In this document: piece by piece, positions 1 through 64,000 of the stretch
Numbering within the stretch: position 1 is the first letter of the stretch
Layout of the letters: every line of letters begins with the position of its first letter
The notes under the pieces: generated by a model
What the model saw: only the letters and a program-made list of their open reading frames with translations
Told to the model about the DNA's origin: nothing
Databases searched by the model: none
Assembly: GCA_024650005.2 (NCBI GenBank)
Contig: CP122380.1
Location: 1,632,001 to 1,696,000, forward strand
DNA: 64,000 nt
Direction: 5' to 3'
Origin: Candidatus Bathyarchaeum tardum
Lineage (GTDB): Archaea; Thermoproteota; Bathyarchaeia; Bathyarchaeales; Bathyarchaeaceae
Made by a program: the position numbers and the translations under genes

Positions 1-134
1 CTTTAGCATCTTTCAAAGATTTGTTCACCATTGAAAAACAGTTACGAACCATAAACGGAATAGAAAAAATCCAGATAAATATAAACCCACCATTCACGAA
101 ATGGCCAGCTAACATGTTTGGTTCAGTATTCTAG
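1..134 (+). CDS. 3' end of a partial CDS, possibly the C-terminus of an Lrp/AsnC-type regulator
   Basis: Frame from nt 3 reads LASFKDLFTIEKQLRTINGIEKIQININPPFTKWPANMFGSVF then TAG at 132-134; resembles the end of a RAM domain. Confidence 0.4.
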   Translation, partial: LASFKDLFTIEKQLRTINGIEKIQININPPFTKWPANMFGSVF

Positions 135-381
135 ACGGCACATCAAAACACTTGGATAAAACCAAGTTAATTTTTTTACAAATTTTTATTCAAAAAAGAT
201 AATGAAAAAATAGCTTACATTTCATTCATCATGTTTATAGGTCCCCAATAGAACAATCATATAACTAAGTTAATAACAATTGACCTTAGTGTGTACGTAA
301 ATCTGCATTATGTCGTCAGAACACACGAAAACGTCAATTGTATTTGCCAACAGTTTGGCAGTTAACGGGATTTGAACATAA

Positions 382-672
382 ATGAATGACGCAAGTGAAG
401 AATTCAGAACTAAATTTCCAAAATTATGTGCAACTATAGCAATTGCTCTAATATTCACAGGTATTAGTCAGATTGCTGGATGGACACTAAAGGGCTTGAG
501 TTATGAAATTGTGTTTTTGTTACAAACTGGATTACTTCTTGCAGCAGGAATTTTTTTGGTGCGAACTCTATTTAACACTTTAACAATTTGCAGAACTACT
601 GAAAAAAAGACCAACGGATTTGCAAACCGTATTTCAAGTTCAAACAAAGGGGATGAAAAAAATTCAAAATAA
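382..672 (+). CDS. small membrane protein with two hydrophobic helices, hypothetical
   Basis: 96-aa ORF with two TM-like segments; overlaps the likely start of the next gene. Confidence 0.45.
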   Translation: MNDASEEFRTKFPKLCATIAIALIFTGISQIAGWTLKGLSYEIVFLLQTGLLLAAGIFLVRTLFNTLTICRTTEKKTNGFANRISSSNKGDEKNSK

Positions 673-1780
673 TATTTGTACAGTTGAACAGTTAAAGAAA
701 TACATTGAATTAACACCCAATAAAGAGAAAAAATTGGAAAAAATTGTTCAAAAACATCCAATGTGTGTTACACCATATTACATGTCATTAATAGATTGGG
801 AGGACCCTAACGACCCAATTAGAAAGATGGCAATACCTTCAATCGAAGAACTAAATTTGGAAGGCTCTTACGACACAAGTGGTGAAGCAGAGAACACCAA
901 AATGCCGGGGCTTCAGCATAAATATTCAGAGACATCTCTGATATTAGCAACAAACAAGTGCGCAATGTATTGTAGGCACTGTTTTAGGAAACGGCTTGTT
1001 GGGTTGAAAACAAAAGAGATAATTGAACGTTTTGAGGATTCTGCAACTTACATAAGACAACATGAAGAAATCAACAATGTTTTAGTGACAGGTGGCGACC
1101 CGCTAGTACTAGAAAATGAAGTTATTGAAAAACTTCTGTTGATTTTGTCGGATATTCCCCAGATAAAATTTATCAGGTTTGGCAGCAGAGCACCAGTGAC
1201 TTTTCCTTCAAGGTTTGAAGACAAAAAACTGTTAAAGATTTTATCAAAATATTGTCATCTAAATCGAAGAATATACGTTGTTACCCAGTTTAACCATCCG
1301 CAAGAAATAACCAAACAGGCAATCAAAGCAGTAGATAATCTATTGAAAGCAGGAGTTATTGTAAACAATCAAACTGTATTGCTTAAAGGGGTAAACGATA
1401 ACCCAGTTACGTTAACCAAGTTACTAAATAAACTAGTCAGCATAGGCGTTGTTCCATATTATTTGTTCCAATGCAGACCAGTCAAAGGGGTTAAAGGAAA
1501 TTTTCAAGTGGCACTTACTAAGGCAATAAAAATTGTTGAAGAAACAAAGAAGCACTGTAACGGTCTTAGTAAACGATTCAGATACATTATGTCTCATAGG
1601 ACAGGAAAAATTGAGATAATTGGAATTTTTGATAACGAAATTTTCTTTAAATATCATCAAGCCAAAAACAGAAACAAAATCGGAAAAATCTTCAAAAGAC
1701 CAATCAAAGAAGAAGCATGCTGGTTAGATGAACTAAAAATGCCAATAGAAGAAAACGATTTTGCGCCCTATCTGTTGTAG
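620..1780 (+). CDS. KamA-family radical SAM protein (lysine/glutamate 2,3-aminomutase-like)
   Basis: PGLQHKY, CAMYCRHCFRKR (CxxxCxxC), TGGDPL, FNHPQE, NQTVLLKGVND and PYYLFQ motifs; likely start is ATG 653. Confidence 0.92.
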   Translation: MQTVFQVQTKGMKKIQNNICTVEQLKKYIELTPNKEKKLEKIVQKHPMCVTPYYMSLIDWEDPNDPIRKMAIPSIEELNLEGSYDTSGEAENTKMPGLQHKYSETSLILATNKCAMYCRHCFRKRLVGLKTKEIIERFEDSATYIRQHEEINNVLVTGGDPLVLENEVIEKLLLILSDIPQIKFIRFGSRAPVTFPSRFEDKKLLKILSKYCHLNRRIYVVTQFNHPQEITKQAIKAVDNLLKAGVIVNNQTVLLKGVNDNPVTLTKLLNKLVSIGVVPYYLFQCRPVKGVKGNFQVALTKAIKIVEETKKHCNGLSKRFRYIMSHRTGKIEIIGIFDNEIFFKYHQAKNRNKIGKIFKRPIKEEACWLDELKMPIEENDFAPYLL

Positions 1781-2100
1781 TATTTGTCTACGGTAACTTT
1801 GTAGATTTCTAAGGCTTTCACTGGACCTTCTATTACTCGCGCAGTATGTCGCGTGTTGGCGAGAACAAACATTGAGTCCTTTGGTTTCATTACTGTTTTT
1901 TTGTCTTGAAAAATGAATTCCATTACTCCTTCTAAAACTACGACAAGGTGTTCAACGGGGTGTTCGTGAAATGGGAGGTCTACTGTTTGGTTTTTGAGTT
2001 CAAAATAGTTCAGGGTTAAATCGTTTCCGTGAATTAGTCTTACTAGAACATTTTTGTATAATTCTTTTTCCTTTAATGAATCCAGTTGAAAAGAAATCAC
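1768..2100 (-). CDS. cupin domain protein
   Basis: PFHEHPVEHLVVVLEG...NTRHTARV cupin metal motif. Confidence 0.85.
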   Translation of the reverse strand: MISFQLDSLKEKELYKNVLVRLIHGNDLTLNYFELKNQTVDLPFHEHPVEHLVVVLEGVMEFIFQDKKTVMKPKDSMFVLANTRHTARVIEGPVKALEIYKVTVDKYYNR

Positions 2101-2213
2101 GCAAGTTACCTCTAATCCAGATATTCTAAACAGTTACAAAGTTTATGTAGTTTACGTCCACACATGAAAACTTAAATGCAAAGCTTCGTTTTTAATCCGA
2201 AAGCCTTAGAACA

Positions 2214-3410
2214 GTGGATTTCACTATTTTGAATAACCCAAAGCAGGTAAACAAATTGATAAACGAAGAGTCAAGCAAGTGGAATCACCTATTTACTGCA
2301 GTTTTAATCATTCTTATCGTAAACACTGGAGTATTCATAGTAGGGTTTTGGAACAATCAAAATCAACTAGAAACAATGGAAACCACAATTACTGAACAAA
2401 ATAACAAAATCCAAGACTTGGAAAATCAACTAGAAATTTTTGACGTAATCAATGAAACAGGTTTAATGCCGTGGCCTACCATTTACAATCAACTAAAAGA
2501 TTCGGTTGTTCTGATCAAAACTGACCTAGGATTAGGTTCAGGATTTATTTATGACACCAAAGGACATATTGTAACTAATTATCACGTAATCGAAAGCGCA
2601 GAAAATATAGAAGTTACATTCTTAGACGGAAACATTTCATCAGCTGAAATAATTGGCCTGGACATTTACAGCGATTTAGCAATAATCAAAGTGAACCCGG
2701 AAACTACAATATTAAAGCCAGTAGTTCTTGGCAGTTCATCTGAATTAATTGTAGGAGAACCAGTTGCAGCAATGGGGAACCCGTATGGTCTAAGTGACAC
2801 AATAACTGTGGGTATTGTTTCATCTCTTCAAAGAAGCTTAGAAGCGACAGGAGGATACTTAATTATAGACATAATCCAAATTGACGCCGCAATCAATCCG
2901 GGTAACTCAGGGGGTCCATTAGTTAACTTGCATGGTCAAGTAGTAGGACTGAACACAGCCATACAATCAGAAACAGGTTCATTTACAGGAATAGGGTTTG
3001 CAATTCCCTCAGATACTATTAAACGTGAAATTAATGATTTAATTGAAACTGGCAGTTACAAACATCCGTGGTTAGGCATATCAGGATTAAAAGTGAACTT
3101 AGCATTAGCGGATGCCATTGGCTTGGATAAACCTCAAGGAATACTAGTAATTGATGTCACGTCTGGCAGCCCGGCAGATTTAGCAGGTATAAGAGGCTCA
3201 ACCGAAACAGGATTTGTTGATGGCATTGAAACTCCACTAGGTGGCGACGTGATTATTGAAGTCGATGGCATCAAAGTTATCAGCATGAACGATTTGGCAA
3301 TTTATATGGAACAAAATACCAGTCCAAAAGATTCAGTTGTTTTCACAATAATCAGAGACGGCCAAAAAATCGACATAACGGCAACCTTGGGACAAAGACC
3401 CCAACCATAA
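2214..3410 (+). CDS. htrA: membrane-anchored HtrA/DegP-like serine protease with PDZ domain
   Basis: TNYHV, DLAII and INPGNSGGPL catalytic triad motifs; N-terminal TM plus coiled coil; C-terminal PDZ. Confidence 0.93.
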   Translation: MDFTILNNPKQVNKLINEESSKWNHLFTAVLIILIVNTGVFIVGFWNNQNQLETMETTITEQNNKIQDLENQLEIFDVINETGLMPWPTIYNQLKDSVVLIKTDLGLGSGFIYDTKGHIVTNYHVIESAENIEVTFLDGNISSAEIIGLDIYSDLAIIKVNPETTILKPVVLGSSSELIVGEPVAAMGNPYGLSDTITVGIVSSLQRSLEATGGYLIIDIIQIDAAINPGNSGGPLVNLHGQVVGLNTAIQSETGSFTGIGFAIPSDTIKREINDLIETGSYKHPWLGISGLKVNLALADAIGLDKPQGILVIDVTSGSPADLAGIRGSTETGFVDGIETPLGGDVIIEVDGIKVISMNDLAIYMEQNTSPKDSVVFTIIRDGQKIDITATLGQRPQP

Positions 3411-3422
3411 ATAGTACCAAAC

Positions 3423-4682
3423 TTATTCCATTTTAGTCAAAATGGCTTTAGATTGTCTCTTTCCCCCAGCCAAATATTCTATCATGTCATCGTCAAATTC
3501 AAACCAACTGGATAAGCCTGCAGCCATTTCAATGTTATTTTGGAAAATAACCTTCAAGTAAGGAAAAACTTGTTTGACACTTCGGATAGCGCCAACGTGA
3601 CATTTCTTGCGGATTTTCATGCCCATACGGAACTGTAGAGCACGTTCCCCCTTGGTACTCGAAAGCATACGAATTTTACTTGGAAAACGGAAAGGAATCC
3701 AACCTGAAGATTTGCTGTTTTGTCGAGCAGCTGTTACACCTGAAGTTGTAAAATCCATAACATACTTCAGAAAACCCCAGTTTTGAGTATCACGGATTCT
3801 TTGACGATAAATATCGGCCAAAGCCAGAGAATTCATTGCTTTAACTAGGTCATGAGGATCGTTAAGATGATAAGGAGCATTTTCGTAAACCCAATGAAAC
3901 AACATATCAGGGTCCACATCAACACTGCCTGCAGCTTTTTTTGCTTCCCAACCATCTCGAGAATAAAGTATGGTTTGCATGACTTTGAAAATTTCTTCTT
4001 TCCGGTCACGCCCAGATAACCATGCAACATCTTCTTTTGTTAAATGTGTTTTTCCCTGTGCCAAGGCTTGAAGGTCATTAACTGCAGACCTGACATCACG
4101 TCCGGCACGCTCAACAATTAAGTGCAGAGCTTCTTCGTCAGCGTTGATTCCTTCTTTTTCACAGATTTGCTTAAGGTGACTGATGCCTTCACGAATTGTG
4201 GGATTCTTAAATCCAATAACTTCAGAATATTTACGGATTGTAGTAAAACGACTACTAAAAGCGTCATTTGCAGTGAGAATAATGGGGCTTTTACTTTCTT
4301 TCAAAATTTTTGTGAGTTCTTTAATTCCACCACGGTCAACTTGCCCGGCGATTCCGTCAACTTCATCCAACAGGATTAATCGTTTTCCACCAAACAAAGT
4401 AGCATACTGAGAAGCCAGACCAGCAAAACGTTTGATTGCATCTGCTGTCCGGTAGTCGCTGGCGTTTTTTTCGATTAATTCCATGTTTAGTTCTTTAGCT
4501 AAAGTTTCAACTGTTACTGTTTTACCTACCCCTGGAGACCCATGCAAAAGAACTGCCCGTTTTTCGGGAATTCCACAATCCCAAGATTTTAGCCAATCAC
4601 GAACCATCTCTTTGGATTTTTTGTTGCCTACTATTTCGTCTAGGCTTTGAGGCTTATGCTTTTGGGTCCAAGTGGTGGACAA
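3423..4682 (-). CDS. rfcL: replication factor C large subunit
   Basis: WTQKHKP, GSPGVGKT, NASDYR, LLDEVDG; directly downstream of rfcS. Confidence 0.95.
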   Translation of the reverse strand: MSTTWTQKHKPQSLDEIVGNKKSKEMVRDWLKSWDCGIPEKRAVLLHGSPGVGKTVTVETLAKELNMELIEKNASDYRTADAIKRFAGLASQYATLFGGKRLILLDEVDGIAGQVDRGGIKELTKILKESKSPIILTANDAFSSRFTTIRKYSEVIGFKNPTIREGISHLKQICEKEGINADEEALHLIVERAGRDVRSAVNDLQALAQGKTHLTKEDVAWLSGRDRKEEIFKVMQTILYSRDGWEAKKAAGSVDVDPDMLFHWVYENAPYHLNDPHDLVKAMNSLALADIYRQRIRDTQNWGFLKYVMDFTTSGVTAARQNSKSSGWIPFRFPSKIRMLSSTKGERALQFRMGMKIRKKCHVGAIRSVKQVFPYLKVIFQNNIEMAAGLSSWFEFDDDMIEYLAGGKRQSKAILTKME

Positions 4683-4686
4683 TCAG

Positions 4687-5658
4687 TTATGCTCCTTGTG
4701 TGAGTTCTTGACCAGCTTCTGTAATTCGAGCAAGCAGGGCACTTAACTGAACTTCCACGTCGGCCCCTTGAACCATGCGAAAATCAGCTTCGCCTATAGC
4801 TTCACTGAGGGTAACTTTCCAAGAATCAGGCAACATCGACCGAAAAACTGCACCATGAATCTGCTTGATAATGTCACTTCCAGCTACGCCGTACTTCATT
4901 ATCATTTCTCGAAGCTGTTTTCGGGCAGCTAAAAAGTCGCCTTTCATAGCAGTTTTTAGCATCTCGTTAACATCTTCAGGGTTTGCATGACCAATAACAG
5001 AATAAACAGTTTCAGCATCAATCACTTTACCCATAGAAGCTGCAGCTTGAATAGCATTAGTTGCACGTCGAAGATCACCTTGGCTGACTTCAAAGATTGC
5101 GTCATAGCCTTCATCTAAGATTTTGATGTTTTCTTTTTTTATAATGTTACGCAAGTAACAGTTTTGGTCCTGCTGTGAAAGATAACTAAACCGGAAAGGG
5201 GCACACCGTGACTGTAACGGATCAATAATTTTGCCACTGTAGTTTGCAATCATAACGAAACGGCAAGTTTCTGTGAAGCGTTCCATGGTTCGCCTTAAAG
5301 CTTGCTGAGCATCTGAAGTCATGTTGTCAGCTTCATCAAGAATCAATATCTTGAAAGGAATTTCACCAATCGAACGGGTTCGAGCAAAAGTTTTCACAGT
5401 TTCCCGAACCATCTTTATTCCACGTTCGTCACTGGCGTTCAGTTCCATAAGGTGTTCTCGGTAACTGTCGCCGTACAGGTCTCGAGCCATACACAAAGCT
5501 GCAGTTGTTTTTCCAGTTCCTGGGGGACCAGCAAAAATGCAATGAGGAACATTTTTTGCTTTTGCGAAACTTTTCAGGCGGTCAACAATTTCTTTCTGGT
5601 TAATAATTTCGCTTAATGATTTGGGGCGATACTTTTCAGCCCACATCTCGTAACTCAA
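4687..5658 (-). CDS. rfcS: replication factor C small subunit
   Basis: WAEKYRP, GPPGTGKT, ELNASDERG, LDEAD and QSRC motifs; no intein. Confidence 0.97.
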   Translation of the reverse strand: MSYEMWAEKYRPKSLSEIINQKEIVDRLKSFAKAKNVPHCIFAGPPGTGKTTAALCMARDLYGDSYREHLMELNASDERGIKMVRETVKTFARTRSIGEIPFKILILDEADNMTSDAQQALRRTMERFTETCRFVMIANYSGKIIDPLQSRCAPFRFSYLSQQDQNCYLRNIIKKENIKILDEGYDAIFEVSQGDLRRATNAIQAAASMGKVIDAETVYSVIGHANPEDVNEMLKTAMKGDFLAARKQLREMIMKYGVAGSDIIKQIHGAVFRSMLPDSWKVTLSEAIGEADFRMVQGADVEVQLSALLARITEAGQELTQGA

Positions 5659-5738
5659 ACCTTAGCCTCCGTGACGATTAATAGAAAAAAGTCAGTTATA
5701 AATTAGTTCTCGTACCAAAATTTTGGAAATATAATAAC

Positions 5739-6341
5739 TTATGACCGTTTTGAGAACCCATAAGTTCCTACTTTTTTGTTTAAGTTCCAGTATTCACCAA
5801 CATTGAAAACAAAAGGATCCGCTTTCTTGAAATCAATTTTGCCTTTTTCATCCAAGACGTTTTCATCGATATGGACTTGAACAACTTCTCCCAGAAATAA
5901 GTCATGGGCACCCAAAGGAATTATGTCCTTCAGAACACATTCAAGGTTCACAGGACATTCCTGAATCATTGGAACTTGAACATTGTAAGCTTTTTCTGGA
6001 GTAAACTTAGTTTCAGAAAACTTTTCAACGTCTCTGCCTGAAGCTACTCCGCAGTAATCTGTTTCTTGAATGAACTTGAGTGAAGGAATGTTCACGACAA
6101 ACTCTTGGATATCTTTAATCAACTGGTAAGAATAACGGGTTGGTCGGATACTTACTCCTACCATTGGAGGTTCAGAACATACGGTTCCTGCCCACGCCAA
6201 AGTAATAATGTTAGGTTTTCCATCTGAATCTACACAACTAACAAGAACCACTGGACAAGGAAACAACGCAGTAAAAGCATTCTTTTGAATTTTCATAAAA
6301 TAATCTCTGGAAAGAACAAGTATTAACATTTTCTGAGACAT
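5739..6341 (-). CDS. flavin reductase / flavoredoxin family protein
   Basis: PVVLVS, NIITLAW, EFVVNIP, ECPVNLEC, GAHDLFLGEV; likely start is ATG 6296. Confidence 0.9.
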   Translation of the reverse strand: MSQKMLILVLSRDYFMKIQKNAFTALFPCPVVLVSCVDSDGKPNIITLAWAGTVCSEPPMVGVSIRPTRYSYQLIKDIQEFVVNIPSLKFIQETDYCGVASGRDVEKFSETKFTPEKAYNVQVPMIQECPVNLECVLKDIIPLGAHDLFLGEVVQVHIDENVLDEKGKIDFKKADPFVFNVGEYWNLNKKVGTYGFSKRS

Positions 6342-6670
6342 ATTTGGGTACCAAATAATAAAGCGCCTATAAGTTTGGATATTTTCAAGGAGTTATGTTT
6401 TGGACGGTTTTATTGATGTATCGAAACTTTAGGAAAAACAATAGTTTAATCAAATATCTATTTAAGCAGTTTTAAATGATGAATAATGGTTTATATCATA
6501 AGATCGTAAAAAATGTGATATTGTGATATTAAATTTTGGGTTATCATGATACTTAAAAAAATCAAATAAACAAATATCATGTTTTTATGTCAAAATTTAG
6601 CTTAAGTATAAATACGCAACCGATAATTTCAGTTTGCTTAAGATCAAATAAAAGAAAGATTGGATATTAA

Positions 6671-6814
6671 ATGACAAAAAATGCAGAAAAAACCATCTGC
6701 ACTGTTTGTGGCTTCGAATTTGAGGCAAAAGATGGAATAAACGTTTCGTGCGAGGGACAAAAATATGTTGCATGCCCAAAATGTGGAAGTACCAAACGAT
6801 CAAGAATCTTCTGA
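6671..6814 (+). CDS. small zinc-ribbon protein, 47 aa, not in the ORF track
   Basis: MTKNAEKTICTVCGFEFEAKDGINVSCEGQKYVACPKCGSTKRSRIF with CxxC...CPxCGS; ends 20 nt before the next gene. Confidence 0.7.
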   Translation: MTKNAEKTICTVCGFEFEAKDGINVSCEGQKYVACPKCGSTKRSRIF

Positions 6815-6834
6815 AGATGTAGGAAAAAGATACC

Positions 6835-8286
6835 ATGATTGATTTCGTTGAGCCCGCTAAACCATTTAAACCATTTACCCTTAGTTTCTGGGAAAGACAA
6901 TATGGATCAGAGATTCCGTCTTTCGAATTTAATAGAATTAAAGAATTTTATAATGCTAAACAAGCCAAACGAGCAAACGTAAGTGGTTACGTAAAAAAAG
7001 TTGGTTCTCAACGGTTTCTTCTTTTACCCACTGTGCATAATCCAACTTATCTACTGTGTATTTGTGCAGAGGGGGTAAAGGTTCCTCCAGAAAACAGCTA
7101 CGTTAATGTTGAGGGACAAACCCGCTGGTCTCAATTAAAAATAAGTTCAGATGGAACATATAGAAATGATTCAGACAAAGAAATATCAGTTGAACAATGG
7201 CTGCCTGACACCCCTGATTGGCAAAACAAAATTAAATCTAACATGGATTTTAAAGAGTTCAAAGAAGAAGTTTTTGCAAGTTTTTCCAATATCGAGCCGT
7301 TAGTCCAAAATTTCATAGCATCCCAAATCGTGGGATGCCCAAAATATGATGGCTTTTTTGGCGGGCTTAATCTTTGCCTTTACGATTCAACACAAAATGC
7401 GCTGGCAACAACTCTAGCTAAAGAAATTCGGCGAATTGTCCCAAGAGACATTGGAAAACCCCACACAATAAAGACCCCATATGGAAATGTGCCTTTGAGG
7501 TGCAACTATAACCTAGTTACCATTGATGCAGACACAAAACTTTCACCCAAAGTCAAACTAGCCATGGAAAAAAGAATTGCAAACATTGGATATGACGAAT
7601 TATCATTATATTTTGGGAGCAAAAAAAACCTGCCAAAAACTCTTGAAGAACCCCCTTTTCAACTATCAGATTTTCCGACTACACTTAATGAAGAAGTTGA
7701 ATACCTCAAAAAACGAGCTGACCCCAGCTTGGACGCTTTCAAGTACATGCAAATTCAACATTACATTGCACCAATAATTACCAATACATCAGACATGATT
7801 GACAAAGTCCAAGAAACTTTGGTAAAGTTACCAGAAAGATACGATGTTTCTCCCCAATTGCTTGCACGTTTCAAGTTTCTTGATGCAAGTTATTATGGTA
7901 AACCTCAATCAGTAATGCGTTTGGCTTTAACAAAGACCCGTACAGAAAATCTTGAAAAAATAAATGACAACAACGTTAAGGACGCAATTCAAATGTTTGA
8001 AGAAAATTTTGATTACAACTTTGAACTGTGGCGCGACATGTTCCCAAAAGAAAGTTTAGGAGCAGGTACAGATATTCTATTAAAACAATCACCTGATGAA
8101 AGAAAAATTCTTAGAATAATTGACAAACTTCAAGGAACTAAAGAAAAATGTGTAAGCATTAATGAAATAAGTGAGGGTATTCCTCGTTTGAAAAAAGAAA
8201 TGCTTGAAGAGTTGTTAGAAGAATTATCTAAGAGAGGGTTAATAATAGAGAAACGGTATCACTGTTACAGTTTGATATCTTTTTAG
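6835..8286 (+). CDS. divergent MCM-like protein, probably ATPase-inactive (OB-like N-terminus, degenerate AAA+, C-terminal wHTH)
   Basis: Collinear similarity to the downstream MCM with Walker A, Arg finger and sensor 2 replaced; stop codon abuts the GINS ATG. Confidence 0.65.
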   Translation: MIDFVEPAKPFKPFTLSFWERQYGSEIPSFEFNRIKEFYNAKQAKRANVSGYVKKVGSQRFLLLPTVHNPTYLLCICAEGVKVPPENSYVNVEGQTRWSQLKISSDGTYRNDSDKEISVEQWLPDTPDWQNKIKSNMDFKEFKEEVFASFSNIEPLVQNFIASQIVGCPKYDGFFGGLNLCLYDSTQNALATTLAKEIRRIVPRDIGKPHTIKTPYGNVPLRCNYNLVTIDADTKLSPKVKLAMEKRIANIGYDELSLYFGSKKNLPKTLEEPPFQLSDFPTTLNEEVEYLKKRADPSLDAFKYMQIQHYIAPIITNTSDMIDKVQETLVKLPERYDVSPQLLARFKFLDASYYGKPQSVMRLALTKTRTENLEKINDNNVKDAIQMFEENFDYNFELWRDMFPKESLGAGTDILLKQSPDERKILRIIDKLQGTKEKCVSINEISEGIPRLKKEMLEELLEELSKRGLIIEKRYHCYSLISF

Positions 8287-8886
8287 ATGAAAGGAGAAAA
8301 GGGTTTGCCAGCTGACGCAAAAAAAGCGATTCAAGACGCGGATTTCATGTTCGAAAATGCGATCGTTAAGATAGTGGCAAACAGGAACAACCCCGCAATA
8401 GAGCTTCCAGAAATGACAGTTGGTCCGTTCACTGAAGGAAAAGAATACGAAGTTAGATTTTGGGTAGCCAAAGAACTAAAAAAAGCGGGAATCGCCCGAA
8501 TCCGAATCGATGAACCACTTGATTTAATGACTCTTAACAAGATTCATTGGAAAGAGCGCATGCAAGCTTCACAAAAAGTTATGTCGTTGCCTGAAAATTT
8601 TTATCCAAAGCTTCGACGGTTCCTTGAAGAACTAAGCAAAGATGCAATCAAGAACCTAGAAAAAAGAAACGATTACGAAAAAGCAAACAATCTTTCCGAA
8701 GACATAACAAGAATGAGACTCAAAAAGATAGTTTCGTTGGCTTCATCAGGAAGAGGCGACCAAACTGGTCCAATATTGCAGAATTTAACAAAAGAAGAAA
8801 AGTTTGTGTATAACTGCTTGCACAAGGTCCTAAGCGAATGGAAAGAAGAAATCCTAAAACTACAAGGAAGCGACAAACATGACTGA
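8287..8886 (+). CDS. GINS subunit (Gins23/Psf2-type)
   Basis: B-domain first (VGPFTEGKEYEVRFWVAKEL), then LPENFY and RLKKIVSLA...NLTKEE; overlaps the mcm start. Confidence 0.88.
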   Translation: MKGEKGLPADAKKAIQDADFMFENAIVKIVANRNNPAIELPEMTVGPFTEGKEYEVRFWVAKELKKAGIARIRIDEPLDLMTLNKIHWKERMQASQKVMSLPENFYPKLRRFLEELSKDAIKNLEKRNDYEKANNLSEDITRMRLKKIVSLASSGRGDQTGPILQNLTKEEKFVYNCLHKVLSEWKEEILKLQGSDKHD

Positions 8887-10915
8887 AGAAACAATAACAA
8901 TTGACCCAGAAGCAATATTTCTGGATTTCTTCAAGATGGACAAATACCGTGAACGGATTTCCAGCATGGCAGTTTCGGGAAACACATCATTTGTTGTAGA
9001 TTTTGATGAACTTTTAGCATCTGAACCTAAACTTGCTCAACTCCTTATGGACAAGCCTGACGAATATCTGGAATACGCAAACAGGGCAGCTAAAGCCCAG
9101 TTGCAAATCGAAGAACAAGAATACGCTGAAGAAACTAAAACAATCACAGTAAGATTCAAGGGGCTTCCGGAAGCCACACCTTTACGTATCCTAGGTTCAA
9201 AACACATTGGAAAATTTGTAATGCTAGAGGGAATAGTTGTTCGAGCCAGCCCAGCTCGACCAATGGTAATGGAGGCAGCCTTCAAATGCAAATGGTGCGG
9301 AGCCATGGCGTTTGTTACACAGTCAGGACCGTTTTTAACGGCACCTAATGCATGTAGTGCTCCAGAATGTAGAAGAAAAAGTGCCTTTGATTTTGTTCAA
9401 GAAGAATCTACATTTATTGACTCCCAAGACGTTCGCATTCAAGAACGCCCTGAAGATTTGCCTCCAGGTCAGCTTCCAAGATGGCTTGACATTAAACTTC
9501 TAGAACGTGACCTTGTTGACGCAGCCCGTCCAGGAGACCATATTGCTGTTGTAGGAATTACCAGAGCTCATGCTACCCGATTGCCAAAAGTTGGTCAACT
9601 TAGATCCTTCACGTTACAGTTGGACACTAATTACATTGACGTAGAAAGCAAAGAACCAGAAAAGATTCTTATCACGCCTGAAGAGGAAGAACAAATTCTG
9701 GAGCTATCCAAAGATCCCGAAGTTCATAACAAGATTTTGCAATCTTTGGCACCTTCAATATACGGTAACGAACACCTCAAAGAAGCCGTCATGTATCTGT
9801 TGTTTGGAGGAACAGCTAAACACTTCCCAGATATCACCATCCGTGGTGACATGAACGTTCTGATTGTAGGTGACCCAGGTACTGCAAAGTCTCAACTTTT
9901 GCAGTATGTATCTAAGATTGCTCCCCGTGGTTTGTATACGTCGGGTCGTGGAACTACTGCGGCAGGTTTGACTGCTGCGGTTCTTCGTGACAAGACAGGC
10001 GGCATGACCTTAGAAGCCGGAGCCCTAGTTTTGGCAGATAAAGGTGTTGCTGCTATCGACGAAATGGACAAAATGCGTACAGAAGACCGTGTCGCCATTC
10101 ACGAAGTCATGGAACAGCACACTGTTTCGATTGCAAAAGGTGGTATTGTTGCAACCTTGAACGCTCGCACATCGGTTTTGGCGGCGGCGAACCCCACGTT
10201 GGGACGTTACGACCCATACAGGACAGTAAGTGAAAACATTTCGTTGCCAGTTACTATCCTTTCACGTTTTGACCTGATTTTTGTTCTACGAGACGTCCCA
10301 GAAGAAGAAAAAGATGCCCGAACAACAGAACACATCCTTGATTTGCACAGACGAGGAACAATCCCTACTGAGGCTCCGATTAATTCTGAGTTGTTCCGAA
10401 AGTATGTTAGTTACTCCAAAAACATGCATCCAACTCTTTCTCAAGAGGCTCTGGATTGCTTGAAAGATTTCTACTTGCGTATGCGTGCAGCCAGCGAAAC
10501 TGAGGGAACACCTGTAGCCATTACTGCAAGGCAGTTAGAGTCCTTGGTTCGTGTTGCAGAAGCCAGAGCACGTATAGCATTAAAAGATAAAGTTGAACTT
10601 GAAGATGCAGAACATGCCATTGAGATCATGAAGATTTCCCTTGAACAAGTTGGAATCGACATTTCTTCACAAAAATTTGACATCGACATTATCATGACCG
10701 GCAAACCAAAGAGTCTACGGGATAAGCTGTCAATAATTTTGGGCTTGATCACTACCATGGAAAAGGAAACCGGAATGGTCGACAAAGAACGCCTAATGGA
10801 GCGGTTACAAACTGAGTACGATGTATTAAGTGGAGAAGCTGAACGTATGATTAATCAGATGCTAAAAGAAGGAACATTATTTGAGCCCAAGAATGGTTTC
10901 CTCAAGAAGACTTGA
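8879..10915 (+). CDS. mcm: replicative helicase MCM
   Basis: Zn finger, GDPGTAKS, IDEMDK, AAANP, LSRFD, TARQLESL, C-terminal wHTH. Confidence 0.98.
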   Translation: MTEETITIDPEAIFLDFFKMDKYRERISSMAVSGNTSFVVDFDELLASEPKLAQLLMDKPDEYLEYANRAAKAQLQIEEQEYAEETKTITVRFKGLPEATPLRILGSKHIGKFVMLEGIVVRASPARPMVMEAAFKCKWCGAMAFVTQSGPFLTAPNACSAPECRRKSAFDFVQEESTFIDSQDVRIQERPEDLPPGQLPRWLDIKLLERDLVDAARPGDHIAVVGITRAHATRLPKVGQLRSFTLQLDTNYIDVESKEPEKILITPEEEEQILELSKDPEVHNKILQSLAPSIYGNEHLKEAVMYLLFGGTAKHFPDITIRGDMNVLIVGDPGTAKSQLLQYVSKIAPRGLYTSGRGTTAAGLTAAVLRDKTGGMTLEAGALVLADKGVAAIDEMDKMRTEDRVAIHEVMEQHTVSIAKGGIVATLNARTSVLAAANPTLGRYDPYRTVSENISLPVTILSRFDLIFVLRDVPEEEKDARTTEHILDLHRRGTIPTEAPINSELFRKYVSYSKNMHPTLSQEALDCLKDFYLRMRAASETEGTPVAITARQLESLVRVAEARARIALKDKVELEDAEHAIEIMKISLEQVGIDISSQKFDIDIIMTGKPKSLRDKLSIILGLITTMEKETGMVDKERLMERLQTEYDVLSGEAERMINQMLKEGTLFEPKNGFLKKT

Positions 10916-10932
10916 ACTAAAGGTCAGCAACG

Positions 10933-13167
10933 TTGAAAGTAGAAGAACTGCCCCTTCATGATTCAGCTAAACAGGTTTTAATCCAGTTAGGTCTTACTGA
11001 ACTGTATCCACCCCAAGAAGAAGCAGTGCATGCAGGTGCGTTAAACGGAAAAAATCTAGTTTTGGCAAGCCCCACCGCTTCGGGCAAAACCTTGGTTGCA
11101 GAATTGTGTGCTCTAAAACACATTTTGGAAAATGATGGAAAGGTTTTGTATTTGTCTCCCCTGCGGGCGTTGGCTAGTGAAAAATATGAAGAATTCCAAA
11201 AATACACCAGTATACGAAAACCAAATGGACGAAAAATCAGCATTGGAATAAGCACTGGAGACTTTGACGGCAGCGACCCATGGATGGGGAAACATGATGT
11301 TGTTATAACTACTAACGAGAAAGCAGATTCTCTTCTTCGGCACCGAACCAAATGGGTAAACGATATCACTCTTGTCGTTGCTGATGAGGTTCATCTTTTG
11401 AATGATGCAAGCCGTGGACCAACCCTTGAGGTGGTTTTGGCTCGTCTGATGCAGGTTAATCCTGATGTTCAGTTGTTGGTTTTGAGTGCAACCATAAAAA
11501 ATGTTGGAGAAGTTGCAGATTGGCTGAAAGCAATTTCAGTTACTACAGAATGGCGACCTGTAACTCTCCGAGAAGGAGTAATCATCGGGGATGAAATTCA
11601 TTTCAAAGATGGTGGAGCACAAAAAATCGATAACAGCGCCAAAAATCCTACATTAAACTTGGCAGTTTATACAGTAAAATCAGGAAATCAAGCTTTAGCT
11701 TTTGCTGGCACTAGAAGAAATTCTATAAGTTTGGCAAAAAAAATTGCGACCAAAATTAAGCCTCATTTATCTAAGCCTATGAAACGTTCTTTGAATCAGT
11801 TGGCTGAGCAAATTCTTGCAACCGGTGAGCGAACAAGACTCGGAGAACAGCTAGCAGAAGTTGTCAGAGGTGGTGCAGCGTTTCATCATGCAGGATTAAG
11901 CGGTGGTCACCGAAAAATTATTGAAAACTCGTTCAAAGAAGGAAAAATTAAGGTCTTAACAGCTACTCCAACGTTAGCCATTGGAATGAACCTTCCAGCG
12001 CGGGTGGTAATAATTAATGAATATCGCAGGTACGAGCCGGGATATGGGTATTATCCGATTCCAGTTCTTGAGTATAAGCAGATGGCGGGACGAGCCGGAA
12101 GACCCAGATACGACAAGTTTGGAGATTCCATTCTGGTAGCAAAAACAGAAGATGAACGTGACTACCTTATGGAAAATTATATTCTTGCAGAAACAGAACA
12201 AATCTGGTCCAAACTTGCTGTAGAAAAGATTTTGCGATCCCATGTTTTGGCTACTATTGCGTCAGATTTTGCTCACAGCGAACAAGGAATCTACGAGTTT
12301 TTTGGCAAGACATTTTATGCTCACCAGTATGACCCTCGGGCAATAAAGGGAGTTATTCAGAAAAGTTTGGGGTTTTTGTTCACAGAAAAAATGATTGAAC
12401 TGGACAAAAACAACATTTTAGCTACTCCCTTTGGACGAAGAGTCTCTGAGCTGTATATCGACCCTTTAACTGGAGTTACCATAAGGGATGCTTTAACGAA
12501 CCGTGCGGATAACGTAACTGATGTTAGTTTTCTGCACATGATCTCCCGCACTCCAGATATGTACCCCAAATTACGTCCATATAATACTGAAATGGATAAC
12601 CTGCAATTCTTTATTGAAGACCACCAAAACGAGTTCATGTTTGATCTTCCGGACCCGTGGATGGACCGAATCGGGTTTGAAGAATTTCTGGGTGAAGCTA
12701 AAATGGCGTTGGTTCTTGATTCGTGGATGAACGAAACCACAGAAGATCAAATGATAGAACAATTCAAAGTTCAGCCCGGAGATCTTTACAGGTTAATTTC
12801 AAACGCTAAATGGCTGGTTCATGCTTCCCACGAGCTAGCGTCCTTGTTCAAACACAAAGACTTGCTACAGAAATTGTCTAGGTTAACAGTAAGAATTGAG
12901 AAGGGAGTAAAACCCGAACTGCTTTCCTTAGTTTCACTGCAAGGTGTTGGAAGAGCCCGCGCCAGAGTGCTATTCGATTCGGGAGTCAAAACAATTGACG
13001 ATATCAAAACAGTTCCATTATCAAAGTTAGTTGGCTTGCCTTTAATTGGAGCAAAAGTTGCTCAAAAAATAAAGAAACAAGTAGGTGGTATTGTGGAAAT
13101 GCACGAAACTCAGAGCCTAGATCCTAAAAAACAAGCAAAGAAACAACGGTCATTAACAGACTTTTAG
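10933..13167 (+). CDS. hel308: Hel308/Hjm Ski2-like DNA helicase
   Basis: PTASGKT, DEVH, LSAT, FHHAGL, QMAGRAGR, GVGRARAR domain V. Confidence 0.95.
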   Translation: MKVEELPLHDSAKQVLIQLGLTELYPPQEEAVHAGALNGKNLVLASPTASGKTLVAELCALKHILENDGKVLYLSPLRALASEKYEEFQKYTSIRKPNGRKISIGISTGDFDGSDPWMGKHDVVITTNEKADSLLRHRTKWVNDITLVVADEVHLLNDASRGPTLEVVLARLMQVNPDVQLLVLSATIKNVGEVADWLKAISVTTEWRPVTLREGVIIGDEIHFKDGGAQKIDNSAKNPTLNLAVYTVKSGNQALAFAGTRRNSISLAKKIATKIKPHLSKPMKRSLNQLAEQILATGERTRLGEQLAEVVRGGAAFHHAGLSGGHRKIIENSFKEGKIKVLTATPTLAIGMNLPARVVIINEYRRYEPGYGYYPIPVLEYKQMAGRAGRPRYDKFGDSILVAKTEDERDYLMENYILAETEQIWSKLAVEKILRSHVLATIASDFAHSEQGIYEFFGKTFYAHQYDPRAIKGVIQKSLGFLFTEKMIELDKNNILATPFGRRVSELYIDPLTGVTIRDALTNRADNVTDVSFLHMISRTPDMYPKLRPYNTEMDNLQFFIEDHQNEFMFDLPDPWMDRIGFEEFLGEAKMALVLDSWMNETTEDQMIEQFKVQPGDLYRLISNAKWLVHASHELASLFKHKDLLQKLSRLTVRIEKGVKPELLSLVSLQGVGRARARVLFDSGVKTIDDIKTVPLSKLVGLPLIGAKVAQKIKKQVGGIVEMHETQSLDPKKQAKKQRSLTDF

Positions 13168-14561
13168 TCGGTTAAACCGCGAGCTTTTCGTTCTTGTTTT
13201 GTTTTTTGTATAACACGTTCAATCTGTTGAGGAACAGTTCCCAAGTAGTTTCGGGGGTCCATTACTTTTTCAAGTTCTTCGGGTGTCAGTAACTCTTTGA
13301 TGGTGCTGTTTTCTGACAAAGCGTCTTTAAATTCTCGTTGTTCGTTGTGGCTTTCTATTGCCAGCTGTCGGGTGAGTTCGTGAGCTTTTTGGCGTCCTAG
13401 TCCTTTCTTGGCTAGGGTTAGCATTACTGATTCGGACATCATTCTTCCTTGGGTTATGTTCATATTTTGGCTCATTCTTGTTTCGTCGATTTGCAGCCCT
13501 TTTAGGACGCGTACCATCAAAATCAGCATGTAATCGATTAAGATGCATTCTTCAGGAATTACAAAACGTTCACAAGAAGATTGAGTTAAATCCCGTTCAT
13601 GCCAGGTTCGAACATTTTCCAAAGCAGGAGAAACTAGGCTTCTTAGTATTTTAGCTAAACCACAGATGCGCTCAGAAATCATTGGGTTACGTTTATGCGG
13701 CATAGTTGAGCTGCCAACTTGCTTTTTTTGTTCAAAGGCTTCAAAAGCTTCCGCAATTTCTGGTCGTTGCAGTTGTCGAATCTCGTTGGCTATGTTATCC
13801 ATACTACAGGCAAGAATAGCCAAGGTGCAAGTTAATTCAGCATAACGGTCTCGTTGAACAATCTGGGTAGAAATGTCTGCGGCGTCAATGCCAAGGCGTT
13901 GCATAACTAGTTCCTGAATTTCTAAGGCTTTTGGTCCTAACCCTGCTTGGGTTCCTACGGCGCCACTCATTTTTCCATCCAGTAACCGTTTTTTGCAGTT
14001 ATGAAGACGTTGAATGTTTCGGGCAATTTCTCGGGTCCAAACGGAGGCTTTGAACCCAAAAGTTGTGGGCAAAGCATGTTGACCATGGCTTCTGCCCATC
14101 ATTATGCTTGTTTTGTGTTTTTCAGCTCGCTCTAACAGGACAGATTCTAATTCATTAAGGCGGTTTTCGATCACATTTACAGCTTCTTTTAGTTGCAAAG
14201 CTGTTGCAGTATCAAGCATGTCAGAGCTGGTTGCCCCCAAATGAACAAACTCTCCGCTGGAGCCGCACTGTTCAGCTAGGGCTCTTACGAGGGCCATTAC
14301 GTCATGTCGGATTTCGTTTTCAATTGCTTTTACCCGCTCAAGTTTAACATAATTTATGGATGCTTTTTCAACAATTATTTTAGCATCTTTTTTGGGTATG
14401 TTTCCTACTTGGCTGTGAGCCCATGCTAGTGCTCCTTCTACTTCCAGCATTTTTTGGAGCCGGTTTTCTTCGTCAAAGATTTTTCTCATTTCAGGGGATC
14501 CATAACGACCAGTGTCAATTGGAATAATGGGCAAACTTGATTTCCTCCACAAACGTAACAT
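13164..14561 (-). CDS. purB: adenylosuccinate lyase
   Basis: RHDVMA, HLGATS, GRSHGQHA and GSSTMPHKRNP signature; likely start is TTG 14534. Confidence 0.96.
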   Translation of the reverse strand: MLRLWRKSSLPIIPIDTGRYGSPEMRKIFDEENRLQKMLEVEGALAWAHSQVGNIPKKDAKIIVEKASINYVKLERVKAIENEIRHDVMALVRALAEQCGSSGEFVHLGATSSDMLDTATALQLKEAVNVIENRLNELESVLLERAEKHKTSIMMGRSHGQHALPTTFGFKASVWTREIARNIQRLHNCKKRLLDGKMSGAVGTQAGLGPKALEIQELVMQRLGIDAADISTQIVQRDRYAELTCTLAILACSMDNIANEIRQLQRPEIAEAFEAFEQKKQVGSSTMPHKRNPMISERICGLAKILRSLVSPALENVRTWHERDLTQSSCERFVIPEECILIDYMLILMVRVLKGLQIDETRMSQNMNITQGRMMSESVMLTLAKKGLGRQKAHELTRQLAIESHNEQREFKDALSENSTIKELLTPEELEKVMDPRNYLGTVPQQIERVIQKTKQERKARGLTD

Positions 14562-14623
14562 TAATGATTATACTAACCTTTACTATTTTCGCCTAAAAAT
14601 AATGTGTTGTAGAGGGAGAAAAA

Positions 14624-16081
14624 TTGGGTGCATTAGTTGGAGCAGTAAACAAGAAACAAGAAAACGCCGCAGGCACTGTAATTGAAATGATGCATGAGTT
14701 AACTCACCGAGGAAAAGGGGGTTACGGAATCGCAACATATGATTCAACTAAAACATCTATCACCTTTGAAGAAATAAAAAACATCAACAACTGCAACTCA
14801 GATATTATAATAGGACACAACCTTTCTTGTATAATGTCCCGAGATAAGCCCCAACCAGTCCAAGGAGAAAAATTTACTATTGTTTTTGAGGGACGATTGT
14901 ATCCTGCACCAACTATTCCCGGAGAGAATGAAGCAGAAAAAATTGCCAAAAAACTTGGTTCCAAGCCTTTACGAAACGCTGAAAAAATACTGGAAAAATG
15001 GGGGGCATATGTTTTTGCTATAGCCCAAAAAGACAAAATCATTGTAGGCAGAGACGTTTTTGGCACAGTTCCCTTGTATTATGGAGAAAACGAAGAAGTA
15101 TGTGCTGTTGCTTCTGAACGTAAAGCTTTGTGGAGAATTGGAATACAAAAAGTACAATCCTTTCCTCCGGGGCAGTTAGCAGTTATTAACAAAGAAGGGT
15201 TTGTGTTCCATAAAGTTGACCAGTTGCATGTTCCCCCTAAAGAAAAAATTGACATGGAAACTGCATGCCGTGCTTTGTATCTTTTGTTGTTGGAAACTAA
15301 CAGAAAACAGCTTTCAGATTTGAACTCTGTTGCAGTAGCCTTTTCAGGAGGCGTAGACAGCAGCGTGGTGGCAGCACTAGCAAGAGATGTTGGTTTAGAT
15401 GTTCAGTTGATTTCGGTAGGACTTGAAAATCAACCAGAAGTAATGTTTACTAAACAAGCTGCAGAATCTTTAGATTTGCCGATTCATGTTCAAACATACA
15501 CAGAAAAAGAACTTGAACAAACCCTGCCCAAAGCATTATGGTTAACTGAAGAACCAAACCCAGTTAGTGCATCTATTGCAGTTCCCTTTTATTGGTTAGC
15601 AGAAACAGCATCCAAACTTGAACATCCCGTTTTGTTGGCGGGTCAAGGAGCAGATGAACTCTTTGGTGGATACCAACGTTACGTTACAGAATACGAAAAA
15701 TCAGGTGAAGTTGCGGTAGAGCAAAAACTGTTTTTTGATGTTGAAAATGCGTACAGCACAAATTTTCAGCGGGATAATCATGTGTGTGCATACCATGGAA
15801 TAGAACTTAGACTGCCTTTCATCAACAAGGATGTTATCGAGTTTGCATTACGATTGCCTTTCAAGTTCAAAATTAATTCGACTGAAGATAAACTTCGCAA
15901 ACACATTCTACGAAGAGTAGCCCACGACAATTTTGAAATTCCCAAACTGCTGTCAGACAAACCCAAAAAAGCGGTTCAGTACACTACTGGTGTAACAAAA
16001 GGGCTTCAACACATAGCAAAAGAAAACAAGATGACATTACGTGAATATGTTGAAGATGCATTCAAAAAAGTTCATTGTTGA
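14624..16081 (+). CDS. asparagine synthetase B-like protein lacking the N-terminal Cys
   Basis: HRG, RDVFGTVPLYY, AFSGGVDSS, GQGADELFGGY, ELRLPF motifs. Confidence 0.88.
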   Translation: MGALVGAVNKKQENAAGTVIEMMHELTHRGKGGYGIATYDSTKTSITFEEIKNINNCNSDIIIGHNLSCIMSRDKPQPVQGEKFTIVFEGRLYPAPTIPGENEAEKIAKKLGSKPLRNAEKILEKWGAYVFAIAQKDKIIVGRDVFGTVPLYYGENEEVCAVASERKALWRIGIQKVQSFPPGQLAVINKEGFVFHKVDQLHVPPKEKIDMETACRALYLLLLETNRKQLSDLNSVAVAFSGGVDSSVVAALARDVGLDVQLISVGLENQPEVMFTKQAAESLDLPIHVQTYTEKELEQTLPKALWLTEEPNPVSASIAVPFYWLAETASKLEHPVLLAGQGADELFGGYQRYVTEYEKSGEVAVEQKLFFDVENAYSTNFQRDNHVCAYHGIELRLPFINKDVIEFALRLPFKFKINSTEDKLRKHILRRVAHDNFEIPKLLSDKPKKAVQYTTGVTKGLQHIAKENKMTLREYVEDAFKKVHC

Positions 16082-16104
16082 AAAAAATAAAAAATAAAAT
16101 TGTT

Positions 16105-16142
16105 AAGGGAAAACTAACAGTTTCCCCTAAACGGGGTTTTTG
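16105..16142. terminator. hairpin(s) with T-tract between convergent asnB-like and ferredoxin genes
   Basis: GGGAAAACT-AAC-AGTTTCCC and CCCC-TAAAC-GGGG followed by TTTTT. Confidence 0.4.
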
Positions 16143-16158
16143 ATTTCGAGTTATTGGT

Positions 16159-16341
16159 TTACTCGATGACTTGAATTGCGCCTTCTGGGCATTGCATTTC
16201 ACATGCGCGACATACTAAGCAGTCTTCTAGGGCTACGACGACGGCTTTTCCGTCTTTCATTTCGTAAACTCCTACTGGACAAGTGTCAACACATGTTTCG
16301 CATCCAGTGCATTTGTCAACATCGATTTTGATTTCAACCAT
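16159..16341 (-). CDS. 2[4Fe-4S] ferredoxin
   Basis: Two CxxCxxCxxxCP motifs. Confidence 0.95.
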   Translation of the reverse strand: MVEIKIDVDKCTGCETCVDTCPVGVYEMKDGKAVVVALEDCLVCRACEMQCPEGAIQVIE

Positions 16342-16413
16342 TAGTCATTCAACTCCACTTTAGATTTTAATCAAAATAAGCAACTAAATAAAAACGTTTC
16401 CAAAAAAAGAAAA

Positions 16414-17958
16414 TTAATCGCGGAGTCGCAAAAGAACTCCGTCAATTTTGGATTCTGCTTCATCGATTTTAGCTTGATATTCTTGGACAAGCTTTTCATA
16501 TGCACTTTTGGAAATTTCGCCCCGATTGACCCGTGAAGTAGCCCGTTGCATGTCTTTTTCTACGTTATCAAGGGTTGCTTCAGCGACTTCAAGCTGGTTC
16601 ATTAACCGTCCATAATTGGAACCAGCTTCGCAGATTGAAGATTTCAGAGCAGAAATTCGTCTATTTGCTGCAGAAAGTCTTCCTTCAAGCATTTTCTTTC
16701 TAACTTTGTATTTTCGTCGAGGGATTTTGCCTTTTTGCAGTCTTTGTTCAAGGGAACTAAGTTCAGATTTGATGTTCAATTTTTCGTCGTAAGTATCAAC
16801 AAAGGTTTTGAGGTCTTTTGAGGAAACTATGATAGTTGGAGCAGAAACTGTTGTTTGTGTATCATGAACAAAGAATACAACTGCAACTATTACGGCTATT
16901 ATTGCCACCCATATTGTGGGGTAAAACGAAGCCCAGAATACACTGTATTCATATTTGACTTGGAAGGCAAGGTCGTCTGATGGGTTTACATCTGAAAAAC
17001 TGAAGGTTATTGTTTCAGGTCTGTTTTCGTCAACACTATCAGGTGTTTGGGTTGCTGTTTGGAATTTGGCGCCATCAGGTAGAACTACAGAAACTGTTAA
17101 GGTTCCAATGGTTGAGTTGAATTCTTCATAAAATGTGGAGGACAAGGTGTAATCATTTTCGCTATCTAGTGTTACAAGGTCGCTCCATGGAAGATTGAAC
17201 CTAAGATACAAATTTTCAGTTTCGTCGGTGTCTAGGTCGCCTCTGAGGGTGACTGTCAATACATTGTCTTTAACAGATGTTTCAAGGGTTCCCATTTCGT
17301 CCCGTATTACAAAGTTGTATGCATTTTCGGGGACACCGATTAGGATTGTTTTGGTCAAATATTCTAAGTTAATTACTTTGTAAGCGTTAGTCACAAGAAT
17401 ATTTCCTGATTGACCCAAAATTATTTCCCGGTTAACTTCTTCAAACACGCTCATGATAATGGGGGCTTGAAAGTCATCAAATCCATAAACGGTGGGTAAA
17501 GTAAGATCATTTTTTGTATCAATTATGTGATCAGAATCATCATACAAATAAACAGATGCCAGTTTACTGGGACTGACACCTCCGGCGTAGATTGCTTGTC
17601 CTTCTAAATCAATGTAAATAACTCGAATTCCTGCTTCTAGGTATTGGGTAGTGTTGTCCTGAACAAAAGCAACCTTATTAGCTGAATCATACAGTCCGCC
17701 ACCATCTACAGTGTAAGTTCCCGCTGTGGTGACGTTTATTTCTACGCCTACCCTCAGGACATCGTAGTATCCGTCGCCGTCTAGGTCGATTCCTTCGTTA
17801 TAAAGGGTTCCAGTGAGGCTTGCACCTGCAGGGTCTTGGGCATTAACTGGTGATAGTTGCACCATAAAAAGGGACAAAGTTAAAGCAAGAATGAAAAAAG
17901 TTACCGTTTTGTGCATAATTTTTTTGTGAACATACGTATTTTTCACATGATACACCAT
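16414..17958 (-). CDS. ribophorin I (OST1)-like single-pass membrane protein with cytoplasmic helical tail
   Basis: Signal peptide; beta-rich ectodomain (VNREIIL, VIRDEMG, VSVVLPDGA, QVKYEYS..W..F.PTIW); one TM; charged coiled-coil C-terminus. Confidence 0.6.
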   Translation of the reverse strand: MVYHVKNTYVHKKIMHKTVTFFILALTLSLFMVQLSPVNAQDPAGASLTGTLYNEGIDLDGDGYYDVLRVGVEINVTTAGTYTVDGGGLYDSANKVAFVQDNTTQYLEAGIRVIYIDLEGQAIYAGGVSPSKLASVYLYDDSDHIIDTKNDLTLPTVYGFDDFQAPIIMSVFEEVNREIILGQSGNILVTNAYKVINLEYLTKTILIGVPENAYNFVIRDEMGTLETSVKDNVLTVTLRGDLDTDETENLYLRFNLPWSDLVTLDSENDYTLSSTFYEEFNSTIGTLTVSVVLPDGAKFQTATQTPDSVDENRPETITFSFSDVNPSDDLAFQVKYEYSVFWASFYPTIWVAIIAVIVAVVFFVHDTQTTVSAPTIIVSSKDLKTFVDTYDEKLNIKSELSSLEQRLQKGKIPRRKYKVRKKMLEGRLSAANRRISALKSSICEAGSNYGRLMNQLEVAEATLDNVEKDMQRATSRVNRGEISKSAYEKLVQEYQAKIDEAESKIDGVLLRLRD

Positions 17959-18130
17959 CAGGAAAGTTTGTGTTTTTTAGTAGGGTAAGTATCTTTGATT
18001 ACCTTTATGAACTTTTAGATACTTCGCTGTTGTTAGGCACATTGAAAGATTATACACATAATATGTAGAAAAAGTTAAATTCAAAATCATATATTACTTG
18101 AACGTGAAAAAATAGTAATATAATTAGTGG

Positions 18131-18667
18131 GTGGATGAAAACATGAATAAAAAAATGATTTATGTTGTTTTTATTGTTGTAATTGTAATACTTGGAGTTT
18201 GCAGTGCTTGGCTTCTTATAAGAAGCGAAAACTTGCAAAATCAAGTGAACTCCATTGAGGATGAAAAAAGTCAACTTCAGACCTTAATTGCAGATTTACA
18301 AAATCAAGTGACAACTAAAGATTTTGAAATCACTGACCTCAACGACCAAATAAACGAGCTACGAGAAGCAAAACTAATGAATGTTGGAACAGGGGCATCA
18401 GACCACAACGATGGACAACCGCCATATCTTTATGTTTACGGTTATATCTGTAACATCGGCCGTGAAACAGCTTACAATGCAAAAATTCACGTTACTGCAA
18501 ATCATATAAACGGTGAAACAGCCATTGACACTTACATTGATATTGATCAAACACCAAGCATAACTGAAGGTTTAGTATACACCCTTCAACAATTCATTAC
18601 TTATGACGGAATTAGTATCGACACCAACAGTATAACTATAACTCCAGAATGGACAAACGAACCATAA
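18131..18667 (+). CDS. membrane-anchored coiled-coil protein with C-terminal Ig-like domain
   Basis: N-terminal TM, heptad region, LYVYGYICNIGRETAYN. Confidence 0.75.
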   Translation: MDENMNKKMIYVVFIVVIVILGVCSAWLLIRSENLQNQVNSIEDEKSQLQTLIADLQNQVTTKDFEITDLNDQINELREAKLMNVGTGASDHNDGQPPYLYVYGYICNIGRETAYNAKIHVTANHINGETAIDTYIDIDQTPSITEGLVYTLQQFITYDGISIDTNSITITPEWTNEP

Positions 18668-18975
18668 AAACAAAAAGTCCACACGCAGGCAATTCCCAGT
18701 GTCTGCGGTGGACAGCAATTGCATGCATTTTGTCAAGAAACCTTGACCAAAACCAACATTCAATCAATCAAGAAAGTTTTACACAACAGTTTGATGTTAT
18801 AATTTTGAGAAAAGGGTGGAATACAGATTTTTCTTTTCTTACCGACCCCAGAATTTTCAGAATAACAAAATTAGGCAAAGGAACAGTTCTTGGTTCTTAT
18901 ATTCTTTGGATTCGAATGAAACTAACAAATATAAAGACTTCTTTGATAATCACACTTTCTAATTCTTGCCTTTTT

Positions 18976-19213
18976 CTAGGATAGCGAAATGAAGCATCGT
19001 TCAACTGGCTTTTTGTATGCCCATAACAGCAACAATGCCAAAGCAAAAATTAGTGGTGCTCCCACCCATTGCAAAGTAATATTCTTCTGTGAAGCTTTCC
19101 AAACCCCAGAACGCGGTGGCAAATTTTGGGAACACCATCATCAGAGTCGCCAGTAAATCAGTTACTGCACCAACGGGGTAAGCAAGTTTCAACAATTTCG
19201 TGCCATGCTTCAC
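18976..19213 (-). pseudogene. frameshifted small membrane protein
   Basis: Hydrophobic ORF to ...YYFAMG continues in another frame as GAPLIFALALLLLWAYKKPVERCFISLS*. Confidence 0.45.
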
Positions 19214-19223
19214 TTTATTCTAC

Positions 19224-19463
19224 CTATTTGTTTTGGGCAAAAGCGCTACTTTTTAGAATGGAAAAAAGGTCAGACACTGGGTTAGGGAATTCTTTGGCGA
19301 TTTCGTTTGCGATGTCTAATGGAACGCCTTGGTCTACCATTGTTTTTGTAAAGGTTGCTTTGGCTTTTCGTCGCTTCATTGAAGTTTGGGTCACCAAGCC
19401 CAAGGATTGAAACGCCAATTTTGAGCCGTACATGACGTTGGAAAGAAGGGATTTAGCACCCAT
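19224..19463 (-). CDS. small helical hypothetical protein
   Basis: 79 aa, starts 3 nt after the upstream gene; ATFTKTMVDQGVPLDIA motif. Confidence 0.7.
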   Translation of the reverse strand: MGAKSLLSNVMYGSKLAFQSLGLVTQTSMKRRKAKATFTKTMVDQGVPLDIANEIAKEFPNPVSDLFSILKSSAFAQNK

Positions 19464-19466
19464 GCT

Positions 19467-19751
19467 TTATCCCTCGTGGTTTCCAAATCGCATTCCTTTC
19501 AAGCCTTCGCTCCATTTTGTCAATGTGCCCAGGTAGTCTTTGGTCATGGAAAGGGCAGTTTCTTCGGGGATGCCTCCTTCTTTGAGAGTTTTGTAGAAGG
19601 TTGCAACGGATTTACCCATGTCTGCTGCTGCTTCAGGACTAAAGAAGGAATCAACAATTCCTTTAACTAATCCAGGCAATTCTTTAGATACTGCTGCCAA
19701 CAGGCCAGAGATTTCTTCTGGTTTTGGCATGTCGCTTTTGTGGTCGGTCAT
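19467..19751 (-). CDS. small helical hypothetical protein
   Basis: 94 aa with GAGGTGA SD; ATFYKTLKEGGIPEETA motif. Confidence 0.8.
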   Translation of the reverse strand: MTDHKSDMPKPEEISGLLAAVSKELPGLVKGIVDSFFSPEAAADMGKSVATFYKTLKEGGIPEETALSMTKDYLGTLTKWSEGLKGMRFGNHEG

Positions 19752-19834
19752 ACTTGTTCACCTCAAATACCATATACTCTGGATAGAATCTTTAGAGTTA
19801 TTGGATAATTTTGTCCAGTTACATGGTCAAACGG

Positions 19835-20251
19835 TCAAGGCAGCCGGTAACAGTTTCCGTCTTTTATCAGGGCTTTTGTTTCAATTAGATATTTTATTCT
19901 GTTTCGAACTGTGGTACGTGAAGCTTTTCCGCGTTGCCGCTTTATTTCTCGGGTGAGTTCGCTAACGTTTTTTGGTCCTTTCAAGGCGAGGTAGTTAAGG
20001 ATTATTTTATTGATTTCGTCTTTTAGTGAAACAGAATCGATGAGTTTTTTTGCAGAAACGATTCTGTTAAGGGTTTTAAGGGGTTCCCCGTACATTGCAG
20101 TTCCGATTTTGAGGTTTTGCAAAAAATCTACAACTTCGGGATATTGTTGGCTTTCTGTGAGAACGTTTTCCAGATAATTTAGACGACTTATTATCCAGTC
20201 TAGTTTCTGGTTAAGGTTCTTGAGTGAGTTGTCAATGTCTGACAAAGCCAA
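19835..20251 (-). CDS. wHTH transcriptional regulator with N-terminal coiled coil
   Basis: GPKNVSELTREIK...ASRTTVRNRIKYLIE ArsR-like HTH at the C-terminus. Confidence 0.8.
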   Translation of the reverse strand: MALSDIDNSLKNLNQKLDWIISRLNYLENVLTESQQYPEVVDFLQNLKIGTAMYGEPLKTLNRIVSAKKLIDSVSLKDEINKIILNYLALKGPKNVSELTREIKRQRGKASRTTVRNRIKYLIETKALIKDGNCYRLP

Positions 20252-20348
20252 TCAGACAAATAATAGCTGGAACAGATAATATGGCTTTTTCCCATAAAGA
20301 TTCAATATTTTGTTTATTTGAAAATGCAAATTAATTGAGTGAAAAGGC

Positions 20349-20810
20349 ATGCCTCATCCTGTGAAAGGGAGTAAACATGTTTACAGCTGGAGTAAGTGAA
20401 AAAAGAAAAGTTACGATTCCAAACGAGGAATCAAGTGAATAAGAGGGTTTGAAGCTTTCGGCAAAGTAATTCTAATTACATCCATAAGGGTTCAGGGGAT
20501 TTGCTTTGAACGCATTTTTCTTTTGGCAAAGTCACAGCTTTCAATTATTTTAGATCACAAGTCCGGACGCACGCAATTTCAGCTTATCCAAAGAAGAAAA
20601 TGTCAGGAGAGGAAAGAAAAATTATTGTTGAGCGAATTTGAACAACAAAATAGAAATCGTTGTTCGTTTGTAAACCTTGAAAAACATGATTTTACTGTCG
20701 GAGACCAGTTACTTTCGGTTAGGGGTAATTGTTTAACGTTGATTTATGTTGTAAATGGACCAATAATTGCTAGGGAAAAAACATGCCAAATTTTGCATAT
20801 TCAAATAAAA
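20349..20810 (+). pseudogene. degraded AbrB/SpoVT-like gene
   Basis: MPHPVKGSKHVYSWSK then a stop; fragments SEKRKVTIPNE and VGDQLLSVRG...GPII lie in different frames. Confidence 0.5.
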
Positions 20811-20819
20811 TATCCGATT

Positions 20820-21419
20820 TTACAGATTACAGACCATTTCGGTTACGCTTTTAAAACCCAACAGAAAACTAAAGGGGTAAGGAACTTTGTGAACCTCAAC
20901 TTCTTTAAAGCCAAAGCGCTCGTAGAGCTGTCTAGCCCGTGGATTTGTATCTACTACTTCAAGTTTGATTTGAGAAAATCCTTTTGACCGAGCATAGTTT
21001 AAAACAAAATGTAGCAGTTTACTTCCTACCCATTTACCGCGTTCGGTTTTGGATACCGCTAAACTCTCTAGATGAAGTTCTTTTGGTTTTGTTTTATTGG
21101 CAAGAACAAAGAACTTCGCAACAAAAACTGCTATAAAAGTTGCTAAATCAAATACATTAGATGTTTGTTTGAAGCAAGGGTCAATGAAACTTTTCTTGTC
21201 GTGTTCCAGTCCCGCAAAACCTACCAATTTTCCGTGTTTTAGGGCAACAACTGTTCGATCGTTCCGGAGACTTTTGGAAAGGAAATTTATCACTTTGGGT
21301 TTGTTGTCATAAAACTTGTTGAACTTAGCCCCAAAGGCATCATAAAATATGATAGCAACTTTAGCGTGTTGATTTTCTGTTACGCCAAATCTTAGTTCAA
21401 CACTCATTTTTGTATTCAT
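20820..21419 (-). CDS. GNAT family N-acetyltransferase
   Basis: LESLAVSKTERGKWVGSKLL and NPRARQLYERFGF motifs. Confidence 0.92.
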   Translation of the reverse strand: MNTKMSVELRFGVTENQHAKVAIIFYDAFGAKFNKFYDNKPKVINFLSKSLRNDRTVVALKHGKLVGFAGLEHDKKSFIDPCFKQTSNVFDLATFIAVFVAKFFVLANKTKPKELHLESLAVSKTERGKWVGSKLLHFVLNYARSKGFSQIKLEVVDTNPRARQLYERFGFKEVEVHKVPYPFSFLLGFKSVTEMVCNL

Positions 21420-21517
21420 CGGTGTTTACTATTTTGTTATTATTTCTTATTCCTTTGGGTGTTTGCATAAAATCTATCAAGGCTAAATGCACATTTGTTA
21501 AGATTGGGGTTTGTTGT

Positions 21518-21637
21518 TTGACAGAATATTGTTGTCCAGAGTGTAACGGAACTGCTGTCACGTGGGACATGCGAATTAAAAAAGCGGTTTGCCCAAAAGA
21601 TAACACGCCAGTTAACGAATTTATTCCTAGGCGTTAA
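21518..21637 (+). CDS. small Zn-finger-like protein, 39 aa
   Basis: TTG start; EYCCPECNG...VCPKDNT. Confidence 0.5.
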   Translation: MTEYCCPECNGTAVTWDMRIKKAVCPKDNTPVNEFIPRR

Positions 21638-21729
21638 TGTCTTGTAGCTCTGAGTCTACATAAAAAATACCGAAAAAGGGTGCAATTAACATCTACCTAG
21701 CTTGAGTTAGGTTAAACAGGTTATTGTTA

Positions 21730-22158
21730 CTAGTTTGTAAGCTGTTCAAGGGCTTGTTTTTCTTCCTTGAGGGCAGCAATCTCTTCTTCCAGTTTGCTAA
21801 TTTTTTTTATTGCCCCTTGTTTTAGTTCTTCTACTTGTGTTAGCAACTGTTCTTTCTGTTTTTCTAGCGTCCCAATTCGTTCCAATGTAACTGAGTTAGA
21901 GAAATTCTCTTTTAGACAAGTCCCATCATTTGCTTGAGGTTCAGGTGTAATCTCTTGTTCATTTTTTGAAAGTGATCCAATAACAGGATTAACAACTGTT
22001 GGGCAACTGCATGTTCTGCTGTTACTCTCGATTCGGGTCAAGCAGTATGGACAAGCAAGATATGTTTCTTTTGTTGGTGTGAAAATGAAATTAGTTACTA
22101 AAACTGGTTTTTCGAACTCTTTTTTGCAAGATTGGCGGGGGCACTTGATTTTTGTCAT
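21730..22158 (-). CDS. Zn-ribbon plus C-terminal coiled-coil protein
   Basis: CPRQSC...ACPYC and a heptad C-terminus. Confidence 0.75.
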   Translation of the reverse strand: MTKIKCPRQSCKKEFEKPVLVTNFIFTPTKETYLACPYCLTRIESNSRTCSCPTVVNPVIGSLSKNEQEITPEPQANDGTCLKENFSNSVTLERIGTLEKQKEQLLTQVEELKQGAIKKISKLEEEIAALKEEKQALEQLTN

Positions 22159-22339
22159 GCTTACCTGTTTGCTGTTGTGTATTTTTGGATATTATCACTT
22201 GTTACGGCTTGGTGAATATTCTAATTTATGACATGTTACGATTTTTGACTGTTTTTAGAAGATTTTAGTTTGCTTAATGTATCTGATTCAGTAATAAAGA
22301 ATATATTAAATCTGCAGACAGGATTTATTGTTGGTGAAA

Positions 22340-22483
22340 ATGCTGTCTGTTAAAGAACTGAAAAATAAAATCAAAAAACTTCAAAGCGAAAAAAAGCAAC
22401 TTAACAATGAACTTATCCGCTTAAGGTTAGAAATAGACGAAAAAGCATTGCACCTAGAACAAGAAGTTGCTCCAGCAAAATGA
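22340..22483 (+). CDS. small coiled-coil protein, 47 aa, not in the ORF track
   Basis: GGTGA SD then MLSVKELKNKIKKLQSEKKQLNNELIRLRLEIDEKALHLEQEVAPAK. Confidence 0.6.
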   Translation: MLSVKELKNKIKKLQSEKKQLNNELIRLRLEIDEKALHLEQEVAPAK

Positions 22484-22557
22484 AATAAACCCCGGTTAAA
22501 GGGCGTTTTAAGCTGCCAAATAAGAATAAAAATCAGTTAAACTTGCTTGGGTTTTTT

Positions 22558-22803
22558 TCAGAAGTTATTTTTGCTGTTTTTTAATTGTTCTAAATCCATT
22601 TGAAGTTTCAGGTTTTCCTGCTTTAACCGTGCGATCTGGTTTTGCATATGGCTGAAGGTTTGGACAACCGTGTTCATACACGACTCACATAGGTGAACTT
22701 GGTTTTCTTTTTGTTCTTTTGTTACTTCAACGCCTGACAATTTTAGGTCACACACATACAATCTGTGGTGTAAAGTAAAATTGTTTTCCCTACAAGAATA
22801 CAA
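22558..22803 (-). CDS. small coiled-coil protein with LCESC motif
   Basis: QIARLKQENLKLQMDLEQLK heptads; true start probably internal. Confidence 0.5.
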   Translation of the reverse strand: MYSCRENNFTLHHRLYVCDLKLSGVEVTKEQKENQVHLCESCMNTVVQTFSHMQNQIARLKQENLKLQMDLEQLKNSKNNF

Positions 22804-22883
22804 ATTAAGTTATAATCAAAGTACCAGAAGGCTGCTAAGAGAAAATATCTTGCCTCGACATCTCAGTTATAATCGATCATAAA

Positions 22884-23075
22884 TTATATGCGGGTTAAGG
22901 TAATCGGTTTTTTGCACGCTTTACAAACTAGCCGTTTGCCTTTCACGTCACTAAGGCGATAAAGGGTTACCCGTCCGCAGCTTTTGCATTTTGCAGACCG
23001 AATCTTTTTTTCTTCTCGTTTTCGGATAGAATGATTCAAACTTACGAAATCTCGATGTGAGTTGTCTTTTGGCAA
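22884..23075 (-). CDS. small basic Zn-ribbon protein
   Basis: CKSCG...CKACK. Confidence 0.6.
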   Translation of the reverse strand: MPKDNSHRDFVSLNHSIRKREEKKIRSAKCKSCGRVTLYRLSDVKGKRLVCKACKKPITLTRI

Positions 23076-23193
23076 ATCCGGTTCCCTTGTTTAAGACTTT
23101 TAGAACAGATTCAATATAATGTTTCAGAACCAAGGATACCGATGATAAATACACAGGATCCTTAAACTCAGCATAATTCAATTTGTTGAATCT

Positions 23194-23634
23194 TTAAGGG
23201 GCAACAGTTGTTCCCAAATTTTTGAATTTCTTCAATTTTTTGGAGCCTTTTGCATCTGAAAGCTGTAAAATGAACTGATCGCCTTGTTTGCTTTTCGCTA
23301 TGAAATCCAGAAACTTTTTGAACTGCAGAAATTGCTCTGAAGTCATTTTATCAATCTGGGTTTTGATTTTTTGTTTTTCCAAAAGAAGAGTTATAGCATT
23401 TTTTCCTTTGTCAGTAAGGGCGTATTTTTCTATGCCTTGTTTTCGTTTAGGCTTTAGCACAACATGGTTTATGTCGATTAGATCATTCAAGTAATCATTT
23501 ACAGTTTCTTTTGGAGCATCACAGACTTCAACTATCTGCATGAAATTAGCTGACTTGTTCAAAAGGAAAGCTTGGATTTGAAAACAAATTTTTTCTTTAG
23601 TTGTTGCTTGTTCAGACAAAACGACCACAATCAA
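23194..23634 (-). CDS. winged-helix DNA-binding protein
   Basis: NFMQIVEVCDAPKETVNDYLNDLI...KYALTDKG. Confidence 0.75.
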   Translation of the reverse strand: MIVVVLSEQATTKEKICFQIQAFLLNKSANFMQIVEVCDAPKETVNDYLNDLIDINHVVLKPKRKQGIEKYALTDKGKNAITLLLEKQKIKTQIDKMTSEQFLQFKKFLDFIAKSKQGDQFILQLSDAKGSKKLKKFKNLGTTVAP

Positions 23635-23769
23635 GGTTTAACTAACTTTAGATTCCAGACCAATATTATGCTTGTGCAACAAAAAAGCCAAGTTCAAAGC
23701 AAAGCAAGTTTCATTATTGTGAATTCATAAAATTATAAAAACCACCAAATAACTTAGTACCCAGAACGC

Positions 23770-24396
23770 TTGATGTTAATACAAAAAAGCAGTGGTCAAA
23801 ATTCACAAAAAGAGTTTACTCAGGATTTGGCTAATTTCATTTCGATATTTGTTGCCCCGCCTACTGTAGCCATAATTGCGACAATTTGTTTCTCTTTATG
23901 GTCACCCATTGGTTTAGGTTCCCTATCTGTGCCCTTCACAATTTTTCTGTGCGTTTTGTGTTTTGCCTTCTTCCCGTTTTTGGCGATTCTTTATTTTAAA
24001 CACAAAAAAACAGTTGACATATACGTTTCCCAAAGAACTGCCCGAACTCCTTTCTTCTTAATTGCTATAGCAAGCTACTCAGCAGCTGCAATAATTTTCT
24101 CAATTACTGACACAAAAATAATGTTTCTTTTGGCTTTGGGTTCCTTGTTTGTTTCAATAATTGCCATGGGAATCAACCTGTTCTGGAAAGTTAGTATCCA
24201 CACTGCTGGAGTAACCGGACCAATTTTTGCCCTAGTTTTCGTGTTTGGCGCAACTGCCCTACCCCTAGCATCAATTGTCGGACTAGTAGGATGGTCCAGA
24301 ATAAAACTAAAAAATCACACGTTTGGTCAAACTCTGGCAGGAACCTTACTTTCGTTGACAGTTGGGTTTGTTTTGTTCGCTACCCTATATTACTAA
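23770..24396 (+). CDS. PAP2-superfamily membrane protein
   Basis: Multiple TMs; WKVSIHTAG and WSRIKLKNHTFGQ motifs. Confidence 0.8.
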   Translation: MMLIQKSSGQNSQKEFTQDLANFISIFVAPPTVAIIATICFSLWSPIGLGSLSVPFTIFLCVLCFAFFPFLAILYFKHKKTVDIYVSQRTARTPFFLIAIASYSAAAIIFSITDTKIMFLLALGSLFVSIIAMGINLFWKVSIHTAGVTGPIFALVFVFGATALPLASIVGLVGWSRIKLKNHTFGQTLAGTLLSLTVGFVLFATLYY

Positions 24397-24529
24397 ATGA
24401 GCGGACAGTAGTATTTTTAACAATTAGATGCTCTAAGAAAGTCTTCTCTTCATTGGATGGAATACCAAAAACTTATAGTATAACTAGCCTTTTTGGTTCA
24501 CATAACGGTTATTTTTCGGAGCTTTTAAA

Positions 24530-27031
24530 ATGAAAAAAACCCAAACTCCTCACCTCAGGATTGTTGCTACTTTGGCGGCTATCCTGTTAGTTTCCAGTTT
24601 TGTTCTGATTCCAAGTTTCCAAGTTAACGCTCAATCAACAGAAAACAGTGTCCAAAACCTGTTGCAGTATGAATGGACTCAAGTAAGCGGAAATTCAGAT
24701 ACTGCTCGTTTTTCAGAAAGCCCGGCTCCTTCAACTTCAGACATTTTGTGGAAAGCCAACATAACCAATATTCATAGTTACATTTCCGCCTTTAATGGTA
24801 TGGTTTTTGTTTCTTCTGATACCACAGTTTTTGCCCTTGATCCTGAAACAGGAGAAACAGTGTGGGAGACCCAAATCGAAATGAAAGGAACCTGGCCAAT
24901 AGTTTACAAAATTGACAGCACCCACATGATAGTACAAGGAACCTGCCTAAACCCCCAAACGGGAGAAATCTTGTGGACCAGCAGTTCTTTTAATGCTGAC
25001 ACGGGACTGTACAACAATCAAGTTTACAGTCCTGAAGAAAAAATGTTCTACATCAAAAACCTGTCATACATTGAAGCATGGAACTTTTCTGACCCTTCTA
25101 AACCTCCGACTTTTGAATGGGAAACCTATATCCCCGGAAGCGGCATAGTTGGAATAGGATTAACTTACGGAGACGGAAAGATTTTCCCAGGTTCCTTCCA
25201 GTCTATGCAATTCGCCTTGGATGCTAAAACAGGTGAAATCCTTTGGAGCACCCGAACCAAAGCCCCTATGATTTTTTCTGGTTCCTATTCTAACGGCATG
25301 TTTGTTCGAGGAGGAACAGATGATAACACTATGTATTGTTTCAATGCTACAACTGGAGAAATCTTGTGGACATACACTCCAGCAACGAATGGGTACTTTA
25401 CATCAGGAACTGCAGTCGGGTATGGCATGGTTTATGAACCCAACAAGGACGGAAACGTTTACGCTATTAACATGGAAACTGGAGAGTTAGTTTGGAGTTA
25501 TCAAGGTCCCGGAACGATGCTGTTTCCAGGAATGGCAACAGTAGCAGACGGCAAAGTTTACGTAACCAGCGGGCAAGACGCGTCCTTTGGTCAAGAAATT
25601 GGAAAGTCCGAATTTGTTTGTTTAGATGCATTCACAGGTGAGGTTATTTGGTCTCTTCCCATGGAGGCTTTTGCGCCTCGAGAGTCTGTAATTGTAGCAT
25701 ATGGCAAATTGTTTGTTATTCCAGGCGACATTACCACTGCCATTGATTCCTTGTCTGGAAACGAGTATGACAATATCGATCAAATATGGGCTTTTGGAAC
25801 TAGCTCGTCTGATTCCGGGGGTTCATGGCCAATGTTCAGAAACGATGCTAAACGTTCTTCAATTGGTAATGAAGGTCCCTCAAGTTTACGCATTGTTTGG
25901 AGTTACGAAACAGAAGGGGCAGTTATTTCTTCCCCCAGTGTAGTAAACGGGATTGTGTATGCTGGTTCGCAGGACATGAACATTTATGCAGTTGACGCAA
26001 CTAATGGTGATTTGGTCTGGAAGTATCAAACAAATGGCACCATCGAGTCCAGTCCCGCAGTAGTGGATGGCAAACTGTTTATTGTTAGTGACGACGGTTT
26101 TCTTTACTGTTTAGATGCGTATCAGGGTTACTTGATATGGAAAACTTACGTCAACGCTGATTTGCCCGTTATTTCCGGTGCAGCAGTCATGTTGCGTTCT
26201 TCTCCAGCAGTAGTAGGTAAATTCGTGTATGTTGGTTCAGTTGATGGAACCCTGTATGCCGTAAACACCGACAACGGCAACCCAGCATGGACCTATGAAA
26301 CAGAAGGAATAATCAAGTCGTCCCCAACAGTTGCTGACGGGGCGTTGTATTTTACTTCAGAAGAACCCAACGAAGGTGCCCTTTACAAACTTGACGCAAA
26401 AGATGGAACCTTAGTTTGGAGAAAAACCTTAGAGTATAACCGCCCTTACATTGGCGGAAGCGACATGCAAGGCACCCCAACGGTTGCAGACGGCATGGTG
26501 TTTGTTTCTAGCAACGTACGGGACTATTACGCATTAGATGTTAATTCAGGAGAAACCATATGGTCTTATTCAAACCCCAGCGCCGTAGAATTCATTGTTT
26601 CTTCACCCATCTATGTTGACGGGAAAGTCTATATCATTGACAAGTTTGACGTAGCTTGCTTAAACGCAACAACCGGAGAAAAACTGTGGCGATCATATTC
26701 CGGAGACGAACTTTATGTTTCACCCTCCTATGCCAGCGGCAACATTTACTTAGTAACCAGTCAACGCCACATTTTTATCATAGACGCCGAAACATGCAAC
26801 AAAACTTTGGCGTATACAACATCTGCGGTGAGTTGGTCTTCCCCTGCTGTAGTAGACGGAAAATTGTATATCGGAAACAACGATTGGAACATTTACTGTT
26901 TTGCTGAAGATACAACAAACAATATCGAGGATACTGAGGTTTCCTTTGATGCCATTGTGTATACATTGATTGTTGTTGCAACGGTTGTCATGGTGGTTTA
27001 TGCTTATTTCAAGTTATACAAAAAGCAGTGA
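24530..27031 (+). CDS. surface PQQ-like (BamB-type) beta-propeller repeat protein
   Basis: Signal peptide, many AxDxxTGExxW and SSPAVVDG repeats forming about two propellers, C-terminal TM anchor. Confidence 0.92.
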   Translation: MKKTQTPHLRIVATLAAILLVSSFVLIPSFQVNAQSTENSVQNLLQYEWTQVSGNSDTARFSESPAPSTSDILWKANITNIHSYISAFNGMVFVSSDTTVFALDPETGETVWETQIEMKGTWPIVYKIDSTHMIVQGTCLNPQTGEILWTSSSFNADTGLYNNQVYSPEEKMFYIKNLSYIEAWNFSDPSKPPTFEWETYIPGSGIVGIGLTYGDGKIFPGSFQSMQFALDAKTGEILWSTRTKAPMIFSGSYSNGMFVRGGTDDNTMYCFNATTGEILWTYTPATNGYFTSGTAVGYGMVYEPNKDGNVYAINMETGELVWSYQGPGTMLFPGMATVADGKVYVTSGQDASFGQEIGKSEFVCLDAFTGEVIWSLPMEAFAPRESVIVAYGKLFVIPGDITTAIDSLSGNEYDNIDQIWAFGTSSSDSGGSWPMFRNDAKRSSIGNEGPSSLRIVWSYETEGAVISSPSVVNGIVYAGSQDMNIYAVDATNGDLVWKYQTNGTIESSPAVVDGKLFIVSDDGFLYCLDAYQGYLIWKTYVNADLPVISGAAVMLRSSPAVVGKFVYVGSVDGTLYAVNTDNGNPAWTYETEGIIKSSPTVADGALYFTSEEPNEGALYKLDAKDGTLVWRKTLEYNRPYIGGSDMQGTPTVADGMVFVSSNVRDYYALDVNSGETIWSYSNPSAVEFIVSSPIYVDGKVYIIDKFDVACLNATTGEKLWRSYSGDELYVSPSYASGNIYLVTSQRHIFIIDAETCNKTLAYTTSAVSWSSPAVVDGKLYIGNNDWNIYCFAEDTTNNIEDTEVSFDAIVYTLIVVATVVMVVYAYFKLYKKQ

Positions 27032-27061
27032 CTTGAAGGCGTAATGTTCTAGAAGTTAAGA

Positions 27062-27139
27062 TGGTGGGCCGGACCGGATTTGAACCGGCGACCTTCTGCA
27101 CGTCAAGCAGATGTCCTAACCGAGCTAGACGACCGGCCC
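27062..27139 (-). tRNA. tRNA-Val(GAC)
   Basis: GGGCCGG/CCGGCCC acceptor; anticodon arm TCTGC-TTGACGT-GCAGA; GTTCAAATC T-loop; encoded CCA; no intron. Confidence 0.97.
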
Positions 27140-27282
27140 TATAACTCCATTTAGGATGTTTTTCTGGTATTTAAGTTTCAGTTTTTTGAATGAACCTGAA
27201 ACGCAAGGATTAATAACCAAAACACTGATTTTTTTTCTCCCATAACGCTTAATAGCGTTCTTGTCAGGTGTAAAATAACAAT

Positions 27283-27359
27283 GGGCGAGTAGATCAGCCT
27301 GGAAGATCGCAACGTTGGCATCGTTGAGGCCGCGGGTTCAAACCCCGCCTCGTCCACCA
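27283..27359 (+). tRNA. tRNA-Ala(GGC)
   Basis: GGGCGAG/CTCGTCC acceptor with G3:U70; anticodon arm CAACG-TTGGCAT-CGTTG; encoded CCA. Confidence 0.97.
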
Positions 27360-27679
27360 ATAATGAACTTGCCAATTTTTTAAAAAAAAAGACCTTCAAA
27401 TTAATATAGAATCTAAATCTAAGGATATTCTGAGAGAACATTTGAAGGGCATTCTTGACGGTTAAAGATGTTAGCCAAGAATACAAACTTGGATATTCTC
27501 AAAGCGTGAAAAACTTCATTAAAAAACAAGAAGGAGGGTCTAATGCATAAGAAGTACGAACAATGGATCAAAATGGAGTTGAAATTTTGACCAATCGGGT
27601 TAAAGCCAATTTGCATACCTCATTTAGGTATCAATCAGTTTTTTAGGTTAGGATCGAATTATTTTAACGGTGATTTGGC

Positions 27680-28735
27680 ATGGACACTGATGTTGTTGGT
27701 TTACTTAAGTCCAATATTATTGGTGATTTGAATGATTTTTTGGTTAATGGTATGGGCATTTCTGACGTTTTAGGGAATGTTGGTAGGGTTGCTGTTAAGT
27801 TGCATATGGGGGAGTTTGGTAATTTGCATTATGTTAGGCCGCCTTTGGTTGGGAGGCTGGTTGAGGTGTTACAGGGGTTGGGTAATGAGGTGTTTTTGTT
27901 TGATACTCCAACATTGTATGATGGAAGCAGAGGCACTGTGGAAGGCCACTATGATACTGCTAGACGAAACGGCTTCACGGAACAGGTAATCGGATGTCCC
28001 ATTGTAATTTCTGATGAATCAGTTCAAGTTCCAAGCGATGGTGTATTGGGTCACATTAACGTGGCAAAACATCTCCTAGACGCAGACGCTATGCTAGTAC
28101 TGAGCCATGGCAAAGGTCACCCCGACATCGGATTTGGGGGAGCCATCAAAAACCTTGCCATGGGTGCAACCAACAAACAAACTAAACGTGACCTGCACAA
28201 AAAACCTAAACCCACTCTTGGAGGTGAATGCACAGGATGCAGAACCTGTGAAGAATTGTGCCCGTTAGGTGCCGCAAGTGTTGTTGATTCCTGTGTACAG
28301 TTCAAATATGACAACTGTTTTGGATGTGGAGTCTGCGTTAGCCAATGCCCCACTAAAGCCCTAACACAACAAGTAACAATTGAAGAACTCTTCGCAGAAA
28401 CCTATGTCGCAATAAAAAATCAGTTCCAAAACAAACCCACCTTTTTCATGACCGTCCTTATGGACATTACCCCTAGATGTGACTGTTTGCCCGTAGGCGG
28501 AACAGATGAGGGCTTTCCCATATGTCCAGACGTTGGAGTCTTGGCTGCATATGATGCCCAAAAAATTGACGAAGCTTCAATACAGCTTCTTCAGCGTAAT
28601 TGTGGAAACAAATTACACGAAATGCATCATAAAGATCCAATGACCACTCTTGAATTGATAAAATCCAAAACAACCAAAACAGAGCATTACAGAATCTACG
28701 ACTATCAAGTAAAACGGTTTCTCAACCCAACGTGA
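27680..28735 (+). CDS. DUF362-family Fe-S protein with 2[4Fe-4S] ferredoxin domain
   Basis: VAVKLHMGE, SHGKGH, FGGAIKNLAMG, two CxxCxxCxxxCP, ITPRCDC. Confidence 0.9.
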   Translation: MDTDVVGLLKSNIIGDLNDFLVNGMGISDVLGNVGRVAVKLHMGEFGNLHYVRPPLVGRLVEVLQGLGNEVFLFDTPTLYDGSRGTVEGHYDTARRNGFTEQVIGCPIVISDESVQVPSDGVLGHINVAKHLLDADAMLVLSHGKGHPDIGFGGAIKNLAMGATNKQTKRDLHKKPKPTLGGECTGCRTCEELCPLGAASVVDSCVQFKYDNCFGCGVCVSQCPTKALTQQVTIEELFAETYVAIKNQFQNKPTFFMTVLMDITPRCDCLPVGGTDEGFPICPDVGVLAAYDAQKIDEASIQLLQRNCGNKLHEMHHKDPMTTLELIKSKTTKTEHYRIYDYQVKRFLNPT

Positions 28736-29178
28736 TATTTGCTTTAAGAGCAAAATTAACCAAAAAATGTCATATTAGTACAGTTTACTACCTAGTCTTT
28801 TTTCTGAGAAAACAAAGGTAATTTGTTGAAAAAAGATATTATTATTCCAAAAATTTAATTTGAGAATTTTTAAACCAGTAAACATGTCCAAGCGTTTTCT
28901 GATATTAATGATTTTTAATAATTTATTGTTGGATGTTGTTTACATTGTTTCTAGTGTCCATTTTTGGGATGAAATGAATAAAAATTCCTTATCAACTTTA
29001 AAATATCAAAACATATCAAGAGTAATTATAGTAAAACAAGGACGCTTCTTAATTTAATTTGATTCATATCTAATATTTCTCATTATTCAATAGCAAAAAA
29101 ATTCTAATTTGGAATCGATGTAAATTCAGTGCCTACTTTTATCTCTAGTAATTGAATTCACAAATAACTAGAAATTTT

Positions 29179-30120
29179 TCATAGTGAATTTATTCCTAAT
29201 TTAAGAAATTCATTGCTCGATGTTGGAGGATTACTTGTCCAAATTGCATTAAACAGTAAATTCATAGATTTTATTATGCTGTAATAGTTGGTCAACAAAT
29301 AAGTTGGATTTTGTTCTTTGTCTTGGTTTTGCTGAATCTTTGACTTTTCCATTGACATTAACACTTCTTTTTGGTCCTTTATTATGAATGAAGGCAAGTC
29401 TTGAGTCTCAGAAAATACGAATTTCACATTTTTGAGGTTCATTTTTTCAACTATCGCTCTACTCTTAGATGAACTGTTTGTTATTAAAGAAATTTTTAGT
29501 TTATTACCTGAATGTCTTTCAATATTTTCTATAAACTGAGAGCGGTATAATCTATAAAGCTCAACATCCGGCATTAAAATGAATATTTGTCCATGGGCAT
29601 TTTCGGAAATCTGATTAATTTTCAGAATTATCCGTTCATCCCCTTCAATAACTTGAAAAACTTCATCTGTTTCCCTTGATTCTGTTACTATTTTAGGGAT
29701 TTCTTTCCATTTTTCAATTAATTCCTTTTTTTTATTCTTAAGTGATAATAAATTGAGTTTTTGAGTTTTGATTAGAATATCGTATGACTCTGAAAAAGGA
29801 ACAGCTTTAAACTTAAGTGGTTTTTCAAGTTTAACTGATAAAAGACCGCGATTCTCGAGGGTCTTTAATAATCTATATGTCTCTGTGCGGTGTATAGAAA
29901 GCTTTTCTGAAATATCACAAGCTTTTAAAACTCCAGTGGTCGCTAGACAAAGATAAACTTTAATTTCATTTTTGGTAAATCCGAAAGGATAGAAGGCCTT
30001 TTCTATTTCAGACATATCTTGTTTTACTTTATTCTCTTTATTGCTGACTTCAAAATTGTAATTTAAGCATTTAATTTTCTTTTCAGTTTCTTTTAATTGT
30101 CTTGGATGGTGCATGATCAA
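29179..30120 (-). CDS. TrmB-family transcriptional regulator
   Basis: FGFTKNEIKVYLCL...IHRTETYRLLKTLENRGL...PLKFKAVP, then an effector-binding domain. Confidence 0.88.
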   Translation of the reverse strand: MIMHHPRQLKETEKKIKCLNYNFEVSNKENKVKQDMSEIEKAFYPFGFTKNEIKVYLCLATTGVLKACDISEKLSIHRTETYRLLKTLENRGLLSVKLEKPLKFKAVPFSESYDILIKTQKLNLLSLKNKKKELIEKWKEIPKIVTESRETDEVFQVIEGDERIILKINQISENAHGQIFILMPDVELYRLYRSQFIENIERHSGNKLKISLITNSSSKSRAIVEKMNLKNVKFVFSETQDLPSFIIKDQKEVLMSMEKSKIQQNQDKEQNPTYLLTNYYSIIKSMNLLFNAIWTSNPPTSSNEFLKLGINSL

Positions 30121-30746
30121 ATACTTCCAAATTCGATTCTAATCTGAATCAGAATTTAGCATTGTTCATATTTAATTAATATGAATAAAAAATATGAATT
30201 CAGAATCACTAACTAGACATCTCATTGTTCGAAAAAAGTTATCTTTAGACTTTTTAATTCCAATTTGCGTTCTATTAATATTCAGAATTCAGAAGAGTTA
30301 TATTATTTTAAGTCGGATTCAGAATATGAGTGCATGTAAACCACTAGGCAAAAATCCCAAATCCCATTCGAATACTGCTTTTTACATGCACTCAATTTAC
30401 CCACTTTTCCAGCATCTATTAAAAATAGCTGATAACAAAGTTAAAATAATTTGAAATTGAAAATAACCTATCCGCGTGCAAATTGCCAATGAAATGAATA
30501 CTTTTAATTGTGATGAAATGCATTAAAATAAGTACACTTATAAAATAATATTTTTTGCAGGTCAATGAACCGTTAACTATCAAAATAGAAAGAAACAAAA
30601 TGGTTAAAGAATTTAACCGTGTTCTTTGGACGAACAAACAAATTCTCAGAGTTGCGGCATCAGCGAGTCAATAAACTCATAGGAAAACAAACTAAAAAGG
30701 AGCGTATTCGGATTTAACATCAAACTCTAACAAAATTGTAAAAAAA

Positions 30747-31037
30747 ATGTATGCCCAATCAGTAAAAGCCATTCTGGATTGGATAATACTATCTGAACTC
30801 AAAAATAGAGCAATGAGCGGTTACGACATAATAAGTTATATTCACAATAAATTTGGGATTTTATTAAGTTCAGGAACGGTTTATTCACATCTTTATTCAC
30901 TTGAACGCAAAAATTTGATTATGGGTGACTACGATGAAAGAAAACGTATTTATAAAATCTCTTCATTTGGAAAAAAATCATTTGATGAAATATCAAAATC
31001 CAATTTGGATTTGTTAAAAATTATAGAAAAAGTGTAA
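30747..31037 (+). CDS. PadR-family transcriptional regulator
   Basis: MSGYDII...LSSGTVYSHLYSLERKNLI...KRIYKIS. Confidence 0.88.
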   Translation: MYAQSVKAILDWIILSELKNRAMSGYDIISYIHNKFGILLSSGTVYSHLYSLERKNLIMGDYDERKRIYKISSFGKKSFDEISKSNLDLLKIIEKV

Positions 31038-31139
31038 ATTCAACAATTATTATACTAGTATTGTTTAAAATAAACTTTAATTAGGGTTATCAACATTTTT
31101 CAGAAAATCCAATACAACAACAAGGTGTTGCCTTAACTA

Positions 31140-31736
31140 TCATCTGGTTTTTGTTTTCATTAAAAGCAACCGTTGCAGTCCAATTATGGTAGGAGGATGA
31201 ACTATTTTCCCCGTGTTTAATAGCTTGGGTATATCTTGAAGGGGTACGTGTTTTGTTTTGATTTGTTCGGTTTCTTCTAGTTGCTGGGAGCCTTTTGTTA
31301 ACTTGGTTGCCAAAAAAAGGTGAGCTGTTTGCATGCTTCGGGACAAAGGATGAAAACTGCCCAAAGGGATCAGTTGACCTGAAGTGTATCCAGTTTCTTC
31401 TAAAAGTTCCCTAGCAGCACTTTCTTGAGGTGTTTCACCAGCTTCTATGTGTCCGCTGGGGATTTCAAGGCTCACAGTGTTTCGGGGATACCGTAAAATT
31501 TCGATCATGACGATGTTGTTTTCGATAATTGGAACAACTGACACAAAATCTTTTAGCTTGATTGTGTGGTAATCGATTTGTTTTCCGTTAGGCAAAATTA
31601 CTGTATCTTGGGTAACGGACAGAAAATCTGAACTGCATAATATTTTTGTGTCTATTGTTTTCCATTTTTTCAAAGCGACTACATCCGCTAACTTTGTAGA
31701 CAAAACAAGACATATTAAAATGTGATTCCATCCCAT
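31140..31736 (-). CDS. NUDIX hydrolase (ADP-ribose pyrophosphatase-like)
   Basis: GHIEAGETPQESAARELLEETG Nudix box; likely start is TTG 31673. Confidence 0.92.
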   Translation of the reverse strand: MGWNHILICLVLSTKLADVVALKKWKTIDTKILCSSDFLSVTQDTVILPNGKQIDYHTIKLKDFVSVVPIIENNIVMIEILRYPRNTVSLEIPSGHIEAGETPQESAARELLEETGYTSGQLIPLGSFHPLSRSMQTAHLFLATKLTKGSQQLEETEQIKTKHVPLQDIPKLLNTGKIVHPPTIIGLQRLLLMKTKTR

Positions 31737-33293
31737 AGAATGTTGGGAATCGTTTCGATGGCAACAAGCATTAGTTCAAGTTACAAAAAATTGTTAGAAA
31801 AAACCAAAGAACTTACCACCCTTGGAACTGCAATGGGAATTCTAAACTGGGACATGGAAACAAAAATGCCCCCAAAAGGAATTCAAATGCGTAGTCAACA
31901 ATTGGCTATGCTCAGCAAAATTGCACACCAAACGGGCACCAACCCCGAAATCGGGAAATTGCTGAACCAAATTTTTAACCACCCAGATTACAGCAACTTG
32001 GACTTGGTACAAAAAAGAAACATGTACCTTATCAAGAAAGATTATGATGAACAAACCAAGCTGCCAGAAAAACTGGTAGTGGAAACATCCAAACAAACAG
32101 CCTTAACAGTTGACATTTGGAAAAAAGCTAAAGCAAAAAAAGATTTTTCCAAATTCAAACCTGAACTGCAAAAACTTTTGGACCTAAAAAAACAGGCAGC
32201 CCAGATTCTAATGGAAGTCAAACAAACAAAGACACCTTATGATGCTTTGATAGATATTTTTGAGCCTCACATGACTTCTGAAATGATTACTAAAGTATTT
32301 AATCAATTGCAAGAAGGTCTAGTAGCAGTTTTGCAAAAATGCGATTCATCGCCTAAACAGCCAGATACGTCAATTCTGGAACGAAAAGTTCCTGTTGAAC
32401 TACAAAAACAAATTGCCAAGATGCTGGCAGGTTTTATTGGATACGACATAGAATCATCAAAATCGGGAGGTAGAATTGATGAAACAGAACATCCGTTCAC
32501 CACAGGTTACTATGATGACGTGCGAATAACAACCCATTATTACCCAAACAAGTTTGCAACATCAATTTTTTCTGTCCTACATGAAGGCGGACACGCATTG
32601 TACGAACAGAGCCTAAAACCTGAATGGATGTTCCAGCCCGTAGGGACTGCGTGTTCTATGGGTTTTCATGAATCCCAGTCCCGGTTTGTAGAAAACATAG
32701 TAGGACGGTCCATGGAATTTTGGAGATACTTTTTGCCATCATTGAAAAAAGTTACAGGAACTGCCCTTTCTGAGGTGAAGTTGGAAAATTTTGTTCATGC
32801 AATTAATCATGTTCATTCTTCAAAGATTCGAGTTGAAGCAGACGAAGTTACATATGGTCTTCATGTAATTATTCGATTTAACCTTGAACGAGACTTGTTT
32901 GCTGACAAGATTTCTGTAGATGAGCTTCCCCAAATCTGGAACGAAAACTACAACAAATATCTGGGAGTAACCATCAAAAACGATTCTGAAGGCGTTATGC
33001 AAGACACCCACTGGGCAAGCGGGTTATACGGATATTTCCCCAGTTACGCGTTAGGAAACATTTACAGCGGACAACTGATGGACTGCATGGAAAAGCAAAT
33101 TCAGGATTGGAGAACACAGATTTCTGAAGGAAACTTCCAAAACGTGAAAAACTGGTTAATCAAACACGTTCACAGTTACGGAAACTTATACAATCCCCCA
33201 GAATTAATCCAAAAAATAACTGAAACAGACCTTAATGTTGAGCCGTTCCTAAATTATTTGAACCATAAATATTCCCAGCTTTACCAGTTTTAG
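31722..33293 (+). CDS. M32 thermostable carboxypeptidase
   Basis: HPF, DVRITT, HEGGHALYE, HESQS, IRVEADE, QDTHW, GYFPSY; likely start is ATG 31758. Confidence 0.96.
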   Translation: MIPSHRMLGIVSMATSISSSYKKLLEKTKELTTLGTAMGILNWDMETKMPPKGIQMRSQQLAMLSKIAHQTGTNPEIGKLLNQIFNHPDYSNLDLVQKRNMYLIKKDYDEQTKLPEKLVVETSKQTALTVDIWKKAKAKKDFSKFKPELQKLLDLKKQAAQILMEVKQTKTPYDALIDIFEPHMTSEMITKVFNQLQEGLVAVLQKCDSSPKQPDTSILERKVPVELQKQIAKMLAGFIGYDIESSKSGGRIDETEHPFTTGYYDDVRITTHYYPNKFATSIFSVLHEGGHALYEQSLKPEWMFQPVGTACSMGFHESQSRFVENIVGRSMEFWRYFLPSLKKVTGTALSEVKLENFVHAINHVHSSKIRVEADEVTYGLHVIIRFNLERDLFADKISVDELPQIWNENYNKYLGVTIKNDSEGVMQDTHWASGLYGYFPSYALGNIYSGQLMDCMEKQIQDWRTQISEGNFQNVKNWLIKHVHSYGNLYNPPELIQKITETDLNVEPFLNYLNHKYSQLYQF

Positions 33294-33417
33294 CCGAAAC
33301 CATTCGGATGCATTCTTTTTGGTTTATTGCCAAATTTTTTTGATTAAAAACAACGCACCACAGCAGTTTTTTCGGTTCTCACAATAAGGTTTAAATGAGG
33401 ATATTTGGATAAGTGCT

Positions 33418-33699
33418 GTGAACTTATTGGAGGAACAGGAAATGGTTGAATTTCCCGAAGATGTTGTAAAGCAAGCGTTCGGCGCTGCAGACTATAGATG
33501 TGAATGCCTAAAGCTTGAACATGGACACAAATACAATTCATTATGTATGAAACAAGTTGACTGGAACAAACGAGGTCAACCAGACGAAAAAGGCTGGGAA
33601 GCAGACTTCATCGTTAGCCCAGAAAAAGGCGGCACACCAGTAATCGAGAACTGCGAAATTCTCTGCTGGGACTGCTACACCAAAAAACACAAAAAGTAG
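33418..33699 (+). CDS. small HNH-fold Zn protein with catalytic His apparently lost
   Basis: RCEC...C...WEADFI..GG....NCEILCWDC. Confidence 0.65.
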   Translation: MNLLEEQEMVEFPEDVVKQAFGAADYRCECLKLEHGHKYNSLCMKQVDWNKRGQPDEKGWEADFIVSPEKGGTPVIENCEILCWDCYTKKHKK

Positions 33700-33720
33700 T
33701 TGTTTTTAAAAACTACTTTT
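33692..33720. terminator. perfect inverted repeat between convergent genes
   Basis: AAAAGTAGTT-N9-AACTACTTTT. Confidence 0.45.
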
Positions 33721-33750
33721 CATCCATTTTTATTCATTCATCTCAGGATT

Positions 33751-35760
33751 TTATCTTTTAGATACGATTTTTCCCCGACCTAACGGAATAAAGCGTTGAA
33801 ATTCATCTAACGGAATCGCAGTTACTGTTCTTTTTAGTTCATCAGGAACCTTAGTAGACAAGGTATGGCGCATCTTTTTTGCAATCTCGCTGCTTTTTTG
33901 GGTGCCTGGAATAAGTTCAATATATGCATCTGCTTGACTGCTAATCGCATCCACTGGTCCCCCTACAAGGGTAACGTCGTCATCTTCAATTTTTAATCCA
34001 ATTGCAACACGCAATTTTGCACCCCGAACAAAATTTTTGGTTCCCCGAATCATAAACGACCCTTTTGGCAACGACTGCCCAGAAGGCGGAGTTTTACTCA
34101 CCTGATCAGGATGTATCCAGTAAACGTTAATGGCAGTGAGAAGTTCTTTCCAAGCTCGAGAATAGGACGCTGCAAGTTGAGCAGCCTCGTTGATAGTTTG
34201 TTCAGGAACAGTTTTCCCTTCGGTTTTAATCAAAACAAAAGGTGCTCCAACTATTTCAGCGTGAAAAACAATATCGTTAGGATCCATGCGTTTCTTGACA
34301 ATCAACTCGTTTGTGGTAGCGTCTCGACCGCCAATAACCAGAAAGCCGTCAGAAGAATAGAACCATCTGAATTTTTCGTACCACTCTTTTTTCCGTCGTT
34401 TAGCAAGAGGTTGCTGTTCTTTTTTCGCTATCGCGACCTGTTTTTTTGCTTCCTCGATTTTTGCCCGGGTTTCTTCAAGGATTTTTTCTGCGCCCTTCAG
34501 TTTTTTTTCAGCTTTCTTAGATTTTAAATAGTAACGGTTCGCGTTATCTTGAATGGTATCACGAAGGTTCAAAGAAAAAGTATTGTCACCAACAGAAAGG
34601 CAAAGAATTTGGTTTTTCGAGTCTAACGACTGGAAAAAAGTAGCAGGATAAATGTTCGCTTTCTTTCCAGCTTGCAATGCTGAAGCGATTTCATCCCAAG
34701 ATTTTCCATAATTTTTTTGTTCCAAAATTTTTTGCAAAAGGGCTTGGAAATCTCCAAAATGCTGGTAAATCAAATCTCCAATGTTCTTGTTTTTTATGAT
34801 TGGCTCTTTTAGATCTTCTAAAGCCTGCAGTTGCTTTTCAAGAATCCGTTTATGGCGAGCAACTTCACTTTCCACATCTCCAGTGGCTTCTTTGGTGTTT
34901 TCAACATCAGTAATTTTTGCGTAGTATTCATCAAGACCAGTGTTGAAGGTTTCAAATTTTTGTTTGTTGAACTGCTCATATTTTTTAAGAGCCACGGGGG
35001 TAACGTCAACCCATTTTTGGTTTTCATCACTTACTATGCCGGGTTCTAAAGTTCCGGATTCAATTACTGACAAAAGGTTTTGTAGTTCACTAAAGATTGT
35101 GCCAATTTCGTCAATTTTAAGTTCGTTGCAGTGAACCCTTTTGTTTGTACCGGAACGTAAGAGAATTTCTTCAGCGTAGGTTCCACTGATGCTAACAATT
35201 TTGGTTAAAGCGCGTACAATTTCTGTTTCCCCGAAGTCTTTGATTTCTTTAAACTCTTCAAGACTTAGAGTAAGAGGATTTTTTCCTCGGGCAGGGGGAT
35301 ACTGAAAAGGTTCAGCTCGCAGAATGTTTCGGTCTTTCATTCGTTTATATGTCATGGCTTGTAAGATTTTGTTTTCCGGGTCAACTAGGATGATGTTTCC
35401 GCCTCCGAAAAATTCTGAAACCAACTGGAAAACTCCTTGACGAGTGGCAATTTCAATTGTTGCTATCCGTTCAAATTCGTGCTGTTTAACTGTCTGGATT
35501 ACCCCGTTGTCCAGATATTTTCTAAGGGACATACAAAAAGCAGAAGGCCGTTGAGGCGTTTCATGGGCATATGAGGTAAAATGAAGTCGTTTACCTGCTT
35601 CAATGAGCAATTGTATTCGAGGATTTCCGGGTTTGCGAAGCTTTAGGAGAATTGTTTTGGTTCCAATCTGATAAATTTTTGATATGAAAGCCCCTTCTAC
35701 GGTCTCATTGATTTCTCGAGTAACTGCTGCTAGATCAAAGCTTGTCATTACATCTTTCAA
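33751..35760 (-). CDS. rqcH: ribosome quality control protein Rqc2/NEMF (aRqcH, NFACT family)
   Basis: PSAFCMSLRKYL, WYEKFRWF.SSDG, GGRDATTNE, QVSKTPPSG..LPKGSFMIRG. Confidence 0.94.
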   Translation of the reverse strand: MKDVMTSFDLAAVTREINETVEGAFISKIYQIGTKTILLKLRKPGNPRIQLLIEAGKRLHFTSYAHETPQRPSAFCMSLRKYLDNGVIQTVKQHEFERIATIEIATRQGVFQLVSEFFGGGNIILVDPENKILQAMTYKRMKDRNILRAEPFQYPPARGKNPLTLSLEEFKEIKDFGETEIVRALTKIVSISGTYAEEILLRSGTNKRVHCNELKIDEIGTIFSELQNLLSVIESGTLEPGIVSDENQKWVDVTPVALKKYEQFNKQKFETFNTGLDEYYAKITDVENTKEATGDVESEVARHKRILEKQLQALEDLKEPIIKNKNIGDLIYQHFGDFQALLQKILEQKNYGKSWDEIASALQAGKKANIYPATFFQSLDSKNQILCLSVGDNTFSLNLRDTIQDNANRYYLKSKKAEKKLKGAEKILEETRAKIEEAKKQVAIAKKEQQPLAKRRKKEWYEKFRWFYSSDGFLVIGGRDATTNELIVKKRMDPNDIVFHAEIVGAPFVLIKTEGKTVPEQTINEAAQLAASYSRAWKELLTAINVYWIHPDQVSKTPPSGQSLPKGSFMIRGTKNFVRGAKLRVAIGLKIEDDDVTLVGGPVDAISSQADAYIELIPGTQKSSEIAKKMRHTLSTKVPDELKRTVTAIPLDEFQRFIPLGRGKIVSKR

Positions 35761-35867
35761 CGTTATTGCCTCAGAAACGAGAACCTTGTTTATAGTCCTT
35801 AAAAGAAGTATTCCCTATTCCTTTTCTGTCTTATGTTACGGAAACAAAAAATGCGTTAACCACAAAA

Positions 35868-36188
35868 TTATTTTTTACCTTCTTTTTTATCAGATTTCTT
35901 AGGTTTTTTAGGTTTGCCCGATAAGGGAAAAATTATCAACCAAAAATAGATTACAAAAATTATTTCAAGAAGAATTCCTGATGGCGTGAACAGAATCATT
36001 ATCGGGGAATTACCGACAATAACCAACATTACCACAAGAAACAGAAAAACTAGAAGAAAAATTGCAATAAGTTGCAAAACAAACGTGTATATTGCACTAG
36101 TCTTGCCCCCCATTTGTAATGTCCCCTGTTTTGAAACTTTTTGGTTTAAACAGTTTATAATGTTAGCCTTATTCTTTTTTTCGTTCAA
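35868..36188 (-). CDS. small two-TM membrane protein
   Basis: Two hydrophobic helices and a basic tail; start probably at MGGK. Confidence 0.55.
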   Translation of the reverse strand: MNEKKNKANIINCLNQKVSKQGTLQMGGKTSAIYTFVLQLIAIFLLVFLFLVVMLVIVGNSPIMILFTPSGILLEIIFVIYFWLIIFPLSGKPKKPKKSDKKEGKK

Positions 36189-36288
36189 TTACAAAAAAAG
36201 AAACCCTATAATCTGTTTTATGCACTTGAACAAAAAACGACTTTTGCAAAAGATTTTATAAGCATTCAACAATTCAGTTTGAAGTCTC

Positions 36289-37455
36289 ATGAAGCGCTGG
36301 TTGCTAAGTATTGCAGTTATTTTACTGATTTCCGCTATTAGTTTTTCATTAATTTTTATTGGTCACCATGAAACTGAACCTGCTGATGAATTCTTTTTTG
36401 GGGTTTCTTTTGGAGGTAACTCAACCAGCCAAGCAAAGCTTCTAATAGACAAAGTGAAAAATTACACAAACTTTTTTCTCATAAGCAATTGGGACGTGTC
36501 AATGAACCAAACTGCACTAAACGAAATTAGCCAATATGCTGTCGATGCCAACATGAACATAATGGTTTATTTTGATTTTATTCCTTATCAAACATATCCT
36601 TGGATTCAAGATTATTTACTTACTGCAAAACAAAGATGGGGAGAACAATTTCTGGGAGTATATTTACATGACGAACCTGGAGGAAAACAAATAGATTCCG
36701 GGCATTGGCGTGCTCCAGATAACGGAAGCAATGTTTTTGAAAACGTTTCAGACTACACCGATGCTGCTAACAGGTTTGTTGAAGGAATCTCTTCAGGATA
36801 CAGTTGGCAGTTCGTAAAAAACAACAGTCTTCCAGTTTTCACGTCAGATTACGCATTGTATTGGTTTGATTACCTCGCTGGATACGATACAATTTTTGTT
36901 GAATTAGGTTGGGGGCACAACCCAATCCAGCACATAGGCATGTGCAGGGGCGCAGCAAAGGTCCAAAACAAAGATTGGGGCGCCATTATCGTATGGAACA
37001 CCCAAGACCCAGACGATACCCATAAAGGAACCTACAAAACTGGACCTGAAATGTTTGACGACATGGTTACAGCGTACACTGCGGGAGCAAAATATATTGT
37101 AGTGTTTAATTATCCGTATGAGCAAACTTTTGGCATCTTAGAGGAACAACATTTCACAGCCATGGAAACATTTTGGAACTTAACTTGTTCCCCTAATCAG
37201 GAAAATTTGGAAAAAATCAAGGGGGACGTGGCGTTTGTTTTGCCAAAAGATTACGGATGGGGCATGCGACATCCCGAAGACAAAATTTGGATGCCAATAT
37301 GGGGACCAAATGAACAGTCTGAGTTGATTTGGAGCAACATGAACAAGTTAATTGCAAAGTATGAGTTGAGGCTGGACATAATCTTCGATGATGCACGTTT
37401 TGATTTTTTGGATATTTATTCTGAAATCTATTATTGGGACAGCGAAATCTCTTGA
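36289..37455 (+). CDS. exported hypothetical protein, possibly a glycoside-hydrolase-like TIM barrel
   Basis: Signal anchor; GVYLHDEPGG, FTSDYALYWFDY, AGAKYIVVFNY; rich in aromatic residues. Confidence 0.75.
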   Translation: MKRWLLSIAVILLISAISFSLIFIGHHETEPADEFFFGVSFGGNSTSQAKLLIDKVKNYTNFFLISNWDVSMNQTALNEISQYAVDANMNIMVYFDFIPYQTYPWIQDYLLTAKQRWGEQFLGVYLHDEPGGKQIDSGHWRAPDNGSNVFENVSDYTDAANRFVEGISSGYSWQFVKNNSLPVFTSDYALYWFDYLAGYDTIFVELGWGHNPIQHIGMCRGAAKVQNKDWGAIIVWNTQDPDDTHKGTYKTGPEMFDDMVTAYTAGAKYIVVFNYPYEQTFGILEEQHFTAMETFWNLTCSPNQENLEKIKGDVAFVLPKDYGWGMRHPEDKIWMPIWGPNEQSELIWSNMNKLIAKYELRLDIIFDDARFDFLDIYSEIYYWDSEIS

Positions 37456-37599
37456 AACATTTTAAAATCAATTAGGGTGCAGCTCGGGAATGACCAGGTT
37501 TAGGTTAAACCCTTTTTTGATGTAAGTGTGAAAAACTATATAGGAAACGAAAATAACTAATGCAACAACACTACAATAAAACCAAAAGCAGGTATCAAC

Positions 37600-38130
37600 T
37601 TGAAGACGCTAAACGTTATTTACATTTGCCGAGTTGGCATAGCTGTCCTAGCTGCACTAGTAGCCTCATTTACGGTTGACCTCAAAGTAGGTGACCCCCT
37701 GCTTAACGGAATCAGCATCAGTTTAGCGATTTACATTCTTTCATACTATGTCCTAAAATATTTCTTCATGAACAAAGTGGATAAGCCAACAAAAATTTTC
37801 ACCATGGGAATAGGAGGATACTTTCTCACGTTTTTGCTATGCTGGGTACTCTTTATCACCCCAACCCTTGCAATTCCTCAAGCTCAATTCACGGTAGACG
37901 ATTACAACCCCGAAGTAGGACAAACAATAACATTTGATGCCAGAATGAGCACAGACTCTGACGGAGAAATCGTCAGGTATTCATGGAATTTTGGAGACGA
38001 AAAGACCAGCGAGGGAATGACAACAACCCACAGTTACAGTGCCCCCGATGAATATATTGTTATTTTAACTGTTGTTGACGACAATGGGTTAACTCACAGC
38101 AACTCAACAACAATAACAGTTAGACCTTAA
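37600..38130 (+). CDS. three-TM EMC6-like membrane domain fused to a PKD domain
   Basis: YICRVGIAVLAA...KIFTMGIGGYFLTFLLCWVLF, then FDARMSTDSDG..YSWNFGD..THSYS. Confidence 0.75.
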   Translation: MKTLNVIYICRVGIAVLAALVASFTVDLKVGDPLLNGISISLAIYILSYYVLKYFFMNKVDKPTKIFTMGIGGYFLTFLLCWVLFITPTLAIPQAQFTVDDYNPEVGQTITFDARMSTDSDGEIVRYSWNFGDEKTSEGMTTTHSYSAPDEYIVILTVVDDNGLTHSNSTTITVRP

Positions 38131-38460
38131 GGAAAAATAACATTTTTAGAAAAAAAAAATAATGTCAAAAAATAGTTGGCAGTAGCCACGGTTGCAAAAA
38201 TAAATGAACAATTCTTGTGCTCCTTTGGGTCTTCAGAAAAAAGGCATTTTTCAACGTGGAACGGTCATAAAAGTAGTAGTCATAGACAAAAATTAAAGAT
38301 GCACAACTACCGCGTTTTTTCTCTGGAAATCCATCAAATAAAGAAGAAGGGCATAATAATAAATACTCTTGACCTTCTTCTGAAATATTATATTTGAAGT
38401 TTTGTGGCTATGGGCAGATTATAATTAAAATCGTTTCAAAATTGAACGCCTATTAGGATG

Positions 38461-39237
38461 TCAATATCCTGCTTTTTGTAGAATCTTTTTTACTGATACG
38501 TATGCGGGTGATGTGTTGGGTAAATCTATTAGAGATGCCCCTTTGAGGACTGCTTCTTCCACTTCTTTGTCGTAGCTGATTTTTCCTAGATATGTTAGGT
38601 TTATTCGTTTTTGGACTTCTTCTTCAAGTGATTCGGGTACTCTGTTGCCTGCGACTACATAGAAATTGTTGAATTTGATGTCTACGTCTTTTGCGATTTT
38701 GTAAGCTCGTTCCACGTGGTGAAAAGATTTTTGTGAGGGGTCAATAATGTCAAACATGTCGTCAACCTCTGAGGCGATGCGTCGGTTTAGGTGTTCTAAA
38801 CCTCCGGGAGAGTCAATAATTACGTACTTGTAGGTTTTTGTTAACCCTGCCAGAGCAGTTTTTAGGGCGTTGTTTGGTAGACAATAGCATCCTTCAATGA
38901 ATTTGGTTCCAATGGCCATGAAATCAAATTGGTCACCTTCGTAAAGTCCAGTTTCCCAGATTTTGCTTTCAATTCGTTTAGATGGAGGAACCCCAACTGT
39001 TGTGCCGCCACCTTCCATGAAAGTGTCCACAAGCAGTTCAGAGATTGTTTTTCGTCCCTCGTCGCTGAGATCAATTCCCAGCATTTCTGACAGGTTCTGG
39101 TCAGGGTCAGCATCAATAAGAAGAATAGGAGTTTCACCTTTTTCAATGAAGTATTTTGTCATAAGGGAAACAAAAGTAGTTTTTCCGCTGCCACCTCTAC
39201 CTAAAGTAACAATTTTCTTCATACATGCCACATCCAA
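38461..39237 (-). CDS. cooC: CooC/AcsF-type Ni-insertion ATPase
   Basis: GRGGSGKT, IDADPD, EGCYC, DSPGGLEHLNR. Confidence 0.9.
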   Translation of the reverse strand: MDVACMKKIVTLGRGGSGKTTFVSLMTKYFIEKGETPILLIDADPDQNLSEMLGIDLSDEGRKTISELLVDTFMEGGGTTVGVPPSKRIESKIWETGLYEGDQFDFMAIGTKFIEGCYCLPNNALKTALAGLTKTYKYVIIDSPGGLEHLNRRIASEVDDMFDIIDPSQKSFHHVERAYKIAKDVDIKFNNFYVVAGNRVPESLEEEVQKRINLTYLGKISYDKEVEEAVLKGASLIDLPNTSPAYVSVKKILQKAGY

Positions 39238-39640
39238 TTGTTACAAAAACAACTTTCACGACAGAATTTATAGTTATTTCTTTATTTATTTTTATTATAG
39301 TTTTTCTTTTTTCTTATTCTACTCTTTTTATTGTTTTTCGTTTCGGTTAGAAAACCCAAAAAAATAATGTCAATTCTTTTGTTTTTCCATTATTTTTCTT
39401 CATTTTCCCATTATTTTTATGCATAAGTTTACAATTACAACATAAAATTTATTAACAGTTTGATACTAGGATGATATTAGTTAGGTGAAAAGAAACGCTT
39501 CCAAAACCAATACGTCCATTAATTAAAACACAATGGAATGCTATTGAAGCAGATATGAAATGAACACCATCTACTAAAGATATCGAACGAATCAAAAGAG
39601 TTAAAGAAACTTTTAAAAATTATGTCACTCAATCTAATTG

Positions 39641-40057
39641 TTACGATGTCTTGAAAGTGTTTTGATGTCCAATTGCCAAGAACTTACTTGTTTCTTCTGA
39701 AGTCATGGAAGATAGGATCCCTTCAAAATAGGGATTATTGTTTCTTGTTGTGTTATTAAATTTGATAAGGGTAATTAATGTGTTTTCTATCATGCTCGGA
39801 TTTATTCGATAAAGTGTCTTCCGTCGGTTTCGAGGGTCTTTCTGTTTAATTACAATCTTTCCCAGACTTTTAATGATGTCTAATATCCATCTTTCCGACA
39901 AATCTTTGTTATATCTTTGTTTTAATTCATCTCTAATTTGCTGGATCGATGTTGCGGCAATAATTTGGTCTCTTTTTTCTGAAGTTCTATATATTATTGC
40001 AATTATAGCCAATTTTGTTTTTACTGAAATTAATGTCCCCCCAAATACTGCATACAA
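39641..40057 (-). CDS. winged-helix protein
   Basis: SIQQIRDELK...LSERWILDIIKSL...KDPRNRRKTLYRIN. Confidence 0.65.
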   Translation of the reverse strand: MYAVFGGTLISVKTKLAIIAIIYRTSEKRDQIIAATSIQQIRDELKQRYNKDLSERWILDIIKSLGKIVIKQKDPRNRRKTLYRINPSMIENTLITLIKFNNTTRNNNPYFEGILSSMTSEETSKFLAIGHQNTFKTS

Positions 40058-40283
40058 TCGTTACGCAAACTATCTAATAAGACATATATTAAGATATGTG
40101 ATATACTAAATATAAATTTTTTAGTTAGTTTTTAAAATCCATTTTCTCCAATTCAACGATTAATGTTTATCGCTGAAGAAAAACATCGTCATTATTCAGC
40201 AATTGATTAATTATGTTTTTTTTAATTATTACTTACATAATCGCATTATGTAAAAATTGAATTGTCATAAAGGAGGTGAGATT

Positions 40284-41168
40284 TTGAATAAAAAAACCGC
40301 ATGTTGCATATCATCATTAGTGATCGTTTTAATGGTTTTCTCTTTTACTTTAAGTGCCTTTGCCTACTCCACTTCCTATTCCAAAAAACCAACTTCTGTG
40401 AAAATACCAGATTTCACAAAATCTGAAGATATTCGAGAAGAAATTGCTGAAAAATACGGAGATAGACGTGATATTGACAACCCTCCCCCGAAAGGTGACA
40501 CGTATCGTTCAGTGCATAAAGCATGGGGAGCTGACATAAACCAAATTACGTACCCTCCATTGTGGCAACCCACGATAAAAGGTGCTTTAGCTAGACACTA
40601 TATTGACGAGTCATTAACTCTAGGAACAGACGAAGATCGAACGTTATATGCTCCAACACTTAAACCCCCAGAACCTTGTCCTCTTGAAGTTGCTACGACA
40701 TACCGATACACATCAGGCTACGGTTTAGAACGATATGTGGGAATTTGGGACCATAACGATGAACCAGGATTCGCAATAAAAATTTATTTCAATGAACTTG
40801 ACAATGATGGCTGGTTATCTCAAGATGGTATTGGAACATATTATGAGGTTGGAATCGCTTGGAACAGTGGCTTAGGAGAATGGGTTGTATATCTTCACAA
40901 CTTTGGCAATAGCAGCTGGCCTATAATTTACAGTCAAGAAGATGATAACTATGACCATGGAGGATGGGACTTCTATGAAGGTTACTATGAAACGAGTTGG
41001 CCTGAAACTCCGTATCTCAGAGCTTATGACATCGAAGTTTTTTACGTTACAACACAATCATGGTCGACGAATACATGGCCAGTTGGTTATGTAATTAATG
41101 ATTGGTCAGGATTCTCTCTGGAGCACGACTTCATCAGTGACTATTATGACTGGTATGTAGGTGAGTGA
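40284..41168 (+). CDS. secreted beta-rich hypothetical protein
   Basis: GGAGGTGA SD then TTG 40284; signal peptide ending LSAFA; Trp/Tyr/Asp-rich. Confidence 0.8.
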   Translation: MNKKTACCISSLVIVLMVFSFTLSAFAYSTSYSKKPTSVKIPDFTKSEDIREEIAEKYGDRRDIDNPPPKGDTYRSVHKAWGADINQITYPPLWQPTIKGALARHYIDESLTLGTDEDRTLYAPTLKPPEPCPLEVATTYRYTSGYGLERYVGIWDHNDEPGFAIKIYFNELDNDGWLSQDGIGTYYEVGIAWNSGLGEWVVYLHNFGNSSWPIIYSQEDDNYDHGGWDFYEGYYETSWPETPYLRAYDIEVFYVTTQSWSTNTWPVGYVINDWSGFSLEHDFISDYYDWYVGE

Positions 41169-41324
41169 TTATGAAATCGTCTCAATTTTCCTCTCTTTTT
41201 TTATTTACTTTCAAAAATAACACATTGAAATAAATGTGGCATAATTTTTCATTTTTGTTATAATTTTTATAGTTAGAATGACAAATACTATTGTATATCT
41301 TAGTATAACATTACTGGGGATTAT

Positions 41325-41858
41325 ATGGAAAAAAAATATCTTTTTGCGATTTTTTTGGTATCCTGTATTATCATTATTTCGATGTTGTTTACTCATCAAT
41401 CAATTACGAAGGACACTTCGTGGATTGATGATGTTGAGAATTTTATCAATAAAAAAAATTGGGATTCTGAAATTAAATACGAACCCATGAGTGACTGGTC
41501 ATTTTTTCTTGTCGAAAATGGAACAGAACAATTCTTTGCTTTGGAAGGACAAAATGAGTTCATATCATTTGTCAATAATTTGCTAAATAAAGTTAATGAC
41601 CAGATTGAAGATTCCTTAGATCCGTCTGTTCTAGGAGAACTTAAAACTAATGAGAGAATGTTAAAAGTTGTTCACCGTTTCTCTACAAAAAGTGATTTTT
41701 GGAAAACTCCTAACAATTTTGGTGCTCAAGTTGACTATGATTTATTGTACTTTGTTTTAAAAGATGACTCTGGAAAGGGTTTGGAGGGAACAATAATCGT
41801 TCGAGAACCAAACGCAGAGCAAACAGATTACGTTTACAGTGTTTGGCAAATAACCTGA
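41325..41858 (+). CDS. membrane-anchored hypothetical protein
   Basis: N-terminal TM, 177 aa. Confidence 0.7.
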   Translation: MEKKYLFAIFLVSCIIIISMLFTHQSITKDTSWIDDVENFINKKNWDSEIKYEPMSDWSFFLVENGTEQFFALEGQNEFISFVNNLLNKVNDQIEDSLDPSVLGELKTNERMLKVVHRFSTKSDFWKTPNNFGAQVDYDLLYFVLKDDSGKGLEGTIIVREPNAEQTDYVYSVWQIT

Positions 41859-41872
41859 AAGTCAATATTTTT

Positions 41873-42070
41873 TTAAACAGTTTTTCCTTTCTTACTGTGA
41901 GTGATAAGCTCATTTTCTCCAAGCCGTGCACAAATTGAGCAAAAACCTAATTTTTCAATGTCTTCATTGTGTTGAACAAATTGGTTGTGAACTGTTTTTG
42001 TACATCTTTGCTTAGCAACAATTTTTTCGGCATCAACAATAAAGTTTCCACCTCTGGAAATTTTTCGCAT
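41873..42070 (-). CDS. small hypothetical protein
   Basis: 65 aa with C..H and CSIC; follows the kinase gene on the same strand. Confidence 0.4.
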   Translation of the reverse strand: MRKISRGGNFIVDAEKIVAKQRCTKTVHNQFVQHNEDIEKLGFCSICARLGENELITHSKKGKTV

Positions 42071-42123
42071 ACTTTTTTTTCTAAAACCGCCAATTCAACA
42101 CGATTCTTAAGTTATTTGTCTAA

Positions 42124-43260
42124 TTATTCAATTTTTATTACTTTTTCGATGTTATAATCGGTTACAACTTTTATTGTTCCAGCAAACTCTGCGTCTAGTT
42201 TGGGATCCCCTGTGTCTACTTTGAGACGCCTTATGTGTTTCATTTTGTTTTCCGTTGCAACTACTATGATGTTTTCTTTTCCCACTTTGCGTATTACTTT
42301 TGGGCTTATCTGCTGGTTTCCTCTGCCGAAAACAAAACCTTGACCCCCGATGGGAGTAACAATGATTTTGGCTTTTTTTCCTTCGATTGCTTCTAGGATT
42401 TGTTGCTCGTTCACGTCTTTTGCCACAATTTTTTTGTCAACAAAAAGGTCCACACCAAGAAGGCTCTTTTTTTGGTCTAAAAGATCCCCGATAGTTCGCG
42501 TGGTTGTTCCCGCTGACACAATATAAACCACGTCCTCTTTCATTTCTTCAATAACATAAACAGCCATAGCAGCTTGGTTACGCAACTCACTTTCCGTCAT
42601 GGGCGACGCCATCTTAGCCCCTTGAATCAAATGGGGTTCATATGGGCTAATCAAATAACCATGCAATCTTGCAGAAACCCTGCCGTGACGGAATTCTTCT
42701 TCATCTATATCCATGACTTCGGCTTCCCATAAGGGCAAAAAGCCATAAAGATACTGAGAAGCAATTCGTGCTGCTGATTTTGGGTCTATTCCAAAAACTG
42801 CACTGTGCATTTTTACTCCAGTTGGTACTCCCAAAACAGGAGTTTTTATATCAACAGCTGTTAGGACGTCTCTTGCTGTTCCGTCGCCTCCACAAAAAAC
42901 TAGAAGGTCAACATTTTGGGCTGCAATAGTTTTTGCAACAGCTACGGTGTCTTCGGGTTTGGTGTTTGTTTTTTGTTCTCCAAAAACTTTGTAATCGTAA
43001 CCTTGATTTTTTGCTTCAGTTTCGCCCATCAATCCGGGACCAACTAATAGCAGTATGTCCTCTTTTACTGGTTCTAATTCTTTAAGAAAAAGTTCTGCAC
43101 GTGCAGGAGCAACGGCTTTTGCACCAAGGGCAACCGCTTTTTTTAGAATTTCGGTGCCGTCGGTACCTTTTAGTCCAACTGCTCCGCCCATGCCTGCGAT
43201 CGGGTTAACAATAAAACCTACTGTTTTTTTGAACCTGTTTTGAGGGTCTGCTTGCGTCAA
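42124..43260 (-). CDS. ATP-NAD/AcoX kinase family protein
   Basis: NPIAGMGGAVGLKGTDG, GGDGTARD, GVKMHS, TPIGGQGFVFGRGNQQ, VDTGD. Confidence 0.92.
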   Translation of the reverse strand: MTQADPQNRFKKTVGFIVNPIAGMGGAVGLKGTDGTEILKKAVALGAKAVAPARAELFLKELEPVKEDILLLVGPGLMGETEAKNQGYDYKVFGEQKTNTKPEDTVAVAKTIAAQNVDLLVFCGGDGTARDVLTAVDIKTPVLGVPTGVKMHSAVFGIDPKSAARIASQYLYGFLPLWEAEVMDIDEEEFRHGRVSARLHGYLISPYEPHLIQGAKMASPMTESELRNQAAMAVYVIEEMKEDVVYIVSAGTTTRTIGDLLDQKKSLLGVDLFVDKKIVAKDVNEQQILEAIEGKKAKIIVTPIGGQGFVFGRGNQQISPKVIRKVGKENIIVVATENKMKHIRRLKVDTGDPKLDAEFAGTIKVVTDYNIEKVIKIE

Positions 43261-43304
43261 CGATTCTTTCCTTCTGTGTTGAGCATTTACTGACTTAACG
43301 TATA

Positions 43305-43649
43305 TTACATGTGCTGTTTAAGGGCGTCTTCTAGGGGTCCGCGACCTACTGCGCCTACGATTTTTTGGACAACTTGTCCGTTCTTGAATATCAAAAAGTG
43401 TGGGATGCTCATGATTCCGTAACGTCCAGAAATTTGGTTGTTTTCGTCCACGTTTACTTTTCCAAATTTTGCTTTTCCAGCGTATGCTTTTGCGAGTTCT
43501 TCCATTACAGGAGCCATCATTCTGCAGGGCATGCACCAGTCTGCCCAGAAATCAACTAATACAGGTACATCCGAATTTATGAAACTGTCAAAAGATGAAG
43601 AAGTCAACGCTACCACGTCTTTATGTTCCATTACCACATTCACCTCCAC
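43305..43649 (-). CDS. trxA: thioredoxin
   Basis: DFWADWCMPC; likely start is ATG 43631. Confidence 0.95.
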   Translation of the reverse strand: MEVNVVMEHKDVVALTSSSFDSFINSDVPVLVDFWADWCMPCRMMAPVMEELAKAYAGKAKFGKVNVDENNQISGRYGIMSIPHFLIFKNGQVVQKIVGAVGRGPLEDALKQHM

Positions 43650-43910
43650 AAAAGTAAGTTTGCATTTAGATTCTCAGTTGATGGGCATCATTAAAACATT
43701 ATGGTTTACAGTTTCTAGGCTCTTAACAATACAGTTGACATGAAGGTTAAAGTTTTATCTAGAAAGAATATGATTAAATACGTTCGAAAACATTCATTAC
43801 AGTAAAGCATGTGCCAAGCAACTCATGCACCTGATTATCGTTAATTCAAAAAATAACAACAAAACTAGCCAACTCACGAATGCTTGGACAAAAAAGGGTA
43901 GGAAAATAAA

Positions 43911-46355
43911 ATGGCTGATCAACAAAAGAAACGGATTGTTCTGAACATTGGAGAAATGCATTGTGCAACTTGTGTTCAGACCATAGAAAAACGGTTGTCT
44001 AAAATGAAGGGGGTAATTAATGCGACAATTAACCTGGCTTCAGAAAAAGCAAGCATAGACTACGACCCAACAGTTGTAGACCAACAAACCATTGAAGACA
44101 CCATCACCGAAATTGGATACAAGGTCATTCATCAAGAAGTTACCTTCAAACTCAGTGGAATGCATTGCACCATGTGTGCTCAAGCTATAGAAAAAGCATT
44201 GAACAAAAAAGAAGGCGTTTACAAGGCGGCGGTTAATTTTGCCACTGAATCGGCATTTGTTGAGTTTAATCCGGCTCAGGTTAGTTTAGAAGCCATAAAA
44301 AAGGTTATTCGAGAAGTTGGATACGACGTTTTGGAACCCGAAGGAGGAATCCAAGATGCTGAACAAAAAGAACGAGAAAACGAAATACGTTCCCTGAAAA
44401 ATAAGCTAATTTTTTCGGTTGCATTAACCATTCCGGTAGTATTGTACAGCAATGCACGGTTTCTTCCGTTTTCGTTACCTGCTTTGCCTATCGACAATTT
44501 TGTTCCTTTGCTCTTGTTTGTTTTATCAACTCCAGTTCATTTCCTAGTTGGGCACCAGTTCTTCACGGGCGCGTATAAGGCAATAAAAAACAAAAACCCA
44601 AACATGGACGTGCTAGTTACACTGGGCACTTCCGCGGCTTACTTCTACAGTGTCTATGTCACATTCTTTGGAGGAGGAAAACTATACTATACCACCGCCG
44701 TGTCCCTGATGATGTTTCTTGTTCTAGGAAAACTCCTAGAAGCCATTGCTAAAGGCAGAACTTCAGCAGCTATACGCAAGCTCATGGGATTACGAGCCAA
44801 AACAGCCCGAATAATCAGAAACGGAAAAGAAACCGAGGTCCCAGTTGAAGACGTTCAAGTTGGAGACATTGTAATTGTTCGCCCGGGAGAAAAAATCCCT
44901 GTTGACGGAGTAGTCACTGACGGATATTCAGGAGTAGATGAGAAAGTAATCACTGGAGAAAGCATTCCTGTAGAAAAAAAGGTTGGAGATTCAGTTGTTG
45001 GAGCAACAATAAACAAAACAGGTATGCTCAAATTCAAAGCAACAAAAGTTGGCTCTGACACGGTACTGGCTCAGATTATCAAACTTGTAGAAAACGCCTT
45101 GGGTTCTAAAGCCCCAATCCAACGCATGGTAGACGCAGTCAGTAGCTACTTTGTGCCAATGGTCTTAATTGCTGCAACCATATCATTTTTCGTTTGGTAT
45201 CTTGTGGCAGCAGAGTTTACTTTTGCTTTAACCATATTCATTGCTGTTCTAATCATCGCCTGCCCATGCGCCATGGGATTAGCTACACCAACCGCAATCA
45301 TGGTCGGAGTGGGAAAAGGAGCCGAATTCGGAGTTCTAATCAAAAGCAGCGAAGCTTTAGAAACAGTCCACAAACTTCAAGCAATCGTTTTTGACAAAAC
45401 GGGAACCTTGACTAAAGGAGAACCTGAAGTCACAGACATTATTCCTGTTTCAGCGTCCAAAGAAACCAAACATGACGAAGAAGAACTACTAAAACTAGCA
45501 GCTATAGCTGAAAAAAACTCAGAGCATCCACTTGGAGAGGCAATTGTAAAAAAAGCGCAAGAAATGGACATTAAAGTTTCTGATCCTGAAAAGTTTAATG
45601 CCATTCCAGGATACGGCGTTGAAGTTGAACACAACAAAAAGAAGGTTTTGCTGGGCACCCGAAAGTTGATGGAACAAAACAACGTGGACATCAAGGAACT
45701 GGAAAAAAAGATGCAATCCTTGGAAGAGGACGGCAAGACTGCGATGCTTGTTGCAGTGGATGGAAAAGCTGCAGGTGTGATTGCTGTTGCTGATACTTTG
45801 AAGGAATATTCAGTTGATGCAGTTAAGACCCTTCAAAACATGGGGATTGAAGTAATCATGCTCACGGGGGACAACAAACGAACGGCGCAAGCCATCGCTA
45901 AACAGATTGGAGTAAACCGTGTGTTTGCAGAAGTTTTGCCCAAAGACAAAGCTTCAGAAATCAAAAGACTTCAAGATGAAGGAAAAATAGTAGCAATGGT
46001 TGGAGACGGAATAAATGATGCCCCAGCGTTAGCTCAAGCAAACATTGGAATCGCAGTTGGAAGCGGAACCGACGTAGCCATAGAAACTGGAGACATCGTG
46101 TTGGTCAAAAATGACCTACGAGACGTAGTAACCAGCATCCAGCTCAGCAATGCTACAATCAACAAAATCAAACAAGGCTTGTTCTGGGCATTCGCCTACA
46201 ACGTTATATTGATTCCAGTAGCAGCAGGCATTTTGAATCCCTATTTCTTAGAACCCACCTATGCTGCAGCTGCAATGTCACTAAGCTCGGTTTCGGTAGT
46301 AATTAATGCGTCCCTGTTGAAACGATTCAAACCCAAACTTGAAAAACAAAACTAA
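43911..46355 (+). CDS. copA: Cu(I)-translocating P1B-type ATPase
   Basis: Two HMA MHCxxC domains, [26 protein letters not shown] and MSLSS. Confidence 0.96.
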
Positions 46356-46371
46356 AGGAGGTGAAAAACAA

Positions 46372-46515
46372 TTGGCAATAGACCCAATCTGTAAAATGAC
46401 CGTAGATGAAAAAACAGCTAAACACAAAAGCAACTACAAAGGCAAAACCTATTACTTTTGCGCACCGGGATGCAAAATCGCCTTTGACGAAGACCCAGAA
46501 AAATATTTAAAGTAA
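46372..46515 (+). CDS. YHS/TRASH metal-binding protein, 47 aa, not in the ORF track
   Basis: GGAGGTGA SD; MAIDPICKMTVD...YKGKTYYFCAPGCKIAFDEDPEKYLK. Confidence 0.92.
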   Translation: MAIDPICKMTVDEKTAKHKSNYKGKTYYFCAPGCKIAFDEDPEKYLK

Positions 46516-46586
46516 CAGTGTAGCCTTTGAGCAACTTCAGCAACGATAAGGTTATTAGTTTTTTTTAACATTGCAATTTAGCCTCT

Positions 46587-46662
46587 GGTGGGGTGGCTGA
46601 ATGGTTTAGGCGGCAGCCTGCAGAGTTGCTCTATAAGGGTTCAATTCCCTTCCCCACCTCCA
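46587..46662 (+). tRNA. tRNA-Cys(GCA)
   Basis: GGTGGGG/CCCCACC acceptor, U73, CCA; anticodon arm GCAGC-CTGCAGA-GTTGC; TATA-like TTTTTTAA about 20 nt upstream. Confidence 0.93.
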
Positions 46663-46846
46663 TAACTAAATTTGTGAGCGCGAACGATAGTACTTCTTTT
46701 TTGTTATCTCAAACTTAGGCGGAAAAGTCAACCAATATTAAGTAAGTTATTCTATGATTTTGAAAAATTATTAAAATGTAAAAGTGGAATTGAATCAAAT
46801 GGTTAAGACTGAGACTAAAAAGTTTAGTCAACAGTTGTCCAATTGA

Positions 46847-47047
46847 TTATACGTAGTAGTGTCGGTTTTGTGTTTTTTTTATTTTGCCTAGAAAAGACCC
46901 TGCAAAATAGCTTAACCAGTATTCTTCTTGGTCATCTAGATTAGCTTCTTGAAAGGTTACTGCAGTTTCTACAGAAGTAGCCCCAGCTTTCTCTAATTTC
47001 CGAATAAGTCTGTGTTGCATTTCAAACTCAAGCCCAAAGGATGACAA
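46847..47047 (-). CDS. small hypothetical protein
   Basis: 66 aa; LIRKLEKAGATSVETAVT pattern, wHTH-like. Confidence 0.55.
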   Translation of the reverse strand: MSSFGLEFEMQHRLIRKLEKAGATSVETAVTFQEANLDDQEEYWLSYFAGSFLGKIKKTQNRHYYV

Positions 47048-47324
47048 TCTTTACTTTTCCCTCCATTACATTGATAAATGATAGAAAACTCAACGGAGGA
47101 CAAAAGCACAATCTTGCCAGAACCCATTAAGAAAATGCTACCAATAAAAAATACAAATTGGTCACTTAAGAACTCATCAGTTTTTTCTAAAGAAAGTCTC
47201 AAAAAAAGAATTATCCATAATTAAATCAAGGGCTTATTTCGAACTATAACCAAGTTCATAGATTGCACATCATAAAAAACTCAACAACTCAATAGTTGAA
47301 TAGAATTAACAAGTTAAAAGCATT

Positions 47325-47837
47325 TCAAGAAAGTTTAGTTGCTTGTTCATAATAGATTGCTTCAGAAATTGGTTTTTCCGGGGAAATTGATGTTTCTATA
47401 ACAATTGTTTTTGCGATTCTATCAACGTATTTTTGATGACGTTTGGAAGAAAATCCGATAATTGTGTCGACAAGGAGCAAAATGGCGTTGAATTTGCTTA
47501 GGTTTCGGATTAAACTTGTCTTCAATGTTGGTTTATGTTTTTTTGAGGTTATTACTTTAAGAGAGAATACTTTTTTTCCTAAAGTATAACCAAAACGTGT
47601 TTCCATTACTGAAAAATATACCAAAGATAAGATGCCAGAAGCTAAAACAAATTCAAGAAAACGAAAACTAGGCCATATTATTCCAGTTGCTATCAAGACA
47701 ACAAAATAATCGATTACAACTGCACTTGAACGTTTTAGCCAATATTCCTGTAAACTAAGATGATCAGTTAAGAAATCTTCAACATTGTGAAGTTTCAAGC
47801 CTATAGCTGTAATTATTGACCGCATTTGTTTATCCAT
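47325..47837 (-). CDS. RDD family membrane protein
   Basis: WLKR..A..ID, GYTLGKKVFSLKV, LIRN, QKYVDRIAKT. Confidence 0.85.
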   Translation of the reverse strand: MDKQMRSIITAIGLKLHNVEDFLTDHLSLQEYWLKRSSAVVIDYFVVLIATGIIWPSFRFLEFVLASGILSLVYFSVMETRFGYTLGKKVFSLKVITSKKHKPTLKTSLIRNLSKFNAILLLVDTIIGFSSKRHQKYVDRIAKTIVIETSISPEKPISEAIYYEQATKLS

Positions 47838-48036
47838 TTTTTAGCACAGGCTTTTTATTTGGTTCAATGCGTCCTTTGTTTGTTGTTTTAGAATTTGGAC
47901 GTGAACAATTAGCAGTTGTAATGAGATTATAAAAAGAGAAATTCTAGCTTCAAAAATATGTCAAAACCTGATACATAAAAAACAGTAAAAGTAATCTGTA
48001 AAATGTCAGTTTACTTTGTTAGGAGAGTAAGCAAAT

Positions 48037-49203
48037 CTGGAAAAAAGAAAAACTGTTTTTGTTGCGTGTCTTGTTACAGTTCTGCTTGTAAGTTTTGCTA
48101 GCATATGGCTTCTGTTGTTTAATCAGGGTCCTACAGGTGAAGAATACAAGGTTTGGGCGGAGCAGCTACTAGATAATGCACGGGTTGAATATCAAAAAAT
48201 CAGGGGGGAATCTGTTCGGGAAGTGGTTTTAGAAGTAGTAAATCAAAGTTGGGTTATTGAAAACTGGGGAGTTGGATACATCGACACAAAACAGACGATA
48301 ATAGAAGAAAACACGTACAAGGCTTTGTTTATGATCCCGCAGGATGCTGATTTATACGAGATTAAGCTGTCTTGGACGGGAATGTATCATGCTGCTAAAT
48401 GGAAAGGCAATATCTATGTTGTTGAGGACAATTTTGACATAACTCAAAACTCCAGTGTTACTGCAACTTTTGTTCACGAGCTAACCCATATTATGCAAGA
48501 TAACTATTCTTTGCCTCAAAGTACCACAATTGACGCAAACAAAGCATTAAGTGCCCTCAAAGAAGGGGACGCCACCCTAATGGCAGATACTTACAAAAAT
48601 AACGGGGTAGTGCCACCTTCTGCAGAAGTTACAATGCCAAGATCATCGAGCATTCCTAAAACAATTGATAGGCTAAACAGGTTTGTTTACCGTTACGGTG
48701 TAGAATTTGTCAAAGCAATATACCAACAGGGAGGTTGGGAAGCAGTAAACCAAGCATATAGTATTTTGCCAAATACTACAGAACAAATAATGCATCCAGA
48801 AAAATATTTTTCCCAAGAAAATGCTCAGACAGTTCGAGCCCCCACAGTAACCGGAAACTGGAGTTTAACAAAAACTGACAGTTTCGGCGAATACTTTGTT
48901 TACGTTATGCTAGACCATTGGATTTCTACAGAAGACGCAAAAACAGCAGCAGAAGGATGGGGAGGCGACCTGTTTAGTTACTACGAAAATGGGGATGAAT
49001 TTATTTTCACTTGGAACATTGTTTGGGACTCTGAAAACGACGCTAATGAGTTTTATGAAAAATTCCAAGATATGATGGCAGAAACATTAGTTACTAATAT
49101 AGATAAAGACTGCTGGTTTGAGTATGGAAGGTATCTTCGCATTCATTTGAATGAAAACTCGACATTAATAACAAGTTCTGTAGATGCATCAATTGTTCAA
49201 TAG
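48037..49203 (+). CDS. exported HExxH metallopeptidase-like protein (Hvo_1808-like)
   Basis: FVHELTHIMQD, ALKEGDAT, PNTTEQIMHPEKY, AAEGWGGD; signal anchor lies upstream of the ORF-track start at 48115. Confidence 0.8.
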   Translation: MEKRKTVFVACLVTVLLVSFASIWLLLFNQGPTGEEYKVWAEQLLDNARVEYQKIRGESVREVVLEVVNQSWVIENWGVGYIDTKQTIIEENTYKALFMIPQDADLYEIKLSWTGMYHAAKWKGNIYVVEDNFDITQNSSVTATFVHELTHIMQDNYSLPQSTTIDANKALSALKEGDATLMADTYKNNGVVPPSAEVTMPRSSSIPKTIDRLNRFVYRYGVEFVKAIYQQGGWEAVNQAYSILPNTTEQIMHPEKYFSQENAQTVRAPTVTGNWSLTKTDSFGEYFVYVMLDHWISTEDAKTAAEGWGGDLFSYYENGDEFIFTWNIVWDSENDANEFYEKFQDMMAETLVTNIDKDCWFEYGRYLRIHLNENSTLITSSVDASIVQ

Positions 49204-49277
49204 ATTCTAAATCAATTAAATAATTGATATGTGAATAAGTAATTCACAGCAAAGCAGGTATTAGGAGTGAACAACAA

Positions 49278-49973
49278 ATGACCAAAATTGGCAGATTTGA
49301 CGAGTTAGCCCAAAATTTTTTGGATAAAACAATTACTAAAAAACAATTGCTCAAAATGGTTAAAGAAGATTCAAGCTTAATTCCATTGCTGCTAGAAGGT
49401 GTGGGACATAAAAAAGCTTCAGTTCGATATGGCTGTTCAAGTGTTTTAATGAATTTAAGTGAAAATAATCCAGAACTGTTGTATCCTGAGTTTGATTTTT
49501 TTGTCAAGTTACTAGACATCAAATACCGAATCTTAACTTGGAACGCCTTTACAATAATTGCAAACCTAACACAGGTTGACGATGGAAAAAAGTTTGACGC
49601 AATTTTTGAAAAATATTACAGCTTTTTGGATAATGAATACATGGTTACCGTTGCTAATGTTGTTGGCAATTCAGGTAAGATTGCCAATTCAAAACCCTAC
49701 TTTGTTCCAAAGATTACTGAAAAACTATTAAGGGTTCAAAACCTTTCCACAACGCCTCATTTAACGGAAGAATGTAAAAAAGTGATAGCTCAACAAGCCA
49801 TTGCTTCTTTTGATTTATTTTTTGACAATATTGGTCAACAACAAGAACAGGTAATCAATTTTGTAAAATCACATGTAGGCAGTTCACGGAAAAAATTGAA
49901 CAAAAAAGCAGAAAAATTTCTTGAAAAATGGACCCGCAAAGCCACCTCAACAACAAATAGCAATTCTATTTAA
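49278..49973 (+). CDS. HEAT/ARM-like helical hypothetical protein
   Basis: AGGAGTGA SD; repeated amphipathic helices (PELLYP.FD.FV.LL). Confidence 0.75.
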   Translation: MTKIGRFDELAQNFLDKTITKKQLLKMVKEDSSLIPLLLEGVGHKKASVRYGCSSVLMNLSENNPELLYPEFDFFVKLLDIKYRILTWNAFTIIANLTQVDDGKKFDAIFEKYYSFLDNEYMVTVANVVGNSGKIANSKPYFVPKITEKLLRVQNLSTTPHLTEECKKVIAQQAIASFDLFFDNIGQQQEQVINFVKSHVGSSRKKLNKKAEKFLEKWTRKATSTTNSNSI

Positions 49974-50121
49974 TGTAAAATAAACAAGGATATTCTAAGG
50001 GCACATGAATTTCCTTGGAACTCCTTACTGTATTTGTGTTGTTCTTATCTACAAAAACAGATTTAGACTTCAGAACCTTTTAATTATCTGCATACATAAA
50101 ACGAGAAAGATGAACTCCATA

Positions 50122-50241
50122 ATGCCTGTCGATGAATCCTTTGAAAAAATGTTAAAAAATCGCGGTTGTTCTGAACGGGCAATAGAAGAACTTTGGAAAT
50201 GGTTCGACCATTCTGAAAAAAAAGGAGTTGCCAGTTTCTAA
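50122..50241 (+). CDS. small hypothetical protein, about 39 aa
   Basis: MPVDESFEKMLKNRGCSERAIEELWKWFDHSEKKGVASF. Confidence 0.5.
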   Translation: MPVDESFEKMLKNRGCSERAIEELWKWFDHSEKKGVASF

Positions 50242-50331
50242 TTAATCAATAAAAGAAAACTGTTTTTCAAGTCTGTAGGCAATCAATAAAAGCGGTAAAG
50301 TAATTCTTTTAGAATCGGAGTTCAATCGCAT

Positions 50332-51735
50332 ATGGCTACTCTGAAATGCAGTAATTGTTCGTCAGTTTTTTCAGCATATCCACCCAAACACACATGTGAA
50401 AAATGTGGGAACTTACTTGATTACACATACGATTTTGAGCAACTAAAAGAAGTTGAACTTCCCAAACAGTTCACGTTTTGGAAATTCAAACAATATTTGC
50501 CCGAAATAAAAAATCCTGTCACCTTAGGAGAAGGGGGAACCCCACTACACAAAGCATTACGTTTAGCCAAAAAGTTAGGATTAAACAGTTTGTATTTAAA
50601 AGATGAAACACGAAATCCAACAAATTCTTTCAGAGACCGTTGTGCAGCTCTAATGGTTTCAAACGCTTTAGATCATGGCCATAAGTCCGTGATTTGTGCT
50701 TCTAACGGAAACATGGGAGCATCCATGGCGGCTTACTGTGCAAAATCAGGGTTAACGTGCAATGTTGTTGTTCCAAAAATGGTTGATGTTGGAAAACTGG
50801 CGCAGATGATGATATACGATGCAGTGATTGAAGAACATGGAGAAACCGTTGATGAATCAATTATTCGAGCAGAAGCGCTGGCAAAAGAAACTGGATGGTA
50901 TCAAGCAACAGCAGAATTTAATCCTTTAACTATAGAGGCAGAAAAAACCATCAGCTACGAAGTAGTTGAGCAGTTTGGAGTTCCAGACTGGTTTGTAGTC
51001 TCCATGGGAAACGGAGGAACCATCTATTCGTTATGGAAAGGCTTCAAAGACCTTTACACCTTACAGAGAATAAATAAAATTCCAAAAATGATTGGAGTTC
51101 AAGCCAGTGGCTGTGCACCCATAGTTGAAGCGTACAGAAAAAACAGTTCAGTCGGTCCTAATGCCTGTGAATCGTACACCCATGCTTTAGGAATATTTGT
51201 TAAAAAACCCCTCAACGGAACAAAAGCCCTTCAGGCAATAATAGAATCAGGAGGCGTAGCAATTATGGTTAAAGATTCTGAAATTTTCACTGCAGAAAAA
51301 GAAATTGCAAGTCGTGAAGGTTTATTTGCTGAACCTTCCAGCTCTGCTACAATTGCAGCTCTAAAAAATTTAGTGGTTAATGGAGTTGTAAGAAATGATG
51401 AATCAGTAATCTGTTTGATTACAGGAAGCGGTTTGAAGGCAACTGATGTCCTTCAACAGTTAGTAAAGAAACGAAAAACTGCGAAAGTTGGTTCAGAATT
51501 AAGCACCAAAGAAAAAATTTTACGCATTTTAGCTAACCAAGATACATATGGTTACGATTTATGGAAAAAAATTGGAAAAACAATGACCCGTGCAGCCATT
51601 TATCAACATCTGAATGATTTGTCGAGCCGAGGAGCCCTTGTGTCGTATCAAAGGGAGGGTCGAAAATATTTTCGTATCACAGAACGGGGGCAAAGGGCTT
51701 TGGTTGCTCTTGATGACTTGAAACTGTTACTTTGA
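50332..51735 (+). CDS. threonine synthase-like fold (PLP Lys replaced by Arg) fused to a C-terminal PadR-like wHTH
   Basis: N-terminal Zn ribbon, LGEGGTPL, NPTNSFRDR, SNGNMG, GNGG, EPSS, ITGSGLK; tail TYGYDLWKKI...RAAIYQHLNDL...RKYFRITERG. Confidence 0.85.
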   Translation: MATLKCSNCSSVFSAYPPKHTCEKCGNLLDYTYDFEQLKEVELPKQFTFWKFKQYLPEIKNPVTLGEGGTPLHKALRLAKKLGLNSLYLKDETRNPTNSFRDRCAALMVSNALDHGHKSVICASNGNMGASMAAYCAKSGLTCNVVVPKMVDVGKLAQMMIYDAVIEEHGETVDESIIRAEALAKETGWYQATAEFNPLTIEAEKTISYEVVEQFGVPDWFVVSMGNGGTIYSLWKGFKDLYTLQRINKIPKMIGVQASGCAPIVEAYRKNSSVGPNACESYTHALGIFVKKPLNGTKALQAIIESGGVAIMVKDSEIFTAEKEIASREGLFAEPSSSATIAALKNLVVNGVVRNDESVICLITGSGLKATDVLQQLVKKRKTAKVGSELSTKEKILRILANQDTYGYDLWKKIGKTMTRAAIYQHLNDLSSRGALVSYQREGRKYFRITERGQRALVALDDLKLLL

Positions 51736-51775
51736 AAGAAACTTTTAATAGTATAGTTATAACTACACTATTTTT

Positions 51776-52279
51776 GTGAATCCATTGGCTAAACAAAAAA
51801 AAACTATTACCCAAATTTCTTTGATGGCAGTAATGTCAGCCCTTGTTGCAGTTGGAACTTTAATAATCCGAATACCGAACCCAATGGGCGGATACTTTAA
51901 TGTTGGAGACGTGATGATTTTTGTTGCAGCATTAACATTTAATCCAATAGTTGGAGGCGTAGCAGGAGGATTAGGCTCAGCAATAGCAGATATTATAGGA
52001 TTTCCATTGTTTGCAATTCCAACATTAATAATCAAAGGAATAGAAGGACTGCTTGCAGGGTTAATATCAAACAAGAAAAATGTTTACAGGGACATTTTTG
52101 CAGTGATAGTCGCTGGAACAGAGATGGTTATCGGATATTTCTTGGTTGAAGTTTATCTTTGGGGTGTGGGTGCAGCCTTAGCAGAAGTTCCAGCAAATAT
52201 TGCCCAAATTGCTGTTGGCGGACTGGTTGGAATTCCAATTGCTTTAGTTTTGCGCAGGCGATTACCCGAACTCCTTTAA
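51776..52279 (+). CDS. ECF transporter S component (HmpT/PdxU-like)
   Basis: AVMSAL, GGYFNVGD, GGLGSAIADIIG, TLIIKGIEG, PANIAQ. Confidence 0.88.
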   Translation: MNPLAKQKKTITQISLMAVMSALVAVGTLIIRIPNPMGGYFNVGDVMIFVAALTFNPIVGGVAGGLGSAIADIIGFPLFAIPTLIIKGIEGLLAGLISNKKNVYRDIFAVIVAGTEMVIGYFLVEVYLWGVGAALAEVPANIAQIAVGGLVGIPIALVLRRRLPELL

Positions 52280-52361
52280 CTGAAACATGCGTAAACGTTT
52301 TTTACTTAGCACATACAGTTCTTACTCTCAAAGCGTAAAATCCTAAGCGGACTGATAAAAA

Positions 52362-53084
52362 ATGGTTGGCGACGGAGTGAGGGATCCAAAAAAGCTGAAA
52401 AGGGTTAAAGTTGTTTTTCGGCTGGACCCTTCATCTGTTAAAGAAGTTTTAACTGCCGAAGGCTTTGAAGTTGTGGATAAAAACCCCGATTTTGTTGTTT
52501 GTTACGGAGGGGATGGCACGGTATTGTTTGGAGAAAGAGAGTATCCGGGCGTTCCAAAACTGATTCTGAAAACTTCAAGGGTATGCAGACCTTACGATTA
52601 TGATCCCAATAAATTGAGGGAATATTTGAAAAAAATCAAATCGGGCGATTATCAAATTTATACTGAAATGAAACTAGAGACAACAACTAAAGGCAAAAAA
52701 CTTGTTGGCCTTAATGAAATTCAGATTCATCTCAAGTTGCCGATTTATGCAGTTCGCTTTTCATTTTCTGTTAATGGAAAAAAATATGATGAACTAATCG
52801 GCGATGGCGTGATCGTTTCAACCCCTTTTGGTTCAACTGGATACTACAAAGCAACTGGAGGAAAAATCTTTGAAAAAGGAATTGGAATTTCCTTTAATAA
52901 TTTGCACAACAAAAAAGAGGCAAGTTTGGTTGTTCCAGAAGGTTCAGGAGTGAAATTAAAAGTCACTCGAGGACCTGCATGGCTACTTGCAGATAATAAT
53001 GAAGAGTTTATCGAATTGGACGCTGGTGATTCTGTGGAAATCAAAAAATCAGAAAGTGTCGCAAATTTCATTTACTTTTTTTGA
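52362..53084 (+). CDS. nadK: NAD kinase
   Basis: GGDGT, LNE, GDGVIVSTPFGSTGY motifs. Confidence 0.85.
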   Translation: MVGDGVRDPKKLKRVKVVFRLDPSSVKEVLTAEGFEVVDKNPDFVVCYGGDGTVLFGEREYPGVPKLILKTSRVCRPYDYDPNKLREYLKKIKSGDYQIYTEMKLETTTKGKKLVGLNEIQIHLKLPIYAVRFSFSVNGKKYDELIGDGVIVSTPFGSTGYYKATGGKIFEKGIGISFNNLHNKKEASLVVPEGSGVKLKVTRGPAWLLADNNEEFIELDAGDSVEIKKSESVANFIYFF

Positions 53085-53294
53085 CAATATTTTCTATTAT
53101 CTGATGCTTTAAGTGCTAAAAATCGGTCACAGGGGATCTCGAATTTACGAGCTAGAAAACACTTTTAATATTTGTAGCACTGCACATCGGGTAAAATTCA
53201 GTTGGATGTTGTTGCTTGTTGTGTGCGCTTCTGCTTAAAGCTTTATATTTGTCGTTAGTCATTCAAGGTTTTAATCTGGTGTAGTGGATGAGCG

Positions 53295-56200
53295 GTGACC
53301 GCGAAATTCAATGCTAATTCTAAACTATCTTTGACCCCAAAATATGATCCACTTGAACTTGAAGCAAAGGTTCGTGCTTTTTGGGAAAAAAATCAAATCC
53401 CTAAAAAAATTGCTGAAACCCGAAAACAAAACAGCATAAAACAACTAGGCTACGTTGAAGGTCCCCCCACAATGAACGGGATACCCCATGTGGGACATGC
53501 CCGAGGACGGGTGATTAAAGATTTTCATTACCGCCTTAAAACCATGCAAAACTATTACGTCAGTTTCTGGGCAGGATGGGACACCCAAGGTCTCCCCGTA
53601 GAACTAGAAGTCGAAAAAACTCTGGGCGCGAAAAACAAAAAAGAACTTATCGCTCGAGTCGGAGAAGAAAAATTTGTGGAAGAATGCAAAAAAAGCATCA
53701 TGAAATACCACAAAGAATGGGTTACCGCAGACAATATGCTGGGGTTGTTTATTGACCACGACAAAGCGTACTACACCCATGAGGACCGTTACATAGAACG
53801 GGAATGGCAATACCTCAAACGAGCATGGGAACAAAACCTCCTAGGAGAAGGTCAATATGTTGTTGCATATTGCCCCCATTGCCAGACTTCCCTTAGTAAC
53901 GCAGAGGTAGGTTTAGGTTACAAAGAAGTAGAAGACCCTTCCATGCACTTCAAGTTCCGAGTAAAAGGAACACAAAACGAATATTTCATTGTCTGGACCA
54001 CTATGCCTTTCACCATCGTAACTGATCTGATAATTGGCGTAAACCCCAATGAAGACTACGTCAAAGTCAAGGTTGATAACGAAACATGGATACTGGCAAA
54101 ACAACGCGTTGAGCCAATCATGGAAATCCTAGAAATCGAAAATTATGAAATCATTGAAACCTTCAAAGGCAAAACTCTTGAAGGAATAAAATATGAATAT
54201 CCTCTCGCAGACCTGATTCCTAGACAGGCAGAGTTAGACCAACATCCGTTAATTCACACCGTCGTAACTGAAGACTTTGTTGATGTAACCACTGCAACCG
54301 GAATTGTTCACCTTGCTCCCGCAAACGGTGAAGACGACAATGCTGCAGCCCAAAAACGAGACCTGCCAACGTTTGTCCCTTTTGACGAACAAGCATTGTT
54401 CACCGAAGAAGCAGGCAAATTTGCTGGAAACTTTGTCCGTAAAACAGACATCATGGTAGTAGAAGAATTAGAAAAACAAGGCTTGCTTCTTAAAATCGGA
54501 AAAGTAATACATGAATATCCTACCTGCTGGCGCAGCCATCACAAACTGATTTGGATGGCACGACGGGAATACTTCATTTGGTCAAACAAAATTAACGACA
54601 AAGTAATGCAGGCTGCAAAGAAAGTAAAATATTTCTATGAAAGCCCAAAAAACAGGTTCTTTGCTTTTCTTAAAGAAGGAAAACCTTGGTGCATCTCCCG
54701 AGACCGGGTCTGGGGCTCACCTTTGCCTATATGGGTATGTGAAGAATGTGGCGAAAAAACTTTGGTGGCAACTAAACAAGAAATACGAGAAAAAGCCATT
54801 GACCTACCCTGCCAAGATTTTGAACTCCACAAACCCTGGATAGACCGAATCACCCTGAAATGTGAAAAATGTAACGGCAAAATGTTCAGGGAACCCTTCG
54901 TTTTGGATGTATGGCATAACAGCGGAGCTTCACCTTACGCACGATTCACTGACGAAGAATTCAACACGTTAGTTCCAACTAACTTTTTAACCGAAGCAGT
55001 AGACCAAACCCGAGGCTGGGCAAACTCTCTCCTGTTGGAAAATGTTATTCTAACTGGAAAACCTCAAGCCCCGTACGAAGAATTCTTGTTCCAAGGTTTC
55101 GTATTAGACGCCAAAGGCAGAAAAATGAGCAAAAGCCTAGGAAACGTTCTGGAAACCAAAAAACTGCTTCAAGAAAAATCTTCAGATATTACAAGATTTT
55201 ATTTCCTTTGGAAATGTTCCCCTATCGATTCCATGAATTTTGACCTAAACGAACTAAGAAAAAGACCCTATCAAGTTCTTAGTACCCTGTATCACTTGCA
55301 CAACTTTTTCATGCAAAACGCAGAATACGACCATTTCGACCCAACTATTAATACCCTACCTTGGGCGACAAACCAAAAACTTCTTACTGAACCCGACATG
55401 TGGCTTTTATCCAAAGTCCAAAAACTTGTCAGAAACTACACCAAAAAATCAGAAGAATGCGAATTCAATTTCGCCTTATCTGAACTCGAAGAATTTGTCG
55501 TCAACATCCTGAGCCGAGAATACGTTCCAATGGTCCGAAAAGACCTATGGAGCGACGAGCCTGAAACCCTCAATCGCAGACTCGCAGTTTACTCTACTCT
55601 TTGGCATACCCTAAAGACGCTGGTATTGCTGTTTAACCCAATCTGTCCGTTCCTCAGCGAAACATTGCATCAAGCAGTCTACAAAAAATTAGATTCTTCC
55701 CTTGCAGAAACCGTCAACCTAGAATATTGGCCAACCCCTGACACAAACCTTGAAAATGATGAACTAGAACAAGAATTTACCATTTTACAAGAAACTCTTC
55801 CTATCGTATATTCTGCCCGTCAAAACGCCCAACTTAAACGCCGATGGCCCTTAGCAAAACTAACAATAGTTGCACCAAAAGATGTTCAAAAGGCAATATC
55901 TAAATTGGAAAGCCTGTTTTTGGAACTTGCAAACGTAAAAACCGTTGAATATGCTGATGAACTTCCTGAACTTGACCCTGAATTATGGGCAACTGATTCT
56001 GAAGACCAAACACAGGTTCTGGTTTATAAAGTCCGAGACGACAAACTCGAAGGAGAAGGACTAATGCGAGATCTCGCCCGGCGCGTCCAAGCCCTCCGAA
56101 AAGACCTTGGATTCTCACCCACAGACATAGTTGATGCGGTGTACTTAGCAGAACTTGAACCCCGAAACGCTGAACTCTTGCAGCCTTTCATCGTTGAAAT

Positions 56201-56315
56201 GGAAGAACTTGTTCGCACCAAAAAAATCACCCTTCACGACAATCATGAAAACTTAAACGCCGACTGGCACGAAGACAAACTAGACAAAAAGAAACTTTAC
56301 CTTGCAGTTTTGTAA
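53295..56315 (+). CDS. ileS: isoleucyl-tRNA synthetase
   Basis: GPP..NG.PHVGH, GWDTQGLPVE, WTT.P, WCISR, DQTRGW, KMSKS. Confidence 0.96.
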   Translation: MTAKFNANSKLSLTPKYDPLELEAKVRAFWEKNQIPKKIAETRKQNSIKQLGYVEGPPTMNGIPHVGHARGRVIKDFHYRLKTMQNYYVSFWAGWDTQGLPVELEVEKTLGAKNKKELIARVGEEKFVEECKKSIMKYHKEWVTADNMLGLFIDHDKAYYTHEDRYIEREWQYLKRAWEQNLLGEGQYVVAYCPHCQTSLSNAEVGLGYKEVEDPSMHFKFRVKGTQNEYFIVWTTMPFTIVTDLIIGVNPNEDYVKVKVDNETWILAKQRVEPIMEILEIENYEIIETFKGKTLEGIKYEYPLADLIPRQAELDQHPLIHTVVTEDFVDVTTATGIVHLAPANGEDDNAAAQKRDLPTFVPFDEQALFTEEAGKFAGNFVRKTDIMVVEELEKQGLLLKIGKVIHEYPTCWRSHHKLIWMARREYFIWSNKINDKVMQAAKKVKYFYESPKNRFFAFLKEGKPWCISRDRVWGSPLPIWVCEECGEKTLVATKQEIREKAIDLPCQDFELHKPWIDRITLKCEKCNGKMFREPFVLDVWHNSGASPYARFTDEEFNTLVPTNFLTEAVDQTRGWANSLLLENVILTGKPQAPYEEFLFQGFVLDAKGRKMSKSLGNVLETKKLLQEKSSDITRFYFLWKCSPIDSMNFDLNELRKRPYQVLSTLYHLHNFFMQNAEYDHFDPTINTLPWATNQKLLTEPDMWLLSKVQKLVRNYTKKSEECEFNFALSELEEFVVNILSREYVPMVRKDLWSDEPETLNRRLAVYSTLWHTLKTLVLLFNPICPFLSETLHQAVYKKLDSSLAETVNLEYWPTPDTNLENDELEQEFTILQETLPIVYSARQNAQLKRRWPLAKLTIVAPKDVQKAISKLESLFLELANVKTVEYADELPELDPELWATDSEDQTQVLVYKVRDDKLEGEGLMRDLARRVQALRKDLGFSPTDIVDAVYLAELEPRNAELLQPFIVEMEELVRTKKITLHDNHENLNADWHEDKLDKKKLYLAVL

Positions 56316-56337
56316 TTTTTTTTGGACTTTGTTCATC

Positions 56338-56841
56338 CTATTTTCTGGAAGGTAAAAAATACATTACACGGCTGACTAGACTAACCATTGTAGAAACGAT
56401 AACTCCAACTAAAACTATGCTGTGAACTATTTCCTGAGAAAAAAACAGCGTTAATCCAATTCCACCATACATGAGGCTGCCATAATATTTTCCGATGGGG
56501 TCATAACTTGTTTTTTTAAAGTAAATGCTGCTCAAAATGAATTGACCAAAAACTAAGCAAATCAATAAAACAATCCAGAATGGATAAATTCCTTTAATTA
56601 CAAAAATAAGAAACATTACTGTCACAAAAAGAAAATCTGCAGTTACATCAAAGTAGGAACCCAACTGGGAAGCTGTTTCATACTTTTTTGCCCAGTATCC
56701 ATCCAAAAAATCTGAAAACACTGCAAACAAAAACAACACATATGTTATTGAAGTTATTTCTTGGTTAAACGTGTAAACAAGAAAAGGTAACGCAATAATA
56801 CGAAAAGACGTTATTGCCCACGGCAAATTACCTTTATTCAA
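56338..56841 (-). CDS. CDP-alcohol phosphatidyltransferase family protein
   Basis: DFLDGYWAK...LGSYFDVTAD motif. Confidence 0.85.
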   Translation of the reverse strand: MNKGNLPWAITSFRIIALPFLVYTFNQEITSITYVLFLFAVFSDFLDGYWAKKYETASQLGSYFDVTADFLFVTVMFLIFVIKGIYPFWIVLLICLVFGQFILSSIYFKKTSYDPIGKYYGSLMYGGIGLTLFFSQEIVHSIVLVGVIVSTMVSLVSRVMYFLPSRK

Positions 56842-57409
56842 TTAGAATATCTCTTCCAGCTTGTTTTGCAAGCTCTAGGGGGTCACCTTCATTGGGTGCG
56901 CTAGTAAATAGCGACACAACATCCAAGACTGTTCCATGATGTTCGTCAACTATTTGTTGCATTGTCGCTTCAGCACCTCCATCACTGCCACCAGAAGTAA
57001 CCAACAACACTGTGTCGATCCCATTTAATTCACCAATTCTTTCAACATGACGCTGAATAGTTGCACTTGGACCGTCAGCATAAACTGGGGAACCCAAAAC
57101 CAACAAAGAATAACTTGACAAATCTGTTGGCGCCTGAGAACTCGCAGTGGTTATTTCCACTCGCCAACCATTTTCTACTAATCCATCTGCAAAAGCTTGA
57201 ACCGTATCTTCCATGAACGACGACAACCCCGGATGAAAAATTATCAAAACCGATTCAGTCCCGTTAGCGTTCATGACCTCTAGGTCGCTGGTGTAATCAC
57301 TGTTAATTTTAAAGAGAATAAATCCTAAAACCCCTGCTACAATTACGACAAAAGCTAAAATTGCAATAAGCAAAATTTGTTTCCATTTCTTTTGAGGCAA
57401 AAACTTCAT
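56834..57409 (-). CDS. membrane-anchored flavodoxin-like protein
   Basis: N-terminal TM; DLSSYSLLVLGSPVY flavodoxin strand. Confidence 0.75.
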   Translation of the reverse strand: MKFLPQKKWKQILLIAILAFVVIVAGVLGFILFKINSDYTSDLEVMNANGTESVLIIFHPGLSSFMEDTVQAFADGLVENGWRVEITTASSQAPTDLSSYSLLVLGSPVYADGPSATIQRHVERIGELNGIDTVLLVTSGGSDGGAEATMQQIVDEHHGTVLDVVSLFTSAPNEGDPLELAKQAGRDILIE

Positions 57410-57486
57410 TTTCGTTCCCCTAATTGAAAACTAGACGCTTAACTATATTAGTTTTTAGAACACAATAAAGTTACAGGCTGGAGAAT

Positions 57487-58467
57487 TTGCAGTTGCCACA
57501 AAACATCAAGTTCGGCGTGTTTCTTCCGTTTTATGCTTTCAAAAATAAAATACAGCCTACAAACTTGTTTAACCAACTGAAAAGTGTTGTTTTAAATTGT
57601 GAGCAACTAGGCTACGATTCAATTTGGATAGACGACCACCTGATGTTAGGAACAGCTCCAATTCTTGAATGTTGGACTACCCTTTCAGCCCTTGCTGTTG
57701 TCACTAAAAAAATCAAATTAGGCACCATGGTGACCTGTAATTCTTTCAGAAACCCTGCTTTACTTGCTAAAATGGCTGCAACATTTGATGTCTTGTCTAA
57801 CGGCAGACTAGAATTAGGCATCGGAGCAGGAGTCCAAAAAAACGAACATAACGCATACGGGTTCACGTTTTCGTCAAGCAAAGAAAGAATACAACGTTTG
57901 AATGAATCAGTGGAAATAATAAAGAAACTTTGGACCAAAGAACAGGCAAGCTATCAGGGAAAACATTACAAAATTAACAACGCCGTTTGTGAACCAAAAC
58001 CCCAGCAGAAACCACATCCTCCTATAATCATTGGTGGAGGAGGCGAAAAACTAACCCTGAAAATAACGGCTCGTCTTGCTGACAGATATGATTGGGGGTA
58101 TGTTCATTCTTTTGAAGAGTATGTGCATAAAATGCAGGTTCTTAAAAACCATTGTGCAGTTGTCGGCAGGAACATTGAAGAAATTGAAAAGTCATGTTGG
58201 CCTGTGGGGCAGATTTTTCTTGGTGCAACCAAAAGAGCTGCAAATAAACTAGTTTCCCAAATCTTGCCCATAGGAGTTCGTTTAGAAGAATTTACGCAAA
58301 CAAGTTTTGTTGGCACCCCCGAAGATTTCATGGACTTGATAAAGCCGTATGTAAAGTTGGGTGTGACACAATTTATGCTATTTTTTGGTGACCTACCAGA
58401 AACTACTGGTTTGGAATTATTCGCTCAAAAAGTTATTCGAACATATTCAAGTCAGTTCAGTAGGTAA
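57487..58467 (+). CDS. LLM-class, probably F420-dependent, oxidoreductase
   Basis: GYDSIWIDDH, ECWTTLSALA, RNPALLAKM, SNGRLELGIGAG, PKP.QKPHPPIIIGGGG. Confidence 0.92.
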   Translation: MQLPQNIKFGVFLPFYAFKNKIQPTNLFNQLKSVVLNCEQLGYDSIWIDDHLMLGTAPILECWTTLSALAVVTKKIKLGTMVTCNSFRNPALLAKMAATFDVLSNGRLELGIGAGVQKNEHNAYGFTFSSSKERIQRLNESVEIIKKLWTKEQASYQGKHYKINNAVCEPKPQQKPHPPIIIGGGGEKLTLKITARLADRYDWGYVHSFEEYVHKMQVLKNHCAVVGRNIEEIEKSCWPVGQIFLGATKRAANKLVSQILPIGVRLEEFTQTSFVGTPEDFMDLIKPYVKLGVTQFMLFFGDLPETTGLELFAQKVIRTYSSQFSR

Positions 58468-58472
58468 ATTGG

Positions 58473-59525
58473 TTACATTGGAACAATTGAAAGTATGAAC
58501 ACACCAACTAATACGATGGCGCCAATTTTTCTGTTTGTTGTAATTTCTGACACATCATCCAAAGGTCCGGGATGTTTAGTTGAAGACAAAAACAAGGCTA
58601 AAACAGCCATTGTCCACCACCCTATTAATGCTAACAGAACGATGCCCATGTATGAGATGATTTTGTGGGTTTTATCGTTCATCACGCTTCGGGCAACATG
58701 ACCCCCATCAAACATTCCTGATGGAACAAGATTAAGCATGGTTACGACCATGCCTACCCATCCTGCAAAAGCAACTGGATGTAACATTATTGCTTCTCCT
58801 GCACCATTAGGTTGAAAACCCATTAAGATAATTTGGAATAGCAAAGGAACAGGAAGGAGTGGTGTTTCAGGGTTCAATGGCCCATATGTGGACAGTTGTA
58901 TTCCTATGATTGTTACTATTGTTGCAATGATGAAACCTGTTATTGGTCCTGTGAAACCAATGTCAAAAAGGGCATCCCTGTTTGGTGGAAGGGCTTTTTG
59001 TCTAATAACTGCTCCAAAAGTTCCAATGCCATATGGAAAAGGAATTCCAGGAATAAAATAAGGATAAGTGGCGTCTACTTCATGTTTGTCTGCAAGCAGT
59101 TTATGTCCCATTTCATGAGTGCCCAATATCACCATAATAGCAATAGTGAATAATATGGCTCCTGCAATGTCGCCACCTGCTAGAAAATATCCTGAAATAA
59201 GCAATGTGATTATGGTTGCGAAAAACAATCCAACATTTATTATGTTTCTGCTGGGGTTCACGTGAGGTTTTGCAACAACTCGCAAAATGACTCTTCCGTT
59301 GTTTTTTCTTAAAATGGGTATAAGTTTTAAAGAATCCAATCGGTTTACTAATCTCAGGAAAGCCCGTTTTGTTTCTTGGTTGTATTTAATGTAAAATGTG
59401 GGAATTCCATGTTCAACGTAACTGTCTTCTATGTCAAATTCTGGAATAACAATGTTTTGGATTTCTTCAAATGTGGGGAACTTAATAGAATCAGAAAAAT
59501 CATTGTCAGAAAATGCACAGCACAT
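58473..59525 (-). CDS. site-2 protease (M50)
   Basis: HEMGH, PYFIP, GTFGA, LNLVP..MFDGGH. Confidence 0.93.
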   Translation of the reverse strand: MCCAFSDNDFSDSIKFPTFEEIQNIVIPEFDIEDSYVEHGIPTFYIKYNQETKRAFLRLVNRLDSLKLIPILRKNNGRVILRVVAKPHVNPSRNIINVGLFFATIITLLISGYFLAGGDIAGAILFTIAIMVILGTHEMGHKLLADKHEVDATYPYFIPGIPFPYGIGTFGAVIRQKALPPNRDALFDIGFTGPITGFIIATIVTIIGIQLSTYGPLNPETPLLPVPLLFQIILMGFQPNGAGEAIMLHPVAFAGWVGMVVTMLNLVPSGMFDGGHVARSVMNDKTHKIISYMGIVLLALIGWWTMAVLALFLSSTKHPGPLDDVSEITTNRKIGAIVLVGVFILSIVPM

Positions 59526-59717
59526 TATAACCTTGTATTGAAAGATTCTAATACTATTAGAACCTTATGTAGAATAAAGTAGCATTTTGATTTTTTAAGC
59601 GCACATCAAAAAATTGGCAGGATTTCATCTTCAAAAGTGATGAATAATGTTATTAACTCTTGAACATAATTTTTTCACTAGTCCGTAGGGTTTAAGGACT
59701 AGTTTGATTATCATGGC

Positions 59718-60896
59718 ATGACTATTCGATGGATGGTGACTAGGATTAGCCCGGAAATTTCTGGAGTAGGATATGTCGAACAAATCAATAACAATCTTCT
59801 CGCCTTAACAGCAGAGGATCTGCGCCCACTATATGAAACCTTGAGAACCGCCGACTGCATCGTTTGTGGAGGCTCGGGAAGGTCTCTTTATTCTTTGAAC
59901 ATCGCTATGAGCCAAATAGCTATGATGAACGACCACAAAGTTGTAATCAGCAGAGAAGATGTAGGATTTCCGGGGCGTGGAATGTATGATGCAGCATCTG
60001 AACTTGAAAGACGCCACAACAAAATCGTTTTGCTAATCAACTCCGGAAGTGGCAAATCCGACGACCCCATGCATCTTGCTGAAGAACTGGAAAAATACTT
60101 GAAAGAAACAGGCAGTAAAAGCTTCAGCATGGGTTTGATAACTTCTAACCGCAATTCTGTGCTTGCAGATATTGTAAACAAATACGGCAACACTATTGAA
60201 GTAAAAGGTCGAATCAAACAACAAGTACCCTCAACTGATGACTACAGCCAAATCGGAATAATGGGGGACATGTTTGAATTAGGCAGCCTATTTTTGTTGC
60301 AGATGATGGCTGAAGCAATATCAGAAAACAGTCCAGTTGAACGTGTTTTAGAACTAATAAAAGAAGAAGCACCCATTTTAACAGAAATCACTGAAAATTC
60401 AGCAAATTGTGAAGCCACTAAAGTAGCTGTAGACTTTCTTGAACGAGGTAGCGACGTGTTTCTAGGTGGACGCGGAACTGCTGAAGAAGTAGCAAAGATG
60501 ACTGCTGTGCGGCTGTTTCACCTAAAAAAGTTTCTGGGAGACAACGTTTACGTCGCCCGAGGTGTCAATACGCCTCATCCAAGAGCTGGAGACCTAGAAA
60601 TTTTAATTTCTTACTCAGGACGGACTAAACCTGTTGTTGGCTGGTGTAAACGCTTCAAAGAGCTAGGAGGAACTGTTCTTTCTATCATTGGAACTGAAGA
60701 TACCACATTAGAACAAAATTCTGACCTCACAATATTTCTAGGCGAAGCAGTTGAAAAGGGAAAGCCCCGACGTTTCTACATGCGAGCTGCATATGTTCTC
60801 AGCTGTTTGCCAATTCTATTGACTGCTCGGTTAAGCTCAAAAGGACTGATTATGCCGGAATACATCCTAAAATGGTATCATAGTGCAATAGAATAA
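59718..60896 (+). CDS. tandem SIS-domain protein (HxlB/PHI-like sugar-phosphate isomerase fold)
   Basis: GSGRS...SGSGKS and GRGTA...ISYSGRT in two SIS modules. Confidence 0.75.
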   Translation: MTIRWMVTRISPEISGVGYVEQINNNLLALTAEDLRPLYETLRTADCIVCGGSGRSLYSLNIAMSQIAMMNDHKVVISREDVGFPGRGMYDAASELERRHNKIVLLINSGSGKSDDPMHLAEELEKYLKETGSKSFSMGLITSNRNSVLADIVNKYGNTIEVKGRIKQQVPSTDDYSQIGIMGDMFELGSLFLLQMMAEAISENSPVERVLELIKEEAPILTEITENSANCEATKVAVDFLERGSDVFLGGRGTAEEVAKMTAVRLFHLKKFLGDNVYVARGVNTPHPRAGDLEILISYSGRTKPVVGWCKRFKELGGTVLSIIGTEDTTLEQNSDLTIFLGEAVEKGKPRRFYMRAAYVLSCLPILLTARLSSKGLIMPEYILKWYHSAIE

Positions 60897-60911
60897 AACA
60901 AAAAAGTGGTT

Positions 60912-60935
60912 ACAGCAGGAAAAAATATCTGCTGT
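60912..60935. terminator. hairpin between convergent genes
   Basis: ACAGCAG-N10-CTGCTGT. Confidence 0.4.
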
Positions 60936-62597
60936 TTATATGCCTTTTTTCAGTATGCTTCCCTTGTGGGCAGACTGAACCATCTGAGAATAACGCGCCA
61001 AATAACCCGTTTTAACGTTGGGTTCTTTTGTGGTCCATGTTTTCGCTCTTTTTTCTAATTCTTCTTGGCTTAGTTTTACGCGTAGGGCTCTGTTAGGAAC
61101 ATCAATTTCAATTATATCCCCATCTTTAACTAAACCTATTGCTCCACCAACAGCAGCTTCAGGTGCCACATGCCCAATGCATGGTCCTCGAGTAGCGCCA
61201 GAAAACCGTCCATCAGTAATCAAAGCAACAGATTCACTCAAACCCATGCCTGCAATGCTCGCAGTGGGCGTAAGCATCTCTCGCATGCCCGGACCACCTT
61301 TTGGTCCCTCGTAACGGATAACAACAACATCGCCCTGTTTGATTTTTTTGCTCAGTATTGCTTTCATTGCTGCTTCTTCAGAATCAAAGGTTTTAGCTGG
61401 ACCACTGTGAATCATCATGTTCGCAGATATTCCAGCTGCTTTAACTACTGCCCCGTCAGCTGCCAAGTTTCCTGTTAGAACAGCTATTCCCCCTTCTTTG
61501 TGCACTGGATTATCTACTCGACGAATAACTTCTGTGTCATTTACAACGACGTTTTTGATGTTTTCTTTTACAGGTTTTCCAGTTACCGTTTTCTGGTCGA
61601 GGTAAAGGGAAGCTTTGAGATTTTTCATTACTGCAGGGATTCCTCCTGCTTGGTCTAGTTGTTGCATGTCGTAGGGTCCGCTGGGTATCATGCTGCAGAT
61701 ATGAGGAACTTGTTTGCTTAGTTTATCAAACATAGATAAAGGCAAGTCAACTCCTGCCTCGTTTGCGATAGCAGTCACATGCAATACTGTGTTTGTTGAG
61801 CCCCCTAATGCCATGTCAACCATGATTGCATTCTTGAAAGCATTAGCTGTTAGGATGTCCTTTGGTTTGAGATCTTCTGTTATCATGCTGACAATGCGTT
61901 CTCCTGTTTCTTTGGCGATTCGCATTCTTTGTGCACTAACTGCTACTGGAGTAGCACTACCAGTTAACGACATGCCTAATGCTTCAGTTACGCAAGCCAT
62001 AGTGTTTGCAGTAAACATTCCATTGCATGAGCCACAGGTAGGGCATGCAACATCTTCTAAACACTTCAATTCTGTTTCATCCATTTTGCCTGCAGCAACT
62101 TTACCTATTGCTTCAAACATGGAATCGGTTCCCACTTTTTTGCCCTTGTAGGTGCCCGACAGCATTGGACCTCCGGTTACCATTATTGCTGGAATGTTGA
62201 GTCTAGCTGCAGCCATTAACATGCCGGGGGTGATTTTGTCACAGGTGCTAATCATAACTATGCCGTCAAACCTGTGGGCTTGAACCATAATTTCCACAGA
62301 ATCTGCAATCAGTTCCCTTGAAGGCAAGGAATATCTCATTCCATTGTGACCCATGGCGATGCCGTCACAAACGCCTATGGTGTTGAATTCAAAAGGTACT
62401 CCACCTGCAGATATTATGCCTGCTTTTACTGCGTCAGCAACCTGTTTTAGGTGAATGTGACCGGGAACAATATCTGTGAAGCTGTTTACAACTCCAATGA
62501 ATGGTTTAACAATATCTTTGTCTCCTAGCCCAAGAGCCTTCAATAAGGCGCGGTGAGGGGCTCGCTCAAAACCAACTTTTACTGCGTCGCTTCTCAA
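60936..62597 (-). CDS. ilvD: dihydroxy-acid dehydratase
   Basis: [44 protein letters not shown]. Confidence 0.97.
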
Positions 62598-62750
62598 CTA
62601 TTAACCCTCGTAATTGATTAACCTAAGACTGACTTGTTCTGTTAAATGTTTTGACTTGCCTGAAGTTACTGTTTTTTATGTATAGAATATTTTCAGCTGC
62701 AGTTAAGTTTGATGTTTGAACTTTTTTAAACAAACACACCCTATCTTTTA

Positions 62751-63650
62751 ATGTGTGAAAATTTGTTTTCAGAAAAAATTAAGGAAATCAAATCTGACAG
62801 GTCCAGTGGAGCCAGTCAAATTTCCCGAAACGCCTTGGTTATTCTTAAGTTATTTGCTCAAACGAGTAAAACCAGTAACAACAAAATTTTTGTCAAACAG
62901 TTCACTGAAATTGGGCAGCAACTTTTGGAGGCCAGAACAAATATGTCGCCGGTCCAAAATTTGGTTGCCCAAATTGTTTATGCCGTTAATTCTTTGAAAG
63001 ATTATGAGATAGGTTTTGTACGAAACTTTGCAATATCCAAAATCGATGAATTATGCAGACAATCTGAATCTGCAGTTAAAGAATCAGCTATATATGCTGC
63101 TGATTTACTTGCTGACTTTGATTGTGTTTCAACTTGTAGTTATAGTTCGACAATCTGTGAAACGATTAAATTAGCAAAAAATCAGGGAAAAATTTTCAAA
63201 GTTTTTGTTGCAGAGTCAAGAAGCCCTGACGACCAATTTCGCTATGGCAAGGATTTAGCAACTTTTCTTGAATCAATAAATGTTCCTGTGCAAGTTTTTC
63301 CTGATAACAAACTATCAGATTATGTTCCAAACTCAAATTGTGTCATGGTTGGTGCTGATAGCATTCTTAGCGATGGCTCGATTATTAATGGGACACCAAC
63401 TTGTGAAATGGCAGTTAACGCAAAGGAATCTGGAGTGCCGTTTTATTCTATTTGTGAAACCGCAAAGGTAAACACATTAAGTTATCTTGGCAACAAAGTT
63501 GAAGTTAAACAAGGATTTGAAATTGTTCCTTTTAGCTTGTTGACTGGTTTAATTACTGAAAACGGAATCTTGAGCACTAAAAACATAATTGAGTTAATGA
63601 AAGAAAAAGCACGATATTTTGAAGTGTTTTCCTTTCAGGATCGATTGTGA
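62751..63650 (+). CDS. eIF-2B alpha/beta/delta-like (IF-2B / R15P isomerase fold) protein
   Basis: SGAS, SYSSTI, VAESR, VGADSI..DG.IIN..T, ITENG. Confidence 0.85.
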   Translation: MCENLFSEKIKEIKSDRSSGASQISRNALVILKLFAQTSKTSNNKIFVKQFTEIGQQLLEARTNMSPVQNLVAQIVYAVNSLKDYEIGFVRNFAISKIDELCRQSESAVKESAIYAADLLADFDCVSTCSYSSTICETIKLAKNQGKIFKVFVAESRSPDDQFRYGKDLATFLESINVPVQVFPDNKLSDYVPNSNCVMVGADSILSDGSIINGTPTCEMAVNAKESGVPFYSICETAKVNTLSYLGNKVEVKQGFEIVPFSLLTGLITENGILSTKNIIELMKEKARYFEVFSFQDRL

Positions 63651-63684
63651 ACAAAAGAAGGTTTTATTTCCTTCCAGTGTTGAG

Positions 63685-64000
63685 TTACTTTTTTTGCAGA
63701 ATATAAAAAACATAACCATAGTAATCTGAATATTTTCGGAACATCTCAATTTCTGTCTCTTCGCAATTTATGTGTTCCATGACTTCTTTGTTGTCTTTGT
63801 ATTTTGTTTTCAAAGCAGGAAGCTTTGCTTCTATCCAATTATAATAATTATCCCACCAACTCTTTTGGGGCAAAACAAACGAGTTAACTATGTCGTATCC
63901 AATTCGTTTGGCAACCTCTAGGTTGTCTTCTACCGTTTTAATTGCAGGATACAACATATCCATAAATTCTACAATTTCTTCGGGCAAATCAGGTTGGAAC
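63685..64000 (-). CDS. class I SAM-dependent methyltransferase, C-terminal part
   Basis: WWDNYY...EIEMFRKYSDYYGYVFYI tail; runs off the window end. Confidence 0.75.
   Translation of the reverse strand, partial: FQPDLPEEIVEFMDMLYPAIKTVEDNLEVAKRIGYDIVNSFVLPQKSWWDNYYNWIEAKLPALKTKYKDNKEVMEHINCEETEIEMFRKYSDYYGYVFYILQKK

Follow-up and report, generated by a model that had tools for sequence, protein, structure and literature searches.

We find that a gene directly upstream of Gins23, MCM and Hel308 in an archaeal genome encodes a protein that, in its predicted structure, has the fold of an MCM helicase (with the domain order OB fold, AAA+-like core, lid and winged helix) and that by its sequence is non-catalytic, all nucleotide-binding and hydrolysis signatures having been lost. 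The gene lies at 6835..8286 (+) of the window, the whole stretch of 64,000 nucleotides analysed here, and its product, P0001, is 483 aa long (ATG start, TAG stop at 8284-8286).

Gene and operon layout

The open reading frame at 6835-8286 (+) is real and is the single family copy in a 2.15-Mb single-contig genome, which also has one true MCM (a single PF00493 match in a whole-genome search) and two separate Orc1/Cdc6 genes. The preliminary description had the paralog packed against Gins23, MCM and Hel308, with its stop codon touching the GINS start codon, and the gene coordinates agree on both counts. The TAG directly abuts the ATG of Gins23 at 8287 (8287..8886, +; NCBIfam Gins23 E 6.6e-31; Pfam PSF2_N and Sld5). 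Gins23, ending at 8886, overlaps by 8 nt with the canonical MCM helicase gene that starts at 8879 (8879..10915, +; Pfam MCM 1.9e-95, plus OB, lid, N-terminal domain and WH), and a gap of 17 nt separates the latter from the Hel308 helicase gene (10933..13167, +; NCBIfam PRK02362 E 4.6e-253, Hel308 equivalog E 3.3e-179). The remaining operon gaps are 17-20 nt.

The paralog had been placed at the head of this operon. It is probably not the first gene, as a conserved zinc-ribbon mini-ORF of 47 aa (CxxC ... CxxC; 6671..6814, +) ends 20 nt 5′ of it. The mini-ORF matches Pfam Zn_ribbon_8 with E 5.3e-4 and 20.4 bits, against a cut-off of 34.4 bits. Both of its CxxC pairs are present in the counterpart from a related genome (G016), and it stands 5′ of the paralog in 7/7 metagenome loci at ≥58% identity, with 2 cut by a contig end. 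About 60 nt 5′ of the mini-ORF, a TATA-like box read from the sequence, TATAAATA (6607..6614, +), is the putative operon promoter; the box and its flanking bases are also kept in G016. An AT-rich TTAATAATA is found ~40 nt ahead of the Gins23 ATG, so an internal promoter is possible there. From this layout, the zinc-ribbon ORF, paralog, Gins23, MCM and Hel308 are likely co-transcribed in that order.

Relationship to MCM by sequence and predicted fold

Compared pairwise with the window's MCM by BLASTP, the paralog showed no significant match (best E 13), and phmmer with the single paralog sequence against the PDB returned only the winged helix of SsoMCM (2m45, E 0.022). With profiles, hhalign placed paralog residues 296-480 on MCM residues 500-677 (probability 97.5, E 8.1e-12), and hmmsearch of the family profile against the PDB matched the archaeal MCM 8x7t_D (E 2.6e-9) and SsoMCM 4fdg (E 1.6e-7). 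Run over the class genomes searched, this profile also picks up true MCMs of ~680 aa through their C-termini (E 1e-14 to 1e-4). By sequence, the lid and winged helix are MCM homologues; the OB and AAA+ blocks did not align significantly by sequence profile (E 0.05-0.6).

Pfam models give a similar picture. The only match of P0001 is to MCM_C (E 0.0081, 16.4 bits, below the cut-off of 27). Across 56 family members, 12 Pfam families were matched in all at E ≤ 0.01, with 0/56 members matching PF00493 or PF17207 at that threshold; neither model is among the 25 listed of the 68 families at E ≤ 1.

The predicted fold extends the relationship to the rest of the protein. The AF2 model of the whole paralog (pLDDT 75, pTM 0.72) gave at least 497 Foldseek matches in the PDB at E ≤ 1e-3, the best at 2.6e-13, and all of the matches listed are MCM chains. 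Residues 28-300, which are without a sequence match to MCM, were modelled separately (pLDDT 73) and on their own gave at least 432 PDB matches at E ≤ 1e-3 (best 1.3e-8), all of those listed being MCM subunits. This fold comparison (E 2.6e-13) upholds the earlier reading of the protein as a diverged MCM paralog. The block-by-block similarity to the MCM two genes downstream, on which that reading had been based, is absent from pairwise BLASTP (E 13) but is recovered by profile for the C-terminal third and by fold for the OB and AAA+ parts. Every peptide quoted as evidence was found in both proteins, and global hhalign gives the same MCM-like blocks in the same order.

Domain architecture

The N-terminal tail (residues 1-27; 6835..6915, +) is conserved in sequence and predicted to be disordered, residues 1-26 having pLDDT <50 in the AF2 model. 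A consensus, PFKPFxLRFWERxYGSEF, is kept there in family alignment A1, and R18 and E27 (numbered as in P0041) do not vary within the distant set A5; the tail may serve as an interaction peptide. It is followed by a helix and a five-stranded OB fold (residues 28-124; 6916..7206, +), assigned from AF2 secondary structure and Foldseek, in which PENSYVNVEG pairs with RPGDHIAVVG of MCM by global hhalign. The helical subdomain A and the Zn subdomain B of MCM are missing, with one helix and five strands being all that precedes residue 125. In agreement with this, the global hhalign alignment begins at MCM residue 115 and the Zn-finger segment is gapped.

Residues 135-295 (7237..7719, +) form a reduced AAA+-like alpha/beta core of ~160 aa, compared with ~230 in MCM (~70 residues shorter), in which YDSTQNAL replaces the P-loop. 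HMMER, local and global hhalign and a core-only profile alignment set GGLNLCLYDSTQNAL...IVPR opposite ...IAPR of MCM; the core-only alignment has E 0.05-0.6, with an ambiguous register from beta2 to beta5. Several columns of the core are strongly conserved among 56 members (G177 in 56/56, G176 in 55/56, E255 in 52 and D279 in 51).

The C-terminal part comprises an MCM-type AAA lid (residues 296-402; 7720..8040, +), included in the hhalign match at E 8.1e-12, and an archaeal MCM-type winged helix (residues 410-480; 8062..8274, +). Positions 561-680 of the NCBIfam MCM model match residues 361-479 (E 0.0019), MCM_lid is matched by 3/56 members at E ≤ 0.01, and R369 of the lid is invariant (56/56 members). 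The C-terminal winged helix-turn-helix that had been proposed is confirmed by the MCM_C match and by that to the SsoMCM winged helix 2m45, which strengthens to E 0.0012 with profile A1 and to 1.1e-6 with profile A2.

Loss of catalytic motifs

Motifs were counted in 93 family members of at least 400 aa and in 20 true MCMs. The MCM-type Walker A, G..G..K[ST], is present in 0/93 family members versus 19/20 MCMs, sensor 1 (AA[AS]NP) in 0/93 versus 18/20 and the SRFD arginine finger in 0/93 versus 20/20, while Walker B (D[ED]xDK) is found in 2/93 versus 18/20. These counts substantiate the preliminary description of a protein devoid of ATPase signatures (Walker A, MCM Walker B, sensor 1 and arginine finger). 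The segment aligned with Walker A reads YDSTQNAL, and its columns are variable or gapped in the family. HMMER, local hhalign and global hhalign place it in the same register, so the loss of the Walker A Lys, which had been noted from P0001 itself, is robust. The arginine finger had been described as changed to Asp. The finger Arg is indeed absent, as no Arg or Lys occupies the position under either register, but the exact swap hinges on a one-residue shift: in hhalign the finger Arg of MCM falls opposite L277, and D279 opposite the Asp of SRFD. One idea is that LVTIDAD (residues 227-233) could be a remnant of Walker B; its columns are not conserved across the wide family.

Distribution, gene neighbourhood and selection

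Clustering at 50% identity divides the family into 136 clusters, and its alignment has invariant columns. The family is unnamed, its members being annotated only as ‘hypothetical’, and searches of article texts on archaeal, Asgard and Bathyarchaeota MCM/GINS turned up no described family of this kind; they led to a paper on MCM8-9 and to one on RecJ/Cdc45. Named members come from Bathyarchaeia, Methanomethylicia, Nitrososphaerota, Odin- and Thorarchaeota, and protein language-model matches alone hint at a euryarchaeal range. A 3-sequence profile (A6) recovered 3 loci from Bathyarchaeia or Thermoproteota and no further taxa, and a search of genome contigs with profile A1 gave no confirmed relative. 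Carriers are few: 9/301 genomes of the class, 3/201 of the phylum and 2/25 genomes searched in the paralog's own genus, G000 included. The suggestion that the protein is a step toward a heteromeric MCM fits poorly with these numbers. Within one genus, subclades that share only 25-35% identity alternate. One genome (G109) retains a broken remnant, a fragment with two stops.

Linkage to GINS and MCM is found only in the subclade of P0001. G016 and 7/7 metagenome loci at ≥58% identity share the order zinc-ribbon ORF, paralog, Gins23, followed by MCM where the flank is long enough; among the seven loci, Gins23 is seen in 6/7 and MCM in 3/7, the rest stopping at contig edges. Outside the subclade the paralog is not beside GINS or MCM in 7/7 genomes and 17/17 more distant metagenome loci, where its neighbours include TBP, a glycosyltransferase, an ABC transporter, CO-dehydrogenase subunits, an AbiEii-like protein, an integrase and a type I restriction subunit, and the subclades have no conserved neighbour in common. 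The proposed synteny with GINS-MCM is thus a property of one subclade, absent in the other genomes and in the distant loci. Conversely, Gins23-MCM-Hel308 occurs without the paralog in five genomes of the same genus, so the paralog is an accessory insertion at the operon head rather than a core subunit, and MCM function does not need it.

The gene is maintained. Against G016 the paralog has a dN/dS of 0.122, and comparison with six metagenome orthologs gives 0.08-0.17 (the seventh, L059, gave no dS estimate); the reading frame is intact in 9/9 sequences compared. A dN/dS of 0.12 indicates that the gene is being kept and not decaying; neutral decay, which had been named as the finding that would count against a functional paralog, was not what we observed. 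Gins23, MCM and Hel308 have dN/dS of 0.03-0.05, the value for the paralog being 3-4x above those of these core replisome genes.

Proposed role and alternative explanations

The best explanation, to which we lean tentatively, is that P0001, a maintained non-catalytic MCM paralog, serves the helicase machinery as a stoichiometric accessory. In this Bathyarchaeia subclade, a two-gene cassette of the zinc-ribbon mini-ORF and the paralog sits between the putative promoter region and Gins23. The paralog would act without ATP turnover, in stoichiometric amounts, and would use the contact surfaces it retains, namely the OB and core faces, which in MCM touch neighbouring protomers, as well as the winged helix, which in MCM mediates partner contacts. 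By binding MCM protomers or an MCM partner, it could then modulate the assembly, loading or removal of the helicase. We infer the MCM-binding role, and with it the partners and the direction of any effect on MCM. A complex prediction made without controls, in which MCM residues 100-600 and paralog residues 28-410 were supplied as alignments, gave ipSAE of 0.00 and 0.00, values that speak neither for nor against binding.

The sparse, patchy distribution would also be expected of a horizontally moving accessory, perhaps derived from a mobile-element MCM, whose role has nothing to do with host replication or even opposes it, as a decoy titrating MCM or its loader would; the paralog would then have come to stand before Gins23 by chance, through insertion into a variable slot. 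Within the genus, anything from 190 to 1680 bp of unrelated content separates the flavin reductase gene from Gins23, two subclades 25-27% identical alternate among genomes of one genus, g21, and copies stand beside an integrase (locus L065), an AbiEii-like gene (L041) and a type I restriction subunit (L064). The broken remnant in G109 is in keeping with such movement. However, we found no relatives in IMG/VR, PADLOC matched 0/8 members, and the one PHROGs match among 8 covers just a helicase C-terminus. Viral fold matches are weaker than those to cellular MCM (1.4e-10 versus 2.6e-13), neighbouring genes are mostly housekeeping genes, and the position in the operon is stable down to 58% identity and under purifying selection. 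On balance, we regard a mobile accessory of this kind as rather unlikely.

Hel308 in the same gene string, together with a locus (L036) in which a UvrD-like helicase is encoded on the same strand 150 nt downstream of the paralog, could instead point to an accessory of repair or recombination, partnering Hel308- or UvrD-type helicases and not the replicative CMG. It would then resemble the non-catalytic MCM-like partners of eukaryotic recombination, MCMDC2 and MEI-217/218. The UvrD link is seen in 1/4 loci of the L036 subclade, however, and Hel308 follows MCM in 5/5 relatives that lack the paralog. Since Hel308 follows MCM with or without the paralog, the paralog owes its link to Hel308 to the operon, and we consider a repair role a poor prospect.

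It is less probable again, and in our view very unlikely, that P0001 is a self-contained protein, independent of MCM, that binds DNA through its OB fold and winged helix. It might then form a homo-oligomeric ring or be a regulator of the winged-helix kind, acting for example at an origin or as a transcription factor. Such a protein would account for the retained and conserved OB fold and winged helix, and the winged helices of some members also score against TrmB, LexA and MarR-type models, yet the best winged-helix matches are MCM-specific (MCM_C in 12/56 and MCM_WH_arc in 8/56 members at E ≤ 1) and the entire MCM-like body is conserved, not the winged helix alone. Finally, the extreme divergence from MCM (BLASTP E 13), the loss of all catalytic motifs and the G109 fragment with its two stops might suggest a decaying, functionless relic of a duplicated MCM, but this is scarcely credible in view of dN/dS of 0.08-0.17 with 9/9 sequences intact, a family of 136 clusters at 50% identity that has invariant columns, and a confident AF2 model.

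Possible implications for archaeal helicase regulation

For the eukaryotic replicative helicase, archaeal MCM serves as the standard simple model. A maintained MCM fold without ATPase motifs offers a concrete candidate for non-catalytic regulation of the archaeal helicase and, as the paralog is built into the Gins23-MCM string, the obvious candidates for its partner proteins are encoded in the same genome. The family also illustrates that a heavily stripped MCM fold, with neither A nor B subdomain and a core of ~160 residues, is able to persist. Rarity limits the claim: the paralog is an accessory and is not general to archaeal replication. In a passage of a survey of Asgard replisomes from 2025, MCM is one of the genes given as mostly single-copy (PMC12680538). 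A broader proposal, which we regard as unlikely, is that the TACK/Asgard family is a prokaryotic counterpart of eukaryotic MCM-BP that binds MCM protomers or the loader to chaperone, load or unload the helicase; if this were true, regulation of the helicase by a dead MCM paralog would be older than eukaryotes. On this view, the zinc subdomain missing from the paralog might be provided in trans by the zinc-ribbon mini-protein.

Comparison with known systems

With the archaeal replicative MCM (SsoMCM and the window's MCM), the paralog has in common the predicted fold and the domain order. It differs in length (483 aa versus 678 aa for the window's MCM), in being without subdomains A and B, and in not being universal (9/301 class genomes). 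The Pfam set of archaeal MCM is MCM_OB (PF17207), MCM (PF00493), MCM_lid (PF17855) and MCM_WH_arc (PF21120). An Orc1/Cdc6 initiator was considered and rejected: an OB fold is present, there is no Cdc6_C or AAA match, and the top fold matches are to MCM.

MCMBP (Pfam MCM_bind, PF09739), to which the preliminary description had likened the protein, has an MCM-like domain without Walker A, in the wording of one part of a published study (PMC9018068). This feature is common to MCMBP and the paralog, as a resemblance and not as proof of descent. MCMBP has a Walker B and an arginine finger according to the legend of its truncation scheme (PMC9018068); both, as marked there, are missing from the paralog. 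MCMBP is broadly conserved in eukaryotes, whereas the paralog family is rare. Sequence gave the analogy no support: no MCM_bind match was obtained (0/56 members at E ≤ 0.01), nor is this model among the 25 listed of 68 families at E ≤ 1. A protein language model placed an MCM_bind cluster among the look-alikes (rank 11, score 0.84), which we take as a lead only.

MCMDC2 and Drosophila MEI-217/MEI-218 are non-catalytic MCM-like proteins with degenerate ATPase motifs that partner active helicases in meiotic recombination. They are likened to the paralog by description only, and theirs is a eukaryotic, recombination context, whereas the paralog sits in a GINS-MCM string.

The MCM2 of Methanopyrus kandleri (PDB 3F8T) is presumably naturally inactive. 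It appears in our profile matches as 3f8t_A, weakly and over one lid helix (E 0.048, profile positions 352-392). The depositors named 3F8T a Cdc46/Mcm-family ATPase, whereas P0001 falls below every MCM core model, and a figure legend in a review counts 3F8T among structures with subdomains A, B and C and an AAA+ domain. Like P0001, the M. kandleri protein is an archaeal MCM paralog of similar length (~500 aa) that exists beside a canonical MCM.

Gene, operon and genome setting

The paralog, a 483-aa MCM-like protein, is encoded at 6835-8286 (+) from ATG to TAG. Directly 3′ of its TAG (8284-8286) is the ATG of a 199-aa GINS gene (+), a junction already noted in the preliminary description; the GINS protein is Gins23 (NCBIfam Gins23, E = 6.6e-31; Pfam PSF2_N and Sld5). 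A complete MCM gene (8879-10915, +; Pfam MCM, E = 1.9e-95, with MCM_N, MCM_OB, MCM_lid and MCM_WH_arc) begins within the end of Gins23, and Hel308 (10933-13167, +) begins 17 nt after MCM. Upstream of the paralog, the opposite strand of the window carries a flavin reductase-like gene and the genes for the RFC small (4687-5658, –) and large (3423-4682, –) subunits. An HtrA-like protease with a PDZ domain (2214-3410, +) sits beside RFC large, and the RFC genes with this adjoining protease, together with Gins23, MCM and Hel308, make up a replication gene cluster. The genome, a single contig of 2.15 Mb at 98% completeness, holds one MCM gene, one member of the 483-aa family, two GINS-type genes and two Orc1/Cdc6 genes.

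A 47-aa zinc-ribbon mini-ORF with two CxxC pairs (6671-6814, +) precedes the paralog by 20 nt. Its Zn_ribbon_8 score is sub-threshold, and it is conserved in G016, a relative genome with an ortholog, and in 7/7 loci of the subclade formed by the window's paralog and its orthologs at ≥58% identity. Since a TATAAATA box (6607-6614), conserved in G016, stands upstream of the mini-ORF, and relatives without the mini-ORF/paralog cassette have a conserved TTTTATATC box ahead of Gins23, the transcript is predicted to begin with the zinc-ribbon ORF, and this ORF rather than the paralog may be what opens the operon. In a different subclade, a small Zn_ribbon_8-like ORF adjoins the paralog convergently at its 3′ end (L035:3061-3450, L039:8878-9129, L040:8561-8857); a zinc-ribbon neighbour in two subclades may reflect coincidence or functional pairing. 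Within the coding end of the paralog, ~40 nt before the Gins23 ATG, an AT-rich TTAATAATA stretch (8243-8251) could act as an internal promoter for Gins23-MCM.

Homology to MCM

Pairwise similarity between the paralog and the window's MCM is undetectable by BLASTP (best E = 13). Searched alone, the paralog matches only the MCM_C winged helix in Pfam, sub-threshold (E = 0.0081), and the last 120 positions of the NCBIfam MCM model (E = 0.0019). A first search for relatives gave 34 clusters at 30–98% identity, every one unnamed or ‘hypothetical’. Searching 1.84 billion representatives with a profile built from 28 of them (A1) yielded 136 clusters (E ≤ 1e-3), 54 of them at E ≤ 1e-30, with a maximum length of 503 aa. 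A second profile (A2), built from 56 diverse members, matches archaeal MCM chains in the PDB (8x7t_D, 2.6e-9; SsoMCM 4fdg, 1.6e-7; SsoMCM winged helix 2m45, 1.1e-6) as well as the winged helices of Mcm7, MCM8 and RPA32, and in the searched class genomes detects the C-terminal ends of MCMs ~680 aa long. Against a 20-sequence MCM alignment, hhalign places residues 296-480 on MCM 500-677 (probability 97.5, E = 8.1e-12). On this sequence evidence, the lid and winged helix of the paralog are homologous to those of MCM.

The N-terminal 300 residues give no significant sequence match to MCM (E 0.05–0.6). A whole-protein AF2 model made with no templates (pLDDT 75, pTM 0.72) had at least 497 Foldseek matches in the PDB at E ≤ 1e-3, and among the matches listed all are MCM subunits (best 8rif_7, 2.6e-13; SsoMCM 8eag_F, 2.3e-10). 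Residues 28-300, modelled alone from a separate 22-sequence alignment (pLDDT 73), had at least 432 matches, again all MCM subunits among those listed (best 8b9d_4, 1.3e-8; Sso/Pfu MCM 9nuk_A, 2.1e-8). The Foldseek comparison proposed in the preliminary description thus returned the MCM fold for both models. The likeness reported there also holds at the level of its quoted peptides, all of which are found in both paralog and MCM, and of its blocks, whose order global hhalign recovers.

Protein anatomy and lost motifs

Residues 1-27 (6835-6915) form a tail, PFKPFxLRFWERxYG..., that is conserved across the family yet predicted to be disordered (pLDDT <50), a pattern typical of a peptide that would fold on a partner. 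One helix and a five-stranded OB fold follow (residues 28-124), with no counterpart of the MCM subdomains A (helical) and B (zinc), and then a reduced alpha/beta core (residues 135-295, ~160 residues versus ~230 in MCM), the lid (296-402) and the winged helix (410-480).

HMMER, local hhalign and global hhalign alike pair GGLNLCLYDSTQNAL...IVPR with the MCM segment ending ...IAPR, so that the P-loop is replaced in the paralog; across the family the P-loop columns are variable or gapped. Signatures were counted in family members of ≥400 aa (n = 93) and in the MCM alignment (n = 20). The Walker A pattern G..G..K[ST] is present in 0/93 versus 19/20, bearing out the loss first read from the window, D[ED]xDK in 2/93 versus 18/20, AA[AS]NP in 0/93 versus 18/20 and SRFD in 0/93 versus 20/20. 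The arginine finger had been described as changed to Asp: SRFD is indeed absent, but Asp at the Arg position hinges on a one-residue shift, as hhalign sets the SRFD Arg opposite L277 and its Asp opposite D279, a residue kept in 51/56 members. Profile alignment of the core gave no single register between beta2 and beta5. Conserved family-wide are G176 (55/56), G177 (56/56), E255 (52/56), P281 (45/56), G355 (47/56), [K/R]356 (38/56), P357 (48/56) and the invariant R369 (56/56); hhalign sets the basic residue at 356 opposite MCM sensor 2.

Distribution, synteny and selection

Named members, all annotated hypothetical, come from Bathyarchaeota, Methanomethylicia, Nitrososphaerota/Thaumarchaeota, Odinarchaeota and Thorarchaeota. 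The family is rare: A1 finds it in 2/41 relatives, the window's own genome included, and in 1/24 others within the genus; A2 finds full-length copies in 9/301 class genomes; and a phylum-wide sample has it in 3/201 genomes at E ≤ 1e-18. Subclades share only 25–35% identity, and two such alternate among genomes of one genus (g21). A fragment in genome G109 (L013 / L042:8212-8508; profile positions 222-344, E = 1.6e-21) contains a TAG and a TAA and looks like a decayed copy.

The synteny survey suggested earlier upheld the GINS-MCM linkage within the subclade and found it absent from other subclades. Gins23-MCM-Hel308 synteny is kept in G016, whose ortholog is 89% identical, and in 7/7 metagenome loci at 58–88% identity; Gins23 follows the paralog in six of these seven, the seventh contig stopping before it, and MCM is present in all three with flank long enough. 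No GINS, MCM or zinc-ribbon gene near the paralog, and no neighbour common to different subclades, was found in the seven other genomes and the 17 more distant metagenome loci. Neighbours outside the subclade include a UvrD-like helicase, an ABC transporter, an AbiEii-like protein, TBP, a glycosyltransferase, CO-dehydrogenase subunits, dCMP deaminase, a type I restriction subunit and one integrase. Same-genus genomes without the paralog keep Gins23-MCM-Hel308 (5/5), mostly with RFC and flavin reductase adjacent, and the 190–1680 bp before their Gins23 are empty or hold unrelated ORFs. Because these five genomes retain the operon, the paralog must have been inserted at the head of an operon that already existed.

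Individual loci vary. Within the genus, the content of the flavin reductase-Gins23 slot differs: in G001 it is a 419-aa protein with a hydrophobic N-terminus, encoded on the opposite strand (L048:10138-11397, –), in G003 short ORFs only (L049:4600-5990), and in G020 and G013 the slot measures ~200 bp. Metagenome locus L059 has a full Gins23 C-terminus upstream of the zinc-ribbon/paralog cassette and only a 39-aa N-terminal Gins23 remnant between paralog and MCM, suggesting a rearranged junction (3-287, 771-938, 935-2386, 2379-2498, 2495-3124). Loci L071 and L072, near-identical upstream of the paralog, diverge immediately downstream (after 7437), marking a synteny break at its 3′ end.

Selection was estimated by NG86 on nine sequences, the window's gene and eight orthologs at 58–89% identity, with reading frames intact in 9/9. 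The dN/dS is 0.122 against G016 and 0.08–0.17 against six metagenome orthologs; for the seventh, L059, it is inestimable because dS is saturated. Between the window's genome and G016, the values for Gins23, MCM and Hel308 are 0.047, 0.031 and 0.040. The paralog is thus under purifying selection, 3–4 times more relaxed than its neighbours, and the neutral decay for which this check had been proposed is not seen in the nine sequences.

Possible role

The analysis shows an MCM-fold paralog that is unable to use the MCM ATP site, is selectively kept and sits closely packed within the helicase operon of this lineage. A possible role, which we put forward tentatively, is to assist the helicase machinery non-enzymatically through retained MCM-type surfaces; it might bind MCM protomers, or else a partner of MCM. 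According to work on Sulfolobus, archaeal MCM contacts Orc1/Cdc6 with its winged helix. The main rival, which we judge less likely but take seriously, sees the paralog as an accessory gene or decoy that moves horizontally and for which the place in the operon is secondary. The family's sparse and patchy occurrence speaks for it; searches tied the family to neither viruses nor known defence systems, with no viral relatives in IMG/VR, PADLOC hits in 0/8 members, PHROGs matches in 1/8 and viral fold matches weaker than those to cellular MCM. Two further rivals carry less weight: an accessory to Hel308- or UvrD-type helicases in repair, which seems improbable, and an independent DNA-binding protein, which seems slightly more so. 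A decaying relic is scarcely credible, being contradicted by the low dN/dS and the intact frames.

The paralog would be of interest to specialists in archaeal replication, and candidate partners are encoded beside it; the rarity of the family tempers this interest.

Comparison with known systems

M. kandleri MCM2, an archaeal MCM paralog similar in size to the window's, is reported to be inactive. Its structure (3F8T) matches the family profile weakly (E = 0.048), and a review, in the part available, shows this structure without mention of inactivity. The preliminary description had proposed an analog of eukaryotic MCM-binding protein (MCMBP); the reduced, selectively kept MCM paralog in a helicase operon stands, the MCM_bind model of MCMBP is matched by none of 56 family members at E ≤ 0.01, and the family is rare. 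Like the paralog, MCMBP carries an MCM-like domain devoid of Walker A (PMC9018068). A protein language model places an MCM_bind cluster among the look-alikes (score 0.84, rank 11), which serves as a lead only. The legend to a truncation scheme in the same paper, PMC9018068, nevertheless assigns MCMBP a Walker B and also an arginine finger, both of which are missing from the paralog. A 2025 survey of Asgard replisomes, in the portion available, counts MCM among mostly single-copy genes (PMC12680538). Literature searches found no prior description of the paralog family, and supplements might hold more. MCM itself is the system to whose working the paralog is likened and from which it descends; the defining catalytic signatures and model matches of the MCM family are absent, so it is not classed as an MCM helicase. 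It is an unnamed, strongly reduced non-catalytic MCM paralog, and such paralogs as a kind are already known.
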